Source: Escherichia phage vB_EcoM_TU01. From it: a DNA stretch of 64,000 nucleotides. The position numbers and the translations under genes were made by a program. Shown piece by piece: positions 1-64,000 of the stretch. Each line of letters begins with the position of its first letter. Positions within the stretch are counted from its first letter, which is position 1. Location of the stretch: the sequence record MZ560701; one strand, given 5' to 3'. A model generated the notes under the pieces. That model made no database searches. It worked only from the letters and a program-made list of their open reading frames with translations, and had not been told where the DNA came from.

Positions 1-432
1 GACACTGAAGGCTTTTGGACGATTGGCATAGGCCATTTAGTAACAAAGAACCCGTCTTTAGCCGTAGCTAAAGCTGAACTTGACAGAATGATCGGACGTA
101 AATGCAACGGTACAATTACCCTTGATGAGGCTGAAAAGCTATTTAATGAAGACGTTGATAAAGCTGTTCGCGGAATCTTGGGTAATGCTAAACTTAAACC
201 GGTATATGATTCTTTAGATGCGGTTCGTCGATGTGCATTGGTCAATATGGTCTTCCAAATGGGTGTAACAGGCGTCGCTGGTTTTACTAATTCTCTTCGT
301 ATGCTTCAACAGAAACGTTGGGATGAAGCGGCAGTAAATCTAGCCCAATCTAAATGGTATCGTCAGACACCTAATCGCGCGAAACGCGTAATCTCAACAT
401 TTAAAACAGGAACTTGGAAAGCGTATATATGA
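1..432 (+). CDS. e: T4-type lysozyme (endolysin), 5'-truncated at window edge
   Basis: Frame 1 from nt 1 gives ...[10 protein letters not shown]...[55 protein letters not shown]..., near-identical to T4 lysozyme as recalled; stop 430-432. Confidence 0.95.
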
Positions 433-710
433 AAACATATAGTGAATTTTTATCAGAATCTATTCTTAACGAAGCTACTGACACATTTGCAACTAAGCTA
501 GGTGCAGCTTTGGTTGAAGCTGAAAGTCTATTAGCACGTATTTCTGAACTTGCTAGTAAGATAGATACTCGCAAATTTGAACGTACCAGTGATATCGTTA
601 AGCTTGAAGCCTTGTTGCGTATGTGCGATAAACCGGAAGAAATCGCTAAGAACGGCTCGCTGATGAAACAACGTCTTGAAAAATATATTTCAGGCGCTTC
701 AGAAAAATAG
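429..710 (+). CDS. internal-protein-like, N-terminal capsid targeting sequence ([10 protein letters not shown])
   Basis: ATG overlaps e stop (ATGA); N-terminus matches T4 internal-protein CTS consensus MKTYQEFIAE. Confidence 0.6.
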
Positions 711-711
711 T

Positions 712-763
712 GTTTACTTCCTCCAAGGACTTTGATACTATACATTCATCAACTACTTGGAGG
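712..763 (+). promoter_or_regulatory. early promoter in stem-loop (PeSL-like): GTTTAC -35, TG-n-TACTAT -10, inverted repeat CCTCCAAG/CTTGGAGG
   Basis: GTTTAC 712-717, TACTAT 736-741 (18-nt spacer); 3' arm carries the denV Shine-Dalgarno. Confidence 0.55.
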
Positions 764-768
764 AAATT

Positions 769-1182
769 ATGACTCGTATCAATTTAACACTTGTTTCTGA
801 ACTGACCGACCAACATCTTATGGCTGAGTATCGTGAATTACCACGCGTATTTGGTGCAGTCCGTAAACATGTTCAAAACGGTAAACGTGTAAAGGATTTT
901 AAAATCTCTCCAACATTTATCTTAGGCACAGGTCACGTAACATTCTTTTACGACAAACTCGAATTTTTACGTTTACGACAAATCGAGCTAATCGCTGAAT
1001 GCTTGAAACGTGGTTTCAAAATCAAGGACACGACTGTCCAGGATATTTCCGACATCCCTGCCGAATTTCGTAATAATTATGTCCCGTCCGAAGCGTCCAT
1101 TGCGATAAGTCAAGCACGCTTAGATGAAAAAATTGCTCAGCGCCCGACTTGGTACAAATACTATGGTAAACCAATTTACTAA
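769..1182 (+). CDS. denV: endonuclease V, pyrimidine-dimer DNA glycosylase
   Basis: [35 protein letters not shown]...[15 protein letters not shown] matches T4 endoV; GGAGG RBS before ATG 769. Confidence 0.95.
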
Positions 1183-1188
1183 GGAAAA

Positions 1189-1305
1189 ATGAAAATGTAT
1201 CAAGAATTTATCACTGAAGCAGATGACAAAGGTCCTAAAGTAGATGTTGACGATATTGGATACGATTTTAACAACTTCGGAATTATTTCTGGCGGTAAAG
1301 CTTAA
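1189..1305 (+). CDS. small internal-protein-like ORF with CTS (MKMYQEFITEA)
   Basis: 38 codons; AAGGA RBS; CTS-like N-terminus; below ORF-track size cutoff. Confidence 0.4.
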   Translation: MKMYQEFITEADDKGPKVDVDDIGYDFNNFGIISGGKA

Positions 1306-1308
1306 ACG

Positions 1309-1338
1309 GTTTACGCTTAAGTGTTAATATGGTATAAT
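1309..1338 (+). promoter_or_regulatory. T4-type early promoter (GTTTAC-18 nt-TATAAT)
   Basis: GTTTAC 1309-1314, TATAAT 1333-1338. Confidence 0.5.
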
Positions 1339-1368
1339 TACTCTATCAAAACAAACAAGGAAACAAAA

Positions 1369-1683
1369 ATGAAAACGTATAAAGAATTTATTGCAGAATC
1401 CGCCAACCAACGCGTTGAAGGTGGTTATATTTGGATTGAACAAGTTGAGCCACCGAGCCGCACTTCTACAGGTAAATGGAAAATTACTGTTGATGGTCCT
1501 GGTGGTAAACGTAGGACTCTTAAAGAAATTAATGGGTACTATGAAGAAGCTCTTTCGGATGCAGGAACTTACATGATGCAAATCATGATTAAAAACCCTG
1601 AAAACCGTTTTGCAGCTAAAGTCTTCCGTCGCATCGGTAATAAACTTTATGACGCATACTCTAAAAACTTCCCTAAAGAATAA
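1369..1683 (+). CDS. internal-protein-like with CTS (MKTYKEFIAE)
   Basis: N-terminal 10 residues match the T4 IP capsid-targeting consensus; own promoter. Confidence 0.6.
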   Translation: MKTYKEFIAESANQRVEGGYIWIEQVEPPSRTSTGKWKITVDGPGGKRRTLKEINGYYEEALSDAGTYMMQIMIKNPENRFAAKVFRRIGNKLYDAYSKNFPKE

Positions 1684-1709
1684 CATAAATTAAAACAATA
1701 GGAACAAAA

Positions 1710-2012
1710 ATGAAAACNTATNAAGAATTTATNACTGAAGCGCGCGTAACTGCGGGTAAATTAGAAGCCGCTATAAATAAAAAGGCTCATTCATTTCATG
1801 ATTTGTCCGATAAAGACCGTAAGAAACTTGTAAGCCTTTATATTGACAAAGAGCGTATTCTCGCTCTTCCTGGCGCTAATGAAGGTAAACAGGCCAAGCC
1901 TTTGAATGCTGTCGAAAAGAAAATTGATAACTTTGCTTCTAAATTCGGTATGTCTATGGACGACCTTCAGCAAGCGGCTATCGAAGCAGCTAAAGTAATT
2001 AAAGGTAAATAA
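1710..2012 (+). CDS. internal-protein-like with CTS (MKxYxEFxTEA; N-containing)
   Basis: CTS-like N-terminus; AGGAAC RBS. Confidence 0.55.
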   Translation: MKXYXEFXTEARVTAGKLEAAINKKAHSFHDLSDKDRKKLVSLYIDKERILALPGANEGKQAKPLNAVEKKIDNFASKFGMSMDDLQQAAIEAAKVIKGK

Positions 2013-2014
2013 CA

Positions 2015-2066
2015 GTTTACTTTCTCCTAAAATTGTGATAGTATATTCATAATTACTTGGAGGGGT
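2015..2066 (+). promoter_or_regulatory. early promoter (GTTTAC / TAGTAT) upstream of denV-fragment
   Basis: GTTTAC 2015-2020, -10 near 2039-2044, GGAGG RBS. Confidence 0.45.
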
Positions 2067-2069
2067 AAA

Positions 2070-2198
2070 ATGACTTATATTAATTTGACTTTAGTATCTG
2101 AACTTGCTGATCAACATTTAATCGCAGAATACCGTGAANTGCCNCGTGTTTTTGGTATAGTTCGTAAACATGTGGCAAAAATATTTACATTCAAATAA
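2070..2198 (+). pseudogene. truncated duplicate of denV 5' end (first ~36 codons, then divergent and stop)
   Basis: [35 protein letters not shown] then AKIFTFK-stop; parallels denV residues 1-36. Confidence 0.6.
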
Positions 2199-2341
2199 CA
2201 TGGGAACAACCTGGACCTCATGATTCTATGAGGGATTCCCGCCAACCTGTAATAAGGTCGAGCCCAAGTGCGGTAATGGGTAAATACAGAAATGGACAAT
2301 TCATGTGCCACGGAATGGCCCCCAACCTTAAGAGAAATAAT

Positions 2342-2881
2342 ATGAGAACATTTTTAACTGGACCTTATCTATCCCTGATGAATGCTTTTACACACCATTC
2401 TGATGCTAGAGTAGAAGAAATTTGTAAGAACGGTTATGTCCCACCATTTGAAGACGTACTCAAGCAGTACTGTACACTTCGTTTAGACGGTGGCAGACAA
2501 TCCGGTAAATCAACTGCAGTAACTAATTTTGCCGCTAATTGGCTGCATGATGGTGGAACAGTTATTGTTCTTTCTAATACTTCAGCTTATTCTAAAATTT
2601 CTGCTGGCAATATTAAAAAAGAATTTTCTCGTTATTCTAGCGATGATATTCGATTCCGTTTATTTACTGATTCTGTCCGTAGTTTTATTGGCAATGAAGG
2701 TTCTAAATTCCGTGGATTAACGCTTTCTCGTATTCTGTATATAATTGACGAGCCTATTAAAGCTCCTGATATGGATAAGATTTACAACATACATATTAAA
2801 ACAGTCCAACACTGTTGCAAAAGCAAATATTGCATCGGCGGTATTGCTCGTCCTCAATTTTTTGTGATTGGAATGCAATGA
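2342..2881 (+). CDS. P-loop NTPase (Walker A GGRQSGKST, Walker B-like ILYIIDE), unknown function
   Basis: Start could be earlier (ORF open from 2228); 2199-2341 compositionally atypical (GC-richer). Confidence 0.5.
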   Translation: MRTFLTGPYLSLMNAFTHHSDARVEEICKNGYVPPFEDVLKQYCTLRLDGGRQSGKSTAVTNFAANWLHDGGTVIVLSNTSAYSKISAGNIKKEFSRYSSDDIRFRLFTDSVRSFIGNEGSKFRGLTLSRILYIIDEPIKAPDMDKIYNIHIKTVQHCCKSKYCIGGIARPQFFVIGMQ

Positions 2882-3186
2882 TGACCACTATTGAAGTTTT
2901 TGAATATTGTTATAATAGCCCAGTATGCAATAAAAGGGCCCTTGTAGAAAATTATGAGATTTACCATTTTAAACCTAAACGATATCGTTTGACTAAAGGT
3001 CCATTCGCAGGTCAGCAGGTTCTTTGTACTGCTCCTAATGCACGGTTGATGACTAGTATTCCGCATTTCAAAATGGAATTTATTGATGGGCCATTTAAGG
3101 GATTAATCACTCAAAGTTTAATGGCGTTTAATTCCGTCCCATTTTTGATTAAAGAAAAAACTTGGATAAATTTATTTTCTAATTGA
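2878..3186 (+). CDS. hypothetical protein
   Basis: ATG overlaps upstream stop (ATGATGA). Confidence 0.4.
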   Translation: MMTTIEVFEYCYNSPVCNKRALVENYEIYHFKPKRYRLTKGPFAGQQVLCTAPNARLMTSIPHFKMEFIDGPFKGLITQSLMAFNSVPFLIKEKTWINLFSN

Positions 3187-3192
3187 GGTTAT

Positions 3193-3555
3193 ATGAAAGC
3201 ATATCAAATTCTTGAAGGTGCACATAAAGGCACTATTTATTTTGAAGACGGTGCTCAAGCCCGGATTATTGTCTCTAAGACTTTTAAAGAAGACGCTATT
3301 GTAGACCCAGAAATTTTCTACGGTTTGAATGCCCGTGAAATTGAAATTGAACATCAACCTAAAGTTAAAATTGAAGGTGGACAACATCTGAACGTTAACG
3401 TTCTGCGTCGTGAAACTCTGGAAGATGCAGTTAAGCATCCGGAAAAATATCCGCAGCTGACCATCCGTGTATCCGGTTATGCAGTTCGCTTTAACTCTCT
3501 GACTCCAGAACAGCAGCGCGACGTTATCGCTCGTACCTTTACTGAGAGTCTATAA
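3193..3555 (+). CDS. autonomous glycyl-radical cofactor (GrcA/YfiD-like)
   Basis: C-terminus [31 protein letters not shown] is the PFL/GrcA glycyl-radical signature (RVSGYAV). Confidence 0.88.
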
Positions 3556-3779
3556 TGGCTAAATTGATTATAGAAGGGTCTGAAGATGTTTTAAAATGTT
3601 TTGCCGCCTGGTTTAGTTGCTCAGGCGAGCAATCATTCATTGAAGCATTTAGAACGGGTGATATTACTGGAAAATATCCGTCAACCGATATCACTGTACG
3701 CGGATATGGTATTAATGAGCCTATCCAATTGGTCGAATACGACCTTGCCACCGATGAGGAAATTCCTTATGTCGATTGA
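3555..3779 (+). CDS. hypothetical protein
   Basis: TAATG overlap with GrcA stop. Confidence 0.45.
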   Translation: MAKLIIEGSEDVLKCFAAWFSCSGEQSFIEAFRTGDITGKYPSTDITVRGYGINEPIQLVEYDLATDEEIPYVD

Positions 3780-4035
3780 AGACATCAAAGGCTACAAGCC
3801 GCATACCGATGATAAAATCGGTAAAGTGAACGCTATTAAAGATGCTGAAGTCCGTCTTGGATTGATGTTTGATGCTCTGATTGAAGAAGCATATATCTTG
3901 AAAGAAAATGAAACAGAGCAACAAACCAAAGAAGATATGGATGCAGTGCAGGCTCTTAAGTATGCTAAGCAACATCTAAAAGAAGCTAGTATGTGGGCGT
4001 GTCGTGCAGTATTTCGACCAGAGGAAAAATACTAA
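3769..4035 (+). CDS. hypothetical protein
   Basis: In-frame ATG overlapping upstream stop; 3601 start of the tracked ORF rejected. Confidence 0.45.
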   Translation: MSIEDIKGYKPHTDDKIGKVNAIKDAEVRLGLMFDALIEEAYILKENETEQQTKEDMDAVQALKYAKQHLKEASMWACRAVFRPEEKY

Positions 4036-4250
4036 TGGCTTCTACTATTACTGGGTTATTGGACTTTCAAGAAAAGGTCAACAAAATTTGTAGTGAATAC
4101 TTAAAGTATCTTGAAGAAGACNTTGAAGATTGTAAGGAAGAAGGCGAAGAAGACTATGCTGACCAGCGTCGTCGCCAAATCGAAGAGATGAGGCATTTCG
4201 CCGATATGGTATCTAAAGAATCTTGGGCTTTAACTCCATTTTATCAATAA
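4035..4250 (+). CDS. hypothetical acidic protein
   Basis: TAATG overlap start. Confidence 0.4.
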   Translation: MASTITGLLDFQEKVNKICSEYLKYLEEDXEDCKEEGEEDYADQRRRQIEEMRHFADMVSKESWALTPFYQ

Positions 4251-4254
4251 AGTA

Positions 4255-4306
4255 GTTTACTTCTCCTCTAGTTGTGTTACTATAGACCTTGTCAACTAGA
4301 GGAGAA
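4255..4306 (+). promoter_or_regulatory. early promoter within stem-loop (PeSL-like) for regB
   Basis: GTTTAC 4255-4260, TACTAT 4278-4283, inverted repeat CCTCTAGTTG (4265-4274) / CAACTAGAGG (4293-4302). Confidence 0.6.
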
Positions 4307-4311
4307 ATCAA

Positions 4312-4770
4312 ATGACTATCAATTCAGACGTTTTTATCCGCCGTAATAAACTCCGTCGAATCTTTGAAACGGAGTTCCGCAAAATAAATGCCGGTATAAA
4401 AGATGCTGCAAAGTCTCTTGGACTACCAGGCTTTCATATCAAGTATTCTCAACATCTCTTAGATCGTGCCATCCAGAGAGAAATAGATGAGAACTACGTT
4501 TTTGAATTATTTCGTAAAGTAAAAAATCATGTTAAAGAAGTTGCAGAATTTTTATCAATGCCGGCACGTCCAGATGTTGATGAAGATTTTGTCGAAGGCG
4601 TCGAATATCGCCCAGGCCGTTTAGAAATAACTGACGGAAATCTTTGGTTAGGACTTACAGTTTGTCGCGAAAATCCAGCATTCAAAATGAAGACTCTTCA
4701 ATGCAGAATGGCTATTATTAACAGTAAACGACTACCAGGAAAAGCTTCTAAAGCAGTGATTAAAATCTAG
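4312..4770 (+). CDS. regB: RegB site-specific endoribonuclease
   Basis: MTINSDVFIRRNKLRR...HIKYSQHLLDRAIQREIDE...RLPGKASKAVIKI closely matches T4 RegB. Confidence 0.93.
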   Translation: MTINSDVFIRRNKLRRIFETEFRKINAGIKDAAKSLGLPGFHIKYSQHLLDRAIQREIDENYVFELFRKVKNHVKEVAEFLSMPARPDVDEDFVEGVEYRPGRLEITDGNLWLGLTVCRENPAFKMKTLQCRMAIINSKRLPGKASKAVIKI

Positions 4771-4778
4771 AGGTAAAC

Positions 4779-5321
4779 ATGAGAAAAGCACTACTCGCTG
4801 GTCTATTTGCTCTTTCGTTATCAGCACATAGCTCCGAGCATACTTTTAGTAATGTCCAACTCGATAACTTGAATTATGCTTATCAGTTTGGGGAACAGTT
4901 TTCTAAGGACGGAAAATTTAAAACGCATGAAAATATGCATAAGAAAGGACTTGGATACATAATGGCCGCAATACTATGGCAGGAATCATCTGCCGGTATT
5001 AATCTTAAAGATAAGAAAGGTCACCATGCGTATGGAATGTTCCAAAATTATCTACCAACAATGAGGGCAAGAATTAACCAGCTTGGTTATAATATGACTG
5101 ATGCCCAAATTAAGAAAATGCTATCTAAGCGGTCTAATTCAGCCAGATGGGCTTATATCGAATTTTCTTATTGGTTAAATATACATAATGGGGATATAAG
5201 AAAAGCTATATCCTCATATAACGCGGGATGGAAGACAAGTGCTGGAAGTAAATATGCTTCTGAAGTCCTAGAAAAGGCCAATTACCTTAAATCAAATAAA
5301 CTACTGGAAATAAAAGAATGA
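4779..5321 (+). CDS. secreted protein, possible lytic transglycosylase-like fold (LWQESSAG...GMFQ)
   Basis: N-terminal signal peptide MRKALLAGLFALSLSAHS; E-S and G-hMFQ motifs resemble SLT domains. Confidence 0.55.
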   Translation: MRKALLAGLFALSLSAHSSEHTFSNVQLDNLNYAYQFGEQFSKDGKFKTHENMHKKGLGYIMAAILWQESSAGINLKDKKGHHAYGMFQNYLPTMRARINQLGYNMTDAQIKKMLSKRSNSARWAYIEFSYWLNIHNGDIRKAISSYNAGWKTSAGSKYASEVLEKANYLKSNKLLEIKE

Positions 5322-5665
5322 CCAAAATGTTGGCTTTAATAGTTGGCTTGGTTTCATTTAACGCTCTTGCTAATACTACATATACTGATATAACGGAGTA
5401 TACAAACAGAACGGCGTCTGATTATTGTGGTCAAAGTCAAGAGTGTAAAGTAGATTTTTCACAAAAATTGTTATATGCGTATAAAGACGGAGAAAAAGAT
5501 GGGGCGTCTAGTAGGTTCAAGGCGTCTACCTTAATTAAAAGATACTATAAAAAATGGCAAATATTAGAATGCTCGGTGGCGGAACCTAAAGATAAGGCAG
5601 CATGCAATTCTATGGTGGACCGTCTAGTTGACTCTTATAATAGAGGACTTGCAGCAAGTGATTAA
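5318..5665 (+). CDS. secreted hypothetical protein (signal peptide, Cys-containing)
   Basis: MTKMLALIVGLVSFNALA leader; ATGA overlap. Confidence 0.5.
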   Translation: MTKMLALIVGLVSFNALANTTYTDITEYTNRTASDYCGQSQECKVDFSQKLLYAYKDGEKDGASSRFKASTLIKRYYKKWQILECSVAEPKDKAACNSMVDRLVDSYNRGLAASD

Positions 5666-6125
5666 AAACTATATCAAGGGCGATATTGTCGCCCTGTTTT
5701 CTAAAGGTAATAATATCGCTCATGGGTGTAATTGTTTTCATACAATGGGCGCCGGTGTGGCAGGACAATTAGCAAAGGCTTATCCAAAAATTCTAGAAGC
5801 TGATAAACTTCAAACCGAATTCGGAGACGAGTCTAAACTCGGGACTTATTCGGTTTATGAAAAATATTTTAAGACCCATAAAGCTTATTGCTTTAATCTT
5901 TATACGCAGTTTGAGCCGGGACCTAATTTTGAGTACTCTGCTTTAATGAATTGTATAATAGAATTAAATGAATTCGGAAAGAATAAGATAACAAAGCCTG
6001 TAATTTATATGCCAAGAATTGGTGCAGGTATTGGTGGTGGAAACTGGGATGTCATCGAAGAGATTTTAGATACGTATTCCACTAAACTAGAAATTGTGAT
6101 TGTTGATTGGGAACCATTATTATGA
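5658..6125 (+). CDS. macro-domain protein (ADP-ribose binding/processing fold), probable GTG start
   Basis: IKNYIKGDIVALFSKGNNIAHGCNCFHTMGAGVAGQL ... IGAGIGGGNW; no in-frame ATG upstream of the domain; GAGGA 10 nt before GTG 5658. Confidence 0.65.
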   Translation: MIKNYIKGDIVALFSKGNNIAHGCNCFHTMGAGVAGQLAKAYPKILEADKLQTEFGDESKLGTYSVYEKYFKTHKAYCFNLYTQFEPGPNFEYSALMNCIIELNEFGKNKITKPVIYMPRIGAGIGGGNWDVIEEILDTYSTKLEIVIVDWEPLL

Positions 6126-6334
6126 ATATACATTATCCACATCCATATGACCCAAAGAATAAGGCAGTAATTATTCGTCAATGGGAACGAATTTGTCGTA
6201 CCAAATGCCCAATTAATAGTCCACATGATGTAGATAAAGACTACATCGGAACATTCGTTGAATATACCTTTATTGATAAGAAAGGCCGTAAACAACATGT
6301 AGAAGAATATTGCTTAAAGGTGACATGGCTATGA
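6122..6334 (+). CDS. hypothetical protein
   Basis: ATGA overlap with macro-domain stop. Confidence 0.4.
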   Translation: MNIHYPHPYDPKNKAVIIRQWERICRTKCPINSPHDVDKDYIGTFVEYTFIDKKGRKQHVEEYCLKVTWL

Positions 6335-6537
6335 GTCAAACAAAAATTCTTACAGGTGCTAAATGCGAAAAATGCGAATGGCCTGTAGTTTTTGCTTTAT
6401 GCAATGACGAAATGGCTTGTGATTTTGATTATTGGTGTTACTGTTCGAACAAAGGTTGTAGCAATCATAAAGGTGAAGGGTTTTACTCAGGATTTTACCC
6501 TTACCCAGATTTCGTTAAAGAAGGTGAACCTAAATGA
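6331..6537 (+). CDS. Cys-rich small protein (possible Zn-binding)
   Basis: CEKCEW...CNDEMACDFDYWCYCSNKGC. Confidence 0.4.
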   Translation: MSQTKILTGAKCEKCEWPVVFALCNDEMACDFDYWCYCSNKGCSNHKGEGFYSGFYPYPDFVKEGEPK

Positions 6538-6716
6538 AATTAACTAAAGAAGAGAAAGCTAAACTGTTTGAACTTATTCATGACCTATTGGATGAGCAAG
6601 CAGCCACCAATGCGTACGATGAATATGCTCCTTTAACAGATGAAGAATATCAAGCATTGATGGAATCATTTGACAGGAAAGAACAAGAACTCATTGACTA
6701 CGTGAATTCACTATAA
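6534..6716 (+). CDS. hypothetical acidic protein
   Basis: ATGA overlap. Confidence 0.4.
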   Translation: MKLTKEEKAKLFELIHDLLDEQAATNAYDEYAPLTDEEYQALMESFDRKEQELIDYVNSL

Positions 6717-6725
6717 GGGACTCTT

Positions 6726-7307
6726 ATGGCTAGTTTAATTTTTACATATGCCGCTATGAACGCTGGTAAGTCTGCTTCATTACTTACTGCCGCACATAAC
6801 TATAAAGAACGTGGCATGGGTGTATTAGTTCTTAAACCGGCTATTGATACTCGCGATTCAAAAGGTGAAATAGTCTCTCGTATTGGTATTCGTCAGGACG
6901 CCAATATAATTACAAAAGACATGGATATCTTTGAATTCTATAAATGGGCTGCAGCACAAAAGGATATTCATTGTGTATTTGTTGACGAAGCTCAGTTCTT
7001 AACTACTGAAAAGGTGTATCAACTTAGTCGTATTGTTGACGTATACAATGTGCCGGTAATGGCATATGGACTACGAACAGATTTTAAAGGTAATCTATTT
7101 GAAGGTTCTCAAGCATTAATGGCTATTGCCGATAAGCTTGTTGAACTTAAAGGTGTCTGTCATTGTGGTAAAAAGGCCACAATGGTAGCTAGAGTCACGG
7201 AAGACGGACTTCCAATTACAGATGGCAGTCAAATTGAAATTGGTGATACCGATAGATATGTGTCATTATGCCGGAAGCATTGGAATGATTTGACAGGGTT
7301 GTTATAA
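6726..7307 (+). CDS. tk: thymidine kinase
   Basis: P-loop AMNAGKSASLL, FVDEAQF, C-terminal CHCGKKATMVARV...LCRKHW zinc ribbon; matches T4 Tk. Confidence 0.93.
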   Translation: MASLIFTYAAMNAGKSASLLTAAHNYKERGMGVLVLKPAIDTRDSKGEIVSRIGIRQDANIITKDMDIFEFYKWAAAQKDIHCVFVDEAQFLTTEKVYQLSRIVDVYNVPVMAYGLRTDFKGNLFEGSQALMAIADKLVELKGVCHCGKKATMVARVTEDGLPITDGSQIEIGDTDRYVSLCRKHWNDLTGLL

Positions 7308-7334
7308 ATACTAATATCTAACCAAGAGGTATAT

Positions 7335-7547
7335 ATGCAGCAATTAAACGAAAGACAACTTCGTAATCTTACTGTAACCCAATTGGATGAAATCCGAAGA
7401 GAATTAGGACATTCTATTTCTCATTTAAACGAGGATATCCGTCAAACTGGTTCTAAAGCTGATTATACACGCAAGCGCAAGCTGGAAAAATACCTCACAG
7501 ATGTTAAGGCCGTCCAAAGGCGAAAAATAAATACTGGCCAAAATTAA
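7335..7547 (+). CDS. hypothetical protein
   Basis: AGAGG RBS; ORF track. Confidence 0.45.
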
Positions 7548-7559
7548 CAGGAGGCCTAT

Positions 7560-7862
7560 ATGGCCTTAAGAGCGATAGCTGTCATGGCGATGCTGGGGTT
7601 TTTTGCAGCAACAACTCCTAACGTTGGTACTGCGTACACCGACCCATATTTTGATAACTTTATGGAATCAGGGATTAAAAACGTATATACTTTGTTTGAA
7701 ATTCAAAATGTCGAGAATTCTGAAAAATTCTATAAGTATATGGCAAAGCATTACAAAAATAGCCCCTGTGACGATGCATTTGAATGTCATGAACAAGGCA
7801 TAAAAACTGCCAGACAATTTGCCGAGTTCATGAAAATAAAATTAGAGCCTACATCTATCTAA
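7560..7862 (+). CDS. hypothetical protein with N-terminal hydrophobic leader
   Basis: MALRAIAVMAMLGFFAATTP; GGAGG RBS. Confidence 0.45.
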   Translation: MALRAIAVMAMLGFFAATTPNVGTAYTDPYFDNFMESGIKNVYTLFEIQNVENSEKFYKYMAKHYKNSPCDDAFECHEQGIKTARQFAEFMKIKLEPTSI

Positions 7863-7868
7863 TTTACT

Positions 7869-7898
7869 AGCCCCTTCCTTACGGTTGGGGCTTTTTTG
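7869..7898 (+). terminator. rho-independent terminator-like hairpin plus T-run
   Basis: AGCCCC...GGGGCT followed by TTTTTT. Confidence 0.5.
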
Positions 7899-7907
7899 CA
7901 TTTAGCA

Positions 7908-7958
7908 GTTTACTTCTCCTCAGGTTGTGTTATAGTAGTCCTTACTTACTAGAGGAGA
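7908..7958 (+). promoter_or_regulatory. early promoter/stem-loop (PeSL-like)
   Basis: GTTTAC 7908-7913; CTCCTCAGG...ACTAGAGGAG inverted repeat around TG-n-TATAGT. Confidence 0.5.
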
Positions 7959-7963
7959 ACGTT

Positions 7964-8143
7964 ATGTCACGTAAAGAAAAAATTTCTAAGTTAATGTTTT
8001 TGATTGAAGAGTACGCTAATGCGGTATCTGATTGGGAAAATGCTCATGGTTGCGAAGATGGAGACATCGACATTAACAGAGCTATGAAAAAGATGGCCGA
8101 TGCCCACACCGAATTGCAAATGTATGTTAACGAGATTATGTGA
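7964..8143 (+). CDS. hypothetical protein
   Basis: GAGGAG RBS. Confidence 0.45.
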   Translation: MSRKEKISKLMFLIEEYANAVSDWENAHGCEDGDIDINRAMKKMADAHTELQMYVNEIM

Positions 8144-8150
8144 GGATATT

Positions 8151-8315
8151 ATGCTTTACGATTATACTGGAAAATCTGAAGACGGTGTACTTGAACTTTT
8201 ACCTGAAAGCGCTGAAGATGATATGGTAGTGATGTTTTGTGTTGGTTGTCAATCAATGCGTGATGAAATTTTTAAACGTGAACCAAGAAACTGTTGGCAC
8301 AGGAGCATGAGATGA
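8151..8315 (+). CDS. hypothetical protein (MLYDYTG... family)
   Basis: Paralogue of 8407-8622 (MLYD...EDGV..LE.LPE). Confidence 0.4.
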   Translation: MLYDYTGKSEDGVLELLPESAEDDMVVMFCVGCQSMRDEIFKREPRNCWHRSMR

Positions 8316-8407
8316 TTTATTATCTTGAACCTTGGGCTTGGTTAACAATGGCTGTAGGACCTGTTTTAATTGGTTTATTCTTTTCATGGTTAGCGAGGAA
8401 ACTGTAA
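8312..8407 (+). CDS. 31-aa hydrophobic micropeptide (candidate)
   Basis: MIYYLEPWAWLTMAVGPVLIGLFFSWLARKL; ATGA and TAATG overlaps with flanking genes. Confidence 0.3.
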   Translation: MIYYLEPWAWLTMAVGPVLIGLFFSWLARKL

Positions 8408-8622
8408 TGTTATATGACCCAAGCGGNNNTTNTGAAGATGGTGTGATTGTTCTGGAGCCTGAGCATCCAGTTGGTGATGTATATCGCNCNGTTGAAGTAT
8501 GCGAATGTAATTTCGTTGAAGGTAATACTGGCGGAATTTCCATTGAGCAAGATGATGATGTTATTTACCTGGATGCAAGCCAAGTAGAAGCTCTTTATAG
8601 CATTTTAAAACACAATCGGTAG
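8407..8622 (+). CDS. hypothetical protein (MLYDPS... family)
   Basis: Paralogue of 8151-8315. Confidence 0.4.
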   Translation: MLYDPSXXXEDGVIVLEPEHPVGDVYRXVEVCECNFVEGNTGGISIEQDDDVIYLDASQVEALYSILKHNR

Positions 8623-8660
8623 TTTACGTCTTGGTAGGACTATGATATAGTAATCCTACC
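8622..8660 (+). promoter_or_regulatory. early promoter/stem-loop (PeSL-like)
   Basis: GTTTAC 8622-8627; stem GGTAGGA/TCCTACC flanking TATGATATAGT. Confidence 0.5.
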
Positions 8661-8679
8661 AAAACAAATGGAGAACAAA

Positions 8680-8790
8680 ATGAAACTTTTGCTTATCGCT
8701 TATGTTGTAGTACAATACAATTATCCGATGTTTACTTATAACATGGTAAACGGCATAGTGAATCTTATTGAAACGAGTATGGTAAAATGA
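8680..8790 (+). CDS. small hypothetical ORF (36 aa)
   Basis: GGAGAA RBS. Confidence 0.3.
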   Translation: MKLLLIAYVVVQYNYPMFTYNMVNGIVNLIETSMVK

Positions 8791-8966
8791 CCCGTGAACA
8801 AGCTAATAAATTGATGGACCTTATCCATGACTTACGTGAAGCCGATTCAGATTTGAATGATGTAGCTTATCATGCGGTAAATGATAACGGAGACTTTTAT
8901 GAAAATCAGGTTGATGCTTGCCAGAATGCTTTGGTGAATTTTGTTGAAACTTTAATTGGTGAATAA
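8787..8966 (+). CDS. small hypothetical acidic protein (59 aa)
   Basis: ATGA overlap. Confidence 0.35.
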   Translation: MTREQANKLMDLIHDLREADSDLNDVAYHAVNDNGDFYENQVDACQNALVNFVETLIGE

Positions 8967-8967
8967 T

Positions 8968-9498
8968 ATGAAAACTGTAATTGAAACAACCGAGTTGTTT
9001 GGTGATTTATGTATCGAAAAACGTGGNNATGTGTATGTTCTGACACAAGAAGATGATGCTGCTACTATTCTTCCTATGGAACTGGACAAGATTTTGAAAC
9101 TCAATCCACCCGGCCATGCATCTGTAATTAACATTAATGAAGACCTTCAAGTTCGTTTTTATCACGGACTTTATAGTGGGGTTAATATCGAAACTGAAGA
9201 CGAATGTTTTTCTATTAATAATTGGAAAACATTCGTCGCTAAAGTGAAAGAATTCATGGAATCTGAAACAGCCAAAAAGGCCAAACTTCAATGGGCTAAA
9301 TGCCGTAATGCTTTTATTACAAATCAGGACCGCCCTGACTATACAACAGTCCTAGGCGTTAATCCTTCGTATGAAGATGGTGATGTCGTAGTTATTCGTC
9401 AAATTGATGACCTTCGTCAACATATCATTACATTAGACAAAGATGAAGCAGTTGCTCTTAAAGCTTATCTTGATTCTATTATCCCGACTTTGAAATAA
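8968..9498 (+). CDS. hypothetical protein
   Basis: ORF track, start refined to ATG 8968. Confidence 0.5.
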   Translation: MKTVIETTELFGDLCIEKRXXVYVLTQEDDAATILPMELDKILKLNPPGHASVININEDLQVRFYHGLYSGVNIETEDECFSINNWKTFVAKVKEFMESETAKKAKLQWAKCRNAFITNQDRPDYTTVLGVNPSYEDGDVVVIRQIDDLRQHIITLDKDEAVALKAYLDSIIPTLK

Positions 9499-9507
9499 GG
9501 AATTATT

Positions 9508-9981
9508 ATGATTATCAATGAAAACTCTTGGCACTTTAAAATTTATGCCGCGTTCAATAGTACATGGAATCGTCCGAAAACGTTGTGTGCTTATTTTTGG
9601 AAAACGTTAATCCCNGTATTGGCTGTTTCAATTATTGGATTTGCGATTTTAGCAGGTGCCGTAATCATTGGCCAGGAAATTTTAACTANATTCTTTGTTT
9701 TTAGCAGTCTATGGACATTAGTTCCGGCCTCAATTGGTGTAGGCATTTTAANNGTAGCAGTCATGGCTCTTATTGCTGTCGGGTTGGTAATTGGCCCGTC
9801 TTGGTTGTTAGACAAATATAACGACAGAAAATATTATAAAGAAATTGAGTTCATTGCACAAAACCAAGAACGAATTAAAAATGGACTTGAGCCTATTGAA
9901 CGTAAGAAATCATTAATAGGTGAATACCTTAAAGCTCGTAAAGAAAAAGTCTGTCCTACTCTTGAATATAAGGCTAAATGA
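9508..9981 (+). CDS. membrane protein (multiple TM segments)
   Basis: hydrophobic stretches LAVSIIGFAILAGAVIIG, VMALIAVGLVIGPSWLL. Confidence 0.5.
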   Translation: MIINENSWHFKIYAAFNSTWNRPKTLCAYFWKTLIXVLAVSIIGFAILAGAVIIGQEILTXFFVFSSLWTLVPASIGVGILXVAVMALIAVGLVIGPSWLLDKYNDRKYYKEIEFIAQNQERIKNGLEPIERKKSLIGEYLKARKEKVCPTLEYKAK

Positions 9982-10967
9982 TGAAAACAATTATGAAGGC
10001 TTACTTTGGTAGTCACCTTTATGGAACGTCTACTCCTGAATCTGACGTCGATTTTAAAGAAATTTATGTCCCTCATGCTCGTGATATTTTGACCGGTAAC
10101 GTTAAAGAACATATGAGCAAGAACACGAATAACACATCTTCTAAGAACACAAAAGACGACGTGGACCATGAGTTGTATAGTCTCAAATATTTCTTTAAAC
10201 TAGCTGCAGATGGTGAAACCGTCGCATTAGATATGCTTCACACTCCACAAAGTCTAGTAGTTAAATCTGATTTGCCTGANGTNTGGAAGTATATTCAAGA
10301 CAACAGGTCTCGTTTCTATACTACTAACATGAAATCTTATTTAGGGTATGTCCGTAAGCAAGCTTCTAAATACGGTGTCAAGGGTTCTCGACTGGCTGTT
10401 CTTCGACAAGCCCTTAAACGTTCTAATGAATGGGGACAATACTTTGATAATGGTGCAGTAATTCGTTTATCACATATGAAGAATGTTCTGCCTGTAGGTG
10501 AATTTGCTTCGTGGGTTGAAACCGAAAACGAGAAAACAGGTAAGCAAACATTCTATAATCTGTTAGACCGTAAATTCCAAGACACATTAACCAATAAAGA
10601 GTTCAATGCCATCCTTGTTAAACTAGAAGAGAACTATGGCGAACGTGCTCGTAAGGCAGAAGCTAACGAAGGTATTGACTGGAAAGCATTGAGTCATGCA
10701 TGTCGTGGTGGACTTCAATTATTGGAAATTTACAAAACAGGCGACCTGGTTTACCCACTTCAGGATGCTCCATTTATTCTCGATGTTAAGCTTGGTAAAC
10801 ATACGTTTAAAACTGTACAAGAATTCCTAGAAGATATCGTTGACCAAGTTGAACATGCGTCAGAACAAGCTGCCAAGAACGGTATGCAACAAAAAGTAGA
10901 TATGAGTTTCTGGGATGACTTCCTTGAACAAGTCTATCTCGAAAATCATAATTCTTACTATAAATAA
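9978..10967 (+). CDS. Pol-beta-superfamily nucleotidyltransferase-fold protein, unknown substrate
   Basis: N-terminal YFGSHLYGTSTPESDVDF fits the GS...D.D nucleotidyltransferase motif. Confidence 0.55.
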   Translation: MMKTIMKAYFGSHLYGTSTPESDVDFKEIYVPHARDILTGNVKEHMSKNTNNTSSKNTKDDVDHELYSLKYFFKLAADGETVALDMLHTPQSLVVKSDLPXXWKYIQDNRSRFYTTNMKSYLGYVRKQASKYGVKGSRLAVLRQALKRSNEWGQYFDNGAVIRLSHMKNVLPVGEFASWVETENEKTGKQTFYNLLDRKFQDTLTNKEFNAILVKLEENYGERARKAEANEGIDWKALSHACRGGLQLLEIYKTGDLVYPLQDAPFILDVKLGKHTFKTVQEFLEDIVDQVEHASEQAAKNGMQQKVDMSFWDDFLEQVYLENHNSYYK

Positions 10968-10998
10968 GTAGATAAATAACCCTTAACTTGAGGTAAAT

Positions 10999-11265
10999 AT
11001 GAAAAAATTAGTAATTGGTTTATTCGCAGTAATGATGGCATTCTCTGTTGGTGCTACCACGGGTGCAGGAGCTGGTGGTAACCAGTCTTCTGGGCCTTCT
11101 AATGGTTCTGTAAATGCATCACATTCTCAGGGTATTGAGAACATTAAATCAAGCTATATTAATAGCACGGCCGGACAAGCAACTGAAGCATGGTCAAAGG
11201 GCCGAGTAGTTACTCGCTCCGTATTCTGTGATATGCCTAATTATGTTGCTAAGTGCGATAAGTAA
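10999..11265 (+). CDS. secreted Gly/Ser-rich small protein
   Basis: Signal peptide MKKLVIGLFAVMMAFSVGA; GGNQSSGPSNGS. Confidence 0.5.
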   Translation: MKKLVIGLFAVMMAFSVGATTGAGAGGNQSSGPSNGSVNASHSQGIENIKSSYINSTAGQATEAWSKGRVVTRSVFCDMPNYVAKCDK

Positions 11266-11270
11266 ATGTG

Positions 11271-11289
11271 GGGACCTTCGGGTCCCTTT
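11271..11289 (+). terminator. terminator-like hairpin GGGACC-TTCG-GGTCCC
   Basis: GC stem with UUCG tetraloop; weak T tract. Confidence 0.45.
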
Positions 11290-11318
11290 AGGGGGTTAAA
11301 ATATTTTTAAAAAAGTAG

Positions 11319-11346
11319 TGTACATGCTTTTAGGATATGTTATTAT
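11319..11346 (+). promoter_or_regulatory. promoter (TGTACA -35-like, TGCTTTTA MotA-box-like, TATTAT -10)
   Basis: shares the ...GTTATTATAGACCTATC... core with other PeSL-like elements. Confidence 0.4.
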
Positions 11347-11384
11347 AGACCTATCGAAACGAAATGAGTAAATTGGAGAATAAA

Positions 11385-12365
11385 ATGTTCAACGTTCAAA
11401 TCAAAAAAGGTATCTATCGTAATAACGAAATCTCTGGTTCTTATGTTGCCACAAAGACCTGGTTCCCGGCAAAGCTTAATCCTGAATGTTCCCACTTAGG
11501 TGATGGTAAAATTTTCGTTATGATTGATGGTTCTGAACGTGGAGTATGGGTCTTCAAATCAGACATCGTAATGGAAGGAGTTGAGACATCTCCAGTTGCA
11601 GTTGTTGAAAGCACTGAAGATATGAAAACTCGTATCAACAAACGCTTTAAAGTAATGAACATGATGACGAATGGCATTATCGATGGCAAAATTCGTTCAC
11701 TCATTATTTCAGGTGCTGCTGGTATTGGTAAGACGTATTCTCTGGATAAAGCACTTAATAATGCTAATGATAACGGTTTCATCAAATACAAAAGCATTAA
11801 TGGTAAAATCTCTGGTATTGGCCTTTACGAACAACTTTGGCTCAACCGTGATGCAGATAGCGTTCTCTTAATCGACGACGTTGACGTATTCTCAGATATG
11901 GACATCTTGAACCTTCTTAAAGCAGCATTAGATACCGGAGATAAACGCAAAGTTTGTTGGAGCACTGCGTCATCTTATCTCGATGATAAGGGTATTGATA
12001 AAGAATTTGAGTTTGAAGGTACTATCGTTTTCATTACAAACGTTGATATCGATAAAGAGTTAGAACGCGGTTCGAAACTTGCTCCACACCTTCAAGCTTT
12101 AGTATCTCGTTCAGTGTATCTCGACCTTGGAGTACACTCTAATGAAGAGATTATGGTTCGAGTTGAAGATGTAATATTATCTACTGACATGATGCAGAAA
12201 CGTGGTCTGACGGATGCAGAAACGTATAAAGCATTGTCCTGGATGAAGGCTAACGTATCTCGTCTTCGCAATGTATCATTACGTACGGCTCTTTATGTAG
12301 CAGATTTTATTTCAACTGATAAAGACGGTTGGGAGGAAATCTCCGAAGTAACTTTACTGAAATAA
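11385..12365 (+). CDS. AAA-type ATPase-like protein (Walker A GAAGIGKT, Walker B LLIDDVD)
   Basis: Start chosen at ATG 11385 (GGAGA RBS); ORF open from 11364. Confidence 0.55.
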   Translation: MFNVQIKKGIYRNNEISGSYVATKTWFPAKLNPECSHLGDGKIFVMIDGSERGVWVFKSDIVMEGVETSPVAVVESTEDMKTRINKRFKVMNMMTNGIIDGKIRSLIISGAAGIGKTYSLDKALNNANDNGFIKYKSINGKISGIGLYEQLWLNRDADSVLLIDDVDVFSDMDILNLLKAALDTGDKRKVCWSTASSYLDDKGIDKEFEFEGTIVFITNVDIDKELERGSKLAPHLQALVSRSVYLDLGVHSNEEIMVRVEDVILSTDMMQKRGLTDAETYKALSWMKANVSRLRNVSLRTALYVADFISTDKDGWEEISEVTLLK

Positions 12366-12503
12366 GCTTATAGGAAGTTCTGAGGTAACAAAAGCCATAA
12401 AGATGAATAATCATATGGCTTACCTCAAAGAAGGACACCAGGAACCTACTGAGGGCATAGAAATATTTAAAAATAATGATGTACAAATCAAAGAGGATAT
12501 GTT

Positions 12504-12791
12504 ATGGATTTTATGCAAAAAATTAAAGCCGCAGTCGAACTGTATGCTCATCGTATGGTTAGTTCTACGATGCAATATAGCGAGGAGGTTCGCCAGGACT
12601 CTTCCTTGAAAGGAAAAACTAAAGCCTTAATTACCTTAGACCGTCTGCAAAAGAATGCCATAGAGTTGTTCCAGTACGACAAGGATGCATATAAGAAAGA
12701 ACAGGAAGAGAAACTTAAATCCGAAAAATTACAGAAAATNCCGAAGTCGGTTTGGTTCAGTGGAAAAAATACCGAAAAAAGTTTCTTTTAG
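12504..12791 (+). CDS. hypothetical protein
   Basis: AAGAGGA RBS 6 nt upstream. Confidence 0.45.
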   Translation: MDFMQKIKAAVELYAHRMVSSTMQYSEEVRQDSSLKGKTKALITLDRLQKNAIELFQYDKDAYKKEQEEKLKSEKLQKXPKSVWFSGKNTEKSFF

Positions 12792-12793
12792 TT

Positions 12794-12845
12794 GTTTACA
12801 AGGTCTATGGTTATGTTATTATAGACCTATCAACTACTGGAGGTA
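12794..12845 (+). promoter_or_regulatory. early promoter/stem-loop (PeSL-like)
   Basis: GTTTAC 12794-12799, TATTAT 12817-12822, stem AGGTCT/AGACCT, core TATAGACCTATCAACTACTGGAGG. Confidence 0.55.
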
Positions 12846-12849
12846 AAAC

Positions 12850-13377
12850 ATGAACGCTAAAGATATTTTCAACCTGGTAAATTATAACGACGGTAAATTT
12901 AAATCTGAAGCACAAAGCAAGTTCTTTAATGACGTTGCTTATGGTAATGAGATTACCGTGGACGGAGGTCAGATTTTCAAATCTCGCTGGAATTGGATTG
13001 CTATCATCGATTCAGTTGGAATTGTAGAAGTCTACAAAAACACTAACAAAAAACGTACATTATTCTGGTCTCGTGAAACTAACGAGCAGTACAAAAAGGA
13101 TAAAGCATCTCGTTTATCCAAAGTAACCCAGGAAGATATCGAGTTTATCAAGAAAGATATCGAGATGTACGAAAATTTAATCGCTGAAGACCAGGCAGTA
13201 CTCGATAAGTTTGATGAAATTAAAGCTTCTCGTGAAATCCCTGACTTCATGAAAGAAACAGTAAACGAACGATACGCTCTCACTTCAGAACGTATTGCAA
13301 ACTATACAAAACAGAAAGCAGAACGTATTAGTACTCTTCGGAAATTTGAAGAACGTTTAAAGACGGTTCACGCATAA
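12850..13377 (+). CDS. hypothetical protein
   Basis: ORF track; own promoter. Confidence 0.5.
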   Translation: MNAKDIFNLVNYNDGKFKSEAQSKFFNDVAYGNEITVDGGQIFKSRWNWIAIIDSVGIVEVYKNTNKKRTLFWSRETNEQYKKDKASRLSKVTQEDIEFIKKDIEMYENLIAEDQAVLDKFDEIKASREIPDFMKETVNERYALTSERIANYTKQKAERISTLRKFEERLKTVHA

Positions 13378-13378
13378 A

Positions 13379-13404
13379 CGCTTTACCCAAGGACGGGTTA
13401 TAAT
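13379..13404 (+). promoter_or_regulatory. middle-promoter-like (MotA-box-like CGCTTTA + TATAAT 13 nt downstream)
   Basis: TATAAT 13399-13404. Confidence 0.4.
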
Positions 13405-13439
13405 GGTTTTGAGTTCCAATTCAATCTGAGGAAATAGTT

Positions 13440-14435
13440 ATGAGCATTACATCTGATGCGGTAAAACATGAAATTAACGGTTTATGTGCTTCACAGATTA
13501 AAGTGTGGTTTAAAGACCATAATGATCGCAGAGCACTTAATTATGAACAAATTGCTATCCAAGTTCATCAATTACTGACTAGTAAATTTGATTTTCATAT
13601 GCCGTCTGAAATCTATACTAATCTGCCGCGAGCGCTTATTAAAGCGTGTAAAGGTTACGGAAAATCAATGGCTGATGGAATCTTCAGCGCGCTGAATAAA
13701 CTTAACGTTCTGTCGATGATTAACTCTAACAACATTCTGCGTAATCTAGGACGTACTGATTTGTTCGGTCGTGAACAGTGTAAAATGCCTTTGAAATGGA
13801 TTGTTGCTCATCTTAACGAGAACCAAACACGTTTTATGGCCGTATCAGCACGCTTACAAATGGGCCTAGATCGTCAGATGAACTTTAAAACTCATCCACG
13901 TTATTCAGGTTCAACAGACTTTTATAAATGTGAGCTTCAAAAGGTTGCAGGTAAAACTGTCTTAGTAGTTCGTGTAACGTTTGAAGGACGACGTCAAGGA
14001 TATTTTGACCTAATCGGCTCTGGTCTTAAACATTGTGGATTTATTGACGAAGTTGATATCAAGCGAGACGGCATTGGATACCGTATTGGATATGTTTGTA
14101 CTCTTAAAGAAGAGATTTCAGGACCAGCACCAGGACTAAAAGACGTTAGATATAAAGACGAGCTCGTTGAAGAAATAAAAGAAGTTGAATATGATATCAA
14201 CCAAGAAGATGCTCTTAAAGACCTTATTGATGAACTAAACCAAGACGTTATTCCGGTTCAGAAATTTGAATCAAAACATGCTGAGCAAATCAAATACTTT
14301 GAAGCTTTGATTAACGAACTTAATGTAACTATTCAACAGACTGACGATGAAATCTCACGATTAGCAGGCTTAAACGGTAAAAATAAAACAGAACGAGCTA
14401 ATCTTATTCAAGTAGTAAAACTTCTTAAGGAATGA
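13440..14435 (+). CDS. hypothetical protein with C-terminal coiled coil
   Basis: C-terminal heptad-rich EQIKYFEALINELNVTIQQTDDEISRLAG. Confidence 0.5.
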   Translation: MSITSDAVKHEINGLCASQIKVWFKDHNDRRALNYEQIAIQVHQLLTSKFDFHMPSEIYTNLPRALIKACKGYGKSMADGIFSALNKLNVLSMINSNNILRNLGRTDLFGREQCKMPLKWIVAHLNENQTRFMAVSARLQMGLDRQMNFKTHPRYSGSTDFYKCELQKVAGKTVLVVRVTFEGRRQGYFDLIGSGLKHCGFIDEVDIKRDGIGYRIGYVCTLKEEISGPAPGLKDVRYKDELVEEIKEVEYDINQEDALKDLIDELNQDVIPVQKFESKHAEQIKYFEALINELNVTIQQTDDEISRLAGLNGKNKTERANLIQVVKLLKE

Positions 14436-14464
14436 TGTACAACCAAGGATGGTTGGAGTATAAT
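14436..14464 (+). promoter_or_regulatory. repeated promoter cassette TGTACAACCAAGGATGGTTGGAGTATAAT (family A)
   Basis: TATAAT 14459-14464; stem CAACCA/TGGTTG; near-identical copies at 15431, 57295, 57854. Confidence 0.55.
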
Positions 14465-14490
14465 AAATTTTTCAACATGAGGAATATAAA

Positions 14491-15426
14491 ATGGCTTCTA
14501 TTACACGTAGAGAACTTATCAAAGAATTTACCTCGAACGCATATACCCCAGGTCCTAATCCTATCCGTATGCCTGTAAAGACTCCTGAAGAGATTGAGGA
14601 AATTTGTTCATATTATGGGATTACTTCTCGTAAGTTTACTCAATTTGAATGCGTTACTAACACACCCGTTAAAGAGTTCATTAAAAATGGTGAGTTCAGC
14701 CGTTTATTGGCCAAACAGAAACTTCGTAATTTTTGTATCGGCGGNNAAGGACAATATTTCGCTAAACAGTTCAGGAATAACCTTAACAATCTGATGGCCA
14801 TTGCTTCTCGTATTCGTCCTCAAGCAATTAACATGAAACATTTGAAATATACTTACGATAAGTTAGAAATCATGGTTATCAGTGAGAACGAGTTCACTCT
14901 TACGTATAAACCTAAGAATGATAACGTTGCTCGTGTATTCCACCAAGCGTTGGAAGTGTTAGGTGATAATATTCACGAGATTAAAGCAATTTATTCTCGT
15001 GAGCTTAATATTATCAACCCTATCAAGAATAAGGGCCATATCGCTATCCAGGCCCGTGTATCTATTGGTAAAAAGGTTCCTGCGCCATGGTGGCACAAAG
15101 ACTCTGAATACTATCAAAATCTTAAAAAGGAAAATGCAACGTTCGAAGCGTCAATTACTGCAACCCCAATTGGCAATGCTGAAGTTCTAGGTGCATATTC
15201 TACTGCTCCATCTATACACACTTCACCGTCGACTAAACTGGAAATCTCTAACGGTCTTCTTCCTGCCGAAGATTACTATTATAATCAAATCAAGGCCACT
15301 ATGGACCAACTGTCTGTTGAACTTGACAAAGCACAAGCTAAGCTTCGTGATGCTCAAAGTGTTGTAACCAAGCTCCAGTTGCAGTACTCTAAACTTTTTA
15401 ATGCAATGAATGCATTAAAATCATAA
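14491..15426 (+). CDS. hypothetical protein with C-terminal coiled coil
   Basis: QLSVELDKAQAKLRDAQSVVTKLQLQYSKLFNAMNALKS. Confidence 0.5.
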   Translation: MASITRRELIKEFTSNAYTPGPNPIRMPVKTPEEIEEICSYYGITSRKFTQFECVTNTPVKEFIKNGEFSRLLAKQKLRNFCIGXXGQYFAKQFRNNLNNLMAIASRIRPQAINMKHLKYTYDKLEIMVISENEFTLTYKPKNDNVARVFHQALEVLGDNIHEIKAIYSRELNIINPIKNKGHIAIQARVSIGKKVPAPWWHKDSEYYQNLKKENATFEASITATPIGNAEVLGAYSTAPSIHTSPSTKLEISNGLLPAEDYYYNQIKATMDQLSVELDKAQAKLRDAQSVVTKLQLQYSKLFNAMNALKS

Positions 15427-15430
15427 AANA

Positions 15431-15460
15431 GTTTACAACCAAGGACGGTTGGAGTATAAT
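15431..15460 (+). promoter_or_regulatory. repeated promoter cassette GTTTACAACCAAGGACGGTTGGAGTATAAT (family A)
   Basis: GTTTAC 15431-15436, TATAAT 15455-15460. Confidence 0.55.
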
Positions 15461-15488
15461 CTTTCTATCTTAACGAGAGGAAAATATT

Positions 15489-16439
15489 ATGACACGTTCA
15501 CATTACATTGATTATTTTGCAGGTCTTATCGCTAACGTTCATGCTCAGCGTGCTTCTGGTTCATTAGGATTTGATGTTCCACACCGAAATGTAGTAAGTG
15601 GTATTCTTCGAGATTTTGGTACATACACAGGTCAAGAAAATCATATCTGTAAAGATACTCAGAATGCGTATTCTCATTCATTAGGGACATTGCTTCAATG
15701 GTTCAAACGTTCTCGTTTATTATCTTCTACTGTGGCTCGTGATAACATTAAAAACTTTATGAAGCCGAGCTTTATTAAATCTGTGACATCTAAAACTGAT
15801 TTGGTTGAATTTACTATTATTAACGATGTTAAAAAGACTCATTTAGCTGATTGGTTATCTACCATTCCTGAAACTAAATTTGCTGATAAATTTGCTTGTG
15901 AATTCAATAACCAAGTGAATATGCTTTTTAAACATTCACGTAAATTATTCACAGGCGGCGATGACCGTACAAATACGGTTCATGTTAAGGATTGGGTTAC
16001 TGCAGTATTCAAACCAACTGGTAATGGTAACGCATCATTGTCAATTGATATCCAGGTTCCGTATTACTACTCACGTAATCTCGGTACAATGAAAGCCGAA
16101 GAAATTAATAAGCGCAACAAAACCGTTCGTTCGCTATCTTATAAACTTCGTATGATGTTACGGACTATGGACGTAGTAGAAATGTTCAGCGAAACCGAAG
16201 ATAACGGTTCAATGTTATTCAGTTCTCGTATTAAAATTAAGCTGAAGAACCCTAATACGTATAAACCTAAGCCTATTAAAGAGCCTAAAGCAGAAAAAGT
16301 TGATAATTTAAGAGAAGAACGTGAATACCTCAAATCTCGTCTGAAAGAAGTCGAAGCCCAGATTGCAGAACAAACTAAATCGTTAAAAGCTCTGAATGCG
16401 AAAGCGGACGGTTTACGAAATGCCATTGAGGTGTTATAA
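15489..16439 (+). CDS. hypothetical protein with C-terminal coiled coil
   Basis: NLREEREYLKSRLKEVEAQIAEQTKSLKALNAKADGLRNAIEVL. Confidence 0.5.
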   Translation: MTRSHYIDYFAGLIANVHAQRASGSLGFDVPHRNVVSGILRDFGTYTGQENHICKDTQNAYSHSLGTLLQWFKRSRLLSSTVARDNIKNFMKPSFIKSVTSKTDLVEFTIINDVKKTHLADWLSTIPETKFADKFACEFNNQVNMLFKHSRKLFTGGDDRTNTVHVKDWVTAVFKPTGNGNASLSIDIQVPYYYSRNLGTMKAEEINKRNKTVRSLSYKLRMMLRTMDVVEMFSETEDNGSMLFSSRIKIKLKNPNTYKPKPIKEPKAEKVDNLREEREYLKSRLKEVEAQIAEQTKSLKALNAKADGLRNAIEVL

Positions 16440-16744
16440 TGAAACTACGTCTTTTAGAGGATATTGATATGAGCACTAATCATGGCTTGGTTAAGTTTAT
16501 TGACGATAGTTCAAAGATTGAATTTGTTCAGCGAGATAAAATCCACGGTGAAGAAGAGTTCGTTCCTCCGGCATGGAACGAAATCATGAAAATGGTTGAA
16601 CGACGTGAAAATGCTGCCAAATCGGCAGCAAAACATCCATGCCCGGAATGTGGAACTATCCAAGTCCAACTGGTTAACTGGACCACTGATAACTTGAAAT
16701 TGAAATGCCGTAAATGCTTCCACAAATTTGAGAGAACATTATAA
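16439..16744 (+). CDS. hypothetical protein with C-terminal zinc-ribbon (CPECG...CRKC)
   Basis: TAATG overlap; paired Cys-x2-Cys motifs. Confidence 0.45.
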   Translation: MKLRLLEDIDMSTNHGLVKFIDDSSKIEFVQRDKIHGEEEFVPPAWNEIMKMVERRENAAKSAAKHPCPECGTIQVQLVNWTTDNLKLKCRKCFHKFERTL

Positions 16745-17157
16745 TGAGATATAGCCTTCGTTGTTTTATTGTAGCTTTAGTTTTTGCCATCATTCCATTC
16801 ATTTGGAACAGCCAGAATACTTACATGGAAACTAAAGTAATTCCTGTGGAGGTAGTGGAATTAATCTCAGGCCAATCTACAGGAAAATATTCTAAATTAG
16901 AATTTATTGCAGTCTATAAAGATGAGCAAGGACGAGTTTTTGACAGGCATGTATCTCCATCATTTTATACGCTTCTGAATAAAGGTGATACGATAGCTAT
17001 AGAAATTCGTGAGATGGATATCAAACAAACTACTAAAGATAACTTGATTTGGTTCTTTGGTACAGTGTTGTTGGTTTCTATCTGTATCACAGGTTTTATT
17101 ACATGTATTGTATTTGGCGTTGCATATTTAATTGATGAAAGGAAAAATAATGTTTAA
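16744..17157 (+). CDS. membrane protein (N- and C-terminal TM helices)
   Basis: FIVALVFAIIPFIW and LIWFFGTVLLVSICITGFITCIVFGVAYL. Confidence 0.5.
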   Translation: MRYSLRCFIVALVFAIIPFIWNSQNTYMETKVIPVEVVELISGQSTGKYSKLEFIAVYKDEQGRVFDRHVSPSFYTLLNKGDTIAIEIREMDIKQTTKDNLIWFFGTVLLVSICITGFITCIVFGVAYLIDERKNNV

Positions 17158-17413
17158 AGTGTATGGGTATGACTCTACTATTCATAAATGCATTTATTGT
17201 GATAATGCGAAACGATTGCTGACTGTTAAGAAACAGCCATTCGAATTCATTAATGTTATGCCAGAAAAAGGTGTGTTCGATGATGAGAAAATTGCTGAGC
17301 TTCTGGTTAAGCTTGGACGTGAATCACAAGTCGGATTGACTATGCCTCAAGTGTTTGCTCCTGATGGAANTTCGATTGGTGGATTTGACCAACTACGAGA
17401 ATATTTTAAATGA
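17150..17413 (+). CDS. nrdC: glutaredoxin-like thioredoxin
   Basis: MFKVYGYDSTIHKCIYCDNAKRLLTVKKQPFEFINVMPEKGVFDDEKIAEL... matches T4 NrdC. Confidence 0.9.
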   Translation: MFKVYGYDSTIHKCIYCDNAKRLLTVKKQPFEFINVMPEKGVFDDEKIAELLVKLGRESQVGLTMPQVFAPDGXSIGGFDQLREYFK

Positions 17414-17766
17414 CATATTCATTAAATCTTAAAGATTTCCAAGATGTATACGAAGTTTGTGCCAATGAACTTGGTCCTGATGCTCCAACTATTATTGAAG
17501 TTTTAAATGTGCTCCCTTCATCATTAGCTTACGAAGCCAAATCATGGGGTTGGAACGACACTGTCGTTCGTGATGACCTTTACGTCCTGATGAACGATAT
17601 GATGGTTAAAAAGGCAGAACCGGTTGCACCAATGGTTACCATTACCGTTGAAGAATATAATCGCCTGCAAGCCATTGAAGAGCTTCTGTGGAACATTGAA
17701 TGTGACCTGCCTTCAGGGCTAGAATCCTGGATTGATTATGAAGAGCTCAATAAACTCCGGGGTTAA
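17410..17766 (+). CDS. hypothetical protein
   Basis: ATGA overlap with nrdC. Confidence 0.5.
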   Translation: MTYSLNLKDFQDVYEVCANELGPDAPTIIEVLNVLPSSLAYEAKSWGWNDTVVRDDLYVLMNDMMVKKAEPVAPMVTITVEEYNRLQAIEELLWNIECDLPSGLESWIDYEELNKLRG

Positions 17767-17894
17767 ACCGTGGTATTCTGCTCGATGGGAGACTGTCGAG
17801 CCAGACGTCGAAACGGTTTACAACGACGAAGAANCATGTTATGATGAACCTTCAATAAATGAATTAATTGATATGGAAATGGGAAGAGATTATT

Positions 17895-18065
17895 ATGCAA
17901 GTTAAATTATTGTACCGTTTATTAAAAAATGGCAAACATGATTGGTATTTGCTTATTAAAACCGATCCGAATTTTTTCTCTGGACAACCATTTACAGTTC
18001 GTCCTACTAAACGTCAGCTTCGCAAAGCTAAACGTTCTCATCGTAACTTTTATAGAGGATATTGA
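17895..18065 (+). CDS. small protein with basic C-terminal RPTKRQLRKAKR tail (family member 1)
   Basis: ...FTVRPTKRQLRKAKRSHRNFYRGY. Confidence 0.4.
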   Translation: MQVKLLYRLLKNGKHDWYLLIKTDPNFFSGQPFTVRPTKRQLRKAKRSHRNFYRGY

Positions 18066-18066
18066 T

Positions 18067-18480
18067 ATGAATATTTCTGAAACTCGCGGTAAATGGTTCA
18101 AGATTGTTAAAGAAGACGAAGAACTACAAGNNAAGTTTCCTGAATTAAAGAAAGNTACAATCGTCAAGGTAATTGGTACTACTACCGAAGATGGTTATGG
18201 CGACCACGGCATTATCGAAGTGATGTTGAACACAGGTGAGAAACTTTGCATCTATGACCGTGATACTTCTCTTTGGTGCTTCTGGGAATCCCATTCAATA
18301 GATGAACTCGAAGAAATTGACCAAGTAGTTTGTGATNGTGGACTTGGCGAATTTGAAGGTGAACGTATTTCTTATGCTTTAGCTAAATTAGCAGCCCAAG
18401 AAAATAATGACGGTTATGAAGGTAATCTGATGCAAGCCGCAGCGGAATACATTGAATATTTAGAAAGACGTTTAAGTTAA
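18067..18480 (+). CDS. hypothetical acidic protein
   Basis: in-frame ATG right after upstream stop. Confidence 0.45.
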   Translation: MNISETRGKWFKIVKEDEELQXKFPELKKXTIVKVIGTTTEDGYGDHGIIEVMLNTGEKLCIYDRDTSLWCFWESHSIDELEEIDQVVCDXGLGEFEGERISYALAKLAAQENNDGYEGNLMQAAAEYIEYLERRLS

Positions 18481-18489
18481 GGGCTTATT

Positions 18490-18669
18490 ATGAAAACTGC
18501 ATTATTTTTTGGCGAAAGAACAAACGGTCAAAAATCTTGGAAATTTGTTATAATTGGTGCTCCAAACAATCCGAACATGAGGACTTCAATCATTTCGGTA
18601 ACACGTCCTACTAAAAGAATGATTCGTCAATATAAACGTTTTCATCGAGACTTTTATAACGTTTACTAA
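18490..18669 (+). CDS. small protein with basic C-terminal RPTKRMIRQYKR tail (family member 2)
   Basis: ...SVTRPTKRMIRQYKRFHRDFYNVY; below track size cutoff. Confidence 0.4.
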   Translation: MKTALFFGERTNGQKSWKFVIIGAPNNPNMRTSIISVTRPTKRMIRQYKRFHRDFYNVY

Positions 18670-18671
18670 AT

Positions 18672-18701
18672 TATAAATACCCTTATCTANTANGGTAAGG
18701 G
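18672..18701 (+). promoter_or_regulatory. late promoter TATAAATA plus RBS-sequestering hairpin upstream of gene 49
   Basis: TATAAATA 18672-18679; stem CCCTTA (18680-18685) / TAAGGG (18696-18701) includes the SD. Confidence 0.6.
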
Positions 18702-18707
18702 TTTATC

Positions 18708-19181
18708 ATGTTATTATCAGGCAAATTATANAAAGAAGAAAAACAAAAATTTTATGATGCACAGAACGGTAAGTGTCCTATTTGCCACCGTGAATTAGAC
18801 CCTGATGTTCAAGGTAACCATCTTGACCACGACCACGAATTAAACGGGCCAAAAGCAGGTAGAGTTCGTGGGTTACTCTGTAATCTGTGCAACGCAGCAG
18901 AAGGTCAAATGAAGCATAAGTTCAACCGTTCCGGTCTTAAAGGACGTGATGTCGACTACCTCGAATGGCTTGAAGCTCTTCTTGCTTATTTGAAACAAGA
19001 TTATTCTGATAATAATATCCATCCTAATTTTGTTCCAGACAAAACTAAAGAGTTCTCAAGACTAGGTAAAGAGGAAATGATGGCTGAGATGCTTCAAAGA
19101 GGATTTGAATATAATGAATCTGATACCAAAACACAATTAATAGCTTCATTCAAAAAGCAGCTTAGAAAGAGTTTAAAATGA
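18708..19181 (+). CDS. 49: endonuclease VII (Holliday-junction resolvase)
   Basis: MLLSGKLxKEEKQKFYDAQNGKCPICHREL...HLDHDHELNGPKAGRVRGLLCNLCNAAEG... matches T4 gp49. Confidence 0.93.
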   Translation: MLLSGKLXKEEKQKFYDAQNGKCPICHRELDPDVQGNHLDHDHELNGPKAGRVRGLLCNLCNAAEGQMKHKFNRSGLKGRDVDYLEWLEALLAYLKQDYSDNNIHPNFVPDKTKEFSRLGKEEMMAEMLQRGFEYNESDTKTQLIASFKKQLRKSLK

Positions 19182-20995
19182 AAATTGAAAAAGAAATTGA
19201 AGGATTAATTCATAAAACTAATAAAGATCTTTTGAACGAGAATGCTAATAAAGATTCTCGTGTTTTTCCAACTCAACGGGACCTTATGGCTGGTATTGTG
19301 TCTAAGCACATTGCCAAAAATATGGTCCCGTCTTTTATTATGAAAGCGCATGAAAGCGGAATTATCCATTTCCATGATATTGATTATTCCCCTGCTCTTC
19401 CGTTTACTAATTGCTGTTTAGTCGATTTAAAAGGNATGCTTGAGAACGGATTTAANNTAGGCAATGCTCAAATTGAAACGCCTAAATCGATTGGTGTTGC
19501 TACTGCAATTATGGCACAAATTACCGCACAGGTTGCTTCACATCAGTACGGCGGAACGACTTTTGCTAATGTAGATAAAGTACTTTCTCCTTATGTTAAA
19601 CGCACCTATGCAAAACATATTGAGGATGCAGAAAAATGGCAAATCGCTGATGCGTTGAATTATGCCCAATCTAAAACAGAAAAAGATGTATACGATGCAT
19701 TCCAAGCTTATGAATATGAAGTAAATACTCTCTTTAGTTCAAACGGACAAACGCCTTTTGTAACAATTACATTTGGTACTGGAACTGACTGGACTGAACG
19801 AATGATTCAGAAAGCAATTCTGAAAAATCGTATTAAAGGTCTTGGTCGTGATGGGATAACTCCTATTTTCCCTAAACTTGTTATGTTCGTTGAAGAAGGT
19901 GTCAATCTTTATAAAGACGACCCGAACTACGATATTAAGCAGCTTGCTCTAGAGTGTGCAAGCAAAAGAATGTATCCTGATATTATTTCAGTTAAGAACA
20001 ATAAAGCTATCACGGGTTCATCTATTCCTGTTTCTCCAATGGGTTGCCGTAGTTTCTTAAGTGTATGGAAAGATTCGACTGGTAATGAAATTCTTGATGG
20101 ACGTAATAATCTTGGTGTTGTAACACTGAATCTTCCTCGTATTGCATTAGATTCTTATATTGGAACACAGTTCAATGAACAGAAATTTNTCGANNTNTTN
20201 AATGAACGAATGGATCTGTGTTTTGAAGCTTTGATGTGTAGAATTAGTTCTTTAAAGGGAGTTAAAGCAACTGTTGCTCCTATTCTTTACCAAGAAGGTG
20301 CATTCGGGGTTCGTCTTAAACCTGATGACGACATAATTGAGTTATTTAAAAACGGTAGAAGTTCAGTGTCTTTAGGATACATTGGTATTCACGAATTGAA
20401 TATTCTTGTCGGACGTGATATTGGACAGGAAATTTTAACTAAAATGAATGCTCGTCTTAAGCAGTGGACTGAAAGAACTGGTTTTGCTTTTAGCTTGTAT
20501 TCTACACCTGCTGAAAACCTNTGNTATCGCTTCTGTAAACTTGATACTGAGAAATATGGAAGTGTAAANGATGTTACTGATAAAGGCTGGTACACTAACA
20601 GTTTCCACGTTTCAGTAGAAGAAAATATCACTCCGTTTGAAAAGATTTCTCGCGAAGCCCCATATCATTTCATTGCGACAGGCGGNCACATTTCTTATGT
20701 TGAACTTCCTGATATGAAAAATAACCTAAAAGGTCTTGAGGCTGTCTGGGATTATGCTGCGCAACATTTAGATTATTTTGGTGTTAATATGCCAGTAGAT
20801 AAATGTTTTACGTGTGGAAGTACCCATGAAATGACTCCTACTGAAAACGGATTTGTTTGTTCTATTTGTGGAGAAACTGATCCTAAAAAGATGAACACAA
20901 TAAGAAGAACTTGTGGTTATNTTGGAAATCCGAACGAACGCGGATTTAATCTCGGCAAAAATAAAGAAATCATGCATAGGGTTAAACACCAATGA
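19178..20995 (+). CDS. nrdD: anaerobic ribonucleoside-triphosphate reductase (class III), uninterrupted
   Basis: 605-aa ORF; C-terminal Cys cluster and glycyl-radical motif RRTCGYxG; no intron. Confidence 0.95.
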   Translation: MKIEKEIEGLIHKTNKDLLNENANKDSRVFPTQRDLMAGIVSKHIAKNMVPSFIMKAHESGIIHFHDIDYSPALPFTNCCLVDLKXMLENGFXXGNAQIETPKSIGVATAIMAQITAQVASHQYGGTTFANVDKVLSPYVKRTYAKHIEDAEKWQIADALNYAQSKTEKDVYDAFQAYEYEVNTLFSSNGQTPFVTITFGTGTDWTERMIQKAILKNRIKGLGRDGITPIFPKLVMFVEEGVNLYKDDPNYDIKQLALECASKRMYPDIISVKNNKAITGSSIPVSPMGCRSFLSVWKDSTGNEILDGRNNLGVVTLNLPRIALDSYIGTQFNEQKFXXXXNERMDLCFEALMCRISSLKGVKATVAPILYQEGAFGVRLKPDDDIIELFKNGRSSVSLGYIGIHELNILVGRDIGQEILTKMNARLKQWTERTGFAFSLYSTPAENXXYRFCKLDTEKYGSVXDVTDKGWYTNSFHVSVEENITPFEKISREAPYHFIATGXHISYVELPDMKNNLKGLEAVWDYAAQHLDYFGVNMPVDKCFTCGSTHEMTPTENGFVCSICGETDPKKMNTIRRTCGYXGNPNERGFNLGKNKEIMHRVKHQ

Positions 20996-21462
20996 ATTAT
21001 GATAGATTTTATCCTTGTGATTTTGTGAATGGCCCTGGATGCAGGGTCGTTCTTTTCGTTACAGGTTGTTTGCATAAATGCGAAGGGTGTTATAATAAAT
21101 CAACATGGAACGCTAGAAATGGTATTCCATTCACTGGTGAAACACTAGAGCAATTAATTGAATGTTTGAATAATGATTATATAGAAGGATTAACTATAAC
21201 TGGAGGAGACCCTCTCTATCCTGATAACCGAGATGTTGTTCATTGCATTGCTCAAACAGTAAAAAATCTTTATCCNAATAAAAGCATTTGGTTGTGGACA
21301 GGATATAAGTTTGAAGATATTAAACAACTAGAAATGCTTAAATATGTTGATGTTATTATTGATGGGAAGTATGAGAAAAATCTTCCGACCAAAAAGCTGT
21401 GGCGAGGATCAGATAATCAGCGACTTTGGTCAAATACCGATGGGGTGTGGAAACATGATTAA
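20992..21462 (+). CDS. nrdG: anaerobic RNR activating enzyme (radical SAM)
   Basis: CDFVNGPGCRVVLFVTGCLHKCEGCYN cysteine motif. Confidence 0.92.
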   Translation: MNYDRFYPCDFVNGPGCRVVLFVTGCLHKCEGCYNKSTWNARNGIPFTGETLEQLIECLNNDYIEGLTITGGDPLYPDNRDVVHCIAQTVKNLYXNKSIWLWTGYKFEDIKQLEMLKYVDVIIDGKYEKNLPTKKLWRGSDNQRLWSNTDGVWKHD

Positions 21463-21580
21463 ATTGAATTATATTATGGATACTATAAATGATATGATTT
21501 TTCATTTTGGTCCAGAGTTTTATTCGCAATATAGTTTAGTGTTTATCAATGCTTGGTTAATTAAGGGTAAATATGTGTAA
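21455..21580 (+). CDS. small hypothetical ORF (41 aa)
   Basis: ATG overlaps nrdG stop; weak support. Confidence 0.25.
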   Translation: MIKLNYIMDTINDMIFHFGPEFYSQYSLVFINAWLIKGKYV

Positions 21581-21788
21581 ATTTCGTAAAGGTTTAGCTG
21601 ATTTTCTTACAACTGTAACGTTCTTTTTGTTTATGGCAGTTGGAGCTATTTTTCTTATTCCTTTTACTGTTGTATTTTTCGTGATTAGTTTAATTTCTCC
21701 TGAAAAGGGTTTATCCTCCAGCGAATTCAATGAACGTTTGGACAAAATTACTAATAAACTGAATTCTGTTCTTGATAAAAAGGNTTAA
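21573..21788 (+). CDS. small membrane protein
   Basis: LTTVTFFLFMAVGAIFLIPFTVVFFVISLI. Confidence 0.4.
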   Translation: MCKFRKGLADFLTTVTFFLFMAVGAIFLIPFTVVFFVISLISPEKGLSSSEFNERLDKITNKLNSVLDKKX

Positions 21789-21790
21789 TT

Positions 21791-22108
21791 ATGATTAGTT
21801 TTGANCGNTATGTGGTAGAGAGTTGGAATGGTTTTGATATGTTCGGTAATGACTATTATTTCTATGAATGTAGTCTAAATCCTAGTTTTTGGGCNGGACG
21901 TGAACGNGAACTCGAAGAAATTAATAATCGTGCTGAATTGTTAGGTGAATTACCTACGGTTTATTTTACCTTTGATGCATCTGGATTTGTTATCCAGGTT
22001 TATTTTCCTGAAGAAAATTCTGGNGATGATTCTGTTAANCCGCCATATTGGGCTTATCAAGGAATTATTTCTCGTGGAACAAAACTCGAACTTAAAGAAC
22101 AAGATTGA
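21791..22108 (+). CDS. hypothetical protein (N-containing)
   Basis: ORF track. Confidence 0.4.
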   Translation: MISFXXYVVESWNGFDMFGNDYYFYECSLNPSFWXGREXELEEINNRAELLGELPTVYFTFDASGFVIQVYFPEENSXDDSVXPPYWAYQGIISRGTKLELKEQD

Positions 22109-22397
22109 AATTTATGGCATCCCTGAAGAAGTAGGACGTTGTCCAGGATGTTATACTGTTACAAAACTTTTAAAGGAGCTCAATGCTCCTTATACATTTT
22201 ATAAAGTCCTCACTAATAATGGTAAGATTGAATATGACCGTCCTTTAATCGTATCTCTTGCTAAACGTGCAGGATTCACTTCACTTAATATTCGTTATCC
22301 TGTCATATTTTTAAATGATAAGAAACAAAAGAATATTGCAGAGTTTAAAAAGTCCTTGATTTCATTAGGATATGACTCTGATATCATAGAAGATTGA
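22104..22397 (+). CDS. nrdH: glutaredoxin-like protein (CPGC active site); start codon unresolved
   Basis: KIEIYGIPEEVGRCPGCYTVTKLLKEL; no in-frame ATG/GTG/TTG adjacent, reading frame begins at ATT 22104 overlapping upstream stop. Confidence 0.5.
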   Translation: MEIYGIPEEVGRCPGCYTVTKLLKELNAPYTFYKVLTNNGKIEYDRPLIVSLAKRAGFTSLNIRYPVIFLNDKKQKNIAEFKKSLISLGYDSDIIED

Positions 22398-22422
22398 CCA
22401 GGTGCCGCCTGGTCTTCTTTAT
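22396..22422 (+). terminator. terminator-like hairpin GACCAGG-TGCCG-CCTGGTC then T-rich
   Basis: 7-bp GC-rich stem directly after nrdH stop. Confidence 0.5.
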
Positions 22423-22562
22423 CTCATTTCTAATATAATCCATTGGAATCTTCACTTCACTATCTCCTTGTGCCCCTCTCAAATCGAAAATATTTTCATA
22501 AAACAGTTTACATCCTCAATAGATGTGTTAAGATTAAACCATCTACTATAGAGGAAAATAAA

Positions 22563-22745
22563 ATGACAATTGAAGATAAAGAAATTAAGGTCGACCAGTA
22601 CTATTCTGTCAACGGTAATGCAGTACAGATAACCAGAGTTTCAAGCCTGGATGTTTGGTACCGTTCAATCAAATATCCAGAAATTGGTGAAATGCTTTGT
22701 GACCGTGGTATCTTCTGTTCAATTGCGAAGGAAATTAAGCCATGA
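22563..22745 (+). CDS. small hypothetical protein
   Basis: GAGGAAA RBS. Confidence 0.35.
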   Translation: MTIEDKEIKVDQYYSVNGNAVQITRVSSLDVWYRSIKYPEIGEMLCDRGIFCSIAKEIKP

Positions 22746-22990
22746 TTAGTTTAGATTCAAAGAAAGTTGTTCTAACCCTTAAAGTTGATGACGAGCGTCT
22801 AGTATTCGTTACCATTTCCGATTTGCATGTTGAAATTGCTAATGGCGTCCGTACTTATCAAACGTCTAAAACACAATGGGACTATATCCCAATGTTGACG
22901 CTTACTCAGCGTTTAGAATCAATCGGTCTTAAAGACCTTTCAGTAAGTGAAGTGAATTTTATCAAACGCATTGTATCAATCAACCTCTGA
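22742..22990 (+). CDS. hypothetical protein
   Basis: ATGA overlap. Confidence 0.4.
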   Translation: MISLDSKKVVLTLKVDDERLVFVTISDLHVEIANGVRTYQTSKTQWDYIPMLTLTQRLESIGLKDLSVSEVNFIKRIVSINL

Positions 22991-22997
22991 GGTACTT

Positions 22998-23291
22998 ATG
23001 GGTAAAACGTATCGTCGTAAAGATTTGAAAGTTCGTGATTACGACTATTTTGGTAAACGTAAAGCTCCTGACGGTGTTAGCCACAAAGACATGGTTGAAA
23101 ACATATTCCGCTCAGATAAATGGAAACGTATGAAAGGCGTTGATTCCGAAGTCAAGAACGAAATGAATCGACAACTCCGCAAAGAAGTTCGTAAGTTGAA
23201 AAAAGATGTTTACAGTAAAGAAGATTATGATTATAATACTTCTCATACTGAAGCCAAACGTAAAGCCAACGAATGTTATCGTTACAGTTGA
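22998..23291 (+). CDS. small basic protein (Lys/Arg-rich)
   Basis: GAGGT RBS. Confidence 0.4.
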   Translation: MGKTYRRKDLKVRDYDYFGKRKAPDGVSHKDMVENIFRSDKWKRMKGVDSEVKNEMNRQLRKEVRKLKKDVYSKEDYDYNTSHTEAKRKANECYRYS

Positions 23292-23298
23292 GGAAATT

Positions 23299-23433
23299 AT
23301 GAATATCAAACGAATGCTTTTTAAGCAGGGATTATATACTTTAAATGTTAATCCAAAGGGTGATACAACTAAATGGTCTGTAAATGACTGGATTAAGTTC
23401 ATCGACGAAAATGGGGCGTGGAACACAAAATGA
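23299..23433 (+). CDS. small hypothetical ORF (44 aa)
   Basis: GAGGAAA RBS. Confidence 0.3.
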   Translation: MNIKRMLFKQGLYTLNVNPKGDTTKWSVNDWIKFIDENGAWNTK

Positions 23434-23630
23434 ATCCTGAAAATATTGTGTCATGGCAACTTCGTGAAGAACGTGCCAAATTCTTTGCCAACATGAAACT
23501 CAACGGTGTTGAGGATGAAGACTTTTTACGTTGGTTCTGGATTTACAAATACAAAGAATGCCAACATGCTGTGCTATTGACTTGCGCAGCTATGTACGAA
23601 GGCTGGAAAGGCGCTAAAAAGTTCGGTTAA
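23430..23630 (+). CDS. hypothetical protein
   Basis: ATGA overlap. Confidence 0.4.
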   Translation: MNPENIVSWQLREERAKFFANMKLNGVEDEDFLRWFWIYKYKECQHAVLLTCAAMYEGWKGAKKFG

Positions 23631-23633
23631 TAA

Positions 23634-23672
23634 TGTACAACGATAGGAAGACATGTTATTATCTTCCTATCG
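23634..23672 (+). promoter_or_regulatory. early promoter in perfect 11-bp hairpin (PeSL-like)
   Basis: TGTACA 23634-23639; stem CGATAGGAAGA/TCTTCCTATCG enclosing TGTTATTAT. Confidence 0.55.
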
Positions 23673-23693
23673 TCTTAAAATGAGGAAAATATC

Positions 23694-23933
23694 ATGGCCC
23701 AAGAATTAGANNNNNNNNNNNNNNNNNNNNNNNNNNNNNNNNNNNNNNNNNNNNNNNNNNNNNNNNNNNNNTATGACATTTTAACAGATGCTATTACTGT
23801 TAGTTGTGGTGGAAANNNNNNNNNNNNNNNNNNNACTGAAAACAAATACCCAATCTATAAAGGCATCTTTGATATGGGTGTTGATATTAGNNNNNNNNNN
23901 NNNNNNNNNNNNNNNNNNNNNNNNNNNAAATAA
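23694..23933 (+). CDS. hypothetical protein, mostly N-masked
   Basis: ORF spans three N runs; only fragments readable. Confidence 0.25.
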   Translation: MAQELXXXXXXXXXXXXXXXXXXXXXYDILTDAITVSCGGXXXXXXXTENKYPIYKGIFDMGVDIXXXXXXXXXXXXXK

Positions 23934-23999
23934 TGCACAAACTCTTGAGAGCAGAGTATAATGCTCTCATTGGATAATAAAATAACCGAGGAAAATAAT

Positions 24000-24332
24000 A
24001 TGTCTACTAAAATCAAAAACGTAGTTAATTCTTTCGCTTTCGATAAAGTTGTTGCTCTTCTGGAATCCGGCAATATTGTTACTCCTCAAGTTCTTGACGC
24101 GTGGGAATTCCGTCTTTATGAAATCATGCAAAAACACGACCAGAAAATTGGACGTAATTCTATTCGTGAAATTCTAGTACAATATATTCTTTCTGAATTT
24201 GACGTTGCTGCATTTGGTGTTGAATCTAAAGCTTATCAGAAACATGAAATCTCTGAAAAGACTATCCGTCGTATGAAAAATCAACGTAAGAAAAAATTCG
24301 TTGACCTGAAAATTGTTAAGGCGGTAAAATGA
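24000..24332 (+). CDS. hypothetical protein
   Basis: GAGGAAAA RBS. Confidence 0.45.
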   Translation: MSTKIKNVVNSFAFDKVVALLESGNIVTPQVLDAWEFRLYEIMQKHDQKIGRNSIREILVQYILSEFDVAAFGVESKAYQKHEISEKTIRRMKNQRKKKFVDLKIVKAVK

Positions 24333-24556
24333 GCGTATTAACAGAAACTTTGATTAATGACCTGCGTCTAGCTGGTTACGAAGTTGGTACAAATAGTCTA
24401 GGTCTTTCTCAGATTGAAGGGCTTGGATTTATCCTAGAATATGAATTCAAACAATGGTGGCTATATGCTACGGCTGACGATGCGTTGAATATTGATTTCG
24501 TTGACCAATTTGATTCGTTGGATGCTGCTCTTGAAGCAGCAAAGGAACTAGAATGA
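24329..24556 (+). CDS. hypothetical acidic protein
   Basis: ATGA overlap. Confidence 0.45.
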   Translation: MSVLTETLINDLRLAGYEVGTNSLGLSQIEGLGFILEYEFKQWWLYATADDALNIDFVDQFDSLDAALEAAKELE

Positions 24557-24822
24557 AATTAACTCGAATCAGTATAACTGAAGAAAAGCTGGGCGAATTT
24601 TATGTTGACGAATACATGAAAGTCACGTATTTTCCATTCGTTAAAGGTGTTGGTTTTTGGGAAACTCATGTATCTCAATTAAACGAAGGCGACTATAACG
24701 AAACACATGAGAACTTTTTAGATTTTCTTTATAATGCCGGTCTTACTGAGCTTTATATCGATATCCATGAGTTCAAACGTTTAATGGAAAAAGTGTTTCA
24801 GGCTTATTGTTTGCTCCGATAG
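24553..24822 (+). CDS. hypothetical protein
   Basis: ATGA overlap. Confidence 0.45.
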   Translation: MKLTRISITEEKLGEFYVDEYMKVTYFPFVKGVGFWETHVSQLNEGDYNETHENFLDFLYNAGLTELYIDIHEFKRLMEKVFQAYCLLR

Positions 24823-24829
24823 TATCTCG

Positions 24830-24871
24830 TGCTTTAAGATAGGTCTCTAAATATTATGATATAATAGACCT
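24830..24871 (+). promoter_or_regulatory. MotA-box (TGCTTTA) middle-promoter-like element plus hairpin AGGTCT/AGACCT upstream of gene 55
   Basis: exact TGCTTTA at 24830-24836; TATAAT-like 24860-24865 in hairpin loop. Confidence 0.45.
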
Positions 24872-24894
24872 ATGAATTGAGCCAAGAGGTACTT

Positions 24895-25452
24895 ATGACT
24901 GAACAAAAACCTAAAAATAACTATGTGAATAATAAAGAGCTTCTCGCCGCTATAATCGAGTGGAAAAAGGAGCTCTTAAATAATAAAGACCCAAACAAAA
25001 TTATTCGTCAGAATGATACCATCGGTTTAGCAATTATGCTTATCGCCGAAGGCCTGTCCAAACGTTTCAACTTTTCAGGATATACCCAGTCTTGGAAGCA
25101 GGAGATGATTGCAGATGGGATTGAAGCCTCTATTAAGGGACTTCATAATTTCGACGAAACTAAGTACAATAACCCACATGCATACATAACTCGAGCTTGT
25201 TTTAATGCTTTTGTCCAACGTATCAAAAAAGAACGTAAGGAAGTTGCAAAGAAATATAGTTACTTCGTTCATAATGTCTACGACAGTCATGACGATGATA
25301 TGGTAGCGTTGGTAGATGAAACGTTTATTCAAGACATCTACGATAAAATGACGCATTATGAAGAATCCGCTTATAAAGCTCCTGGGGCTGAAAAGAAGGA
25401 AGTTGTTAGCGATTCGCCTAGTTTGGATTTTTTATATGAGGATGACAATTGA
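24895..25452 (+). CDS. 55: late-transcription sigma factor gp55
   Basis: [88 protein letters not shown]... matches T4 gp55. Confidence 0.93.
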
Positions 25453-25651
25453 CATCTCTAACTACTTAGAAGAACCTTTTGACGAAGCAATCCCTTATTT
25501 GGTAAAACTGTTGGGTCGTGAATTTAAAATTAATTTTGACATCGACCCTTTGAACCCACATGACGTGTCATTTTCGATAAATGGGACTCCGGTTGAGTAT
25601 GAGTTCTGTATTGAAGAGGACGGACGTTTTTATTTTAATTTAATGAGATAA
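25436..25651 (+). CDS. hypothetical protein
   Basis: overlaps 3' end of gene 55 in another frame; start ambiguous (25436 or 25442). Confidence 0.35.
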
Positions 25652-25652
25652 T

Positions 25653-25976
25653 ATGACTACCGAGATTATTGAAAATAAAGAAGCAGAAGATGCAGTAGCT
25701 AAAATGCTACAAGAAATCCAAANGAAAAATGAAGCTGAAGCACGTAAAAAATCCGAAAAGATTCTTAAAAAGAATCGTTTTGAACTAAACCGTCTTTATG
25801 CTCATGCTCAAGAAGCAGCAATTCAAAACAACTTCGAAGCTTACGAATATGCTATTAAGAAATCTCGGGATATTCTACGACAACCATATAATGACAAGTT
25901 AATTAAAATCCAGTGGATTACTACTCGTCAGGCTATTGAGGACATCATTAATGGCGCTAGTTCAAACAAAGTTTAA
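25653..25976 (+). CDS. hypothetical protein
   Basis: ORF track. Confidence 0.45.
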   Translation: MTTEIIENKEAEDAVAKMLQEIQXKNEAEARKKSEKILKKNRFELNRLYAHAQEAAIQNNFEAYEYAIKKSRDILRQPYNDKLIKIQWITTRQAIEDIINGASSNKV

Positions 25977-26157
25977 ACGTCTGAAGCTGAACGCAGGGTT
26001 CACCCTTAAATTGGGAGGTCCTCTTTGTGTTAAAATTTCTGAAAAGGAATATCACGACGGTTCTATTACAGAAATTTGTCCGCCTATTGTAAAGGCAGAC
26101 CCAAAACAACTCGTGTGGGTTGATTCATTTCAAGTTAAGAAATGGTGGAAACGATGA
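25951..26157 (+). CDS. hypothetical protein
   Basis: ORF track, start refined. Confidence 0.35.
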   Translation: MALVQTKFKRLKLNAGFTLKLGGPLCVKISEKEYHDGSITEICPPIVKADPKQLVWVDSFQVKKWWKR

Positions 26158-26196
26158 GAGAAATCGATTTAGGNNTTTTCTGAGAGGTGCTTATGC

Positions 26197-26370
26197 ATGA
26201 CGAACGACCCGACCTCTGAAAATTTCGATAAAATCCGTAAAGGCAAAGCAGAAAGAATGAGACGTTTTAAAGAGTCTTATGATAAAGCTAAAGCCGAAGG
26301 AACTATTACATACAAGCCCATTCGATTTAAAAGTTCAAATGAGCCTCTGTACGGTGTACTATGTGGATAG
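26197..26370 (+). CDS. small hypothetical basic protein (57 aa)
   Basis: GAGAGGTG RBS; followed by strong terminator. Confidence 0.3.
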   Translation: MTNDPTSENFDKIRKGKAERMRRFKESYDKAKAEGTITYKPIRFKSSNEPLYGVLCG

Positions 26371-26395
26371 GAACTCTTCGGAGTTCCTTTTTTGC
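26369..26395 (+). terminator. rho-independent terminator AGGAACTC-TTCG-GAGTTCCT + TTTTTT
   Basis: 8-bp stem, UUCG loop, T-run. Confidence 0.75.
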
Positions 26396-26439
26396 TTTAT
26401 AAACGGATGATAGAATGAATTAACTAATGAGGAAATAAT

Positions 26440-27459
26440 ATGAAAATTTTAAATTTAGGTGATTGGCATTTAGGTGTTAAAGCCGATGATGAGTGGGTTC
26501 AATCCATTCAGTTGGATGGAATTAAACAAGCAATAGAATATTCTAAGAAAAANGGAATTACTACATGGATTCAATACGGCGATATTTTTGATGTGCGAAA
26601 AGCAATCACNCATAAAACTATGGANTTCGCNCGTGAAATAGTTCAAATGCTTGATGATGCTGGTATTACCCTACATACTGTNGTAGGAAACCATGATATG
26701 CACTTTAAAAATACTTTAACTCCAAATGCTTCTACTGAGCTTTTGGCTAAATATCCTAATGTTAAAGTATATGATAAGCCNACTACNGTAGATTTTGATG
26801 GATGTTTGATTGATTTAATTCCATGGATGTGTGAAGAAAATACAGGTGAAATCTTAGAGCACATCAAGACTTCTTCAGCAGCGTATTGTGTTGGGCACTG
26901 GGAACTGAATGGCTTTTATTTCTATAAAGGAATGAAGTCTCATGGGCTTGAACCTGATTTCTTAAAGACCTATAAACAAGTCTGGTCTGGCCACTTCCAC
27001 ACAATCTCTGAAGCTGCTAACGTCAAATATATTGGGACACCATGGACCCTTACTGCAGGCGATGAGAACGACCCTCGAGGATTCTGGGTATTTGACACTG
27101 ATGTTGAACGTATGGAATTTATTCCTAATGAAACAACATGGCATCGACGAATCACTTATCCGTTTAAAGGCAAAATCAATTATTCTGATTATACTAATCT
27201 AGCCGTACGTGTTATAGTATCAGAAATTGATTCAGAGTTGACTAAGTTTGAATCTGAACTTGAAAAAGTAGTTCACTCTCTTCGTATGGTTTCTAAAGTT
27301 GATAACAGTGTTGAATCTGATGATGACCAGGAAATCGAGATTAAATCACTTCAAGATATCATTAAAGAATATATTGACGCGATTCCAGATATCTCAGACG
27401 AAGACAGAGAAGCGCTGGTCAAATATTCCAACGAACTTTATATTGAGGCAACACAATGA
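26440..27459 (+). CDS. 47: recombination nuclease subunit gp47 (Mre11-like)
   Basis: MKILNLGDWHLGVKADDEW...GNHDMHFKN...GHWELNG...GHFH matches T4 gp47 phosphoesterase motifs. Confidence 0.95.
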   Translation: MKILNLGDWHLGVKADDEWVQSIQLDGIKQAIEYSKKXGITTWIQYGDIFDVRKAIXHKTMXFXREIVQMLDDAGITLHTXVGNHDMHFKNTLTPNASTELLAKYPNVKVYDKXTXVDFDGCLIDLIPWMCEENTGEILEHIKTSSAAYCVGHWELNGFYFYKGMKSHGLEPDFLKTYKQVWSGHFHTISEAANVKYIGTPWTLTAGDENDPRGFWVFDTDVERMEFIPNETTWHRRITYPFKGKINYSDYTNLAVRVIVSEIDSELTKFESELEKVVHSLRMVSKVDNSVESDDDQEIEIKSLQDIIKEYIDAIPDISDEDREALVKYSNELYIEATQ

Positions 27460-27713
27460 CTTTAGATGAATTTAACAATGCTGGACTCAGGCTTGAAGTT
27501 GAAATGGACGTTAAAGATGATGATGGATTCGAGAACACTATCAAGTATTGGATTGAGCCATTACGCGTTGAAGGCAATGAAGTTAAAGCAGTTCATGTCT
27601 GCACCGACTGGGCTATTGAATTTAGCTTTAATATAATGGACAACGATACTCCTGGCTCTATTCTTAAAATGGCTGAAGCGTGTATTGAGGATGCGTATAA
27701 TGACGAAGACTGA
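27456..27713 (+). CDS. hypothetical acidic protein
   Basis: ATGA overlap with gene 47. Confidence 0.5.
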   Translation: MTLDEFNNAGLRLEVEMDVKDDDGFENTIKYWIEPLRVEGNEVKAVHVCTDWAIEFSFNIMDNDTPGSILKMAEACIEDAYNDED

Positions 27714-27939
27714 TTATGAAATCCATCGTCATGAATTTAGTATTGGTGACGGTTATATTGGTATCGTTGAATGGACTGAGAATTACGAGGAATCAACTCC
27801 TCGTTTCTTTGGAACAATGTATGTTACCTGTGAGTACGCACCAGGTGTTGTTATGTATGCAGAACTAGATGAATATTTTGCTGATAGAGATGACATGTTA
27901 AAATATGTAGAGGACTTCATTCGAAGAGAATACATATGA
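27700..27939 (+). CDS. hypothetical protein
   Basis: overlapping start; GAGGA RBS. Confidence 0.45.
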   Translation: MTKTDYEIHRHEFSIGDGYIGIVEWTENYEESTPRFFGTMYVTCEYAPGVVMYAELDEYFADRDDMLKYVEDFIRREYI

Positions 27940-29624
27940 AATCATTTAAATTAAATCGTGTTCGTTATCAAAATATCATGTCGGTAGGCGGGAATCCTAT
28001 TGATATCCAATTAGATAAAGTCCAAAAGACATTAATCACTGGTAAAAATGGCGGTGGTAAATCTACGATGTTAGAAGCCATTACTTTCGGACTTTTCGGT
28101 AAACCATTTCGTGATGTTAAGAAAGGGCAAATCATTAATAGCACGAACAAGAAAGAGCTCTTAGTTGAGCTTTGGATGGAATTCGATGGTAAAAAATACT
28201 TCATTAAACGTGGCCAAAAGCCCAATATTTTCGAAATCTCCGTTGACGGTGTTCGTCTTGATGAATCTGCCAGCAGTCGTGACTTCCAAGAAGAATTTGA
28301 ACGTAGCATCGGAATGTCATACGCGTCTTTTAAACAAATCGTTGTGCTTGGGACGGCAGGGTATACCCCTTTCATGGCTCTTAGCACCCCTGCTCGTAGA
28401 AAACTTGTCGAAGACCTTTTAGAAGTCGGCACACTCGCTGAAATGGATAAAATCAATAAGTCTCAAGTTCGAGAACTTAATTCCCAGGGACAAGTTCTCG
28501 ATGCCAAGAAAGATGGTGTTATCCAACAAATTAAGATTTATAACGAGAATATCGAACGTCAAAAGAAATTATCTGGTGATAATGTAGCGCGTCTACAGAA
28601 TATGTATGACGACCTAGCCAAAGAAGCTCGTTCATTAAAAGCAGAAATTGAAGAAGCTAACGAGCGTCTACTTAATATCGTTCTTGACGAAGACCCTACT
28701 GAGGCATTCAACAAGATCGGACAAGAAGCACTCTTGATTAAATCTAAAATTGACTCATATAACAAAGTTATTAAGATGTATCATGATGGTGGTACATGTC
28801 CTACTTGTGCATCACAGTTGCACCAGGGTGATCCTATTGTCTCTAAGATTACCAATAAGCTTCACGAATGTAATCACTCATTCGAGCAACTTACATGTCA
28901 CAGAGATAATCTGAGTGTCCTAGTGGACGAATATAGAGCTAATGTTAAGACTAAACAGGACCTTGCATCTGATATTCGTACCAAGAAACAAGCAATGATT
29001 GCCACTATTGATAAAGCTAAGAAAGTTAAAGCTGCAATAGAACAAGCCTCGGCGGAATTTATCGACCATGCCGATGAGATAGCTTTGCTTCAAAAAGAAC
29101 TTGATAAAATCATTAAAACAAAATCAGATATCGTTCTTGAAAAATACCATCGTGGTATTATCACAGATATGTTAAAAGATTCTGGTATTAAAGGTGCTAT
29201 CATTAAAAAATATGTGCCTCTGTTCAACAAGCAGATTAACCATTATCTTAAAATCATGGAAGCTGATTACGTGTTTTCTATTGACGAAGAATTCAATGAA
29301 TCTATAAAATCACGTGGTCGTGAAGATTTTAGTTATGCTTCATTTAGTCAAGGTGAAAAAGCACGTATCGATATCGCATTGTTGTTTACATGGCGAGATA
29401 TTGCTGAAAAGGTCTCTGGCGTTAAAATCAACACTCTGATTCTTGATGAGGTTTTTGACGGCGCTGTTGATTCTGAGGCTGTTAAGGCTATAGATACCAT
29501 TCTTGGAAGTTTACAAAACACTAATGTGTTCATTATCTCTCATCGAGACCATGACCCTCAACGGTATGGACAGCATCTTCAGATGAGCAAAGTTGGACGA
29601 TTTACGGTAATGACTGTTTCATAA
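27936..29624 (+). CDS. 46: recombination ATPase gp46 (Rad50/SbcC-like)
   Basis: Walker A GKNGGGKSTMLEAITFGLFG, central coiled coil with CPTC zinc hook, C-terminal LILDEVFDG. Confidence 0.95.
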   Translation: MKSFKLNRVRYQNIMSVGGNPIDIQLDKVQKTLITGKNGGGKSTMLEAITFGLFGKPFRDVKKGQIINSTNKKELLVELWMEFDGKKYFIKRGQKPNIFEISVDGVRLDESASSRDFQEEFERSIGMSYASFKQIVVLGTAGYTPFMALSTPARRKLVEDLLEVGTLAEMDKINKSQVRELNSQGQVLDAKKDGVIQQIKIYNENIERQKKLSGDNVARLQNMYDDLAKEARSLKAEIEEANERLLNIVLDEDPTEAFNKIGQEALLIKSKIDSYNKVIKMYHDGGTCPTCASQLHQGDPIVSKITNKLHECNHSFEQLTCHRDNLSVLVDEYRANVKTKQDLASDIRTKKQAMIATIDKAKKVKAAIEQASAEFIDHADEIALLQKELDKIIKTKSDIVLEKYHRGIITDMLKDSGIKGAIIKKYVPLFNKQINHYLKIMEADYVFSIDEEFNESIKSRGREDFSYASFSQGEKARIDIALLFTWRDIAEKVSGVKINTLILDEVFDGAVDSEAVKAIDTILGSLQNTNVFIISHRDHDPQRYGQHLQMSKVGRFTVMTVS

Positions 29625-29666
29625 ACGCTTTAACACGATGTGGTTATAATGACCACATCAAATTAA

Positions 29667-29867
29667 ATGGAGAACAACATGGAGTATTCAACCGGACAAC
29701 ATCTTCTCGTTGTCCCTGAAATTAAAAAATATGTTTTGACCAACACGTTTTCAGGTGAAGAACATATTGTTACTGAACAAATGCTCAAATCTGCTTTTAA
29801 AGATGAGTATAATAAAATAATGTCTAATCGCAATTCCGCATGGACAGTTACCGACTTCTACGAATAA
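29667..29867 (+). CDS. hypothetical protein
   Basis: GGAGAA RBS. Confidence 0.45.
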   Translation: MENNMEYSTGQHLLVVPEIKKYVLTNTFSGEEHIVTEQMLKSAFKDEYNKIMSNRNSAWTVTDFYE

Positions 29868-29879
29868 GAGAGAAATAAT

Positions 29880-30296
29880 ATGTTTACTACTGCTAAAGGT
29901 TTCACTGCTGCTGATCTGAAAGTTACTTCTATCCGTACTGACGCTAACCCACATAACCATAATCGTGTTCGTAAAGCATGGGTCCTGCATTGTGATGACG
30001 CAAGTGCTAAAAAACTCCAATCTTTGCCACAAGAAACTCGTTTTATGATTTATGGTTTTATTGATAACGATGTATCTGATATGTGGATTCATCTGATGCG
30101 TAAGCACTATAAAGATTCTATTGAAGCCGGCGGAAAAATCGTTCTTGATAAAGATGGTTCTGAGCGTCTGGAAGATCTCTACTGTGTTGATGCCGACGAA
30201 CAACTAATTGCAGCTGGCGAAATTGTTGCTTCTAAAATTCCAGAATATATTGAATCACTGCCTGAAGCTATTAAAAAGCAGATGGTTGCTGCATAA
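29880..30296 (+). CDS. rpbA: RNA-polymerase-binding protein A (by position and size)
   Basis: 138-aa ORF immediately upstream of gene 45 as in T4; assignment by synteny. Confidence 0.6.
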   Translation: MFTTAKGFTAADLKVTSIRTDANPHNHNRVRKAWVLHCDDASAKKLQSLPQETRFMIYGFIDNDVSDMWIHLMRKHYKDSIEAGGKIVLDKDGSERLEDLYCVDADEQLIAAGEIVASKIPEYIESLPEAIKKQMVAA

Positions 30297-30338
30297 TAAA
30301 TTTGTTATAAACTTTGAATTGTCTTGAAAGGAAATAAA

Positions 30339-31025
30339 ATGAAACTGTCTAAAGATACTATCGCTATTCTGAAAAACTTTGCCTCTATTAACTCCGGCAT
30401 TCTGCTGAGTCAAGGTAAATTTATTATGACTCGTGCAGTTAATGGCACCACTTATGCGGAAGCAAATATCTCTGATGAAATTGATTTTGACGTAGCACTT
30501 TATGATTTGAATAGCTTCTTAAGCATTTTGAGTTTAGTGTCTGATGATGCTGAAATTTCAATGCACACCGATGGCAATATTAAAATTGCAGATACACGTT
30601 CCACAGTTTATTGGCCTGCCGCTGACAAGAGCACCATTGTTTTTCCTAATAAGCCAATTCAATTCCCAGTGGCTTCTGTGATTACTGAAATTAAAGCCGA
30701 AGACCTTCAACAATTGCTTCGAGTTTCACGCGGTCTTCAGATTGATACAATTGCTATTACAAATAAAGATGGTAAAATTGTTATCAATGGCTATAATAAA
30801 GTTGAAGATTCTGGACTAACTCGTCCTAAGTATTCTTTGACTCTTACCGATTATGATGGTTCTAACAATTTTAACTTCGTAATCAATATGGCTAATATGA
30901 AAATCCAGCCAGGTAACTATAAAGTAATGTTGTGGGGAGCTGGTGATAAAGTTGCAGCCAAGTTTGAAAGCTCTCAAGTAAGTTATGTTATTGCGATGGA
31001 AGCCGATTCTACTCACGACTTCTAA
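30339..31025 (+). CDS. 45: sliding clamp gp45
   Basis: MKLSKDTIAILKNFASINSGILLSQGKFIMTRAVNGTTYAEANISDEIDFDVA... matches T4 gp45. Confidence 0.95.
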   Translation: MKLSKDTIAILKNFASINSGILLSQGKFIMTRAVNGTTYAEANISDEIDFDVALYDLNSFLSILSLVSDDAEISMHTDGNIKIADTRSTVYWPAADKSTIVFPNKPIQFPVASVITEIKAEDLQQLLRVSRGLQIDTIAITNKDGKIVINGYNKVEDSGLTRPKYSLTLTDYDGSNNFNFVINMANMKIQPGNYKVMLWGAGDKVAAKFESSQVSYVIAMEADSTHDF

Positions 31026-31100
31026 GTCAAAGCTTTACGTTTAATGTGATACTATTATGGAGGAGAAATCCTCCAGTTTAATGATAATGAGGAAAATTAC

Positions 31101-32063
31101 ATGATTACTATCAATTCCAAAGAACACATTCTAGAACAGAAATATCGTCCTTCTTCCATTGACGAATGTATTCTGCCTGCGTATGACCATGAAACATTCA
31201 AGTCTTTAGTATCTAAAGGAAAACTTCCTCATATTATTTTGCACTCTCCTTCTCCTGGCACAGGTAAAACAACCGTAGCAAAAGCATTATGTAATGATAT
31301 CAATGCCGAAATGATGTTCGTCAATGGTTCTGATTGTAAGATTGATTTTGTGCGGGGTCCGTTAACCGCATTCGCTCGTTCAGTCTCAATGGAAGGCAAG
31401 CCTAAAGTTATTGTTATTGATGAATTTGACCGTAGTGGCCTCGCCGAATCACAACGTCACCTTCGTACGTTTATGGAAGAATTCTCTAGTAACTGCTCTA
31501 TTGTTATTACGGCTAACAACATCGATGGAATTATTGAACCATTACGTAGTCGTTGTCGAGTTATCGAATTCGGACGTCCAACCGAAGAAGATAAAATCTC
31601 GATGATGAAGAAAATGATTCATCGTATGGTTGAAATCTGTAAGAACGAAAATATCGAAATCGCTGATATGAAAGTTGTTGCAGCTCTGGTTAAAAAGAAC
31701 TTCCCAGACTTTCGTCGTACAATTGGTCAATTAGACCAGTACTCGTCTAAAGGTGTTCTTGATGCGGGTATTTTGTCTATCGTAACTAATGACCGTGGCA
31801 CAGTCTCTGATGTTATCGAAGCAATGAAGAACAAAGATATCAAACAGCTTCGTGCATTAGCTCCAAAATATGCCGCAGATTATTCATGGTTCATCGATAA
31901 ATTAGTTTCAGAATGTTATGACCAAGTTGCACCTGGTAAAAGTATTATTTCGCTTTATGAAATTGCAGGCGAAAACAATAAGTTTCATGGATTAGCAAGT
32001 AATATTGAATTACATGTTATGTATATGCTTCTTCAACTGACCTGCGAACTGACTTGGAAATAA
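31101..32063 (+). CDS. 44: clamp-loader large subunit gp44 (AAA+)
   Basis: [26 protein letters not shown]...[16 protein letters not shown]...VIVIDEFDR matches T4 gp44. Confidence 0.95.
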
Positions 32064-32064
32064 T

Positions 32065-32628
32065 ATGAACTTATTCGATGATGACGTCCGGCTTAACGAG
32101 CACCAAATTGCATGGAAGTCTAATGACGCTGATGCGATTCAAAAATGTGCTGATATGTTTAAAGAAAAACCTGAGAATGAATTCTTTAAAATCATTAATG
32201 CTATTAATGAAAAGAAATCTATGTCAATTGCTCAGGTCGACTACTCAAAATTTATGGTTGAGAACTCATTATCCCAGTTCCCAGAATGTATGCCAGCTGT
32301 TTACATGATGAACTTAGTCGGTTCTGAATTAAGTGATGAAGCGCACTTCAACTATATGATGGCGGCAATTCCGCGTGGTCGTCGATTCTCTAAATGGGCT
32401 AAACTAGTCGAAGACACTTCAGAGTTACTAGTTATCAAACTGTTGATGAAACGTTACACAATCAACATGAATGATGCTACCGAGTATAAGCGGCTCCTTG
32501 AAAAAAATAACAAGTTGCCAATAGTCCTTAAAGAACTGAAGGCCATGGTCACTGATGAGTTTCTCAAAGAAGTTACAAAAAATGTGAAAGAACAAAAACA
32601 ATTTAAAAAATTAGCATTGGAATGGTAA
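32065..32628 (+). CDS. 62: clamp-loader small subunit gp62
   Basis: matches T4 gp62 (…[30 protein letters not shown]…LKKLALEW). Confidence 0.9.
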
Positions 32629-32630
32629 AA

Positions 32631-32999
32631 ATGATTGAAATTAAATTGAAGAACCCTGAAGATTTTCTGAAAGTCAAAGAGACTTTGACCCGTATGGGCA
32701 TCGCTAATAACAAGGATAAAGTCCTTTACCAGTCTTGTCATATCCTCCAAAAGCAAGGTAAATATTACATCGTCCACTTTAAAGAAATGCTGCGTATGGA
32801 CGGACGACAGGTTGATATTGATGGTGAAGACTATCAGCGACGTGATTCGATTGCTCAGTTGCTTGAAGACTGGGGATTGATTGTTATTGAAGACTCTGCT
32901 CGTGAAGATCTGTTTGGCCTGACTAATAACTTCCGTGTTATCTCTTTTAAACAGAAAGATGACTGGACTTTGAAAGCAAAATATACAATTGGTAATTAA
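32631..32999 (+). CDS. regA: translational repressor RegA
   Basis: MIEIKLKNPEDFLKVKETLTRMGIANNKDKVLYQSCHILQKQGKYYIVHFKEMLRMDGRQV... matches T4 RegA. Confidence 0.92.
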   Translation: MIEIKLKNPEDFLKVKETLTRMGIANNKDKVLYQSCHILQKQGKYYIVHFKEMLRMDGRQVDIDGEDYQRRDSIAQLLEDWGLIVIEDSAREDLFGLTNNFRVISFKQKDDWTLKAKYTIGN

Positions 33000-33002
33000 A
33001 GC

Positions 33003-33033
33003 AATGGGACTTCGGTCCCATTTGGAGTATAAT
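33003..33033 (+). promoter_or_regulatory. 8-bp hairpin with UUCG loop followed by TATAAT, between regA and gene 43
   Basis: AATGGGAC-TTCG-GTCCCATT (33003-33022), TATAAT 33028-33033; could be terminator/processing site or gene-43 control element. Confidence 0.45.
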
Positions 33034-33080
33034 AAGTTCATCAACAAACAAAAGACAATAACTCGTCTAAAGGAAATTAA

Positions 33081-35792
33081 ATGAAAGAATTTTACTTAAC
33101 GGTTGAACAGATTGGTGATTCAATTTTTGAACGTTACATCGATTCTAATGGCCGTGAACGTACTCGTGAAGTAGAATATAAACCATCACTGTTTGCTCAT
33201 TGTCCAGAAAGTCAGGCTACGAAATATTTCGATATCTACGGTAAGCCGTGTACTCGTAAGTTGTTCGCTAATATGCGTGATGCCTCCCAATGGATTAAAC
33301 GCATGGAAGATATCGGACTTGAAGCACTTGGCATGGACGATTTCAAATTGGCGTATTTGTCTGACACTTATAACTATGAAATCAAATACGACCATACAAA
33401 AATTCGTGTGGCTAACTTCGACATCGAAGTAACATCTCCGGACGGGTTCCCTGAGCCGTCACAAGCAAAACATCCGATTGATGCTATCACCCATTATGAC
33501 TCAATTGACGACAGGTTCTACGTATTTGATCTATTGAATTCTCCATATGGTAATGTAGAAGAATGGTCTATCGAAATCGCTGCTAAGCTTCAAGAACAAG
33601 GCGGTGATGAAGTTCCATCCGAAATTATCGATAAAATCATTTATATGCCGTTCGATAACGAAAAAGAATTGTTGATGGAATATCTCAACTTCTGGCAACA
33701 GAAAACTCCTGTCATTTTGACTGGATGGAACGTTGAGTCATTTGATATTCCATATGTGTATAACCGAATCAAGAATATTTTTGGCGAATCTACTGCGAAA
33801 CGTTTATCACCACATCGTAAAACTCGTGTTAAAGTTATCGAAAACATGTATGGTTCTCGTGAAATCATTACATTGTTCGGTATCTCTGTTCTTGATTACA
33901 TTGACCTTTACAAAAAATTCTCTTTTACCAATCAACCGTCGTATTCTCTGGATTACATTTCAGAATTTGAATTGAACGTTGGTAAACTGAAATATGACGG
34001 CCCTATTTCTAAGCTTCGTGAAAGCAATCACCAACGATACATTTCTTATAACATTATCGACGTGTATCGTGTATTGCAAATTGATGGTAAACGTCAGTTC
34101 ATTAACTTGAGCTTGGACATGGGTTATTATGCTAAGATACAGATTCAATCTGTGTTTAGCCCAATTAAAACATGGGATGCTATTATTTTTAATAGCCTTA
34201 AAGAGCAGAACAAGGTGATTCCACAAGGTCGTTCTCACCCGGTTCAACCTTATCCTGGCGCTTTTGTTAAGGAACCTATTCCAAATCGATACAAATATGT
34301 GATGAGCTTCGACCTCACATCTCTGTATCCAAGTATTATTCGCCAAGTGAATATTAGCCCAGAAACAATAGCAGGAACGTTTAAAGTAGCTCCATTGCAT
34401 GATTATATTAACGCTGTTGCTGAACGTCCTTCTGATGTGTACAGTTGTTCTCCTAACGGCATGATGTATTATAAAGACCGTGACGGTGTTGTTCCAACTG
34501 AAATCACTAAGGTCTTTAATCAACGTAAAGAACATAAAGGTTANATGCTTGCAGCTCAACGTAATGGTGAAATAATTAAAGAGGCATTGCATAATCCTAA
34601 TCTTTCTGTTGACGAACCATTAGATGTTGATTATCGTTTCGACTTCAGTGATGAGATTAAAGAAAAGATTAAAAAGTTGTCTGCTAAATCTCTTAATGAA
34701 ATGTTGTTTAGAGCTCAACGTACTGAAGTTGCAGGTATGACTGCACAGATTAACCGTAAATTGCTTATCAACTCNCTTTATGGTGCACTTGGAAACGTNT
34801 GGTTCCGTTATTANGATTTGCGTAATGCTACTGCAATCACAACATTCGGGCAAATGGCTTTACAGTGGATTGAACGTAAAGTTAATGAATATCTGAATGA
34901 AGTTTGTGGCACAGAAGGTGAAGCTTTCGTTCTTTATGGTGATACAGACTCTATTTACGTATCTGCNGATAAAATTATCGATAAGGTTGGTGAATCTAAA
35001 TTCCGTGATACCAACCATTGGGTAGACTTCTTAGATAAGTTTGCACGTGAACGTATGGAACCAGCTATTGATAGAGGTTTCCGTGAAATGTGTGAATATA
35101 TGAACAATAAACAACACTTAATGTTCATGGACCGAGAAGCTATCGCTGGTCCTCCGCTCGGTTCTAAAGGTATTGGTGGATTCTGGACTGGTAAGAAACG
35201 TTATGCATTAAACGTGTGGGATATGGAAGGTACTCGTTACGCTGAACCTAAGCTTAAAATCATGGGTCTCGAGACGCAGAAATCTTCGACTCCTAAAGCA
35301 GTACAGAAAGCTCTTAAAGAATGTATTCGTCGTATGCTTCAAGAAGGTGAAGAATCATTACAAGAATATTTTAAAGAGTTTGAAAAAGAATTCCGTCAAT
35401 TGAATTATATTAGCATCGCGTCGGTATCTTCTGCGAATAACATTGCTAAATATGATGTAGGTGGATTCCCTGGTCCCAAATGTCCGTTCCATATTCGTGG
35501 AATTCTGACGTATAACCGGGCTATCAAAGGTAATATCGATGCACCGCAAGTTGTAGAAGGTGAAAAAGTATATGTTCTGCCTTTACGTGAAGGAAACCCA
35601 TTCGGTGATAAATGTATCGCATGGCCTTCTGGTACTGAAATCACAGATTTAATTAAAGACGACGTACTTCATTGGATGGACTACACTGTTCTCCTTGAGA
35701 AGACATTTATTAAACCACTTGAAGGATTCACATCAGCAGCGAAACTCGATTACGAGAAGAAAGCATCTCTGTTCGATATGTTCGATTTTTGA
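33081..35792 (+). CDS. 43: DNA polymerase gp43 (family B), RB69-type
   Basis: 903-aa ORF; exo motifs FDIEV, YNIIDV; pol motifs DLTSLYPSI, KLLINSLYGALGN, YGDTDS; N-terminus MKEFYLTVEQIGDSIFERYID matches RB69 gp43 as recalled. Confidence 0.98.
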   Translation: MKEFYLTVEQIGDSIFERYIDSNGRERTREVEYKPSLFAHCPESQATKYFDIYGKPCTRKLFANMRDASQWIKRMEDIGLEALGMDDFKLAYLSDTYNYEIKYDHTKIRVANFDIEVTSPDGFPEPSQAKHPIDAITHYDSIDDRFYVFDLLNSPYGNVEEWSIEIAAKLQEQGGDEVPSEIIDKIIYMPFDNEKELLMEYLNFWQQKTPVILTGWNVESFDIPYVYNRIKNIFGESTAKRLSPHRKTRVKVIENMYGSREIITLFGISVLDYIDLYKKFSFTNQPSYSLDYISEFELNVGKLKYDGPISKLRESNHQRYISYNIIDVYRVLQIDGKRQFINLSLDMGYYAKIQIQSVFSPIKTWDAIIFNSLKEQNKVIPQGRSHPVQPYPGAFVKEPIPNRYKYVMSFDLTSLYPSIIRQVNISPETIAGTFKVAPLHDYINAVAERPSDVYSCSPNGMMYYKDRDGVVPTEITKVFNQRKEHKGXMLAAQRNGEIIKEALHNPNLSVDEPLDVDYRFDFSDEIKEKIKKLSAKSLNEMLFRAQRTEVAGMTAQINRKLLINXLYGALGNXWFRYXDLRNATAITTFGQMALQWIERKVNEYLNEVCGTEGEAFVLYGDTDSIYVSXDKIIDKVGESKFRDTNHWVDFLDKFARERMEPAIDRGFREMCEYMNNKQHLMFMDREAIAGPPLGSKGIGGFWTGKKRYALNVWDMEGTRYAEPKLKIMGLETQKSSTPKAVQKALKECIRRMLQEGEESLQEYFKEFEKEFRQLNYISIASVSSANNIAKYDVGGFPGPKCPFHIRGILTYNRAIKGNIDAPQVVEGEKVYVLPLREGNPFGDKCIAWPSGTEITDLIKDDVLHWMDYTVLLEKTFIKPLEGFTSAAKLDYEKKASLFDMFDF

Positions 35793-35832
35793 TATAATGA
35801 CATGGACGGTAAACTAATTAAATGAGAGAAAT

Positions 35833-36468
35833 ATGAAAACTACTCCTATTACTATCGCTATTGACGCAATCATAAAACAAGCTTCTTCTTTGGCCGCTAT
35901 GGCCAAAGTAATTAGTCAAAACCCTGCTCGTTATAATGCTATTCTAGAAACTCTTCGACGCCCAGGACTTAGNAATTANGAAAGCCGAGTAATTATTACA
36001 GGTGTTGGTAAGAATGCTAATATTGCAACTAAAGCTTCTGAGACATTTGCTTCACTCGGTATCCCGAGTATGTACTTGAACACCGGGCATTATTCTCACG
36101 GTGATGCAGGATTCATTGCGCCTAATGATGTGTTGATTCATATTAGTCGTTCTGGTAAAACTGAAGAAATGATAGGCGTTGCTAAGCATCTTAAAATGAT
36201 TCGTCCGAACGTCAAACAGATTCTGTTGCATTGTAACCCAGACATTCCACAAGAAAATGAAGCCCTTTTTGATTACTCTTTCTGTACAGGCATCGCAGTA
36301 GAGGTTGATGAGAATTCTCTGGCTCCGACTATGTCCACTACATTGTTGTTAGCGCTTATCGATACTTTTGCTATCAACCTTTCGTCTGAGCGTGGATTTA
36401 CCTCTAATGACTTCCTTAAGTTCCACCCTGGTGGTGCACTAGGTGCCATGTTACGAGGCGAACAATGA
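35833..36468 (+). CDS. SIS-domain sugar-phosphate isomerase (KpsF/GutQ/KdsD-like, no CBS domains)
   Basis: VIITGVGKNANIATKASETFASLGIPSMYLNTGHYSHGDAGFIAPNDVLIHISRSGKTEEM is a canonical SIS domain. Confidence 0.8.
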   Translation: MKTTPITIAIDAIIKQASSLAAMAKVISQNPARYNAILETLRRPGLXNXESRVIITGVGKNANIATKASETFASLGIPSMYLNTGHYSHGDAGFIAPNDVLIHISRSGKTEEMIGVAKHLKMIRPNVKQILLHCNPDIPQENEALFDYSFCTGIAVEVDENSLAPTMSTTLLLALIDTFAINLSSERGFTSNDFLKFHPGGALGAMLRGEQ

Positions 36469-36608
36469 AAGCAATAACAATAGGACTTTTACTATTGATG
36501 CTTGTCATGACTATCTACTGGAGCTTAACGGCTCCAGTAATGATTCCAACACTTGTAATTGGATGGATTATGATTGGACTACAAGCAAAGTATGAATGCT
36601 TTAACTAG
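36465..36608 (+). CDS. 47-aa hydrophobic micropeptide (candidate)
   Basis: MKAITIGLLLLMLVMTIYWSLTAPVMIPTLVIGWIMIGLQ; ATGA overlap with SIS gene. Confidence 0.3.
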   Translation: MKAITIGLLLLMLVMTIYWSLTAPVMIPTLVIGWIMIGLQAKYECFN

Positions 36609-36649
36609 AATAGTGTACAATACTCCTACTTACCAATGAGGACNNCAAC

Positions 36650-38335
36650 ATGAAAAAAGCTGTTATTCTTGGTGCTGGACTGGCAACTCGTTTGTATCCA
36701 ATAACGCATCATATTCCTAAGGTGCTTGTTAACTATAAACAAGACACTATTCTGAGCAATTTGTATACAATTTATTCTGACCTTGGCGCAGATGAAATTA
36801 TTGTAGTAGTTCATTCAAAATTTGCTGAAACTGTTCGAGCTTATTGTGAGCAAGAAGGGTTCAATGTGACTATTCGTACAGTTGATGAAGCGTATGGTTC
36901 TGCTTATGCTCTTGCTAAATTACACAAAGATTTAGACGGCCATAATGTAATTGTTAACTGGTGTGATATTATTCCTGATTTTGGTTCATGGTCTTGGAAT
37001 GTTAACGCAATCTATGTTAAGGGTGATGAATGTCGATATAATTTCGACGGTGAAAATATCACTAACGTAGGTTCAACAGGTGGTAATGTTGTAGGAATTT
37101 ATCAGTTCAAAGACTGGGAATTCTATATGGGTTCTACTGATGAGGAAATTCATGAATACTGCAAAGGACGTGATTTCGTAGAATTCCTTTACGGCAGCGC
37201 ATTCAATAAATCAGAGCTTATGAATCTAATTGATTTAGGTGATATGCCTAAACTTGAAAAAGCTCATGAAGTTCGTGAACTTAATCGTAGTTTTAATGCA
37301 GTTGAAATTGGTGAAGAAACTGTAACTAAATTCGCATTAACCGAACAGGGTCGAGCTCTTCAGAAAGATGAGATTTCATGGTATCTTAAAGTGAAATCAG
37401 ATTCAGTTCCTCAGTTAGTTTCTGTTAATGAAAATAACTTTGAAATGGAACGCATTAAAGGTAAGCCGGCATTTGAATATATTAAATCCAAATCGAGTCT
37501 TGCTCGTCCACAAATTGTTGATGCAATTTTAGATGCACTGAAATTCAGCACAGACACTTATTTTGTAAGTCCTGAAACTGTTCGTCGTGATTTCACTAAA
37601 GAATTCTATACGAAAGTTATTGATCGTTGTGAAAGTATTCAACCATTGATTGATTCATTTGGTAAAATCACACATGTGAACTACACTAAGATTGGACGTC
37701 TGAAGCCAATGCTGAAACAAGCTTTAGAACACCTTATTCGTTATCATAACCGTTCTCAGGGACAGTACTCTGTTATTCATGGCGACCCGAACTTCAGTAA
37801 TACTATGATTACTGATAACGGCGAAGTCAAGTTTATCGACCCTCGTGGATATTTTGGTGAAACCAAGATTTACGGGCCAAAATTGTACGATGAAGCTAAA
37901 GTGCTTTATGCTGTTTCAGGTTATGATGAATTCAACGCTAATCCGACCTGGGGACAGTTTACTATTGACGAAACAACTTGTAATGTGACTATTAACATCA
38001 ATCCATTAATTTACAAATATGGAAAGCTGAGTTCGTTTAACGAGTATCATCATTTGGCCGTAGCAATTATCTGGATTGCATTAGGTGGTTATTTCAAGAA
38101 TAATCCACTTAAAGCGGTAGCCGCATATTATAAAGGTATGGAACTTCTGACTAAGCAATTACGTAACATGGGCCGTGTACTTCAAGACGGCTCTATTAGT
38201 TATGACGTAGCAGAACCTGTAACGGCTACTCTGATTACAAAAAATCCTGGTAAATGGGTACTAACTGATAAAGAAACTGGTGTTTCCTATCGTCCAATCG
38301 GTGGCGATATCACTCATCAATGGGAACGAATCTAA
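36650..38335 (+). CDS. bifunctional sugar-1-phosphate nucleotidyltransferase (N-term, LicC/RmlA-like) + APH/choline-kinase-fold kinase (C-term)
   Basis: N-term MKKAVILGAGLATRLYPIT...KVLV (G-x-G-T-R-L-x-P); C-term SVIHGDPNFSNTMITDNGEVKFIDPRGYFG (H-G-D-x4-N and I-D-x-R). Confidence 0.8.
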   Translation: MKKAVILGAGLATRLYPITHHIPKVLVNYKQDTILSNLYTIYSDLGADEIIVVVHSKFAETVRAYCEQEGFNVTIRTVDEAYGSAYALAKLHKDLDGHNVIVNWCDIIPDFGSWSWNVNAIYVKGDECRYNFDGENITNVGSTGGNVVGIYQFKDWEFYMGSTDEEIHEYCKGRDFVEFLYGSAFNKSELMNLIDLGDMPKLEKAHEVRELNRSFNAVEIGEETVTKFALTEQGRALQKDEISWYLKVKSDSVPQLVSVNENNFEMERIKGKPAFEYIKSKSSLARPQIVDAILDALKFSTDTYFVSPETVRRDFTKEFYTKVIDRCESIQPLIDSFGKITHVNYTKIGRLKPMLKQALEHLIRYHNRSQGQYSVIHGDPNFSNTMITDNGEVKFIDPRGYFGETKIYGPKLYDEAKVLYAVSGYDEFNANPTWGQFTIDETTCNVTININPLIYKYGKLSSFNEYHHLAVAIIWIALGGYFKNNPLKAVAAYYKGMELLTKQLRNMGRVLQDGSISYDVAEPVTATLITKNPGKWVLTDKETGVSYRPIGGDITHQWERI

Positions 38336-38721
38336 TGCACCGTGTAGAAAACATGCTTAATCTTTGTTTTGATGTCGATGATTGTATAACAGAGTGGAAT
38401 AACAATCGTGATTACGTGAACTTCAAGCCGGACGTCGAAATGGTGAATGCCATTAATGCCCTGTATGATGCAGGGCACACAATAACGCTTTACACTGCTC
38501 GCGGTATGAAGTCAGTAGGTCCTGGTCGTATAGCAATTGACATTCTCCCAAGTCTTATTCAGAACTTGGCAAACATTGGCTTGAAGTACCATAATTTGCT
38601 AACACATAAACCAGTATATGATTGGATTATCGACGACAAAGCTATGCGTCCTGACGAATTCAAAGCTCTTATGAATAAAGGCGAATTCGAAACATTTAAA
38701 TCATATAAACCGAATCTATAA
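38335..38721 (+). CDS. small HAD-superfamily phosphatase (KdsC-like size)
   Basis: LCFDVDDCIT (motif I DxDx[TV]), ITLYTARG (motif II), YDWIIDDK (motif IV); start 38335 or 38353. Confidence 0.7.
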   Translation: MHRVENMLNLCFDVDDCITEWNNNRDYVNFKPDVEMVNAINALYDAGHTITLYTARGMKSVGPGRIAIDILPSLIQNLANIGLKYHNLLTHKPVYDWIIDDKAMRPDEFKALMNKGEFETFKSYKPNL

Positions 38722-38775
38722 TAATTTAAGTAAGACCTGCAAAAACCATCGCATCAATTAACGCGAGATGCAAAA

Positions 38776-39936
38776 ATGAATACTTTTAAAATCGGAACGA
38801 ATTTTGATTTAGCTCTTCTTGATAAAATCGTAGAGCTCAATAAAACTTATCCTAATAGCTTGATAAACGAAGTATATGGCTCTACAAGAGAAATGGCTTT
38901 TGTAGCAGCCAGACCTGATTTTAGGCTTCCTGACGTTGACAAAAAGATGTTAGAAGATTACGTTAAACGTTGTAACGAATTAGGTATTTGCTTTAACTAT
39001 ACACTCAACACGATAAATCCTGGTTCAAAAAGAGAACTAGTTGAGTGGAAGAAGAAAGCTATTCAGGACTATGTTCAGTATCTTTGGTCAATAGGCGTAT
39101 GGCGTATTACTATCGCTAACCCTGTTGTTATGGAAATTGTTCGTGAAGTCAATAAAGACATTGAGATTGAAGTTTCAACAATTTTACATGTCGATGCTGT
39201 AACTCAAATCAAATACTTACATGACCAGTATAATATCAAAAAGGTCTGCTGTGGAATTCATAAGAACCGTTCAGTTTCTTTCCTGAAGCGTGCAGCAGAG
39301 TTTTGCAATAAGAACAATATAATATTTGAAGTTCTTGTAAATGAGTTCTGTTCTAATGCTGGTAAAGGGTATACAACACATTGTAGCTATCGTGACTCTT
39401 GCTATATTTTCCATAGTACTGATGTTACAGCTGATGATGCTAAATCCTTAAATGGATATCCTATGCAGCACTGTATTAAAGCTCGTGATACAGACCCATT
39501 TAACTGGTTGAGAACTCGTTTTGTTCGTCCACAAGATTTGAAACTTTATAATGATATTGGTATCACTCAATTTAAAGTTTCGGGACGTACAGGTAGCACC
39601 GACTACATTTTGAAAGTTCTTGAAGCTTATGCTTCTGAAAAGTTTGAAGGTAATTTGTTGGAATTGTGGAAGCCTTTAGAGACCATTTTCACTCTTGAAA
39701 ATGAGACCGAGTTTTCACATACGGTAAATATTGAAACCTCTTTGTTAGACGGCTTTTTAGAAAAAAGGTGGTTCAGACATCCGGATTTCGATTGTGCTAA
39801 TGAAATCTGCGGGACGACGTGTACATATTGTGAAAGATATTATAAACGTCAGTTATCTAAAAATGGGTTATCAGAAAATTCTATATCTATTATTGATATA
39901 ACTAACTCTGACGACGCTTTGAGGTACCCAGAATGA
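38776..39936 (+). CDS. Cys-rich enzyme of unknown function (possible U32-like TIM barrel; C-terminal CGTTCTYC Cx3Cx2C cluster)
   Basis: 386 aa; FEVLVNEFCSNAGKGYTTHCSYRDSC and CANEICGTTCTYC; family assignment tentative. Confidence 0.5.
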   Translation: MNTFKIGTNFDLALLDKIVELNKTYPNSLINEVYGSTREMAFVAARPDFRLPDVDKKMLEDYVKRCNELGICFNYTLNTINPGSKRELVEWKKKAIQDYVQYLWSIGVWRITIANPVVMEIVREVNKDIEIEVSTILHVDAVTQIKYLHDQYNIKKVCCGIHKNRSVSFLKRAAEFCNKNNIIFEVLVNEFCSNAGKGYTTHCSYRDSCYIFHSTDVTADDAKSLNGYPMQHCIKARDTDPFNWLRTRFVRPQDLKLYNDIGITQFKVSGRTGSTDYILKVLEAYASEKFEGNLLELWKPLETIFTLENETEFSHTVNIETSLLDGFLEKRWFRHPDFDCANEICGTTCTYCERYYKRQLSKNGLSENSISIIDITNSDDALRYPE

Positions 39937-40109
39937 TTTCTAGAAAAACTTTTAACCACCAACTTAATGAAGAGATTTTGACTATAAAAATTAACAGCAA
40001 CGAACAAATTCTTAAAAAGGCCCTTATGGGCCTGTTTGAAACTAAAGCGGCTAAAGCGATTAAAGAAACCTGTTCAACTAGAATACTATGCCGACGCATT
40101 CCTTCATAG
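39933..40109 (+). CDS. small hypothetical protein (58 aa)
   Basis: ATGA overlap. Confidence 0.3.
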   Translation: MISRKTFNHQLNEEILTIKINSNEQILKKALMGLFETKAAKAIKETCSTRILCRRIPS

Positions 40110-40172
40110 TGTCCTTGGAAGTATTGATGCCGAAGCTCTACGTTATATCAACATCGCTAAGAAATTCAAATA

Positions 40173-40196
40173 AGCTTTATGAATTGAGTATATAAT
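40173..40196 (+). promoter_or_regulatory. middle-promoter-like element (MotA-box-like AGCTTTA, TATAAT 11 nt downstream) for gene 42
   Basis: AGCTTTA 40173-40179, TATAAT 40191-40196. Confidence 0.45.
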
Positions 40197-40215
40197 AAAC
40201 TGTATTGAGGTAAAC

Positions 40216-40932
40216 ATGGGAAAACATAACACAATGAAATATATTAAAGCCGCAGATTTTCAATCCGCATTTAAAGCTGTCAATCGTGAAATTTTAGAAA
40301 ACCCAGAATTCGTAACTGATTCTCGTATTGGACGTTGTAATGAAATTGGGTCTATGACAGTAGTTGTTGACACTCCATCATCATTCAAAATGACCGACCC
40401 ACGTATTAACCGCATCTCTTATGAATATGCCGAAGATTTCTGGAAATTTATGATTTCTGGCGGNACTGANGCAGAAGAAGCATTTAAGGCATATCCTAAT
40501 GTCGCTAAATTTATTTCTAAACCAAAATCAGACGCTTTGCCTGCGAACTTCAACACTTTCTATGGTCCTCGCATTGCGGCCCAATTACCAGCTCTTCTAA
40601 AAGAACTTAAAGAGAAGCCTAACTCTCGAAGAGTTGTGTTCCAAATTCTTGAAAGTTCTGATCAGGCTTTGCTTGATTCGGACGAAACGCTTGAATATCC
40701 ATGTACTGACTCAGTGACTTATTATATTCGTGATGGTAAGCTTTATACCCACTGTCATATGCGTTCCCAGAACTGTGCTGTTGTTATGCAGTTGGATTTT
40801 TATCTCCAAGGAAAATTACTTCATTATATCGCTAAAGAATGCGGTGTAGAAGTTGGTGATTATACTCATACCATGGTAAGTGCCCATGTGTTTGAACGTG
40901 ATTTTGATTATGTTAAAGGATTCCTTGACTAA
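40216..40932 (+). CDS. 42: dCMP hydroxymethylase (thymidylate-synthase fold)
   Basis: 238 aa; CTDSVTYYIRDGKLYTHCHMRSQNCAVVMQLDF parallels T4 gp42 catalytic-Cys region; between 43 and uvsX. Confidence 0.85.
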   Translation: MGKHNTMKYIKAADFQSAFKAVNREILENPEFVTDSRIGRCNEIGSMTVVVDTPSSFKMTDPRINRISYEYAEDFWKFMISGXTXAEEAFKAYPNVAKFISKPKSDALPANFNTFYGPRIAAQLPALLKELKEKPNSRRVVFQILESSDQALLDSDETLEYPCTDSVTYYIRDGKLYTHCHMRSQNCAVVMQLDFYLQGKLLHYIAKECGVEVGDYTHTMVSAHVFERDFDYVKGFLD

Positions 40933-41831
40933 TGGCTATTTTCCGCGTACCTATCTTGAGTATGCGGTCTTATGAAACCGGACAGTATGCTATCCTTAAG
41001 GATGGCAACTTCCAACTTCATTTGCACCGTGCTAATCCGGGTGATGTGATTACATATCCACGTAATGCATCTGATATTAAAGAATGTGAACGTCTTTTCC
41101 CAGAATTTAAGTTTGTTCCATTATGGTATAAAGATAACGCGTATAACACTCGTAAATATTTCTGGTCTGAAAATGAATTTGTGGTTGATTCATTAATTGC
41201 TTATTATGATTGTGATTTTCTAATCACAGATATCACTGGATATGACGGAGCTTTTGATGTAGAATTCAATTTCAATATCACTGCAGACCCTAATAAACCA
41301 CGTTTTTATATTGACGAATTCTTAAAAACCGACATGTTGTCGGTTAATCGTTCACTTCAAACTACTGTGTTGAATGAACGTCAAAAAGAAGTGCTGGTTA
41401 ACGCTGGTGCAGATGGTAATAAGATTATCGTAACCCAGAAAGTTATACGTCCTTCCATCATGCAGCGTCTTGTAGGTGATTTGGCTCCTATTCATCTAGA
41501 TGGTATTTTTCATCCATTTCGAATTAGTGACCCGTGCTATCGTTTTGAACAAGTGGTTGAATGTGCAATTCAATTAGGTCAACCGCTTTATGTAACCGAT
41601 CCAAATAATAGTTTCGATAGAAATAAGTATCCTGAAGAAGCGCTGATTCGAATTTTTAAACCAACTAAAACTGAGTACTATCAAATTCTTAAAGGACGGC
41701 CGAAGATTCAATATTTCGAAAATCCTGAAGAAGTATTCCATCCAGGTCTTGGCGAGTTCATCTACTTTAATGCTTTAATTTCTTCACCGTATAATATACC
41801 TAAATACGAAGATGTCGTAATCGAGGAATAA
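40932..41831 (+). CDS. hypothetical protein at the T4 beta-glucosyltransferase locus (no resemblance to T4 beta-gt)
   Basis: 299 aa; TAATG overlap with gene 42; no motif I could assign. Confidence 0.5.
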   Translation: MAIFRVPILSMRSYETGQYAILKDGNFQLHLHRANPGDVITYPRNASDIKECERLFPEFKFVPLWYKDNAYNTRKYFWSENEFVVDSLIAYYDCDFLITDITGYDGAFDVEFNFNITADPNKPRFYIDEFLKTDMLSVNRSLQTTVLNERQKEVLVNAGADGNKIIVTQKVIRPSIMQRLVGDLAPIHLDGIFHPFRISDPCYRFEQVVECAIQLGQPLYVTDPNNSFDRNKYPEEALIRIFKPTKTEYYQILKGRPKIQYFENPEEVFHPGLGEFIYFNALISSPYNIPKYEDVVIEE

Positions 41832-41832
41832 A

Positions 41833-42381
41833 ATGGCTAAAATTATTTTAGTAGATGGCCCGGATAATGCTGGTAAAACAACTTTCATTAATGATATAAT
41901 GGAAATTAGTGAAAGATATGTAAAGATTGATTTCCCTAAACGAACAGTTGATGGACGTTTCGATGTTAAGTCTCGAAATGAAGTTGGCTGTTTCGAAACG
42001 ATGTTGAATTATTTAGACCCTACTAAGATTTATCTGTTAGACCGTGGATATATTAGTAACTGGGTTTATGGACGTATTCGACAAGATGCGGACTCGGTTC
42101 TTGACGTTTATGAACAGGATTATGTTCGTCTTTGCCAAAACCATGATGTGTTCACAATTATTTTAACACGTAACGAAATGACTGAAAGTTTTGAAGACGA
42201 CCTTATTACTTTGTCTTCATTCGGTTTTAATACAGTCATTTCACATTTTGAAGAGTTTGCAATTCATAACAAAATCCAAACGTATCAATTACTTAATCAT
42301 GATGGTGCTAACAAAGTTATAGGATTTAATGCAAGCGAACGTAATTATTTGATTACAGAAATTATCAAATGGGCTCGTTAA
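41833..42381 (+). CDS. P-loop nucleoside/nucleotide-kinase-like protein
   Basis: MAKIILVDGPDNAGKTTFI (Walker A), LLDRGYISNWVYG (DR motif typical of dNK/dNMP kinases). Confidence 0.55.
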   Translation: MAKIILVDGPDNAGKTTFINDIMEISERYVKIDFPKRTVDGRFDVKSRNEVGCFETMLNYLDPTKIYLLDRGYISNWVYGRIRQDADSVLDVYEQDYVRLCQNHDVFTIILTRNEMTESFEDDLITLSSFGFNTVISHFEEFAIHNKIQTYQLLNHDGANKVIGFNASERNYLITEIIKWAR

Positions 42382-42402
42382 GAGCCTGTTTAAAGTTTTT
42401 AA

Positions 42403-42428
42403 ATGCTGTATAACCCTTAGTATATAAT
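42403..42428 (+). promoter_or_regulatory. middle-promoter-like element (MotA-box-like ATGCTGTA, TATAAT) for uvsX
   Basis: TATAAT 42423-42428, 12 nt after box. Confidence 0.45.
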
Positions 42429-42481
42429 CGTCTTATCTTTTAAACATGAGTAAAATATAATGATGCCTATGGAAAAATACA

Positions 42482-43654
42482 ATGTCTGATTTAAAATCTC
42501 GTCTGATTAAAGCTTCTACTTCTAAAATGACTGCAGACTTGACTAAGTCTAAGCTGTTTAATAATCGTGATGAAGTCCCTACTCGTATTCCGATGTTGAA
42601 TATTGCATTAGGTGGTGCACTGAATGCCGGGTTGCAATCAGGCTTAACTATTTTTGCTGCTCCTTCTAAACACTTTAAAACGTTGTTTGGACTGACCATG
42701 GTTGCAGCATATATGAAGAAATATAAAGATGCAATTTGTTTGTTCTATGATTCAGAATTTGGTGCTTCAGAATCTTATTTTCGTTCAATGGGTGTTGATT
42801 TAGACCGTGTAGTTCATACTCCGATTCAATCTGTCGAACAACTTAAAGTTGATATGACTAATCAGCTTGACGCGATTGAACGTGGTGATAAAGTTATTAT
42901 CTTTATCGATTCAATCGGTAATACTGCATCTAAGAAAGAAACTGAAGATGCGTTGAACGAGAAAGTTGTAGGTGATATGTCTCGTGCTAAGGCACTTAAA
43001 TCTCTGTTCCGCATTGTGACTCCTTATCTGACTATTAAAGATATTCCATGTGTTGCAATCAACCATACAGCAATGGAAATCGGCGGACTATATCCTAAAG
43101 AGATTATGGGCGGTGGTACAGGTATTCTTTACTCTGCTAACACTGTATTCTTTATCTCTAAACGTCAGGTTAAAGAAGGTACAGAATTGACCGGNTANGA
43201 NTTCACGTTGAAAGCAGAAAAATCTCGTACAGTTAAAGAGAAATCTACTTTCCCGATCACGGTTAATTTTGATGGCGGTATTGACCCATTCAGTGGCTTG
43301 TTAGAAATGGCAACTGAAATTGGTTTTGTAGTTAAGCCTAAAGCCGGTTGGTACGCTCGCGAATTCCTTGACGAAGAAACAGGCGAAATGATTCGTGAAG
43401 AAAAATCATGGCGTGCTAAAGCTACTGATTGTGTAGAATTCTGGGGACCATTGTTTAAACACAAACCTTTCCGAGATGCAATTGAAACTAAATATAAACT
43501 AGGTGCTATCTCTTCTATTAAAGAAGTTGATGACGCTGTTAATGACCTTATTAATTGCAAAGCAACAACTAAAGTTCCGGTTAAAACTTCTGATGCTCCG
43601 TCTGCAGCAGATATAGAAAACGACCTTGACGAAATGGAAGATTTCGATGAATAA
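42482..43654 (+). CDS. uvsX: RecA-like recombinase UvsX
   Basis: MSDLKSRLIKASTSKMTADLTKSKLFNNRDEVPTRIPMLNIALGGALNAGLQSGLTIFAAPSKHFKT matches T4 UvsX. Confidence 0.95.
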   Translation: MSDLKSRLIKASTSKMTADLTKSKLFNNRDEVPTRIPMLNIALGGALNAGLQSGLTIFAAPSKHFKTLFGLTMVAAYMKKYKDAICLFYDSEFGASESYFRSMGVDLDRVVHTPIQSVEQLKVDMTNQLDAIERGDKVIIFIDSIGNTASKKETEDALNEKVVGDMSRAKALKSLFRIVTPYLTIKDIPCVAINHTAMEIGGLYPKEIMGGGTGILYSANTVFFISKRQVKEGTELTXXXFTLKAEKSRTVKEKSTFPITVNFDGGIDPFSGLLEMATEIGFVVKPKAGWYAREFLDEETGEMIREEKSWRAKATDCVEFWGPLFKHKPFRDAIETKYKLGAISSIKEVDDAVNDLINCKATTKVPVKTSDAPSAADIENDLDEMEDFDE

Positions 43655-43988
43655 TCTCGATGATTTAAATCTAGAAATCGTTGATGAATCCCCTTCTTCG
43701 GAAGGGGAAGACATTCGCAAAGAACGAGTGTTTAATGAATCTCTTAAAATTGTCCGTTCAGCAATGGAAAATGTCATTCAAGAGATTCTGATTACGCTTG
43801 AAGATGGTTCTCATCATATAGTCTATATTACAAAACTAGACTGGGTTGATGGTAAAATCGTAATGGACTTTGCAGTTCTTGACCAGGACAGAAAAGCAGA
43901 ACTTGCACCACATGTTGAAAAATGTGTTACAATGCAAGTACAACAAGCTTTTAATGAACGGACCAAGAAAAAATTTAAATTCTTTTAA
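43647..43988 (+). CDS. 40: gp40-like protein (by position between uvsX and 41)
   Basis: 113 aa; synteny with T4 gene 40. Confidence 0.55.
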   Translation: MNNLDDLNLEIVDESPSSEGEDIRKERVFNESLKIVRSAMENVIQEILITLEDGSHHIVYITKLDWVDGKIVMDFAVLDQDRKAELAPHVEKCVTMQVQQAFNERTKKKFKFF

Positions 43989-43997
43989 GGAGTTATC

Positions 43998-45440
43998 GTG
44001 GTAGAAATTATTTTGTCTCATCTAGTATATGACCAGGCTTATTTTTCTAAGGTCTGGCCTTATATGGATTCTGAGTATTTTGAGCGTGGACCGGCAAAAA
44101 ACGTCTTTAAAATTATAAAGAGCCACGTTAACGAATATAATGCAATGCCATCTATCAACGCGTTAAAGGTGGCTTTAGATAACAGTTCTTTAACTGAAGC
44201 CGAATATAAAGGAACTTCAGACCTAATTGAAAAATTGGCTGATACTCCTGAAGACCACGAATGGTTGGTTAAAGAAACTGAGAAATATGTCCAGCAAAAA
44301 GCGATGTATAATGCTACATCCAAAATCATTGAGATTCAGTCTAATGCTGAACTACCTCCAGAACAACGTAACAAGAAAATGCCTGACGTAGGAGCTATTC
44401 CTGATATTATGCGTCAAGCACTTTCAATTTCGTTTGATAGTTATGTTGGACATGACTGGATGGAAGACTACGAAGCACGCTGGCTTTCTTATCTGAACAA
44501 AGCACGTAAGGTCCCGTTCAAATTAAACATTCTGAATAAAATCACTAAAGGCGGTGCAGAAACAGGTACACTGAACGTTTTAATGGCCGGTGTTAACGTC
44601 GGTAAATCTTTAGGCCTTTGTTCACTTGCTGCAGATTATCTTCAAACAGGTCATAATGTTCTTTATATTTCCATGGAAATGGCCGAAGAAGTTTGCGCTA
44701 AGCGTATAGATGCAAACATGCTTGACGTATCACTTGACGATATTGATGATGGTAACGTATCTTATGCTGAATATAAAGCCAAGATGGAAAAATGGCGTTC
44801 AAAAACAACATTAGGACGTTTAGTAGTTAAACAGTATCCTACTGGTGGAGCTAATGCTAATACATTCCGTGCATTGCTTAATGAATTGAAACTCAAGAAG
44901 AACTTTGTGCCATCTGTAATCATGGTTGATTACTTAGGTATTTGTGGGTCTTGTCGTATCAGAGTTTACACTGAAAATAGTTACACATTAGTTAAAGCTA
45001 TCGCAGAAGAACTTCGTGCATTAGCAGTAGAATCTGAAACAGTTCTATGGACTGCAGCTCAAGTAGGACGTGCAGCATGGGATGCTTCGGATATGAACAT
45101 GAGCGATATTGCAGAATCAGCAGGTTTACCAGCAACGGCGGATTTCATGTTGGCCGTAATTGAAACAGAAGAACTTGCACAAGCTGAACAACAACTTATC
45201 AAACAAATCAAATCACGATACGGTGATAAGAATAAGTGGAATAAATTCCTGATGGGTGTACGTAAAGGCAACCAGAAATGGATTGAGATTGAGCAAGAAG
45301 GCATGAACACACCTAACACAGTAAATGAAAACGCAGGTGCTCAGATGCGTCAGGCAGAGGTGAATCGTACGGAACGCGTAGGTAAAGCCAAAACAACACG
45401 TGCTGACCTAGATAGCTTAGCCAATGAGTTAAAATTTTAA
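43998..45440 (+). CDS. 41: replicative DNA helicase gp41 (DnaB-like), GTG start
   Basis: MVEIILSHLVYDQAYFSKVWPYMDSEYFE...GVNVGKSLGLCSLAADY matches T4 gp41; AAGGAG RBS before GTG. Confidence 0.95.
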   Translation: MVEIILSHLVYDQAYFSKVWPYMDSEYFERGPAKNVFKIIKSHVNEYNAMPSINALKVALDNSSLTEAEYKGTSDLIEKLADTPEDHEWLVKETEKYVQQKAMYNATSKIIEIQSNAELPPEQRNKKMPDVGAIPDIMRQALSISFDSYVGHDWMEDYEARWLSYLNKARKVPFKLNILNKITKGGAETGTLNVLMAGVNVGKSLGLCSLAADYLQTGHNVLYISMEMAEEVCAKRIDANMLDVSLDDIDDGNVSYAEYKAKMEKWRSKTTLGRLVVKQYPTGGANANTFRALLNELKLKKNFVPSVIMVDYLGICGSCRIRVYTENSYTLVKAIAEELRALAVESETVLWTAAQVGRAAWDASDMNMSDIAESAGLPATADFMLAVIETEELAQAEQQLIKQIKSRYGDKNKWNKFLMGVRKGNQKWIEIEQEGMNTPNTVNENAGAQMRQAEVNRTERVGKAKTTRADLDSLANELKF

Positions 45441-45445
45441 TAAAA

Positions 45446-45499
45446 AGGAGACTTCGGTCTCCTTTCGGGGTTTACATCTTCCTCTAGGCATGATATGAT
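45446..45499 (+). promoter_or_regulatory. terminator-like hairpin (AGGAGAC-TTCG-GTCTCCT) followed by early promoter (GTTTAC 45470-45475, TATGAT -10)
   Basis: hairpin 45446-45463 directly after gene 41 stop. Confidence 0.5.
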
Positions 45500-45528
45500 G
45501 TACTTACACCAACCAAGAGGAAAACATT

Positions 45529-45903
45529 ATGAATATGTCTCAAGCAATTTTTACTGCAATCACCGAAAACACAACTGTTGAAGTAGTTTCTCCGCTGGCA
45601 ACCTACGTTATTCTTGCTCCTAAAACTATTGTATCTCGTATGGAAAACATGGGCAAACGTATCGTACAAATTGTTGGAGCCGGAAATCAAAAACTTGATT
45701 ATCTGCGAACCATCAAAGCTTATGAACATTTCCAACTCGAAAAAGGTTCTCCTATCCAGGTAGAACTCGTAAATGGTGATATCGTTCGAGCAATGTTCCA
45801 TCATTTCTATGCATTGAATGACCCATCTAAAGCGGTTCGTTTAATTGCATATGACGCAAACCAAAACGAAATCAACGCAGATATATCTAAATTACGTTTT
45901 TAA
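45529..45903 (+). CDS. hypothetical protein
   Basis: AGAGGAAAA RBS. Confidence 0.5.
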   Translation: MNMSQAIFTAITENTTVEVVSPLATYVILAPKTIVSRMENMGKRIVQIVGAGNQKLDYLRTIKAYEHFQLEKGSPIQVELVNGDIVRAMFHHFYALNDPSKAVRLIAYDANQNEINADISKLRF

Positions 45904-45950
45904 GTTTACTTCTCCAGTAGTTGTGTTATTATAGACCTATCAACTACTGG
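45904..45950 (+). promoter_or_regulatory. early promoter/stem-loop (PeSL-like)
   Basis: GTTTAC 45904-45909, TATTAT 45927-45932, CCAGTAGTTG/CAACTACTGG inverted repeat. Confidence 0.55.
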
Positions 45951-45958
45951 AGAACAAA

Positions 45959-46276
45959 ATGAAAACCATCGATTGTAAAGCAGAATTTAAGATTTTTTAT
46001 CACGGTTCAAGTAGTTCAGCTAACATCGAAAACATGCTTTGTCCTCCTGAAGAAACAGGAGTTCTGTCTGAAACTGGACGTAAGAAAAACTTGGATCGTG
46101 TGTTCTTTACTGAAGATATCGGTTTAGCAAAGATTTATGCAGGACGAGCAGCACGCTCTTATGGAGGTGAACCACGACTCTATCGAGTAATTTCTCCGGT
46201 AGACGTAGTTCAAATGAATAATACTAAAGGTGCTACAGTTTATCACGCTGAATGGGCATTTTGCGAGGAAATATGA
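45959..46276 (+). CDS. hypothetical protein (contains YHGSSS motif)
   Basis: 105 aa; directly precedes dmd. Confidence 0.45.
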   Translation: MKTIDCKAEFKIFYHGSSSSANIENMLCPPEETGVLSETGRKKNLDRVFFTEDIGLAKIYAGRAARSYGGEPRLYRVISPVDVVQMNNTKGATVYHAEWAFCEEI

Positions 46277-46464
46277 GCAAATTAACTAAAGTTACTTTTA
46301 TCGGTTGGTTTAAAAGCGGTGAGATGTTCACTAAAGATATCATGTTATCAGGTGATCGCGAAGAAATCGAGTGGGTTACGGTACAACTTGCTGAAGTGAA
46401 CAAAGCATTAGTTAAAGCATTTGTTAATGACGAGAAAGTTTTTGAAGCTGATTTCAGAGGATAA
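46273..46464 (+). CDS. dmd: Dmd antitoxin (discriminator of mRNA degradation)
   Basis: MSKLTKVTFIGWFKSGEMFTKDIMLSGD...QLAEVNKALVKAFVNDEKVFEADFRG resembles T4 Dmd as recalled. Confidence 0.75.
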   Translation: MSKLTKVTFIGWFKSGEMFTKDIMLSGDREEIEWVTVQLAEVNKALVKAFVNDEKVFEADFRG

Positions 46465-46465
46465 T

Positions 46466-46678
46466 ATGTATTCAACTGTGTTTAAACCATCAACATACGA
46501 ATTTGCATCAACTACACAATGGAAAGCTCTTATTCTGGAAGGATGGGAACTAATGATGGATTGTGAAGCATCTGAAAAGTTTCCACACGGCAAAGTGGAC
46601 TTCGTTAAATTTGCTGTACGTCCGACTAAACGACAGATTCGTCAAGAAAAACGCAAATTTCGCAAAAGTTTAAAATAA
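46466..46678 (+). CDS. small protein with basic C-terminal RPTKRQIRQEKRKFR tail (family member 3)
   Basis: ...FAVRPTKRQIRQEKRKFRKSLK. Confidence 0.45.
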   Translation: MYSTVFKPSTYEFASTTQWKALILEGWELMMDCEASEKFPHGKVDFVKFAVRPTKRQIRQEKRKFRKSLK

Positions 46679-46680
46679 CT

Positions 46681-46709
46681 GTTTACAAGCACCACATACT
46701 GTGTTACTA
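46681..46709 (+). promoter_or_regulatory. T4-type early promoter (GTTTAC-17 nt-TACTAT)
   Basis: GTTTAC 46681-46686, TACTAT 46704-46709. Confidence 0.5.
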
Positions 46710-46738
46710 TCTTTCTATCAACTACAGAGGAAATTGAA

Positions 46739-47107
46739 ATGAAAAAATTAATCGCTTTAGCAATGGTATTTGGATTAACCGGATGTGGTGCCCATGGCTT
46801 TATCCCTAATAACGTTGGCCAACTGATTTACAATCCGAATGTTAAACAGTATGACCAACCTAAAGTTGAAGTGGAAGACCCGGTTACTGTAGGTAATCGA
46901 ATGATTCAAGCTGATGCACATGCTCAACGTTATCGTGATTCTGATACTGTAGCATTGTCAAAAGAACAACGCGTTAAAGAACATTGTCTACAGGCTACTG
47001 AAATCGCATTCATTCGCTATGTTGAAACAACTGGTAAAGAGCCTACCCAGAAACAAATCGCGAATAACTACGTCCAGTGTATTGAACGTTTAAACAAATT
47101 TAATTAA
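46739..47107 (+). CDS. putative lipoprotein (lipobox LTGC)
   Basis: MKKLIALAMVFGLTGCGAHGF. Confidence 0.55.
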   Translation: MKKLIALAMVFGLTGCGAHGFIPNNVGQLIYNPNVKQYDQPKVEVEDPVTVGNRMIQADAHAQRYRDSDTVALSKEQRVKEHCLQATEIAFIRYVETTGKEPTQKQIANNYVQCIERLNKFN

Positions 47108-47110
47108 TTG

Positions 47111-47140
47111 GTTTACGCCAAAGTTAAAACAAGATATTAT
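47111..47140 (+). promoter_or_regulatory. T4-type early promoter (GTTTAC-18 nt-TATTAT)
   Basis: GTTTAC 47111-47116, TATTAT 47135-47140. Confidence 0.5.
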
Positions 47141-47168
47141 AAACATAACAAATCAAGAGGAAATTAAC

Positions 47169-47417
47169 ATGGAATTATTCGTAGCTAGTTCAGTAGCGGT
47201 TTTAATTGCAGGTATTGGTTCAATCATCATTTACATGTTGCCTTGGGTAATCGCACTTATTCGTGGCACAAAAAGCACAACAGCAATCTTCTTTGTATCT
47301 TTACTCTTTAACTGGACGATGGTTGGTTGGATTGGAACTTTAATTTGGTCTATCGTTGCCGAAAAGAAATCTGCTCAGCAGCCTCAACAAGTAATTATTA
47401 TTCGCGAAAAAGAATAA
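47169..47417 (+). CDS. small two-TM membrane protein (superinfection-immunity-like candidate)
   Basis: VAVLIAGIGSIIIYMLPWVIALI and AIFFVSLLFNWTMVGWIGTLIWSIV. Confidence 0.45.
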   Translation: MELFVASSVAVLIAGIGSIIIYMLPWVIALIRGTKSTTAIFFVSLLFNWTMVGWIGTLIWSIVAEKKSAQQPQQVIIIREKE

Positions 47418-47421
47418 ACTT

Positions 47422-47456
47422 GTTTACATTATAGATGGACTATAGTATAGTAGTCC
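47422..47456 (+). promoter_or_regulatory. early promoter/stem-loop (PeSL-like)
   Basis: GTTTAC 47422-47427; stem GGACTA/TAGTCC around TATAGT. Confidence 0.5.
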
Positions 47457-47480
47457 TATCAAATCAACTAAGGAGTTAAA

Positions 47481-47774
47481 ATGAAAAAGTTATCATTGGC
47501 AGCAATCTTACTTGCAGTATCATGTGCACCAGCTCCAGTTACGGCAGGTTATGATAAAGACCTCTGTGAGTGGTCAATGACTGCAAATCAAGAAGATGTT
47601 GAACAACAAATCTTCTCTGATATCATGAACATCACTAAACGAGACCGTCCTAATATGGTTAATAAAGTTGTTGAACAACTTAAGTCTGGCGGTATCATGC
47701 AGTACAATTATGTTTTGTATTGTGACCCTAATTTCGATAACAAAGATATCGTAACCGAAATCACAGGTGAATAA
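47481..47774 (+). CDS. sp: periplasmic protein, spackle-like by position and size (97 aa with signal peptide)
   Basis: MKKLSLAAILLAVSCAPAPVTA leader; located in the 41-61 interval like T4 sp; weak assignment. Confidence 0.45.
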   Translation: MKKLSLAAILLAVSCAPAPVTAGYDKDLCEWSMTANQEDVEQQIFSDIMNITKRDRPNMVNKVVEQLKSGGIMQYNYVLYCDPNFDNKDIVTEITGE

Positions 47775-47775
47775 T

Positions 47776-48426
47776 ATGATTTATTATATGCACAAAAATG
47801 CGCCATTTAAATATGGTAAATTTCCTAATGCACAATGTTATAATATAACGCCGAATGAAAATAATAACGGATACCATATTGGTGTAATTTTTGTAATTGT
47901 TAAAGATAACGAAATCGTTGCCTGGGCAGATTTTAAAGGTACAACATATGATGTTAATCCAGTGCCTTTCACATATTACAACATAATGGATTTGGCATAT
48001 GATTATAACTGGTTTAATCATGACGCGTTGGCTCATATTGAAGGTGTAGGATTTGACATCTCTTATTCTAGCTATTCATTATGTCCTATGAGCCGAGCTC
48101 ACGGTAAAGATGCATCATATCTTTCAATTCGGAAACGTGTAAACTTCAAACGTAGCACAGAGTATGTTGGTGGACTCTTTGTTAAAGATAATAAAATAAC
48201 CCGTATTAGTTATCCTTTAAGTGTAGGTCAAAAAGATGTTGATGTTGATTTAGACTTAACCGAAAATAACATTAATCATATTGCTTCTGTATATTTTGAT
48301 ATCGATGAAAAAATTGTAGTGTGTGGATACGAATTACCACCTGAAGAAAAGGCTGAAGCAATTGAAGTCGAATTAGAAATTTCTGTTGATGACCAAATAT
48401 TTAATGCATTTATGAATCGAGGTTAA
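47776..48426 (+). CDS. hypothetical protein
   Basis: start refined to ATG 47776. Confidence 0.5.
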   Translation: MIYYMHKNAPFKYGKFPNAQCYNITPNENNNGYHIGVIFVIVKDNEIVAWADFKGTTYDVNPVPFTYYNIMDLAYDYNWFNHDALAHIEGVGFDISYSSYSLCPMSRAHGKDASYLSIRKRVNFKRSTEYVGGLFVKDNKITRISYPLSVGQKDVDVDLDLTENNINHIASVYFDIDEKIVVCGYELPPEEKAEAIEVELEISVDDQIFNAFMNRG

Positions 48427-48427
48427 A

Positions 48428-48625
48428 ATGACTACTGCAATTTGCACTGGTTCTAAAATTAGTGTTTTTACAAGTTTTGAAGATTATGAAGTTGTTTCAA
48501 AACACCAATACCATATTAGCGTAAAAGCTAATGACGGTGTAATTTGGAATATTCCGCAGTATGAAGGCACTACATATGAAGTCACAGATATAAATGGTGA
48601 CAAAGCAATCTTTGTAATTGATTAA
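48428..48625 (+). CDS. hypothetical protein
   Basis: ORF track. Confidence 0.4.
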   Translation: MTTAICTGSKISVFTSFEDYEVVSKHQYHISVKANDGVIWNIPQYEGTTYEVTDINGDKAIFVID

Positions 48626-48644
48626 ATATACTCAGGAGGTACCT

Positions 48645-49112
48645 ATGGGTATTATTAACACTGCAATAGATTCTGTTTATGCATATAAGTTTATTAGACT
48701 AATGCAAAAACCTTTTACCGAATGGAAAGCGTACGAAGCCAAAATCATAGATGAACGTGGAAGTGTTCTTAAACGTCCTTCTACTCCCGAAGAGAAAGCG
48801 GCGTATACACCTTTTCATGCTTCAGTTCGTTCAATGAAGCGAATGATGAGCACTGTTCCAGGTCTTAATGGAATGGCCTCAATGATGTCTGCCTGGAGTG
48901 CTGTAGCTTCACGCTATAACATTACGGAAGAACAACAGAAAGAAATATTTAAAGAACTCCCTTTATTTGAGGATATGGTTGCTGGTGATTCAGGCGGTAN
49001 TCCTCAAGCTATTGCATCAGGAACAACTACAGGTGCAGTCGTAAATAAAGGTCCAGAACAAATTCCTTCCAAGAAAAGAAAGCGAATTAAAGTAAATATT
49101 AATAAGTTGTGA
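48645..49112 (+). CDS. hypothetical protein with basic C-terminus
   Basis: GGAGG RBS; KKRKRIKVNINKL tail. Confidence 0.5.
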   Translation: MGIINTAIDSVYAYKFIRLMQKPFTEWKAYEAKIIDERGSVLKRPSTPEEKAAYTPFHASVRSMKRMMSTVPGLNGMASMMSAWSAVASRYNITEEQQKEIFKELPLFEDMVAGDSGGXPQAIASGTTTGAVVNKGPEQIPSKKRKRIKVNINKL

Positions 49113-49151
49113 TATGATGGCCTTATTAATTTAAGGCCTCTGGAGAATACT

Positions 49152-50174
49152 ATGGCTGAATGGATAGATAATGAATTTGCTTATCGTGCGTTTTCTCACC
49201 TACCTCGTTTTAGACAAATCAATAATTCAAGCACATTTAAATTAACATTTCGATGTCCAGTTTGTGGCGACTCCCAGACAGATGCAATGAAAGCTCGCGG
49301 ATGGTATTATGGCGGTACTCCTGGTAATGTACATTGCTATAATTGCCAATACCACAATACAATTTCCGGATACTTAAAAGAGTATGATGAAGAGCTTTAT
49401 CGCGAATATCTAATGGAAGTTCGTAAAGAAAAAGCTAGAATGGAACCAAAGATTGAAAAGGTTCCTGAACATAAACCAGAACCGGAGAAAAAGACTATAA
49501 ATTCTTTGCCGTCTTGTTCTCGTCTGGACAAGCTGCCTGAAGAGCATCCTATTGTGAAATATGTTAAGACTCGATGCATTCCTAAAGAATCATGGAACAG
49601 ATTATGGTTCACATTAGAATGGCCCAAATTGGTCAACAAGATTCAACCTGGTACGTATAAGAAAGAGATTCCCGAACCACGTTTAGTGATTCCTATTTTT
49701 AATAAAGATGGGAAGGCTGAGTCATTCCAAGGACGTGCACTTCGTAAAGATGCTCCTCAGAAATATATCACTATTAAAGCGTTTGAGTCTGCAACAAAAA
49801 TTTATGGTGTTGAACGTGTTAAGGAAGGAGACGTCTGGGTAATGGAAGGCCCTATTGATAGTTTATTCATACCCAATGCAATCGCTATTACAGGCGGCTC
49901 AATAGATTTAGATGTGGTACCATTTAAAGAACGTCGTGTATGGGTAATGGATAATGAACCTAGGCATCCGGATACTATAGCTCGCATGAAGCGATTAGTT
50001 GATGCAGGCGAACGTGTCATGTTCTGGGACCGAGCTCCATGGAGATCAAAGGATGTGAATGATATGGTAATGAAAGAAAATGCAACACCACAAGAAATTT
50101 TAGAATATATGAAACAGAATATTTCAAGTGGGTTGCATGCTAAAATGAGATTATCTCGTTATTCGAAGATTTAA
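49152..50174 (+). CDS. 61: DNA primase gp61
   Basis: zinc ribbon CPVCGDSQTD...HCYNC, Toprim-like core; matches T4 gp61. Confidence 0.93.
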   Translation: MAEWIDNEFAYRAFSHLPRFRQINNSSTFKLTFRCPVCGDSQTDAMKARGWYYGGTPGNVHCYNCQYHNTISGYLKEYDEELYREYLMEVRKEKARMEPKIEKVPEHKPEPEKKTINSLPSCSRLDKLPEEHPIVKYVKTRCIPKESWNRLWFTLEWPKLVNKIQPGTYKKEIPEPRLVIPIFNKDGKAESFQGRALRKDAPQKYITIKAFESATKIYGVERVKEGDVWVMEGPIDSLFIPNAIAITGGSIDLDVVPFKERRVWVMDNEPRHPDTIARMKRLVDAGERVMFWDRAPWRSKDVNDMVMKENATPQEILEYMKQNISSGLHAKMRLSRYSKI

Positions 50175-50368
50175 ACAAGCCCTATAATAGCAAAGGCCAA
50201 ATCAACTACAGTATCCAATGGAACAGAAGGAACCATAACACCATTAGCAACTAACAATGGTGCAATCCCGAAGTTCCATGAAATAATGCCACCTACAACT
50301 ATTGCAGCGATAGCAGTTTTCTTTTTATTGCCTTTAATAGCGTTGATTAACGATGGAAGTTTAAACAT
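50171..50368 (-). CDS. reverse-strand small membrane protein (65 aa), candidate
   Basis: Only ORF in the 61-56 gap; AAGGAG 5 nt upstream of ATG on minus strand; MFKLPSLINAIKGNKKKTAIAAIVVGGIISWNFGIAPLLVANGVMVPSVPLDTVVDLAFAIIGLV. Confidence 0.45.
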   Translation of the reverse strand: MFKLPSLINAIKGNKKKTAIAAIVVGGIISWNFGIAPLLVANGVMVPSVPLDTVVDLAFAIIGLV

Positions 50369-50456
50369 AATATCTCCTTAGTTACCTATTATTTATTACG
50401 CTTTATAAAATTAATGTTAGAATTAACTCTCTTATACTGAATTGAAAGGAAAAATA

Positions 50457-50978
50457 ATGGCACACTTTAACGAATGTTCACAACTTATTTCTGGTGTTGA
50501 TAAAGCAGAAGAAGCTTATTTTAATGCTCTGATTCACGAAGATAAAGACCCACTGCAGGTAATGCTTGATATGCAGAAATCTTTACAGGTTCGTCTGGCA
50601 AATGACAAGCCTGAACATAACAAACATCCTGATGAATTGGCCACTGCTGGTGATGTTGTTGATTGGCTGCGTAATCAGAAAGATTATATTGATGATGAAT
50701 TCCGTGAACTGCTGACTTCACTTGGTGGTATGAGCAATGGCGAAAAAGCCGCTAGCTCTGTATGGAAGCCGTGGAAAGCACAACATGCTGAATATCGAAA
50801 TCGTCGTATCGATGAACTGTCTCCTGAAGACCAGCTTGAAATTAAATTCGAGATGATTGATATNCTGCACTTTGTTCTGAATATGTTCCAAGGTCTGGGT
50901 CTTTCGGCTGAAGAAATCTTTAAACTTTACTACTTGAAAAACCAACACAACTTTGAACGCCAGGATAATGGTTACTGA
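50457..50978 (+). CDS. 56: dCTPase/dUTPase gp56
   Basis: MAHFNECSQLISGVDKAEEAYFNALIHEDKDPLQVMLDMQKSLQVRLAN... matches T4 gp56. Confidence 0.93.
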   Translation: MAHFNECSQLISGVDKAEEAYFNALIHEDKDPLQVMLDMQKSLQVRLANDKPEHNKHPDELATAGDVVDWLRNQKDYIDDEFRELLTSLGGMSNGEKAASSVWKPWKAQHAEYRNRRIDELSPEDQLEIKFEMIDXLHFVLNMFQGLGLSAEEIFKLYYLKNQHNFERQDNGY

Positions 50979-50984
50979 TTAAGT

Positions 50985-50992
50985 TATAAATA
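50985..50992 (+). promoter_or_regulatory. late promoter TATAAATA for soc
   Basis: exact TATAAATA upstream of AAGGAG RBS. Confidence 0.6.
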
Positions 50993-51023
50993 CACCTGTA
51001 ATTAAACAACAAAGGAGTTAATT

Positions 51024-51260
51024 ATGGGTGGTTATGTTAACATCAAAACCTTTACGCATCCTGCTGGTGAAGGCAAAGAAGTTAAAGGTATGGAAGTTTC
51101 TGTACCGTTTGAGATTTATTCAAACGAACATCGGATTGCAGATTCTCATTACCAAATCTTTCCGTCAGAAAANGCAGCTTATTCTNNTGTAGTTTCTGAT
51201 GCAGCNACTTGGAAAACTAAGAACGCTGCAATGTTTACGCCTACANNANTAGGTGGTTAA
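51024..51260 (+). CDS. soc: small outer capsid protein Soc
   Basis: GYVNIKTF...SVPFEIYS...HYQIFPSExAAYS resembles T4 Soc. Confidence 0.85.
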   Translation: MGGYVNIKTFTHPAGEGKEVKGMEVSVPFEIYSNEHRIADSHYQIFPSEXAAYSXVVSDAXTWKTKNAAMFTPTXXGG

Positions 51261-51267
51261 ATAATTC

Positions 51268-51298
51268 AAGGAATCCTTCGGGATTCCTTTTTTTTTTG
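51268..51298 (+). terminator. rho-independent terminator AAGGAATCC-TTCG-GGATTCCTT + T10
   Basis: 9-bp stem, UUCG loop, 10-nt T-run. Confidence 0.85.
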
Positions 51299-51306
51299 TT
51301 TCTACA

Positions 51307-51336
51307 GTTTACAACCACTAAAAACTGTGTTAAGAT
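51307..51336 (+). promoter_or_regulatory. T4-type early promoter (GTTTAC-18 nt-TAAGAT)
   Basis: GTTTAC 51307-51312. Confidence 0.45.
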
Positions 51337-51364
51337 ATTCTTACTTACTCAAGAGGAGAACAAT

Positions 51365-51592
51365 ATGTTAAATCGTTGGATTAAACCTAATAACACATTA
51401 GGTGCTTTGATTGCTCAAGAAGTTTCGTTGAAATACGGTCTTGGATATTACGATGATGTAGTCGTACACTCATTCATGATGGATGGTGAAGACGTCAAAT
51501 TTAATGCCGAAATCCGTTGGGATGACGGTGGTGTTCGTTTTGTTCGAGGAACAATTAATGCTTACGATGCTGAAGAAGTTGTTTGCTGTTAA
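51365..51592 (+). CDS. hypothetical protein
   Basis: GAGGAG RBS. Confidence 0.45.
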   Translation: MLNRWIKPNNTLGALIAQEVSLKYGLGYYDDVVVHSFMMDGEDVKFNAEIRWDDGGVRFVRGTINAYDAEEVVCC

Positions 51593-51790
51593 ACCAGGCG
51601 AAGGTATGATGCCTATTCCTGATACACNCGAAAAGNCTTGGGAATATATCGGCGACGGAATGATGGAAGAAGTTGTTCGTCCAAAGTCTGCTTCAAGCTC
51701 TTCAAGTTATAATCATTCATACGTATCGTCTTGGCCTGGTGATTCTGGGTCAAGTTATTCTGATTGTGGTTCAAGCTCAGGGAGCTGCGA

Positions 51791-51970
51791 ATGAACANGA
51801 TAGTAAAATGGTTTAAAAGCTGGGACGATGGTGTCGGTCCGGAAGATTGGCTGGATGTTCTTGAAGAGAATATGGCTAAAGAATTCCAGAAACACGAAGA
51901 GAAGCTCGTCGAAGATGAAGGCGAACGTATTGTAAAACTTTATATGGGTGAACCATCGAGGAAATTATAA
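51791..51970 (+). CDS. small hypothetical acidic protein
   Basis: ATGA overlap. Confidence 0.35.
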   Translation: MNXIVKWFKSWDDGVGPEDWLDVLEENMAKEFQKHEEKLVEDEGERIVKLYMGEPSRKL

Positions 51971-52434
51971 TGGATGCTATGTTATTTAAAATGTATTTGC
52001 TTGAAGCCAAGTCGTTTAAACATATACCAGTAGAAGATAAGACTCCACTAGAAATAGCTATTCTCATTAACAAAAGTCTAAATAATCCGCAATATATCGT
52101 AGAAGAATTCTGCAAATTGCAGATTCCTAAAGGTTATAAAATTCGTGTAGAGCGAGTTGGAGCTATTACTCATTCTAAAAATTCTCCGTTTAGTCTTGAA
52201 GAAGGCATAAAGGACTTAGGTTATGAATCTACGGAAAATGCAGTTTATGTGAATCCAGAAAAGCGTTTAGACCTGTTTGAAAAGCGAGACCATAAGTATT
52301 TTGCCAAAAAATACTTTATTACATCATTAGCAGATTTAANCCATTTGCAACGAGCTATTTGGAAATTTTTTAAGACAAAAGGTGTAGCACTAGAAACATT
52401 CTCTGAACCTGCTAGTTTTTATCTTGGTGAATAA
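51970..52434 (+). CDS. hypothetical protein
   Basis: ORF track. Confidence 0.5.
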   Translation: MDAMLFKMYLLEAKSFKHIPVEDKTPLEIAILINKSLNNPQYIVEEFCKLQIPKGYKIRVERVGAITHSKNSPFSLEEGIKDLGYESTENAVYVNPEKRLDLFEKRDHKYFAKKYFITSLADLXHLQRAIWKFFKTKGVALETFSEPASFYLGE

Positions 52435-52435
52435 T

Positions 52436-52615
52436 ATGGACNTNATGAGTATGTTTGATGAGCCTGAAGTTGAGGCTCCTAAAGTGCATCGTAGTGAACT
52501 TGTTGATGAACTAGATAGTATTATACAACGTCACGGCTTTAGTTTACCTGTTGAAGCCCTGAAAGACCTTGCCTCTTATTATGACGACCCTCCACCATGG
52601 AGTCCTTGGAAATGA
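52436..52615 (+). CDS. small hypothetical acidic protein
   Basis: ORF track, start refined. Confidence 0.4.
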   Translation: MDXMSMFDEPEVEAPKVHRSELVDELDSIIQRHGFSLPVEALKDLASYYDDPPPWSPWK

Positions 52616-52776
52616 AAGAGAAATTTAAAGAGAAATTCTTACTAGAAATCAAGGAAAAAGACTTTGAGACATGGTATCGAATGGTGAAAGGGTTGACATT
52701 GCTTTTTAAAGCATCCTTATTCATGTTAGAACAACCTGGACCTGATGGACCTTTAGTAGGAAAGCTTAAAAAGTAG
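52612..52776 (+). CDS. small hypothetical protein (54 aa)
   Basis: ATGA overlap; below track cutoff. Confidence 0.3.
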   Translation: MKEKFKEKFLLEIKEKDFETWYRMVKGLTLLFKASLFMLEQPGPDGPLVGKLKK

Positions 52777-52804
52777 TTTACATTCCCTCCTCTCGTGTTA
52801 TGAT
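52776..52804 (+). promoter_or_regulatory. T4-type early promoter (GTTTAC-17 nt-TATGAT)
   Basis: GTTTAC 52776-52781. Confidence 0.45.
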
Positions 52805-52831
52805 AGGCTTATCTTTAAATGGAGGTCTATC

Positions 52832-53413
52832 ATGACATGTCAATCTGAACTTCAAGAACGTGAATACCTAACAAATCTGATTGATAGCAAATTCACCCGC
52901 CAAGAACAAAACATTCTCTGGGCTTGCACCGATTCTAAGGAAGACCCGGATTTCCACTATGAATTAGACCATCTTGTTCGTAAGCATATGACTTCTACAG
53001 TACCAGTAGAACTCTACCGTGGTGTAACTCCAGAAGAAGTAGAACGTCTTTCACTTCTTTCTGTTGGATGCCATTGGTCTCCTGGACGAGTAACATCGTT
53101 CACAACTGATTTCAGTACAGCTCGTCAATTCTCCGGGAGATGGGAATATCAGACGTACACTATTCTTAGTCTCAGGAATGCTCCATTCATTTTTGATTAC
53201 TACCAAAACATGGTTAACATTGTACTTGCCGGAAAGAACCCTAAGCATGTTATGGAAGAAACTCGTNTNGATGTCCTAGATATGATTGAATCTGAACAAG
53301 AGTACATGGTCTCAGGTATCTCTAGATTTGAGATTGTGGAAATTGAAGACTTAGAATATGACCCTTTATCTCGATTATACAAAATCATTCATTTAAAAAT
53401 GTTGAATTTTTAG
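52832..53413 (+). CDS. modB: ADP-ribosyltransferase, ModB-like by position
   Basis: R-S-E class motifs: ELYRG, SFTTDFSTAR, EQEYMV; paralogue of next gene. Confidence 0.7.
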   Translation: MTCQSELQEREYLTNLIDSKFTRQEQNILWACTDSKEDPDFHYELDHLVRKHMTSTVPVELYRGVTPEEVERLSLLSVGCHWSPGRVTSFTTDFSTARQFSGRWEYQTYTILSLRNAPFIFDYYQNMVNIVLAGKNPKHVMEETRXDVLDMIESEQEYMVSGISRFEIVEIEDLEYDPLSRLYKIIHLKMLNF

Positions 53414-53442
53414 TGTACAAACTCTACNGACGATGATACTAT
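53414..53442 (+). promoter_or_regulatory. early promoter (TGTACA-17 nt-TACTAT)
   Basis: TGTACA 53414-53419. Confidence 0.4.
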
Positions 53443-53470
53443 ACTTTTATCAACCACAGGAGAAACCTAA

Positions 53471-54079
53471 ATGTTTATGCCGTATAATGAATGTGAAATT
53501 GAGGAAATGGTTCGACGTGCNCAAAACCCCGAATATCAAGATGTATTGCAGTACGAAATNGATAGTCAATTCAGCGACATTGAACAAAGTGTACTGTGGC
53601 AATGTATGGAAAACAAGCCAGACAGCATCCAACAAGATTTAAGTGCAATTGTTCGTAGAAATTGGTCNTCTTCNGTTCCTGAGACAATGTATCGTGGAAT
53701 CTCTAAGAAAACTATGGCCACACTCGACGATAAAGGCNTTGGTAGTATTATTAAATTTGACAGAGTAATGAGCTTTAGTCCGGTGTTCGGTGTAGCACGT
53801 AACTTCGCTTCATATAATTTTTATGGAACATTTAATATGTTCTGCATCAAAGATGCACCATTTGCTTTCAACTTCCGTGAACATATGCTTAATATGATTC
53901 TGGCTGCACCATCTTGTGAGTTCAATGGAGCTTTCCCTGAAGCGACAAGACGGTCTAATGCTAGACTTATATCTGACGAATGTGAATTTATGCTCCCTAT
54001 AGGGACTACACTGCGTGTAGATTCTATTATTCAAGATGGACGTTATACAATCTGGAATCTGTCTATTGTCAGTTACTGA
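53471..54079 (+). CDS. modA: ADP-ribosyltransferase, ModA-like by position
   Basis: TMYRG, SFSPVFGVAR, ECEFML motifs; paralogue of modB-like. Confidence 0.7.
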   Translation: MFMPYNECEIEEMVRRXQNPEYQDVLQYEXDSQFSDIEQSVLWQCMENKPDSIQQDLSAIVRRNWXSXVPETMYRGISKKTMATLDDKGXGSIIKFDRVMSFSPVFGVARNFASYNFYGTFNMFCIKDAPFAFNFREHMLNMILAAPSCEFNGAFPEATRRSNARLISDECEFMLPIGTTLRVDSIIQDGRYTIWNLSIVSY

Positions 54080-54231
54080 CTGGATTGGAATAACCGGATG
54101 GAACTCAGAACCATTATAACACATAAAAAATTAAAGCATTTTACGAAAAAAGAGTGTACACTACCTGAGGGCATGATATTATANACCNATCAGCTAAATG
54201 ACCTAACGTCCGTAAGACAGAGGAAAATATT

Positions 54232-54978
54232 ATGTTATCAAATAATAAAATTAACAAAATCAATCGTCGTCTTGACCACACCAGAGCTTCTGCGAAGAGA
54301 CGCTCTAAGGATTTTAACTTAGACTTTAATTACCTTAAAAACATTCTTGATCAAAAGGTCTGCGCTTACTCAGGTGAATCTTTCAATAACTCTGTTGAAG
54401 GTGAGAAATTATCCTTAGAACGTTTTAATAATGATATAGGCTACATTAAAGGTAATGTCATCCCAGTTAAGAAAAAATATAACACGGCTCGTTCTGATTT
54501 AACATTAGAAGAACTTATTGAGAAACGTGACGCNATTGCAAGACGTATCGCTAATCCTTCTGCCCGTAAAGTAGAGAAACTTAATCTCGACGAGAAGAAA
54601 TGGGCCCAAATTAAAAAGGTTTATGGTACTATTTTAAAAATCCGAGCAAAACGTGAAAATCGTGTTAAGCATATGGCGAACATGATGAAAAATCAACCTT
54701 TATCTAACGAATCTAAACTTAGAATTGTTGCTTTGAAAGCACGCATTAATGGATCACATCAAGCAGAAGGCCATGAACTTACTAAACTCAANGTTCTTCT
54801 TAAAGGCTCTGACTGGAAAACTAAAACTAAATTAACTGACGCTGAATCGCTTTTCGATACATATGATAAAGTTATCCAAGGTCTGCAACGTTTTGAAAAG
54901 ATCGGTTTCATNGGTAAATTAAAATTGAAACGTGGCTTACCACTTAGCGCATCNTTATTCCAACTGATTAAAGGTTAA
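54232..54978 (+). CDS. srd: Srd-like protein (similarity to T4 Srd by size and synteny)
   Basis: 248 aa between modA-like and dda; basic N-terminus. Confidence 0.65.
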   Translation: MLSNNKINKINRRLDHTRASAKRRSKDFNLDFNYLKNILDQKVCAYSGESFNNSVEGEKLSLERFNNDIGYIKGNVIPVKKKYNTARSDLTLEELIEKRDXIARRIANPSARKVEKLNLDEKKWAQIKKVYGTILKIRAKRENRVKHMANMMKNQPLSNESKLRIVALKARINGSHQAEGHELTKLXVLLKGSDWKTKTKLTDAESLFDTYDKVIQGLQRFEKIGFXGKLKLKRGLPLSAXLFQLIKG

Positions 54979-54980
54979 TT

Positions 54981-55292
54981 ATGGTTTATGTATATGCAAT
55001 AGTTTATCGAGATATGGAAGGATTTACTGTCCCGGTTCCACTTGATGAGCATCGTCCTGCAGTATTTTTTAGAAAGGATATTGCAGATAAAGTTTTCGAT
55101 ACTTTGAAAACACAGTATAAAACAGATTTAAAAATGGGAGTTCTAAGAATGGTCGAAACTCCGCGTAAGTTCTGGTTTAATAAGCTTGAAATGAAACACA
55201 TTAAACTAGATGCGGAGACGCAAAAATTNTATCAACGAATCCTGGACACAGGCCGTATTGTTAGTATTCCAATTGCAGGGACTTTACGATGA
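54981..55292 (+). CDS. hypothetical protein (dda.1 position)
   Basis: ATGA overlap with dda. Confidence 0.5.
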   Translation: MVYVYAIVYRDMEGFTVPVPLDEHRPAVFFRKDIADKVFDTLKTQYKTDLKMGVLRMVETPRKFWFNKLEMKHIKLDAETQKXYQRILDTGRIVSIPIAGTLR

Positions 55293-56602
55293 CATTTGAT
55301 GATTTGACTGAAGGCCAGAAAAACGCCTTCAACGTTGTTATGNANGCTATTAAAGAAAAGAAACATCACGTAACTATTAATGGGCCTGCTGGTACAGGTA
55401 AAACAACCCTTACTAGATTCATCGTTGAAGCCCTTATTTCTTCTGGAGAATCAGGTATTATTTTAGCAGCCCCTACACATGCCGCTAAAAAGGTTCTAAG
55501 CAAACTTGCGGGTCAAGAAGCATCGACTATTCATAGCATTCTTAAAATCAACCCAACTACATACGAAGAAAACGTATTGTTTGAACAGAAAAAGGTTCCC
55601 GACTTAGCCTTGTGCCGTGTACTGTTATTTGATGAAGCGTCAATGTGCGACCGTTCTCTGTTTAAAATAATGTTAGCTAGTATCCCTAAATGGTGTACAG
55701 TAATTGGAATCGGCGACCGATGTCAGATTCGTCCGGTAGACCCAGGCGAATCAACTGCGTATCTAAGTCCTTTCTTCACACACAAAGACTTCGTGCAATG
55801 CAACCTTACAGAAGTTAAACGTAGCAATGCACCAATTATTGATGTTGCGACTGATATTCGTAACGGCAAATGGATTTACGATAAAGTAGTTGATGGGCAC
55901 GGTGTTCATGGATATACAGACCTTAAATCGTATATGATGAACTATTTTAACGTCGTTAAAACTCCTGAAGACCTTTTCGAAAATCGAATGATGGCATTCA
56001 CAAATAAGTCGGTGGACAAGTTAAATTCAATTATTCGCCGAAAACTTCTTGAAACAGAAAAACCATTTATTAAAGACGAAGTCATTGTTCTACAAGAGCC
56101 ATTTACTAAGACATATAAGCTAGATGGTAAAAATATGACCGAAATGCTTTTCAATAACGGTCAATTCGTTCGTATTCGAGATGCTGTAGAAACGTCTACA
56201 TTCGTTAAAGCACGNGGTGTTTCAGGCGAATATATGATACGATACTGGAATCTTACAGTAGAAACATACGGGGATGATGAAGAATACATCCGCGAAGATA
56301 TAAAGGTTATTTCTTCTGAAGAAGAGCTTTATAAATTCAATTTGTTTTTGGCTAAGACCGCAGAAACATACAAATTTTGGAATAAAGGTGGTAAAGCTCC
56401 ATGGAGCGAATTCTGGGATGCTAAACGTATGTTCACTAAGGTGAAGGCNCTACCAGTATCAACCTTCCATAAGGCCCAGGGTATGTCTGTTGACACGGCC
56501 TTTGTTTATACACCGTGTATCCATTANGCCGATTCAGAATTAGCTAAACAGTTATTGTATGTTGGCACAACTCGTGGTCGGTTTGACGTCCATTTTATTT
56601 GA
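55289..56602 (+). CDS. dda: Dda DNA helicase (SF1B)
   Basis: MTFDDLTEGQKNAFNVVM...NGPAGTGKTTL...LLFDEASM matches T4 Dda. Confidence 0.95.
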   Translation: MTFDDLTEGQKNAFNVVMXAIKEKKHHVTINGPAGTGKTTLTRFIVEALISSGESGIILAAPTHAAKKVLSKLAGQEASTIHSILKINPTTYEENVLFEQKKVPDLALCRVLLFDEASMCDRSLFKIMLASIPKWCTVIGIGDRCQIRPVDPGESTAYLSPFFTHKDFVQCNLTEVKRSNAPIIDVATDIRNGKWIYDKVVDGHGVHGYTDLKSYMMNYFNVVKTPEDLFENRMMAFTNKSVDKLNSIIRRKLLETEKPFIKDEVIVLQEPFTKTYKLDGKNMTEMLFNNGQFVRIRDAVETSTFVKAXGVSGEYMIRYWNLTVETYGDDEEYIREDIKVISSEEELYKFNLFLAKTAETYKFWNKGGKAPWSEFWDAKRMFTKVKXLPVSTFHKAQGMSVDTAFVYTPCIHXADSELAKQLLYVGTTRGRFDVHFI

Positions 56603-56611
56603 GAGAAAATT

Positions 56612-57289
56612 ATGAGCACTGATGTTATTATAGATTTTGAAACATTCGGCAATACATCAAAAGCGGCTGTTATTGACCTTGCGGTTATTGCATATAATTC
56701 CGACCCTGAAGTTGTTGAATCATTTGAAGAACTTGTNCAACGAGGTAAGCGAATTAAATTTAATTTAGCTTCTCAGAAAGGGAAGCGAGTTTTCGCTAAA
56801 TCCACTATGAAATGGTGGAAAGAACAATCNGCTGAAGCNCGTAAAAACTTGGCTCCGTCTGAAGACGATGTCACTACGCTTGAAGGCATTAAAATCTTTT
56901 TAGATTATTGCCGAGCTAATAAAGTTGACCAATGGAAATCACAGATGTGGTGNCGTGGTATGAGCTTTGACTTCCCGATATTGGTCGATTTGATTCGTGA
57001 CCTCTATCGTGATGAAGGTGTTCTTGAACCAGAGATTGATACTGATAAATTAGAACCGGTTAAATTCTGGGCTCAACGCGATATTCGTACGGCAATCGAA
57101 GCTTACTCGTTGACACGAGGATTAAGTATGTGTCCATTACCGATGGGTACGCTAAAAGGATTCGTTGCCCATGATAGTATTCATGATTGTGCTAAAGATA
57201 TTTTGATGTTAAAATATGCTCAGCGTTATGCGCTTGGCCTTGAAGATGTCCCTGAGAATCCTGACCCGTTAAGTGTAAAACAGCGATAA
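56612..57289 (+). CDS. dexA: exonuclease A (DEDD 3'-5' exonuclease)
   Basis: VIIDFETFGNTSKAAVIDLAVIAY...HDSIHDCAKD matches T4 DexA. Confidence 0.88.
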   Translation: MSTDVIIDFETFGNTSKAAVIDLAVIAYNSDPEVVESFEELXQRGKRIKFNLASQKGKRVFAKSTMKWWKEQXAEXRKNLAPSEDDVTTLEGIKIFLDYCRANKVDQWKSQMWXRGMSFDFPILVDLIRDLYRDEGVLEPEIDTDKLEPVKFWAQRDIRTAIEAYSLTRGLSMCPLPMGTLKGFVAHDSIHDCAKDILMLKYAQRYALGLEDVPENPDPLSVKQR

Positions 57290-57294
57290 AACCA

Positions 57295-57324
57295 GTTTAC
57301 AACCAAGGATGGTTGGAGTATAAT
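57295..57324 (+). promoter_or_regulatory. repeated promoter cassette GTTTACAACCAAGGATGGTTGGAGTATAAT (family A)
   Basis: GTTTAC 57295-57300, TATAAT 57319-57324. Confidence 0.55.
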
Positions 57325-57355
57325 CTTTCTATCTTAACNAAACNGGAAAAACATT

Positions 57356-57850
57356 ATGAATATCAATACTACGGCTACTTACATCCTGAAAGACGAAAAA
57401 CAAATCAACTGGTACGGTGCTTCAGTGCGAGCTTATGAAAAGTTTTGTGAAATTTTAGGTGCCACTCAAGGTAATAGTTTCACTATTGTTAACTTCATTA
57501 AACAAGCTGAAGGCCCTTGGTTATTCTTAGAAATTAAAAATTCATACGGTACAATTTCTACTACCGCCATTCCAAGCACCGACTTTGAACTGTTGATTGA
57601 AGAAGCACCTGTTAAAGATGGTCTCCACTTTGATATGGATATCGCTTGTATGTACGGTACTCTGATTAAGCCTATTGAGCCTACTGATTTATTGTGTAAA
57701 TATGTTTCAATTCGNCGCCCATTCGCTGGNCCNGTAAATGGNTGGGTAACTGACCAGTGGATTGAAGATGGGGTTGAACTTCTGAACGTTGTTCATGCCG
57801 GTGATTTTAGTGTTGTTCCACGTAGTGCAGTAGTTAATATTCTAAATTAA
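57356..57850 (+). CDS. hypothetical protein, paralogue family WVxDxWxEDG (member 1)
   Basis: C-terminal WVTDQWIEDGVELLNVVHAGDFSVVP. Confidence 0.5.
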   Translation: MNINTTATYILKDEKQINWYGASVRAYEKFCEILGATQGNSFTIVNFIKQAEGPWLFLEIKNSYGTISTTAIPSTDFELLIEEAPVKDGLHFDMDIACMYGTLIKPIEPTDLLCKYVSIXRPFAXXVNXWVTDQWIEDGVELLNVVHAGDFSVVPRSAVVNILN

Positions 57851-57853
57851 TGT

Positions 57854-57882
57854 TGTACATCCAAGGATGGATGGAGTATAAT
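57854..57882 (+). promoter_or_regulatory. repeated promoter cassette TGTACATCCAAGGATGGATGGAGTATAAT (family A)
   Basis: TATAAT 57877-57882. Confidence 0.55.
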
Positions 57883-57912
57883 GAATTCAACTTAAACAAA
57901 GAGAGAAAAATT

Positions 57913-58368
57913 ATGATTACTATTGGTGAAATTAAGCGTGTATCAACTGCNTCNCGNTCTAAAGCNGCAGGTCGTCTGGTTGAAGTTGTCGGACTTCGNA
58001 CNAANGGCATGGGACGTNTTAAAGAAGTTAAAGTTCGAATCATTCCTAGTTTTGGACGTCAGGATNCTCAGTANGCTTACGTAAGTCCTAAATTCCTGGA
58101 AACTCCTGTGAGNGCTCCATTTGNTTCTACTGAACCTAATGCACAGTTNAAATGGGCCCTNTGCAAAGGCGTTGAATTCCAGACCGATAAAGAATTTGAT
58201 TACATCGACGAATACGGNTATCCAAGCAAAACTGATATTATGTGTGGCTTCATTAGTGACCAATGGGTTGAAGATGGTGAAAAGTTATACAATATCGTAT
58301 TCTTAGGTGACTTCCGAGTTGTTAAAGAATCTGAAATCACTCGCTATGTGTCTCCTCGTAAAGCTTAA
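57913..58368 (+). CDS. hypothetical protein, paralogue family (member 2; N-rich)
   Basis: C-terminal GFISDQWVEDGEKLYNIVFLGDFRVV. Confidence 0.5.
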   Translation: MITIGEIKRVSTXXXSKXAGRLVEVVGLXXXGMGRXKEVKVRIIPSFGRQDXQXAYVSPKFLETPVXAPFXSTEPNAQXKWAXCKGVEFQTDKEFDYIDEYXYPSKTDIMCGFISDQWVEDGEKLYNIVFLGDFRVVKESEITRYVSPRKA

Positions 58369-58377
58369 GGAATTATT

Positions 58378-58797
58378 ATGAATATTGTAAATCTCTCTAC
58401 AGGTGATTACGTATATGTATCTGTTGCTTCTCGCTCTAAAGTTGCCGGGAAGTTGGTTGAAGTTCTTTCTGTGAGTGATCCGGTTTTTGGTCGTAACCAA
58501 GTTAAAGTTCGTGACGCCGATGGTAACATTGGTTANGTCNCAAGCCAATTCATTGAACCNGAAGAACATGCGTTCAAATGGGGACTATGCAGATCAGTTT
58601 CAGTTGAAAAAGACCATGAATTCACTATTGCTGCGGCAACTGATGGGTCTCCATGGACAACTAAGCAAGTTGCCGGTTTTATTTCGGACCGTTGGGTAGA
58701 AGATGGTGTTAAGCTTTATAACATCGTTTTCGCTGGACAGTTCATGGTAGTTCCTGAATTCCAAATTAAAAAATATAGCCCAGCGGCTTTTGCATAA
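58378..58797 (+). CDS. hypothetical protein, paralogue family (member 3)
   Basis: C-terminal GFISDRWVEDGVKLYNIVFAGQFMVV. Confidence 0.5.
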   Translation: MNIVNLSTGDYVYVSVASRSKVAGKLVEVLSVSDPVFGRNQVKVRDADGNIGXVXSQFIEXEEHAFKWGLCRSVSVEKDHEFTIAAATDGSPWTTKQVAGFISDRWVEDGVKLYNIVFAGQFMVVPEFQIKKYSPAAFA

Positions 58798-58801
58798 AGT
58801 T

Positions 58802-58848
58802 GTTTACTTCTCCTCTGGTTTTGATATTATAACCATATCAACCAGAGG
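58802..58848 (+). promoter_or_regulatory. early promoter/stem-loop (PeSL-like)
   Basis: GTTTAC 58802-58807, TATTAT 58826-58831, CCTCTGGTT/AACCAGAGG inverted repeat. Confidence 0.55.
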
Positions 58849-58856
58849 AGAATAAT

Positions 58857-59381
58857 ATGTTAGTTTACCGCGTAGAACGTAGTTTTTGTACTCAACGTGA
58901 ATCATTACCTGGAATTGCTATCGAAGACGGTAAAGCCGTCAGAATTTGGGAAACCTCTTGGAATAAAGAACCTCGTTCGCCATACGGTTGGTCGGGCACC
59001 GACAACTCTGAAGAAACATGGGAGTTCCTTGATAAGCATGGAATACTCTCAGGTAACTTCTACCATCACGGCGACAACTATAANGTCCCTAATCGTCCTA
59101 CAGTAAATGAAGACAAACTCCTTGAACAAAATATCTTAAGATACTATAGAATTGAGCACACATTTGAATTGAGTGAAGATTGGGCTCAAGGGTTCTATTT
59201 TGGATTTGAAAGTGTTGACGCGGTTTATGCATGGTTTGATGACCAGGTGGATGTTGAACTCTTGAAAGCTAAAGGATACTACATCGCGGTCTATGAAGCA
59301 CCTGATTTCATCCTCGGAAGTTGTCAATTAATGTTCAGACGTTCATTGGCAGAACAAGTTGATTTTATTTTGCTAAAATGA
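58857..59381 (+). CDS. hypothetical protein
   Basis: GAGGAG RBS. Confidence 0.5.
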   Translation: MLVYRVERSFCTQRESLPGIAIEDGKAVRIWETSWNKEPRSPYGWSGTDNSEETWEFLDKHGILSGNFYHHGDNYXVPNRPTVNEDKLLEQNILRYYRIEHTFELSEDWAQGFYFGFESVDAVYAWFDDQVDVELLKAKGYYIAVYEAPDFILGSCQLMFRRSLAEQVDFILLK

Positions 59382-59416
59382 TGTACAACAACTATGGTCT
59401 ATGATACTATAGACCT
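59382..59416 (+). promoter_or_regulatory. early promoter/stem-loop (PeSL-like)
   Basis: TGTACA 59382-59387, TACTAT 59406-59411, GGTCTA/TAGACC stem. Confidence 0.5.
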
Positions 59417-59438
59417 ATCAAAACAAGAGGAGAATATT

Positions 59439-59666
59439 ATGAAACGTCAAATCATTAAAAACGTAACTACTGATTCAAACATCGATGAGTTTGAAGATGT
59501 TCTGTTTAATCCTGATTTAGTTGTTGTACAGAAAAACTGGACTGAATTTTTATGCTACACTGAAGTGGTTTACGTTTACGAAAAACTCGGTGACGAAATG
59601 CCTATCTATGGCATCTTCCGTGAAATCACTGAAAATGGTACAACTTATTGGAAGGAAACTTACTAA
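59439..59666 (+). CDS. hypothetical protein
   Basis: GAGGAG RBS; ORF open from 59394 but that start lies inside the promoter hairpin. Confidence 0.4.
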
Positions 59667-60076
59667 TGGCTAATAAATTCCGCGTTAACTCATGGTACCA
59701 ATTTATAGATAAACGTGCCCAAGAAGAGTTTATTAAAGACCACACTGATAANGGGATTTATGCACGACGTCTTGGCATGGAACCTTTTAAAATTTTAGAT
59801 GTTGACCATCTTNGNCGTCCTACTAAAATTTTAACATCTACTGGCACGGTTGGATACGCAACAGGTGGTGATATCCTTGATGAAAACTTTATCTGGCTCT
59901 CCACGAATGAAGCAGAGTTTTTTGATGAAGTTGAAAATCCATATCAAGCGTCCGAAGAGCAAGATTCTGATGAACTTGACGAATTGTCTGAATTTCCGGT
60001 GATGACGATTACTATCGAAAATAACGACCAGGCATGGTCTTTGTATCAAATGTTGAAAGCACATTTTAAGGAATAA
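59666..60076 (+). CDS. hypothetical acidic protein
   Basis: TAATG overlap. Confidence 0.45.
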
Positions 60077-60078
60077 TA

Positions 60079-60258
60079 ATGCCGTTATACGACTATAAAT
60101 GTCAATCTGAAGATTGTGGTCATGAATATGAAAAAATTAAAAGGATTTCTGAACGAGAAAACGATGTTTGCCCTGAATGTCATCGTCTGTCTACTCGTCG
60201 GGTTTCTGCTCCTAAACATGTGAATGGTGGTTTTTACGACTTACTTAAGAAGGGTTAA
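60079..60258 (+). CDS. small zinc-ribbon protein (FmdB-like MPLYDYKC...CPEC)
   Basis: MPLYDYKCQSEDCGHEYEKIKRISERENDVCPECH. Confidence 0.5.
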   Translation: MPLYDYKCQSEDCGHEYEKIKRISERENDVCPECHRLSTRRVSAPKHVNGGFYDLLKKG

Positions 60259-60260
60259 TT

Positions 60261-60683
60261 ATGGCTTTTAAAGGTTTTGAAGTTGGTAAGAAATATCGTA
60301 TTATCAAAGGACAGGAAGATAATTTCTTGAGACTTCTTAATACGACTGGTAAACGTCTTAATACTAATCTGCATACTNCTTTATTGTCNAAAGATTTTAT
60401 TGTAGAAGAGATGATTGGTTACGGCGTTTCGATTATTGCCGNNNNNNNNNNNNNNNNNNNNNNNNNNNTCATTAGTATGCAAGGTGATATTCTGCTTTAT
60501 GGTGCAGAATTTAAATTCTTTGAAGAAGTTCCGGAACCAGATACAGCTGTCGATTTCAAAAAAGGCTCTGTAGAATTTGTTGATGGTTCGGTGATCGTAT
60601 CAGGCGATGTGGTCATTACAGTTAAAAGTGAACAAGGGCGTTTGGCTGCAATTGATGCACTTCAGAAAATTAAATTTAAATAA
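60261..60683 (+). CDS. hypothetical protein (contains N-masked block)
   Basis: ORF track. Confidence 0.45.
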   Translation: MAFKGFEVGKKYRIIKGQEDNFLRLLNTTGKRLNTNLHTXLLXKDFIVEEMIGYGVSIIAXXXXXXXXXXISMQGDILLYGAEFKFFEEVPEPDTAVDFKKGSVEFVDGSVIVSGDVVITVKSEQGRLAAIDALQKIKFK

Positions 60684-60702
60684 GGGCTTCGGCCCTTTTT
60701 GC
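60684..60702 (+). terminator. rho-independent terminator GGGC-TTCG-GCCC + TTTTT
   Basis: GC stem, UUCG loop, T-run after stop. Confidence 0.65.
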
Positions 60703-60746
60703 TTTAGATTTCGGATGATAGAATACCTTCATAACGAGGAGACAAC

Positions 60747-62564
60747 ATGATTAAAAATGAAATTAAGGTATTGTCAGATGTAGAACATATTAAGAAACGT
60801 AGTGGTATGTATATTGGTTCTTCGGCTAAAGAAGCNCANGAGCGTTTTTTGTTTGGTAAATATCAACAAGTTGAATATGTTCCTGGTCTGGTTAAATTAA
60901 TCGATGAGATTATTGACAACTCGGTTGATGAAGCTATTCGTACATCATTTAAGTTTGCAAATAAAATTGATGTGCAAATTAAAAATAATCAAGTTTCGGT
61001 GGAAGATAACGGACGTGGTATTCCTCAAGGTTTAGTTACCGACCAAACAGGTGAACAAATTCCTGGTCCTGTAGCAGCCTGGACTATTCCAAAGGCTGGT
61101 GGTAACTTTGGTGATGACTCTGAACGCAAGACTGGTGGTATGAANGGCGTCGGGAGTAGTTTAACTAATATCTTCTCTACGTTGTTTACAGGCATCACGT
61201 CNGATGGCGAAAATGAAATCACTGTTAACTGTTCAAACGGAATGGAAAACAAATCNTGGTCTTCTAAGAAATCTAAAGGTAAAGGCACTAAAGTAATCTT
61301 CACTCCTGATTTCTCTTCNTTTGAAGAGCATAATTTATCTCAAATTTATTTAGATATTACTTTAGACCGACTTCAAACATTGGCAGTCGTTTATCCTGAT
61401 ATCAAGTTCACATTTAATGGTAAAAAGGTTGATGGTAATTTTAAACGATTTGCTAAACAATTTGGTGAAGATAACATCATTCAAGAAAATGATAAAGTCT
61501 CTATAGCNTTCACAACATCACCAGANGGCTTCCGTCATTTAACTTATGTGAATAACATCCATACTAAAAATGGNGGTCATCATGTTGAATGTGTAATGGA
61601 TGATATCTGCGAACATCTTTTGCCTGGNATTAAAAAGAAATATAAGGGTATTGAAGTCACTAAAGCTCGTGTTAAAGAATGTCTCACAATGTTGATGTTT
61701 ATTAGAGACATGAGCAACATGCGTTTTGATTCTCAGACTAAAGAACGTTTAACGTCAACGTATGGTGATATTCGTAATCATATCCAATTAGATGCTAAGA
61801 AAATTGCTCAGGCACTTCTTAAAAANGAAGCCTTGATTATGCCTATTGTTGAAGCAGCATTAGCTCGTAAATTGGCNGCAGAAAAGGCTGCAGAAACTAA
61901 AGCAGCTAAAAAGGCAACTAAAGCTAAGGTTCATAAGCATATTAAAGCTAACCAATGNGGTAAAGANGCAGATACGACATTGTTCTTAACAGAAGGTGAT
62001 TCGGCAATTGGTTATCTCATTGATGTTCGTGACCGTGAACTACACGGTGGATTCCCANTACGTGGTAAGGTAATGAATAGCTGGGGTATGTCATATGCTG
62101 ATATGATGAAGAACAAAGAGCTCTTTGATATCTGTGCTATCACAGGTCTTATTCTTGGTGAAAAGGCAGAGAATACGAACTATCGTAATATTGCAATTAT
62201 GACCGATGCCGATCATGACGGTCTTGGAAGTATTTATCCGGCTTTGCTTGCTTTCTTTAGTAATTGGCCTGAATTGTTTGAACAAGGACGTATTCGCTTT
62301 GTTAAAACGCCTGTAATTATTGCACAAATTGGCAAAACTCAAAAATGGTTTTATACTGTAGCTGAGTATGAAGAAGCTAAAGATACACTGCCTAAGCATA
62401 GTATTCGATACATCAAGGGATTGGGCTCCCTTGAAAAGTCAGAATATCGTGAAATGATTCAGAACCCTGTGTACGACGTAGTTAAACTTCCTGAAAATTG
62501 GAAAGAACTCTTTGAAATGTTGTTGGGTGANGATTCAGAACTTCGTAAAGAATGGATGTCCTAA
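60747..62564 (+). CDS. 39: DNA topoisomerase II large subunit, single uninterrupted 39+60 ORF
   Basis: 605 aa; GHKL ATPase N-terminus plus C-terminal region that T4 encodes separately as gene 60. Confidence 0.92.
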   Translation: MIKNEIKVLSDVEHIKKRSGMYIGSSAKEXXERFLFGKYQQVEYVPGLVKLIDEIIDNSVDEAIRTSFKFANKIDVQIKNNQVSVEDNGRGIPQGLVTDQTGEQIPGPVAAWTIPKAGGNFGDDSERKTGGMXGVGSSLTNIFSTLFTGITXDGENEITVNCSNGMENKXWSSKKSKGKGTKVIFTPDFSXFEEHNLSQIYLDITLDRLQTLAVVYPDIKFTFNGKKVDGNFKRFAKQFGEDNIIQENDKVSIXFTTSPXGFRHLTYVNNIHTKNXGHHVECVMDDICEHLLPXIKKKYKGIEVTKARVKECLTMLMFIRDMSNMRFDSQTKERLTSTYGDIRNHIQLDAKKIAQALLKXEALIMPIVEAALARKLXAEKAAETKAAKKATKAKVHKHIKANQXGKXADTTLFLTEGDSAIGYLIDVRDRELHGGFPXRGKVMNSWGMSYADMMKNKELFDICAITGLILGEKAENTNYRNIAIMTDADHDGLGSIYPALLAFFSNWPELFEQGRIRFVKTPVIIAQIGKTQKWFYTVAEYEEAKDTLPKHSIRYIKGLGSLEKSEYREMIQNPVYDVVKLPENWKELFEMLLGXDSELRKEWMS

Positions 62565-62606
62565 GCTCCTTCGGGAGCTTCATTTTAATTTTAATAAGGC
62601 TTAATT

Positions 62607-63707
62607 ATGAAAGTTATGTTTATCCCATCTCGNGCAGTCCCATTTAATCCTGACCGTGTACAAGGTGGNCTTGAAGCAGTACATTTAAATGTGTTGAAAT
62701 ATCTTGTGTCCATCGGTGCTGATATTGATTATATCGGCTTTGATAATGACACGTTTGGTGACTGGAAAGTTAAACACCATCCTGTTGGTCATCTGACTAA
62801 ATTCAGTCTAGGTATGAGTTATACTATGGCTCGTAAGATTGTTGAACTAGCNGGCATCCATGAATACGATTTTGTTGTTACTATGGAACCGACTAAACTA
62901 ACCGTTCAGGCAATTAAAGACGCAGGTCTCTCTAAAGTTCATAAGAATTTTATGGCAACACCATTTGAACCGGTATCTCGTGGCATTGTTCAAATTTGGG
63001 ACCANACTATTCAAATTCATAAGAATGGTGGTAAGAGTTATGCTCCTACTAAAGCCTTCCGTGAATTTGAACGCAAATATTGTTATATGACTTCAGGTCT
63101 GACTGACAAAATTGATTATGATTATTGGCGAGCAAATCCGTTGTTTGAAGCCGAAGATTATCCGGTTATTTGTTTGANTGAGAAACCNGAAGTTCTTCCG
63201 GCNACTGATNTGATTATTAGTGCACAACGTTATGACACTAAAATGCGTCGTACTGATGTTGCTCTTGAAGCGATTAAAGCACTAGGCGAAAATGGTGTAG
63301 GATACTGTCCTAGTAAATGGGCACCACCAGCTAAATATCCTGTTATTATTGATGCTCCACACAGTGAAATCATGGAACGTCTTAAAACAGCTAAAGCACT
63401 TATTAATACGTGTCCTGACACAGGTACNGTAGAGAATAGTTCTATTGAAGCCATCTCTAAAGGTGTCCCTGTAATCCAGTTAGTTTTTAAGGATTATCCT
63501 CATGCGACATTCGAATACGACCCAGATACTGTGCGTGTAGAAATTGATTCCTCTACTCCTAAGAAAGAAGTAGTTGCGCTTTACACAAAAGCTGTATTAG
63601 AATTCACTGACACATACGAAGCTCGAGTTAAACGNGCTGAAGCAGTATGGAAGAAGTATAATCGAGATGCAGTTGTTGCGATGTGGGATAAAATCTTCAC
63701 AGCGTAA
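62607..63707 (+). CDS. GT-B-fold glycosyltransferase (GT4-like), candidate DNA sugar transferase
   Basis: N-terminal MKVMFIPS..PFNPDRVQGGLEAVHLNVLKYL and C-terminal ENSSIEAISKGVPVI resemble GT4 motifs; N-containing. Confidence 0.6.
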   Translation: MKVMFIPSXAVPFNPDRVQGXLEAVHLNVLKYLVSIGADIDYIGFDNDTFGDWKVKHHPVGHLTKFSLGMSYTMARKIVELXGIHEYDFVVTMEPTKLTVQAIKDAGLSKVHKNFMATPFEPVSRGIVQIWDXTIQIHKNGGKSYAPTKAFREFERKYCYMTSGLTDKIDYDYWRANPLFEAEDYPVICLXEKXEVLPXTDXIISAQRYDTKMRRTDVALEAIKALGENGVGYCPSKWAPPAKYPVIIDAPHSEIMERLKTAKALINTCPDTGXVENSSIEAISKGVPVIQLVFKDYPHATFEYDPDTVRVEIDSSTPKKEVVALYTKAVLEFTDTYEARVKXAEAVWKKYNRDAVVAMWDKIFTA

Positions 63708-63799
63708 ATCCTGAATNGCCTGAGGCACTATTACACANAAGATGATAGATTATATGGTCTTTANTAATAGTGCCCTAGGAATCTACTGAAGAGAATATT

Positions 63800-64000
63800 A
63801 TGAGAACATATAACGTGGACTTGGANCTTTTTGATAAAGCGGTGCTCCGGGAATTCCGGCTTATCCAAAGATTTTTTGANATCGAGTCAGCAGAGTCCTT
63901 TAAAGAACGCTTTAAAGAAATTCGATATAAAATACAAACCGATACAGCTACTAAAGAAGAACTTCTTGAAGTAGCAGAAATTTTTAAACGTAACTTGTGA
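63800..64000 (+). CDS. small hypothetical protein; stop coincides with window end
   Basis: ORF track; AGAGAATATT upstream. Confidence 0.4.
   Translation: MRTYNVDLXLFDKAVLREFRLIQRFFXIESAESFKERFKEIRYKIQTDTATKEELLEVAEIFKRNL

Follow-up and report, generated by a model that had tools for sequence, protein, structure and literature searches.

The region between gene e and vs.8 of Escherichia phage vB_EcoM_TU01 is very probably the internal-protein (IP) locus next to e in an RB69/JS09-like Mosigvirus, mosaic in composition, in which a short second denV sequence (denV') is the decayed remnant of a denV gene imported from a Tequatrovirus. The window referred to below is the whole 64-kb stretch of DNA that was analyzed, and the features of the locus are collected in Table 1. 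At the left end the stop codon of e overlaps the ATG of the gene for IP-A, and at the right end the Mosigvirus backbone resumes at vs.8. We place the start of vs.8 at codon 39 of the ORF 2228-2881 (position 2342), which is the first ATG before the match to phrog_1488. The entire ORF, which would correspond to vs.8 as annotated in T4, was rejected as the true gene because phrog_1488 aligns with its residues 41-217 only and RB69 has indels in the upstream part.

Table 1. Features of the internal-protein locus, with window positions, strand and the evidence for each assignment.
Feature	Positions	Strand	Evidence
gene e (lysozyme), 3' part	1..432	+	98% identical to RB69 e, 77.5% to T4 e; JS09 annotation
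IP-A, internal head protein, 93 aa	429..710	+	phrog_3499 "internal head protein", E=1.2e-46
early-type promoter-like site, upstream of resident denV	712..741	+	GTTTAC-N18-TAnnAT
resident denV (endonuclease V, pyrimidine-dimer glycosylase), Mosigvirus type	769..1182	+	phrog_1183; PF03013
IP-B, 38 aa, putative internal protein, CTS MKMYQEFITE	1189..1305	+	phrog_35655, E=5.6e-28; nucleotide alignment to RB69
early-type promoter-like site, upstream of Ip10	1309..1338	+	TTTACG-17-TATAAT with TG, 10/12 matches
Ip10-type putative internal protein, 104 aa, CTS MKTYKEFIAE	1369..1683	+	phrog_3966, E=4.5e-34
IpII (Ip2) orthologue, 100 aa, CTS MKTYxEFxTE	1710..2012	+	phrog_7857 "internal virion protein", E=3.1e-52
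imported Tequatrovirus-type block	1724..2310 (roughly)	+	identity in 50-nt bins, three-way alignments
early-type promoter-like site of imported denV	2015..2044	+	GTTTAC-N18-TAnnAT
denV' pseudogene, 42 codons	2070..2198	+	one 292-nt deletion relative to JE01 denV
conserved non-coding element, right-hand recombination anchor	2202..2320	+	65 copies; P1 covariation
vs.8 (P-loop protein)	2342..2881	+	phrog_1488; JS09 and RB69 annotations agree

The mosaic ancestry of the locus is seen when the window is compared with RB69 and with JE01. Positions 1-1740 and 2242-3600 are 96-98% identical to RB69, and within 1741-2241 RB69 is matched only by its own denV, at 74%. In 50-nt bins, identity to RB69 is at least 96% up to about position 1700 and again from about 2300, with values of 10-54% between, and identity to JE01 is 94-100% over 1750-2300. 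The stretch 1674-2179, comprising ipII, a promoter and the 5' end of denV, is 94.3% identical to JE01, compared with only 76% for gene e. The imported block consists of ipII after its first few codons, the promoter, the denV remnant and a type-A non-coding element, and denV' is collinear with the JE01/T4 order ipII-promoter-denV-vs.8. Three-way alignments place the left crossover at the start of the capsid-targeting sequence (CTS), in the first ~14 nt of shared CTS coding sequence, and the right crossover in an ~18-nt invariant stretch of the non-coding element, CATGTGCCACGGAATGG. RB69 has been reported not to be able to recombine with T4-type phages (PMC6024577), so exchange between Tequatrovirus and Mosigvirus must be rare or restricted to short patches. 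Transfer from Tequatrovirus to Mosigvirus is the direction suggested by synteny and by the Mosigvirus backbones having this gene in truncated form only, rather than by a rooted phylogeny. RB69-type phages were thought to be recombinationally isolated and to differ in DNA sugar modification, and the locus is a base-resolved case of a T4-type ipII moved into an RB69-type genome through crossover patches that are both shorter than ~20 nt.

The denV remnant can be read base by base against its donor type. Positions 2070-2179 correspond to denV codons 1-36 and the two leading bases of codon 37, GGCAAA at 2174-2179 contains the deletion junction, and 2180-2200 derive from the 3'-terminal 21 nt of the donor gene, now out of frame and with a new stop at 2196-2198. 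With slashes at the deletion endpoints, JE01 denV reads ...CATGTGGCAAA/TGGTAAG...TACGGCAAA/AATATTTACATT, and the window reads ...CATGTGGCAAAAATATTTACATT. A first alignment to T4 had suggested 22 nt of "filler" at the junction, which was discarded on finding that these bases are the true 3' end of a JE01-type denV, which differs from that of T4. The denV' product still matches DenV residues 1-37 (phrog_1183, E=2e-14; Pyr_excise, 23.7 bits against a cut-off of 23), yet it falls short of a full-length Pyr_excise domain, covering profile positions 1-37 of 139, carrying Tyr in place of Arg3, and being frameshifted after codon 36. It is a pseudogene and not an enzyme.

The preliminary description had already recognized a fragment of about 36 denV codons with its own promoter, diverging downstream into a stop, and had read it as a copy of the resident denV. 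The first part of that description is borne out. Positions 712-872 align with 2015-2173 at ~73-75% nucleotide identity (blastn E 1e-19 to 1e-24), and the repeat takes in the upstream region. An intragenomic duplicate of the 5' end and promoter of the resident gene, made by cassette exchange between denV copies within the lineage, would explain why the copies align from the promoter through codon 36 and why they have a promoter architecture in common. However, a duplication of recent date should have left two nearly identical copies, whereas the fragment has only this 73-75% identity to the resident gene and differs from JE01 denV at just 4 positions out of 109 unambiguous ones over its first 111 nt, with JE01-type ipII collinear upstream and the 3' end of the donor denV downstream. 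We therefore give duplication hardly any credence. The related proposal of a recombination scar holds insofar as denV' is a recombination-associated remnant; as a duplication junction it does not, the denV being foreign and in a T4-syntenic position.

The resident gene itself is intact. Its 137-aa product matches phrog_1183 (E=1.6e-62 over residues 1-134 of 137) and Pyr_excise (PF03013, 53.4 bits), and it is 99.3% identical to RB69 DenV, 91% to that of T4 and 77% to that of JE01, with nucleotide identities of 78% to T4 and 73.5% to JE01. Thr2, Arg3, Arg22, Glu23 and Arg26 are all kept, in a conserved MTRINL...EYRELPR context; we assume for these residues the roles given in the T4 endonuclease V literature. 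It might be supposed that this copy is the newcomer and that denV' is an old Mosigvirus denV that decayed at its ancestral site, given that the fragment lies exactly where T4 and JE01 have denV, between ipII and the element and vs.8, and that several Mosigvirus lineages have remnants at this T4-syntenic site. The divergences make such a history very improbable. Across the remnant with its flanks, identity to a Tequatrovirus is 94-100%, and above 95% for most of the block, as opposed to ~76-78% for vertically inherited backbone genes; it is the resident denV that stands at backbone-level divergence from T4 denV; and RB69 has no remnant at the T4-syntenic site.

If denV' is a decayed import, as we prefer, the history of the locus can be outlined as follows. 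A segment of JE01 type, made up of ipII, the early promoter downstream of it, denV and the non-coding element, would have replaced the RB69-type ORF123c together with its element, leaving a recombinant with two denV genes. The imported denV, being redundant, would have been inactivated by a 292-nt deletion between 6-nt GGCAAA direct repeats, and would since have drifted, including the R3Y change. Relative to JE01, denV' in the window has R3Y and one synonymous substitution, and the corresponding JS09 fragment has 7 nt changes in non-synonymous codons and 3 synonymous ones; the intact denV of G9062 has no non-synonymous and 4 synonymous changes.

The distribution of deletion alleles bears on this history. 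The GGCAAA junction (allele A) occurs, besides this phage, only in JS09, pEK20, ESCO47 and AV110, which have either a locus-length match of at least 97% or the same "endonuclease V N-glysidase" fragment annotation. The junction was searched for with blastn, as a 51-nt megablast query misses JS09, with which it shares no 28-nt exact word. At least 60 Tequatrovirus records cover the junction query fully in two pieces spanning 433 nt, which equals the 141-nt query plus the 292 nt deleted. In HX01, PHB12 and W143 a different junction is present, ATGACTCG/ATGAAAAAAT, produced by deletion between GACTCG repeats (allele B); this is an independent second deletion of the same imported denV in Mosigviruses. 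The passenger gene has thus been lost twice, independently, by microhomology deletion. In a third arrangement, that of L030 and L032, all but roughly the 3'-terminal 16 nt of denV is gone. A tblastn search with the C-terminal 94 aa of DenV found 958 records with 958 places among 50,697 records, so that no phage sampled has two intact denV genes, and the two-gene intermediate was not found in this set.

The record has 322 ambiguous bases in the window, five of which (1718, 1722, 1733, 2139 and 2144) fall inside the locus, and these might be taken as a sign that the arrangement is a sequencing or assembly artefact of a low-quality record. The probability of this is practically negligible, as the identical junction is found in four independently sequenced phages, each with point differences of its own, and the arrangement aligns to JS09 as one piece over all 3.6 kb, at 97.6% identity.

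Four plus-strand ORFs (IP-A, IP-B, Ip10 and IpII in Table 1) open with the T4 CTS, as the preliminary description had proposed for ORFs flanking an intact denV, and motif counts, PHROG families and identities to known IPs all uphold it. The motif MK.Y.EF..E has exactly 4 matches in six frames of the window, all in the IP locus, and 0 in 200 shuffles. The prohead-protease (gp21) motif L/I-x-E at residues 8-10 reads directly as LSE, ITE and IAE in three of the ORFs; in the fourth, that of IpII, an ambiguous base call leaves xTE, and JS09 has ITE. The ORFs lie between e and denV/vs.8, in synteny with T4, RB69, JS09 and JE01. IP-A is the orthologue of RB69 ORF127 (92.5% identical), and IP-B is RB69 ORF125c less an in-frame internal deletion of 144 nt between CCTAAA repeats. 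The Ip10 gene is intact here and frameshifted in RB69 (ORF124c, with an additional G); the annotation of JS09_058 gives similarity to phage Pol Ip10. For phage Pol itself, Ip10 and a partial DenV are on record (CAA84453-55), and the present findings may overlap with such data in Repoila et al. 1994. The IpII ORF is 96% identical to JE01 IpII and 91% to T4 IpII when its 3 ambiguous residues are scored as mismatches. Two of the four ORFs belong to named IP families (IP-A in phrog_3499 and IpII in phrog_7857). Ip10 and IP-B fall in PHROGs of unknown function and match IP families at the level of the CTS only; they are counted as putative internal proteins by CTS and position. We found no solved structures related to IP-A, Ip10 or IpII, and no virion proteomics of Mosigvirus IPs in the searchable literature.

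By analogy with T4, for which the CTS and IPI* have been described (PMC3012670), the four proteins would enter the prohead core, be trimmed after Glu10, be packaged with the DNA and be injected, and would counter host restriction as first-response inhibitors. IPs are the first phage molecules to meet host defenses, and IP loci are known hot spots of exchange. T4 Ip1, Ip2 and Ip3 are inhibitors of GmrSD type IV restriction enzymes, each of a different one, Ip2 blocking the GmrSD of ECOR21 (PMC12373910), and IPIII is needed on ECOR17 (PMC9391042). The suggestion of the preliminary description that the CTS proteins are candidate anti-defense factors agrees with this published work, the IpII ORF being an Ip2 orthologue. 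The expected target of this protein would be a GmrSD-type type IV enzyme, and it may inhibit some GmrSD variant, as its orthology to T4 Ip2 suggests. The DNA of JS09-like phages is believed to contain arabinosyl-hmC in place of glucosyl-hmC (PMC6024577), and the restriction enzymes that matter for them may therefore not be those that matter for T4. IP-A, Ip10 and Ip2 are candidate anti-restriction proteins in an arabinosyl-hmC phage.

Early-type promoter-like sites accompany the genes of the locus. The pattern GTTTAC-N17-19-TAnnAT has 19 matches in the window, 18 of them on the plus strand, against 0.85 expected by chance. The late-promoter consensus TATAAATA is not enriched and has no match upstream of the IP genes, and no plus-strand terminator-like stem-loop was found in 300-2500. 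In the site that precedes denV', both hexamers are those of JE01, with one spacer difference; this promoter and the ribosome-binding site are preserved, and transcripts that run on into the non-coding element and vs.8 probably continue to start there. Retention of denV' for a function, either as a promoter and leader driving the element and the vs.8 operon or through a role of the 42-aa peptide, would fit with these unchanged hexamers and with the promoter, Shine-Dalgarno sequence and ATG being intact in both independent deletion alleles. We nevertheless regard it as unlikely. Allele B leaves an ORF of 3 codons and so no conserved peptide, the substitutions in the 42-codon ORF are mostly non-synonymous, and L030 and L032 retain nothing of denV beyond its terminal nucleotides. 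In many related phages, moreover, the element comes right after the stop codon of the preceding gene, without an intervening promoter, so that it does not, as a rule, need a promoter of its own.

The non-coding element downstream of denV' is conserved well beyond this locus. Its stems are P1 (2202-2206 with 2236-2240) and a hairpin P2 (2216-2221 with 2228-2233), followed by an invariant core, ACCTGTAATAAGGTCGAGC, at 2245-2263. The 65 copies that we found come from related and unrelated phage loci, and all five P1 pairs covary. T4-like phages of the Tequatro-, Mosig- and Jiaoda-types have one copy of the element per locus, and it is also present in rV5-like and other uncultured phages, where it lies in or beside tRNA gene clusters and is in some cases flanked by its own sigma70-type promoters. 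Identification with a known RNA was dismissed after Rfam, ARAGORN and comparison with T4 rnaC and rnaD all proved negative: Rfam 15 gave no match at E<=1 in window positions 1-4000 or in three other element-bearing loci, and ARAGORN no tRNA or tmRNA at the element. Folded as a single sequence, neither strand showed a thermodynamic signal (z = 0.44 and 0.09), and RNAalifold on a plain MAFFT alignment gave a weak result, due to misalignment of the 5' strand of P1 between element types. The exact 19-mer has 0 matches in bacterial and archaeal species genomes; a literature search for the core sequence found no match, and one for vs.8 with non-coding RNA found irrelevant papers only. Tentatively, and at somewhat less than even chances, the element may be an undescribed family of structured small RNAs of large lytic phages, with an invariant ~40-nt core ACCUGUAAUAAGGUCGAGC...GCGGUAAnGG, with the denV' promoter as its promoter, and serving as a homology patch for IP cassettes. 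If so, the surviving promoter of a dead denV would serve the element in this phage, and its core would be the right-hand homology patch that allows IP cassettes to be exchanged across phage genera between which there is otherwise no recombination. More novel than the cassette, this conserved RNA-like element is the item most worth specialist attention.

The locus as a whole is ordinary, well-documented cassette swapping and no new kind of system: JS09 annotates it (JS09_055-060), and both IP variability and the anti-restriction activity of Ip1-3 have been published. The same gene order of e, IP, denV, small IP, Ip10, IpII, denV fragment and vs.8 is present in JS09 (JS09_054-061), pEK20, ESCO47 and AV110. 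JS09 shares the junction and differs at 3 of 45 bases around it, and its fragment has E11K, L12F, R22C and V31I. There the fragment is annotated as a gene (CDS JS09_060) and not as a pseudogene; pEK20 and ESCO47 likewise annotate a CDS, and "endonuclease V" CDSs of the JS09_060 type should be marked as pseudogenes. RB69, with the order e-ORF127-denV-ORF125c-ORF124c-ORF123c-vs.8, has the same backbone (96-98% identical), likewise has denV between IP genes, and shares orthologues of IP-A, IP-B and Ip10. It differs in having ORF123c and a type-B element in place of ipII, denV' and the type-A element, a full-length ORF125c (86 aa), a frameshifted ORF124c and a degenerate CTS in ORF127. The e-ipIII-ipII-denV-vs.8 region of T4 and JE01 is collinear with the imported block, which is 94-100% identical to JE01 and 86% to T4, and its CTS and early-promoter layout is the same as here. 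Tequatroviruses, in contrast, have a single intact denV after ipII and none between IP genes, have ipIII, which is absent here, and are only ~76-85% identical to this phage in backbone genes. The T4 proteins Ip1, Ip2 and Ip3 (PMC12373910; Bair & Black 2007) have the same CTS, and the IpII ORF is a close orthologue of Ip2, whereas IP-A, IP-B and Ip10 have no sequence similarity to Ip1-3 beyond the CTS.

Polymorphism of the IP locus was described in 1994 (Repoila et al., as cited in PMC3012670 and PMC2839356), and in T-even phages CTS genes of unrelated sequence are swapped within two fixed loci (Repoila et al. 1994; Comeau et al. 2007; PMC2839356, PMC4122927). As in those polymorphic loci and in PeSL shuffling, exchange here took place between short conserved flanks, and early promoters accompany the cassettes. 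PeSL cassettes, however, anchor on a promoter-stem-loop, whereas the crossovers here lie at the CTS start and in the non-coding element and not at the promoters (at 712, 1309 and 2015). Unlike in the polymorphic T-even IP loci, a non-IP passenger, denV, was transferred along with the cassette and then decayed.

The first 3.6 kb of the window aligns over its full length and as a single piece to Escherichia phage vB_EcoM_JS09, an RB69-like T-even Mosigvirus, at 97.6% identity, and this query is covered to at least 80% by 119 phage records. Ambiguous bases number 322 across the whole window, including a run from ~23711, and five lie within the locus (1718, 1722, 1733, 2139, 2144); the record is low-quality or a consensus. 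No phage record of the collection matches the window by an exact 28-nt word across the junction of its partial denV. Farther downstream, window 3993-4250 holds an acidic 85-aa ORF unrelated to the 99-aa ORF found at the corresponding place in phage HX01 (L007, 4439-4738), which lies between vs.4 and regB and carries the RefSeq label "pyrimidine dimer DNA glycosylase".

Features of the internal-protein (IP) and denV locus in the window (CTS, capsid-targeting sequence)
Feature	Position	Strand	Remark
e	ends 432	+	
IP-A	429-710	+	CTS ORF
denV (resident)	769-1182	+	full length
IP-B	1189-1305	+	CTS ORF
Ip10	1369-1683	+	CTS ORF
IpII	1710-2012	+	CTS ORF
denV fragment	2070-2198	+	followed by non-coding stretch
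vs.8	2342-2881	+	followed by vs.7, vs.6/grcA

The resident denV is full length, with 99.3% identity to RB69 DenV. A preliminary description had noted a second, promoter-bearing copy of its 5' end, and both features are present: the downstream ORF matches DenV residues 1-37 (phrog_1183, E=2e-14) before meeting a stop, and similarity between the copies begins upstream of the ATG, with GTTTAC-N18-TAnnAT at 712-741 and 2015-2044. The view that the fragment duplicates the resident gene fails on alignment of the two copies, which share only 73-75% nucleotide identity. From 1700 to 2179 the window runs collinear with T4 through ipII, the intergenic promoter and nt 1-110 of denV (86% identity), and T4 homology resumes at 2202, the first base past the T4 denV stop codon; the fragment therefore sits at the T4 denV position, between ipII and vs.8. 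Better-matching references form a subset of the Tequatroviruses, among them the T4-like phage JE01, which is 94.3% identical over window 1674-2179 vs. 76% in gene e and 73.5% in the resident denV. A 141-nt query across the junction is fully covered, in two pieces spanning 433 nt (the query plus 292 nt), in at least 60 Tequatrovirus records. The JE01 junction region reads ...AAACATGTGGCAAA TGGTAAG...(denV)...TATTACGGCAAA AATATTTACATTTAAATAAC and the window reads ...AAACATGTGGCAAAAATATTTACATTCAAATAAC; the fragment is therefore a JE01-type denV minus 292 nt, lost in one deletion from GGCAAA to GGCAAA, which shifts the frame and creates the new stop at 2196-2198. A 22-nt "filler" at the junction, arising from the T4 comparison, was rejected, as it belongs to the 3' end of the donor denV.

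The locus had also been interpreted as a scar of cassette exchange. Three-way alignments and the junction reading retain a recombination-derived block from this interpretation and replace the scar itself with an imported, deleted gene. RB69 and the window are 96-98% identical up to 1740 and from 2242, with a different gene (ORF123c) in between. In 50-nt bins, RB69 identity is at least 96% up to ~1700, 10-54% over 1750-2250 and 90-100% from 2300, and JE01 identity is 94-100% over 1750-2300 and lower or absent on either side. The three-way alignments place the left crossover within the first ~14 nt of the IpII ORF (ATGAAAACATATCA, the CTS start), with RB69-like sequence upstream and JE01-like sequence downstream, and the right crossover within CATGTGCCACGGAATGG at ~2304-2320. 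Both patches are shorter than ~20 nt, and T4 recombination is known to manage with homology of such limited extent (see the discussion in PMC2839356). The imported piece now measures ~590 nt and would measure ~880 nt were denV intact. Since phage W143 carries ipIII as well as ipII, both upstream of a truncated denV, the original import may have exceeded this size, or more than one may have taken place. RB69 has been reported not to recombine with T4-type phages (PMC6024577); the near-identical ipII block shows that RB69-type/T4-type exchange at this locus does occur in nature, and the strong similarity between the IPI proteins of RB69 and T4 (PMC6024577) points in the same direction.

Loss of the imported denV was not a single event. 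The window's junction (allele A) is found only in JS09 (two records), pEK20, ESCO47 and AV110. HX01, PHB12 and W143 carry a JE01-type ipII and promoter followed by another deletion (allele B), which joins ATGACTCG to ATGAAAAAAT between two GACTCG repeats and keeps 3 codons at the 5' end and ~75 nt at the 3' end. The imported gene has therefore been lost in at least two independent events, both of them deletions at microhomologies. In a tblastn search, the 94 C-terminal DenV residues, which the allele A fragment lacks, matched 958 places in 958 records, with no genome holding two intact copies. Relative to JE01 denV, the fragment shows R3Y (a two-base change) and one synonymous change; residue 3, an arginine, is a DNA-binding residue. 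The JS09 fragment additionally has E11K, L12F, R22C and V31I, giving 7 nucleotide changes in non-synonymous codons vs. 3 synonymous changes against JE01, and two intact Tequatrovirus denV genes differ in the same codons by 4 synonymous and 0 non-synonymous changes. The fragment is a pseudogene in decay. The promoter, Shine-Dalgarno sequence and ATG of the imported gene are intact in both alleles, and probably still give early transcription into the downstream region. In two IMG/VR contigs (L030, 5750-5918; L032, 6333-6501) an ipIII-like gene is directly followed by just the terminal ~16 nt of a denV of JE01 type (ATTTACATTCAAATAA) and then by the non-coding element described below, a possible third state of the site.

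The four CTS ORFs proposed around the intact denV were recovered, as each of these small ORFs opens with the T4 CTS; in IpII it reads MKTYxEFxTE, where x marks an ambiguous base call. Translated in six frames, the 64 kb window contains the motif MK.Y.EF..E four times, always at these ORFs, and 200 shuffles gave none. In all three directly readable CTS ORFs, residues 8-10 are L/I-x-E, and the T4 prohead protease cuts after L/I-x-E. IP-A matches the PHROG "internal head protein" (E=1.2e-46) and IpII "internal virion protein" (E=3.1e-52), and IP-B and Ip10 fall in PHROG families without known function. The T4-early-promoter-like pattern GTTTAC-N17-19-TAnnAT has 19 matches in the window, 18 on the transcribed (+) strand, against 0.85 expected. 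The preliminary description of the locus is therefore correct, and far above chance. The 19 sites, which elsewhere in the window include 4255, 12794, 45904 and 58802, probably constitute an early-promoter map.

Several of these small genes show signs of decay in one phage or another. IP-B (38 aa) is RB69 ORF125c (86 aa) minus an in-frame 144 nt between CCTAAA repeats, and may be decaying, since just 28 residues would be left once the CTS is removed. RB69 ORF124c (L004, 3848-4120) is frameshifted and truncated by one extra G (GCAGCTGAAAG vs. GCAGCTAAAG), and its counterpart Ip10 is the intact 104-aa form in the window and JS09. RB69 ORF127 begins MKTYMNFYQN (MKTYMNFYQNLSLNEA), a degenerate CTS, so that its product may no longer be packaged; the IP-A orthologue in the window has the canonical motif. 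Together, these three changes mark the locus as a turnover zone for small genes. Phage G9062 (L006, Tequatrovirus; 1897-2867) has no IP gene between e and denV, and the e-proximal IP locus can thus be empty. Among solved structures, no relative of IP-A, Ip10 or mature IP-B was found.

At the right-hand side of the mosaic lies a conserved non-coding element, 2202-2320, relevant here because its invariant part provided the crossover site. Window 2200-2300 is 96-100% identical to T4 and JE01, vs. 78-84% in neighbouring genes. The element lies outside vs.8 as delimited by the PHROG profile. T4 vs.8 (L003, 1754-2413) is annotated with 219 aa and a start within the element (window equivalent 2228-2341); the PHROG profile, indels in RB69 and the way vs.8 is annotated in RB69 and JS09 all point to the downstream ATG (window 2342) as the true start, and the T4 extension is probably an annotation artefact. 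The invariant core 19-mer ACCTGTAATAAGGTCGAGC, at 2245-2263, has one copy in the window; 29 contigs from IMG/VR and 27 from metagenomes also carry it, and no bacterial or archaeal species genome does. Element loci (L003, L004, L010, L012, L033, L053, L069 and ~60 others) belong to several genera of T4-like phages, to rV5-like phages and to further uncultured phages. In phages other than T-evens the element is found within or beside tRNA clusters, some copies with their own promoter: between two sigma70-type promoters upstream of the cluster in rV5-like phages, within it in L053 and ~40 nt downstream in L069. A 5-bp stem, P1, always ends 4-5 nt ahead of the core and varies in sequence by type (GGGAA/TTCCC, GGGAG/CTCCC, AAAGG/CCTTT, AAAGC/GCTTT, AAAGA/TCTTT; also GGGG/CCCC, GGAAC/GTTCC, GAATGT/ACATTC, GTGTAT/ATACAC), with two bases mismatched in L030. 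The inner hairpin P2 also covaries (CCTCAT/ATGAGG, CCTTAT/ATAAGG, CACAT/ATGTG, CTACG/CGTAG, and a paired one-base deletion, CTA/TAG). In a MAFFT alignment all five P1 pairs vary in both partners, with pairing in 96% of cells vs. 52-55% with the partner slid one column. A covariance model found 65 copies, one per locus, and these give 95.7% paired vs. 56-59% in slid controls, with none of 500 shuffles scoring as high, although the core hairpin is invariant and much of the covariation is between a few clades. Single-sequence folding energy is unremarkable and Rfam has no match to the element, which is credible as a candidate phage small RNA, or mRNA element, not described before.

By analogy with T4, the CTS would steer each IP into the prohead core, the prohead protease would cut off its first ten residues, and the mature protein would enter the host, injected with the DNA (PMC3012670, PMC9391042, PMC12373910). 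T4 Ip1, Ip2 and Ip3 act against GmrSD-family type IV restriction enzymes, each protein blocking a different one (PMC12373910), and the modification predicted for JS09-like phages is arabinosyl-hmC (PMC6024577). Because it is 96% identical to JE01 IpII and 91% to T4 IpII, with three ambiguous residues scored as mismatches, the IpII of the window is the best candidate for a known function, putatively inhibiting ECOR21-type GmrSD.

The same gene arrangement is annotated in GenBank for JS09 (JS09_055 to JS09_060), with notes citing Ip10 and a DenV entry of phage Pol from a 1994 study. It is well established that IP loci are polymorphic, with a conserved CTS and shuffling associated with promoters (Repoila et al. 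1994, as cited in PMC3012670 and PMC2839356). The present analysis adds where the fragment came from, the exact positions of its deletion and of the crossovers, the other, independent deletion and the lack of any genome with two intact copies; part of this may already appear in the 1994 study.

Follow-up and report, generated by a model that had tools for sequence, protein, structure and literature searches.

The tk.4 locus and its start codon

The window, by which we mean the whole 64,000-nucleotide stretch of DNA analysed (sequence record MZ560701), belongs to a Mosigvirus, an RB69-like T-even phage. When positions 5000-6800 were compared by megablast, 657 phage records were matched, and the best matches were Mosigvirus genomes with 98-99.8% identity. 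The open reading frame reported at 5658-6125 by the first-pass annotation was present on the plus strand, starting with GTG (5658-5660), ending with the stop codon TGA (6123-6125), and encoding 155 aa. Its product aligned without gaps to all 155 residues of T4 Tk.4 (NP_049723), with 131/155 residues identical (85%), and was 99% identical to RB69 Tk.4 (NP_861803). The local order regB–vs.1–vs–tk.4–tk.3–tk.2–tk was conserved, and the arrangement around tk.4 was the same in T4 and RB69. The window gene is the Mosigvirus ortholog of T4 tk.4, which was recently renamed adfM. Relatives of Tk.4 were found by tblastn in 2,799 phage records, including phages of Pseudomonas, Vibrio, Acinetobacter, and Aeromonas, and the reading frame is therefore no chance ORF. 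The genes and initiation signals of the locus were as follows.

4312-4770: regB
4779-5321: vs.1, with weak SLT similarity
5318-5665, plus strand: vs (valyl-tRNA synthetase modifier), PHROG 1256, E=1.7e-35
5644-5648, plus strand: Shine-Dalgarno sequence GAGGA, with a 9-nt spacer to the GTG, conserved in relatives
5658-5660, plus strand: GTG initiation codon of tk.4, homologous to the ATG of T4 tk.4
5658-6125, plus strand: tk.4 (adfM) coding sequence, a single-domain macrodomain protein of 155 aa
5677-5695, plus strand: terminator-like hairpin within codons 7-13 of tk.4, followed by a U-rich run
6122-6334, plus strand: tk.3-like gene (DUF7202), PF23832, E=1.6e-38, its ATG overlapping the tk.4 stop as ATGA
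6726-7307: tk, with further small ORFs between it and the tk.3-like gene

Codon-for-codon alignment placed the window GTG at exactly the codon annotated as ATG in T4 tk.4. Among 48 IMG/VR loci, the homologous start codon was ATG in most clades whose alignment reached residue 1, and GTG was found in three Mosigvirus-type loci and, independently, in one further locus (L013). Tequatrovirus loci carried ATG at the tk.4 start. GTG was present in the window and in 8/8 Mosigvirus-type locus fetches (L001, L002/L055, L004-L006, L053, and L054), which represented seven distinct phages, RB69 included. Since every independent Mosigvirus genome examined had GTG at this position, a sequencing error masking an ATG, which the first-pass annotation had named as a possible refutation, was dismissed. 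The stop codon of vs (TAA, 5663-5665) lies 3 nt past the tk.4 GTG, so that the two genes overlap by 8 nt (GTGATTAA) and translational coupling is expected. The corresponding overlap in T4, where tk.4 starts with ATG, is the 4-nt ATGA, and the longer overlap of the window results from a 1-nt indel at the 3' end of vs. By these alignments, the GTG start is a lineage-specific ATG-to-GTG substitution at a conserved and coupled initiation site, and it may give lower Tk.4 expression than in T4.

Other starts were considered. Two upstream in-frame TTG codons, at 5628 and 5649, both lacked a usable Shine-Dalgarno sequence; the latter is TCG in one relative (L006), and in two 99%-identical relatives (L004 and L005) both were ruled out by a TAG in the same frame, two codons ahead of the GTG. 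The first-pass annotation had proposed a GTG start on the ground that the frame contains no in-frame ATG. The GTG start was borne out by the comparison with relatives, but the ground was mistaken, as in-frame ATGs occur at 5745 (M30), 5946 (M97), and 6009 (M118), each within the conserved fold. Initiation at 5745 was rejected because it would remove residues 1-29, which are conserved, modelled with pLDDT 94-97, and include strands 1-2, a helix, and the residues H22 and N25. Nor was there a case for the unusual initiation that had been suggested: the site has an ordinary GTG, a Shine-Dalgarno sequence, and translational coupling, and RefSeq (NC_041863 and NC_004928) already annotates it as the tk.4 start. 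Of the 95 RefSeq CDS annotated over 42 kb of NC_041863, a close relative, 2 start with GTG, one being tk.4. A GTG start is thus uncommon but normal in these phages rather than exotic. The gene itself is already known: RefSeq has listed it, along with its macro domain and GTG start, ever since deposition of the RB69 genome. Several deposited genomes, MT782071 and MH243438 among them, start tk.4 at an internal ATG, with JN02 and NBG1 having chosen 5745, and annotation from an internal ATG yields a truncated Tk.4 without the catalytic His and Asn.

The terminator-like hairpin in the 5' coding region is conserved in T4, and it is annotated as a 'terminator' in MH243438. In the minimum-energy fold of the window (z = -2.65), the U-run after the hairpin sequestered the Shine-Dalgarno sequence; this was not reproduced in T4 and was dropped as a conserved feature.

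Macro fold and active-site residues

The presence of a macro domain, as first proposed from the reading frame, was upheld by three lines of evidence. The score for the Pfam Macro profile (PF01661), 28.1 bits (E=2.2e-6), exceeded the gathering cut-off of 22, and the match spanned positions 2-117 of the 118 in the profile. An AlphaFold2 model, built from a 51-sequence alignment of the family, had a mean pLDDT of 94.9 and a pTM of 0.90. When this model was searched against the PDB with Foldseek, all 50 matches listed were macrodomains or macro-derived designs, each with probability 1.00, and the best were TARG1, Poa1p, BT1257, and DarG macrodomains. The model thus confirmed a predicted three-layer alpha/beta/alpha macro fold. 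From the conserved glycine loops at residues 31-33 and 122-128, the protein is predicted to bind ADP-ribose. The sole NCBIfam match was to the macro region of DarG (NF048014), and profile comparison by hhalign gave probabilities of 98.7% for SCO6735/BT1257, 98.5% for DarG, and 98.3% for TARG1. Within the ALC1/TARG1-like macro class, the Tk.4 family thus forms a clade of its own that lies at about the same distance from SCO6735, DarG, and TARG1 and combines an SCO6735-like active site with a Poa1p-like HxCNC loop. The residues concerned were encoded at these positions.

5721-5732, plus strand: H22-G23-C24-N25 of the HGCNC active-site loop (hhalign, BLASTP, family conservation)
5907-5909, plus strand: Q84 codon CAG, at the catalytic Lys position of TARG1 (K84) and DarG (K80)
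6021-6041, plus strand: G122-G128 (GAGIGGG), glycine-rich phosphate-binding loop (hhalign, family alignment)

The Streptomyces protein SCO6735 removes ADP-ribose from thymidine in DNA and shields the bacterium from DarT; it has no catalytic Lys, its Q85A mutant is inactive, and N27, H24, and G128 are also important, with G128E impaired (PMC9411070). We verified the SCO6735 numbering against ten residues named in that paper. By hhalign, H22 of the window protein corresponded to SCO6735 H24 and N25 to SCO6735 N27, the latter also matching N23 of PhiKZ gp104 by BLASTP; in the 51-sequence family alignment H22 was conserved in 51/51 members and N25 in 50/51. Mutagenesis of the H22 and N25 equivalents has been published for both SCO6735 (PMC9411070) and PhiKZ gp104 (PMC13309987). 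In MAFFT and hhalign alignments, Q84 fell on TARG1 K84 and on the Lys of the DarG FPTK motif, correspondences that come from profile alignment and not from structural superposition. This position was Gln in 51/51 family members, and in the hhalign comparison with SCO6735/BT1257/ALC1 it paired with SCO6735 Q85. By contrast, DarG depends on the Lys at this site, mutation of K80 inactivating the protein (PMC5179494). In the glycine-rich loop, G122 and G124 corresponded to SCO6735 G126 and G128, and both were invariant (51/51).

Two lysines of SCO6735 lacked a clear equivalent in Tk.4 by hhalign: K34 aligned to A32, a position occupied by A, S, or G in the 51-sequence family, and K89 fell in an indel region of the Tk.4 alignment. 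Their absence, like that of the catalytic Lys of DarG and PhiKZ gp104, speaks against Tk.4 acting as a hydrolase that counters DarT2. Based on its family-specific conservation, K60 (47 K, 4 R) might substitute for the DNA-positioning lysines.

Probable protection from DarTG2 and competing explanations

The first-pass annotation had offered two functions for the macro domain, one of them being to counter host ADP-ribosylation defences such as DarT. This proposal gained support from published work on T4. Transposon sequencing of T4 propagated on a DarTG2 host gave tk.4 as the single significant hit; a clean T4 tk.4 knockout was sensitised to DarTG2, and the authors, whose evidence is a knockout phenotype only, named the gene adfM and took it to remove ADP-ribose from DNA (HIDEN-SEQ preprint, bioRxiv 10.1101/2025.11.20.689424). 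That T4 tk.4 acts against DarTG2 has therefore been known since this 2025 preprint. It was also reported that T2 and T4 without the NADAR enzyme AdfN stay resistant to DarTG2 (PMC11825919), which would fit the presence of a separate factor against DarT2. Because of the 85% identity, the synteny, and the retention of all family-invariant residues, the window gene is most probably the same anti-DarTG2 factor as T4 tk.4.

Taken as a whole, the evidence makes it likely that the product of the window gene, an orphan single-domain macrodomain, shields the phage from the host toxin-antitoxin defence DarTG2 by hydrolysis, with SCO6735-type catalysis being probable. By analogy with the proteins discussed above, we infer that the RB69-type protein would act as in T4, enzymatically on thymidine-linked ADP-ribose and through a Gln-based mechanism. 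In the proposed sequence of events, DarT2 would ADP-ribosylate thymidines in single-stranded phage DNA during infection and so block replication. Tk.4 would be produced from the prereplicative regB–vs–tk cluster, with translation from the GTG at 5658 coupled to the termination of vs. The ADP-ribose would be held in the macro pocket formed by the two glycine loops, and the bond between ribose and thymine would be hydrolysed to restore normal DNA. Catalysis would probably be of the SCO6735 type, in which Q84, held by N25, orients the distal ribose so that water can attack it, and would differ from the catalysis of DarG and TARG1, which depends on Lys.

Tk.4 could instead block DarT2 stoichiometrically, by binding either the toxin or its DNA product, in which case hydrolysis would be unneeded. 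As the main mode of action we think this unlikely, and as an additional activity it is possible. Direct binding of DarT is how AdfA and AdfB act. AdfA is presumably gp61.2, with R164/H164 as the residue of interest. Although it has lost catalysis, SCO6735 Q85A continues to inhibit DarT in vitro, and more strongly than DarG or TARG1 mutants (PMC9411070). Against such a mode of action, the Tk.4 family keeps the residues on which hydrolysis by SCO6735 depends (51/51, with the Asn at residue 25 the one position at 50/51), and this conservation argues for selection on catalysis. The window protein also carries no extra DarT-binding domain, its 155 aa comparing with a DarG model of 338 positions, and the isolated DarG macrodomain with the K80A mutation did not inhibit DarT (PMC5179494).

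Somewhat less probable, and in our estimate improbable outright, is that Tk.4 serves as an ADP-ribose-1''-phosphate phosphatase like Poa1p, or as another hydrolase of small-molecule ADP-ribose or NAD metabolites. The similarity to Poa1p is real but partial: a phmmer match (E=1e-8) covered the N-terminal 95 residues only, the HGCNC loop resembles the HSCNC of Poa1p, H22 and T29 align with the Poa1p active-site residues H23 and S30, and the Foldseek TM-score to Poa1p was 0.80. By sequence, the window protein is about as close to Poa1p as to any DNA hydrolase, which is a counterpoint to reading it as a DNA hydrolase. An 'A1pp phosphatase motif' is noted in the T4 and RB69 records and PHROG 335 is labelled 'phosphatase', but this label is the old A1pp name of the macro domain, has no assay behind it, and is misleading for tk.4. 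Moreover, a phosphatase meets no obvious need in phage or E. coli pathways during infection and would not explain why the T4 knockout has a phenotype specific to DarTG2, and weak Appr-1''-p phosphatase activity is a common side reaction of macrodomains.

There is little to recommend the idea that Tk.4 acts mainly against some other host defence based on ADP-ribose and that DarTG2 is just one target among several; the candidates considered were mRNA ADP-ribosylation by CmdTAC-like toxins, O-acetyl-ADP-ribose, and ADP-ribose-derived signals of Sir2 or TIR proteins. Members of the Tk.4 family occur very widely among unrelated virulent phages, and ALC1-like macrodomains are often promiscuous, SCO6735 acting on protein substrates too (PMC9411070). 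Yet evidence was found for none of the candidates, and CmdTAC is reported to defend against T-even phages despite their tk.4 (PMC11618068).

The function that the first-pass annotation had put first, with Tk.4 undoing or reading ADP-ribosylation by the phage itself, would make the protein an eraser or reader of ADP-ribose placed by Alt/ModA/ModB-type transferases on host RNA polymerase and translation proteins. The two ADP-ribosyltransferases on which it was built do exist, T4 ModA/ModB queries having located adjacent Mod-like ORFs at ~52889-53344 and ~53477-54070, and macrodomains generally read or erase ADP-ribose. Alt, ModA, and ModB, however, make arginine N-glycosidic ADP-ribose, a linkage handled by ARH/DraG-type enzymes, and macrodomains are not known to cleave Arg-ADP-ribose. 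The Mod-like genes lie ~47 kb from tk.4 with no co-transcription, and ModB-like transferases were found in 1,010 records, all with enterobacterial host names, against 2,799 records across many genera for Tk.4-like macros, so the latter are not tied to the Mod transferases. As the sole reported phenotype of T4 tk.4 is also specific to DarTG2 (bioRxiv 10.1101/2025.11.20.689424), this explanation has a negligible chance of being right, and a functional link between tk.4 and the Mod transferases was rejected on distribution and chemistry.

Comparison with known macrodomain systems

The window protein was compared with several known macrodomains. T4 Tk.4 and RB69 Tk.4 share with it the length of 155 aa, the site between vs and tk.3/tk.2, the position of the start codon, and the family-invariant residues.

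PhiKZ gp104, also named 'AdfM' (Cell Rep 2026), is likewise a phage orphan macrodomain that counters DarTG2, as proposed for Tk.4, and its removal of DarT2 ADP-ribose from DNA has been proven biochemically (PMC13309987). It belongs to another macro subfamily, however, with a DarG match of E=1e-24 and the FPTK lysine kept where Tk.4 has Gln, and its BLASTP similarity to the window protein was a 23-residue local match of 23.9 bits. The name AdfM was thus given independently to two non-orthologous proteins, and two unrelated macro subfamilies now carry it. A more speculative proposal, which we put forward tentatively and think rather doubtful, is that the Tk.4-type AdfM is a mechanistically distinct, SCO6735-like and Gln-dependent DNA de-ADP-ribosylase that virulent phages recruited independently of the DarG-like, Lys-dependent AdfM of PhiKZ, its dosage in T-even phages perhaps being tuned by the GTG (in the RB69 lineage), by coupling to vs, and by the hairpin in codons 7-13.

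The DarG macrodomain (T. aquaticus 5m31/5m3e, M. tuberculosis 5m3i) is of the same fold class (Foldseek probability 1.0, TM ~0.73) and has the same presumed substrate, DarT2-modified thymidine, with DarG N22 equivalent to Tk.4 N25. Nevertheless, the window protein is not a DarG: it scored 31.9 bits against a cut-off of 250 for the DarG equivalog NF048014, matching model positions 4-146 of 338 only, and the catalytic Lys of DarG (K80, FPTK) was replaced by Gln in 51/51 Tk.4 family members. The C-terminal DarT-binding domain of DarG was absent from this single-domain protein, and no darT adjoined tk.4, whose neighbours are vs and tk.3.

Human TARG1/OARD1 (PDB 4j5q-s) gave the best Foldseek E-value to the window protein (2e-10), and TARG1 is reported to remove thymidine-linked ADP-ribose from DNA as well (PMC8501950). 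TARG1 uses a K84/D125 dyad, where the window protein has Q84 and a glycine-loop residue in place of the Asp. Yeast Poa1p (PDB 6lfq-6lfu) gave the highest Foldseek TM-score; it has a similar N-terminal half, an H-x-C-N-C loop, and likewise no catalytic Lys, but its C-terminal half is divergent from Tk.4, and it is a small-molecule phosphatase without a link to DNA ADP-ribosylation.

SCO6735 of Streptomyces coelicolor (PDB 5e3b) and Bacteroides BT1257 (2fg1/2afc), both ALC1-like, are single-domain macro proteins like Tk.4. They share with Tk.4 the Gln at the catalytic-Lys position (Q85 in SCO6735) and the conserved His, Asn, and Gly-loop residues, and SCO6735 protects against DarT from outside any darTG operon, being chromosomal where Tk.4 is phage-encoded. 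The two proteins are only ~23% identical to Tk.4, which does not keep SCO6735 K34/K89, has a CNC motif, and is without the 5-6 residue insertion found after the Gln. Since the T-even Tk.4 has this Gln and not the lysine of DarG, mutagenesis and inhibitor studies should take the SCO6735 mechanism, and not that of DarG, as their template.

Start codon of tk.4 and its junction with vs

In some Mosigvirus records, among them MT782071 and MH243438, the start of tk.4 was placed at an internal ATG (window 5745), which leads to a truncated 126-aa product without H22 and N25, two invariant or near-invariant active-site residues of Tk.4. The labels given to it in other deposited Mosigvirus genomes vary between 'phosphatase', 'macro domain protein' and 'hypothetical protein'. 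A second GTG was present at the equivalent start codon of L013 (position 1501), one of the IMG/VR loci compared. This locus, with the sequence VIKEYIKGDIV... and 56% identity, comes from a clade further removed from the window. The GTG start in that clade is independent of the GTG in the window.

The upstream gene vs differs from its T4 counterpart by a 1-nt indel near the 3' end (window 5650-5665 versus ~3887-3900 in L003, the T4 locus). Because of this indel, both the C-terminus of vs (...GLSTR* in T4, ...GLAASD* in the window) and its overlap with tk.4 (ATGA in T4, GTGATTAA in the window) were altered.

A terminator-like hairpin inside tk.4

5677-5705, + strand: terminator-like hairpin within tk.4 codons 7-13, with the U-run after it

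In the window, the hairpin reads AGGGCGAU-AUU-GUCGCCCU, and GUUUUCU comes next. T4 keeps the hairpin, and the annotation of MH243438 labels it 'terminator'. It is absent from more distant tk.4 homologs whose residues 12-13 differ. The U-run was paired with the Shine-Dalgarno region in the predicted fold of the window; this pairing was not found when the T4 counterpart was folded.

Neighbouring and ADP-ribosylation-related genes

6122-6334, + strand: tk.3-like DUF7202 gene (PF23832, E=1.6e-38), with an ATGA overlap with the end of tk.4
~52889-53344, + strand: first ModA/ModB-related ORF, similar to the T4 ADP-ribosyltransferases
~53477-54070, + strand: second ModA/ModB-related ORF, similar to the same enzymes
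47776-48426, + strand: homolog of T4 gp61.2 (66% identity)

The tk.3-like gene is present in the window, whereas RB69 is without it and has tk.2 straight after tk.4. The two Mod-related ORFs adjoin each other and share 30-38% identity with T4 ModA/ModB. T4 gp61.2 is probably AdfA, an anti-DarT1 factor in which the R164H change matters in RB69. Elsewhere in the window, an ambiguous base (N) at ~4122-4124 gave an 'X' in the translated ORF 3993-4250.

Phage relatives and the name AdfM

One tblastn match to Tk.4, in Acinetobacter phage vB_AbaM_14/CRR8 (PV611675, 85607-86062), is a Tk.4-like macro gene. Since it adjoins a nicotinamide phosphoribosyltransferase gene, the arrangement hints that Tk.4-like macro proteins are linked with NAD salvage in some lineages. 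T4 Tk.4 was named AdfM (bioRxiv 10.1101/2025.11.20.689424), and PhiKZ gp104 was separately given the same name (PMC13309987). The two independently named proteins are non-orthologous phage macrodomains: at the position of the DarG/TARG1 catalytic Lys, T4 Tk.4 is of the Gln type, whereas PhiKZ gp104 is of the Lys type and DarG-like.

Follow-up and report, generated by a model that had tools for sequence, protein, structure and literature searches.

Three tandem genes of a Mosigvirus coliphage as diverged paralogs with helical tails and separate promoter cassettes: probable host-range factors related to T4 NrdC.5

The open reading frames nrdC.3, nrdC.4 and nrdC.6 of the T4 nrdC-mobD region are uncharacterised. 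NrdC.5 of T4 (DUF7235), which is encoded next to them, counters Dsr1, a SIR2 NADase defence (Srikant, Guegler and Laub, eLife 2022, PMC9391042): a T4 deletion clone without nrdC.5 still plates on MG1655, and expression of nrdC.5 lets the deletion phage plate again on dsr1 cells. We found no published account of how NrdC.5 acts on Dsr1 in the literature searched, and NrdC.5 of T4 is the only family member with a known function; there is none for the nrdC.3, nrdC.4 and nrdC.6 lines. Two types of promoter described for T4-type phages are also relevant to this locus. T4 PnrdC.7 is a mapped middle promoter with its start at 53325 (PMC2988021), and the MotA box, placed 12+/-1 bp from a -10 element TAtaaT, has the consensus (a/t)(a/t)(a/t)TGCTTtA. 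The PeSL is an early sigma-70 promoter with a stem-loop, for which the T4-type consensus is TTTACW-N17-TAYWAT (PMC2839356; PMC4122927). In hundreds of sequenced T-even phages these genes are labelled 'hypothetical protein' or, wrongly, 'thioredoxin'; the latter label, which we rejected, stems from locus names of the form 'nrdC.x', and no domain search backs it.

The DNA analysed here (the window) is a stretch of 64,000 nucleotides from Escherichia phage vB_EcoM_TU01 (MZ560701), which belongs to the T-even phages (genus Mosigvirus) and has an identity of about 98% to JS09. Three plus-strand open reading frames were confirmed: gene A at 13440-14435 (331 aa), gene B at 14491-15426 (311 aa) and gene C at 15489-16439 (316 aa). 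Mosigvirus phages carry the same 3.3 kb at 96-98% identity, and at least 80% of it is covered in 131 records. Judged by sequence, A, B and C are the Mosigvirus orthologs of T4 nrdC.6, nrdC.5 and nrdC.3, respectively. A is a diverged ortholog, with 29% identity to T4 NrdC.6 (BLASTP) and ~33% to Tequatrovirus nrdC.6 (tblastn), and is assigned to PHROG 2257. C has 57% identity to T4 NrdC.3 (BLASTP), is assigned to PHROG 1435 and is a paralog of T4 NrdC.4. B shares only 24% identity with T4 NrdC.5 (BLASTP) and is nevertheless a NrdC.5-family protein, where membership is taken as a full-length match to DUF7235 (PF23882) above the gathering score of 30 bits: residues 15-310 align to model positions 1-307 with 376 bits and E = 1.6e-112, and the same model gives 418 bits for T4 NrdC.5 and 397 bits for IME08 orf82. 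The sequence of B holds two N at 14745-14746.

The relationship among the three proteins lies beyond pairwise comparison. BLASTP among A, B and C found no similarity, and neither did hhalign of their shallow alignments (Neff 1.2-1.5), a failure that we attribute to profile depth rather than to lack of homology. Taken at face value, one of the two refuting conditions of the earlier note, no similarity among the three, would thus have held; the other, no predicted coiled coil, did not (see below). Word-indexed homolog searches returned close relatives only (4, 33 and 19 proteins), and an exhaustive representative search with the B alignment returned its own cluster and one fragment, because the profile was too narrow. 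An uncontrolled iterative HMM that merged all families was rejected, since with decoys present the profile drifted and took in reversed sequences at E ~1e-3; it was replaced by pairwise profiles with reversed and unrelated controls and by leave-one-family-out models. For these homology tests each protein was cut back to its N-domain by removal of the last 70 aa.

Across 18 array-type clusters, 27 of the 153 profile pairs scored E < 1e-2 and 15 scored E < 1e-3, whereas none of the 333 control pairs (0/153 reversed-template, 0/180 unrelated-cluster) fell below 1e-2, their minimum being 0.014. The nrdC.3 and nrdC.4 profiles match with a probability of 97% and E = 5e-11 to 8e-12, and the nrdC.6 line joins the rest via intermediates and the pooled model, with no direct pair. 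Leave-one-family-out HMMs recovered all members of the omitted family (21/21, 19/19 and 26/26), with E values of 3.3e-5 for A, 2.6e-5 for B and 1.3e-4 for C, as against best decoys of 0.36, 0.005 and 0.15 and best unrelated ORFs of 0.41, 1.7 and 4.0, in the same order. A signature helix, h-x3-h-(N/R)-x-N-x3-h-h-x3-(G/S)(A/S)(R/K)-L-x2-G-x-D-R, can be aligned in all 18 clusters at about residues 90-160. In A the helix and turn are encoded at 13785-13868 (aa 116-143, LKWIVAHLNENQTRFMAVSARLQMGLDRQ), aligned with B, C and 15 other clusters; in B the helix lies at 14749-14829 (aa 87-113, GQYFAKQFRNNLNNLMAIASRIRPQ); and in C the helix and turn lie at 15879-15968 (aa 131-160, KFACEFNNQVNMLFKHSRKLFTGGDDRT), where the AF2 model has a helix at 128-148. 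The AF2 models of C and A (pLDDT 59.8 and 47.9) have the same order of helices and strands and are too poor to superpose; in BFVD both match one and the same set of uncharacterised proteins, ~335-346 aa long and encoded by distant T4-like phages. The other searches were empty or driven by the tails: Foldseek of the A and C models against the PDB had no meaningful hit (best E = 0.009, TM <=0.2), PDB sequence searches gave only coiled-coil noise, as did the tail-driven Pfam matches of A and C, and PADLOC defence models gave weak tail-only matches (E >=0.006). A, B and C belong to the phage and are not themselves defence genes.

On the evidence of the tail-less profile network, the leave-one-family-out HMMs and the signature helix, we conclude that the three genes are tandem paralogs of one superfamily, NrdC.3-NrdC.6, which we propose here, and that their divergence is both ancient and extreme. 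The relatedness that the earlier note had suggested is therefore upheld as remote paralogy, and what it called variable N-terminal domains is better described as a single homologous domain, diverged past pairwise detection, than as different domains.

Members of the superfamily are built from a basic N-domain of about 220-280 aa, a linker and a heptad helix of 40-55 residues. The N-domains are strongly basic (net charge +8 to +13, pI 9.2-9.8; pI 9.3 in A), a property that fits nucleic-acid binding as well as protein binding. The linker is short, rich in indels and often proline-rich. In A the basic N-domain is followed by a variable linker at about aa 220-255 and a helical heptad tail at about aa 256-331, encoded at 14205-14432 and ending in ERANLIQVVKLLKE. 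The tail of B is encoded at 15265-15423 (aa 259-311, ending in SKLFNAMNALKS) and has hydrophobic residues at 13 of its 16 a/d positions, and the C-terminal coiled-coil helix of C is encoded at 16311-16436 (aa 275-316, ending in GLRNAIEVL).

Heptad character was scored by comparing the best 28-residue window of each protein with those of 200 shuffled versions of it, a home-made measure and not COILS or Marcoil. The signal is strong in B (aa 269-296, z = 5.0) and C (aa 287-314, z = 4.0), where 0/200 shuffles reach the score, and weaker in A (aa 282-309, z = 3.0), where 4/200 do so. The tail of A, broken up by G-L-N-G, is only marginally heptad-like. The AF2 models have a single helix at 275-315 of C preceded by a disordered linker at 253-274, and several helices of low pLDDT between 256 and 330 of A. 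The helix often ends in L-x2-(A/S)-h-x2-h, a terminal motif found in 9/18 family clusters and 0/26 other clusters, and two other clusters have tails that match the C-terminal portion of DUF7235 (E 2e-7 and 2e-6). The similarity of the C-terminal tails proposed earlier is borne out, in that A, B and C all have a linker, a heptad helix and a similar terminal motif. The tail would hold the protein as a dimer or higher oligomer.

Each of the genes has its own promoter cassette, as the earlier note had stated, although the cassettes are not all of one family as it supposed: those of B and C are of the early PeSL type and that of A is of the MotA-box type. The B cassette (14436-14464, plus strand) reads TGTACA-17-TATAAT, with a stem-loop AACCAA/TTGGTT of -6.9 kcal/mol in the spacer, and the C cassette (15432-15460, plus strand) reads TTTACA-17-TATAAT. 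The C cassette fits the early-promoter consensus and the B cassette fits it with one mismatch; the spacer stem-loops of the two have stems of 5-6 bp at -6.2 to -6.9 kcal/mol. The cassettes are intergenic and are repeated at 57296 and 57854, the 29-mer of the C cassette recurring at 57296 with one base changed. The window holds 17 copies of the pattern TTTAC-N18-TATAAT as against 4.2 expected.

The A cassette (13376-13404, plus strand) consists of a MotA-box-like element AAACGCTTTA at 13376-13385, a 13-nt spacer holding a short stem-loop, and the -10 TATAAT at 13399-13404. It has no -35 element and is not among the promoters listed by a sigma-70 scan of the window. Its box departs from the MotA consensus at one position, with C in place of T, at a spacing of 13 nt. 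A reading as an early promoter in decay, with a spacer of 11 nt, was rejected, because a MotA box accounts better for the sequence and agrees with the mapped T4 promoter; the T4 cassette upstream of nrdC.7 fits mapped PnrdC.7, by a position worked out from the sequence. The A promoter is thus predicted to be a MotA-type middle promoter. B and C, with strong early promoters of their own, would be transcribed at once after infection, and A would be transcribed from its MotA-dependent middle promoter and by read-through.

In T4-like phages the superfamily lies between nrdC.10 and nrdC, and the array-type architecture and genomic position were found in 55 of 61 loci. The copy number among relatives, for which the earlier note had proposed a comparison, varies from 1 to 4 (one copy in 31 loci, two in 5, three in 15 and four in 4): a single copy is the state of most T4-like phages sampled, and two to four tandem copies that of the T-even types. 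B is present in 132 records as compared with about 150-157 for A and C. ESCO47, which lacks B, carries a hybrid upB/upC cassette, and recombination between cassette copies is thereby supported indirectly. Gene 094 of Manna is a natural chimera with the N-domain of one paralog and the tail of another, and ACG-C40 has a remnant. The repeated promoter cassettes look like recombination sites at which copies may have been lost, gained or fused.

The idea of diversifying proteins is likewise in line with the data, since the identities of A, B and C to T4 (29, 24 and 57%) are far below those of most neighbours (NrdC.11 76%, NrdC.10 77.5%, NrdC.8 83%, NrdC 90%, gp49 90%, NrdD 98%). We read this divergence, together with the variation in copy number, the loss of B and the chimeric and remnant genes, as a possible sign of an arms race. 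The array does not stand out by divergence alone, however, because two small neighbours, NrdC.9 (30%) and NrdC.2 (51%), are also quite diverged from T4.

As to function, we consider it probable, with some reservation, that A, B and C form a diverged paralog array of N-domains and tails that acts as dispensable host-range factors, most likely against defence sensors. We favour host-range factors because one T4 member disarms a bacterial defence, so that the counter-defence role of A, B and C is inferred from one characterised protein, T4 NrdC.5. Through its N-domain each protein would attach to a host target and neutralise it, the likeliest target being the sensor of a defence system, and the genes would be dispensable. 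A more far-reaching form of this proposal, which we regard as rather unlikely, is that the NrdC.3-NrdC.6 superfamily consists of modular immune-sensor inhibitors across T4-like phages: variants of a shared sensor would each be blocked by the diverged, basic N-domain of a different paralog, the interchangeable tail would give avidity or hetero-oligomerisation, and T-even phages would possess a small repertoire of inhibitors that recombine and are produced ahead of the capsid protein. A candidate for the shared sensor module is the TPR sensor of Dsr1, also present in Avs7 and other effector fusions. This TPR sensor is reported in a 2026 preprint to detect the major capsid protein.

The same paralog family might instead consist of nucleic-acid-binding host-takeover or regulatory factors, dimeric and basic, that act early on DNA or RNA, the effect on Dsr1 being indirect. 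The strong basicity of all N-domains suits this reading, proteins that bind nucleic acids commonly pair a dimerising coiled coil with a basic domain, and the genes are early- or middle-stage genes among other host-takeover genes. However, no DNA- or RNA-binding Pfam family was matched, T4 without nrdC.5 plates on MG1655 and nrdC.5 alone rescues growth on dsr1 cells, and a factor acting on conserved machinery should itself be conserved, whereas the array proteins are among the most diverged of the region. Taken together, we hold this alternative to be doubtful.

The remaining alternatives deny either the common origin or the function of the genes. That A, B and C are three unrelated ORFans, neighbours by chance and of coincidental size, which acquired their helical tails independently, would accord with the blank BLASTP and shallow-profile comparisons, the narrow-profile search with B that returned its own cluster only, and their placement in three different PHROGs and Pfam families. 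It is already largely refuted by the controlled tests on tail-less sequences, the signature helix at equivalent positions, and the same architecture and position in 55/61 T4-like loci, and we regard it as very improbable. Slighter still is the likelihood that the array is functionless filler, i.e. decaying duplicated DNA that persists solely through its place between promoter cassettes, with ORFs under no selection. The genes are dispensable in the laboratory, and deletions, remnants and chimeras are frequent, the frameshift of T4 nrdC.6 included; yet intact, length-conserved ORFs persist in hundreds of genomes across genera despite identities of 24-57%, the signature helix and terminal motif are conserved, and a selective function has been demonstrated for one member. 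We accordingly retain the reading as diverged host-range factors.

If nrdC.3-nrdC.6 and their single-copy relatives are indeed one modular family, the function of NrdC.5 becomes a hypothesis for the whole set, and this one family would account for a variable block of gene content between therapeutic-type coliphages. The array would also offer a tractable case of counter-defence genes that duplicate, diverge and swap modules via their own promoter cassettes. For annotation, PF23882, PF26897 and PF26899 (PHROGs 2351, 1435 and 2257) could form one clan.

Among the closest known systems is DSAD1, the DSR2 inhibitor, with which a phage blocks a defence-associated sirtuin (e.g. PMC10973363, PMC10981675). 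It comes from Bacillus phages and may serve as a working model for NrdC.5-type action, to which it is likened by role. DSAD1 is not known to us as a member of an array of paralogs that end in coiled coils. The B and C cassettes resemble the PeSLs of T4-type phages (Arbiol et al. 2010, PMC2839356; Comeau et al. 2014, PMC4122927) in lying between genes of a hyperplastic region, in being repeated, in having the stem-loop placed between -35 and -10, and in their link to gene gain and loss. They are PeSLs by sequence, with putative promoter and terminator activity and putative mini-circle formation. The A cassette is the MotA-box variant, comparable to the 'PmSL' described for phage nt-1, and is by position and sequence the ortholog of T4 PnrdC.7 (Hinton 2010, PMC2988021, Table 1). 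Both lie directly after nrdC.8 and have GCTTTA, 12-13 nt with CCAAGGA(T/C)GG, and TATAAT. However, PnrdC.7 in T4 precedes nrdC.7, followed by the promoterless nrdC.6 and nrdC.5, while its counterpart in the window directly precedes the nrdC.6 ortholog.

The T4 region has the same gene order and flanks as the window, with nrdC.8 upstream and nrdC.2 downstream, although nrdC.4 of T4 is absent from the window phage, whose nrdC.7 homolog lies downstream of nrdC.2 rather than before nrdC.6. A frameshift has removed the tail of NrdC.6 in the T4 reference. T4 NrdC.5, from a phage of a different genus, has the same array position and architecture as B and a similar terminal motif; its gene directly follows nrdC.6 without a promoter of its own, whereas B has its own early cassette.

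Three consecutive genes on the + strand, hereafter A (13440-14435, 331 aa), B (14491-15426, 311 aa, two ambiguous bases within) and C (15489-16439, 316 aa), are open reading frames as the earlier note had described them, and are orthologs of the already named, mostly uncharacterised T4 genes nrdC.6, nrdC.5 and nrdC.3, respectively. The fourth T4 gene, nrdC.4, is absent from this phage. The order on the + strand is nrdC.11, nrdC.10, nrdC.9 and nrdC.8 homologs, A-B-C, nrdC.2, an nrdC.7 homolog, nrdC, pin and gene 49, in which the nrdC.10 homolog is an AAA+ ATPase and nrdC a glutaredoxin; comparison with the T4 record identifies the nrdC-mobD stretch of early genes as the counterpart. The 3.3 kb around A-C are 96-98% identical to Mosigvirus Escherichia phages (JS09, JN02 and APCEc01 among them), with coverage of 80% or more in 131 records. 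Identity to T4 is 29% for A (about 33% in a tblastn comparison with Tequatrovirus nrdC.6), 24% for B and 57% for C, and reaches 76% for NrdC.11, 77.5% for NrdC.10, 83% for NrdC.8, 90% for both NrdC and gp49, and 98% for NrdD; the small neighbours NrdC.9 (30%) and NrdC.2 (51%) have also diverged.

Many records label genes of the A-C region as 'thioredoxin', a label taken over from the locus names that none of the domain searches supports. A 2026 paper on DRT1 defence lists T4 nrdC.8 among the genes down-regulated in DRT1-expressing cells and groups it with nucleotide reductases; the sequence gives no support for a reductase function (window homolog at 12850-13377), and the grouping seems to follow from the name alone. 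Two N are located in B (14745-14746), and a third (15429) lies shortly before the C promoter. The whole window contains 322 ambiguous bases, mostly scattered singles, plus three runs at 23711-23927, a distribution that suggests a mixed-population consensus or deliberate masking.

The earlier note had read the three genes as an array of functionally related, possibly diversifying proteins. Pairwise comparison among A, B and C by BLASTP, or by hhalign on shallow alignments, yielded no match, and the region was therefore sampled more widely, from 13 annotated phages and from 47 IMG/VR contigs, for which the conserved NrdC.10 served as anchor. Clustering of 292 ORFs of 200-430 aa gave 18 clusters with a common build, located between nrdC.10 and nrdC, and no cluster matched a Pfam domain of known function. 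The last 70 residues were cut before every homology test, so that the result is not attributable to coiled-coil composition. The nrdC.3 and nrdC.4 profiles matched each other over about 208 columns (97% probability, E = 5e-11 to 8e-12), and 27 of the 153 profile pairs among the 18 clusters had E < 1e-2, 15 of them E < 1e-3; none of 153 reversed-template and none of 180 unrelated-cluster comparisons fell below 0.014.

In a leave-one-family-out analysis, a model built from all other clusters was searched against all ORFs together with reversed and shuffled decoys. The omitted nrdC.6 line was recovered completely (21/21; A at E 3.3e-5, best decoy 0.36, best unrelated ORF 0.41), as were the nrdC.5 line (19/19; B at 2.6e-5, against 0.005 and 1.7) and the nrdC.3/4 line (26/26; C at 1.3e-4, against 0.15 and 4.0). 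A signature helix and turn, LKWIVAHLNENQTRFMAVSARLQMGLDRQ in A, QYFAKQFRNNLNNLMAIASRIRPQ in B and KFACEFNNQVNMLFKHSRKLFTGGDDRT in C, can be aligned at an equivalent position in all clusters. The AlphaFold2 models of A and C, which are of low confidence (pLDDT 48 and 60), have an identical order of helices and strands, and in BFVD both weakly match one and the same set of uncharacterised proteins, about 335-346 aa long and encoded by distant T4-like phages; no PDB relative was found by sequence or with these two models. An iterative search run without controls led to the same conclusion and was set aside because decoys entered once they were added. Taken together, the tail-less profiles indicate that A, B and C are very probably remote paralogs, and their relatedness, invisible to pairwise comparison, emerges at the profile level.

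The anchor gene itself (11364-12365, Walker A motif GAAGIGKT) is conserved over a much wider range of phages than the array: tblastn matches it in 1311 phage records, among them Vibrio, Acinetobacter and Aeromonas T4-likes as well as some jumbo phages. NrdC.10 is a good synteny anchor.

The C-terminal coiled coils proposed for the three proteins are supported by heptad scoring, in which the best 28-residue window of each protein was compared with 200 shuffles of the same protein: z is 3.0 for A (residues 282-309, reached by 4/200 shuffles), 5.0 for B (269-296, 0/200) and 4.0 for C (287-314, 0/200). AlphaFold2 places a disordered linker at 253-274 and one helix at 275-315 in C, and, at low confidence, a tail of interrupted helix at 256-330 in A; unrelated coiled-coil families of Pfam also give weak matches on these tails. 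In all four T-even lines and in most other clusters, the C-terminal end consists of a short linker and, after it, a 40-55-residue helix. Proline and lysine are abundant in the linker, which carries indels and is the most variable segment among close relatives; among those of C, conservation is higher in the tail than in the N-domain. The helix often ends in L-x2-(A/S)-h-x2-h a few residues before the stop codon (GLRNAIEVL in C, KLFNAMNALKS in B, NLIQVVKLLKE in A, RLEQALQLIK in T4 NrdC.4), and the strict terminal motif occurs in 9 of the 18 family clusters versus 0 of 26 other clusters. B, T4 NrdC.5 and Dhakavirus orf82 each match Pfam DUF7235 along the full length of the protein (E 1e-112 to 1e-125), and the C-terminal part of this model matches the tails of two other clusters (2e-7 and 2e-6).

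Each gene also has its own promoter cassette, as had been suggested, but the cassettes do not belong to a single family: two appear to be early (B and C) and one middle (A). The B promoter (14436-14464, + strand, TGTACA-17-TATAAT) and the C promoter (15432-15460, + strand, TTTACA-17-TATAAT) are near-consensus sigma-70 promoters with a stem-loop of 5-6 bp inside the spacer. By sequence we identify them as the 'promoter-early stem-loop' (PeSL) cassettes of T4-type phages, whose consensus is TTTACW-N17-TAYWAT and which have been tied to modular shuffling in hyperplastic regions (PMC2839356, PMC4122927). The A cassette consists of AAACGCTTTA, 13 nt and TATAAT; it has no -35 element at the proper distance and is absent from the sigma-70 scan output. 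Its layout fits the MotA box consensus, (a/t)(a/t)(a/t)TGCTTtA at 12+/-1 bp from the -10 element, and the T4 ortholog of this cassette, located directly after nrdC.8, agrees with the middle promoter PnrdC.7, whose start is mapped at 53325 (PMC2988021). The assignment of all three classes is an inference from sequence and from orthology to the mapped T4 promoter. The nrdC.7 homolog of the window, a 137-aa membrane-protein ORF at 16744-17157 (39% identity), lies downstream of nrdC.2 and not upstream of nrdC.6, implying that the gene has been relocated relative to T4 while the middle promoter remained upstream of A.

A 29-mer of the B and C cassettes is repeated at 57296 and 57854. The stretch at 57296-58797, downstream of the dda and dexA homologs, holds three small tandem paralogs (164, 172 and 139 aa) with the common motif FISD(Q/R)WVEDG..LYN(I/V)V..G.F.VV, the first two preceded by this 29-nt early promoter and stem-loop cassette. 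It looks like a second, smaller paralog array on B/C-type cassettes.

Copy number, which the earlier note had proposed to compare among relatives, varies from 1 to 4 per locus: the superfamily was found in 55 of 61 loci, with one copy in 31, two in 5, three in 15 and four in 4. Arrays of three or four copies are confined to the T-even type arrangement. Among Mosigvirus records, B is present in 132 versus about 150-157 for A and C. ESCO47 (L003 5976-6040) lacks B and has one cassette between its A and C orthologs, the left part resembling the B cassette of the window (TGA TGTACA...) and the right part the 5' leader of C, which fits the outcome expected of recombination between two cassettes. 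In Salmonella phage Manna, nrdC.5 and most of nrdC.4 are deleted, and gene 094 (L005 6001-7038) is a natural chimera joined at the linker, in which residues 1-259 share 93% identity with T4 NrdC.6, and the 83 C-terminal residues 96% with the T4 NrdC.4 tail. ACG-C40 (L009 4805-5213) retains a 71-aa N-terminal fragment of NrdC.5 followed by a NrdC.3 tail remnant, and Pinarejo (L006 6001-6135) an unannotated NrdC.6 tail remnant. The T4 reference nrdC.6 (NC_000866; L001 8000-8894, minus strand) has lost its tail by a near-3' frameshift relative to ACG-C40, IME08 and VR20. As annotated, the protein finishes with ...EELIFLFNNMMMKFSDYLD, and about 70 nt of 'intergenic' sequence ahead of nrdC.5 can still be read, in a different frame, as the family tail ...SKAKSEREKLIKIVDLLKS*. 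The frameshift is either a mutation that arose in the laboratory strain or an error of sequencing. In Dhakavirus and Gaprivervirus, 190-280 nt between nrdC.6 and nrdC.5 encode one or two small, very hydrophobic peptides (IME08, L004 6664-6854; VR20, L007 3644-3928; E33, L010 2857-3072), a stretch missing from T4 and the window.

The observation in the earlier note is real and its interpretation largely right in spirit. Homology, architecture and array dynamics are demonstrated here, and what this analysis contributes is that A-C and their relatives form one modular superfamily; no description of it was found in the literature searched. Most of the T4-like phages sampled have a single copy, whereas in T-even phages the superfamily has expanded and recombines. 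We grade the result as of moderate interest.

As to function, we infer a counter-defence role, together with oligomerisation. A, B and C would be dispensable host-range factors, whose N-domain binds and blocks a target in the host (probably a sensor of a defence system) and whose tail keeps them oligomeric; synthesis of B and C would start right upon infection, that of A slightly later. The main rival retains the paralogy and assigns the proteins to nucleic-acid binding or host takeover. The N-domains are all strongly basic (pI 9.2-9.8), which fits such a role; we consider it the less probable of the two readings. The counter-defence reading has its only experimental anchor in T4 nrdC.5: a T4 clone with a deletion removing this gene plates on MG1655 but not on E. 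coli ECOR17 or on MG1655 with ECOR17 dsr1, and nrdC.5 expressed alone restores plating (PMC9391042). The mechanism of NrdC.5 against Dsr1 is not reported in the literature searched; according to a 2026 preprint, the TPR sensor of Dsr1, which also occurs in Avs7 and other effector fusions, detects the major capsid proteins of phages. Membership in one superfamily turns counter-defence into a specific, testable hypothesis for several unexplained T4 genes.
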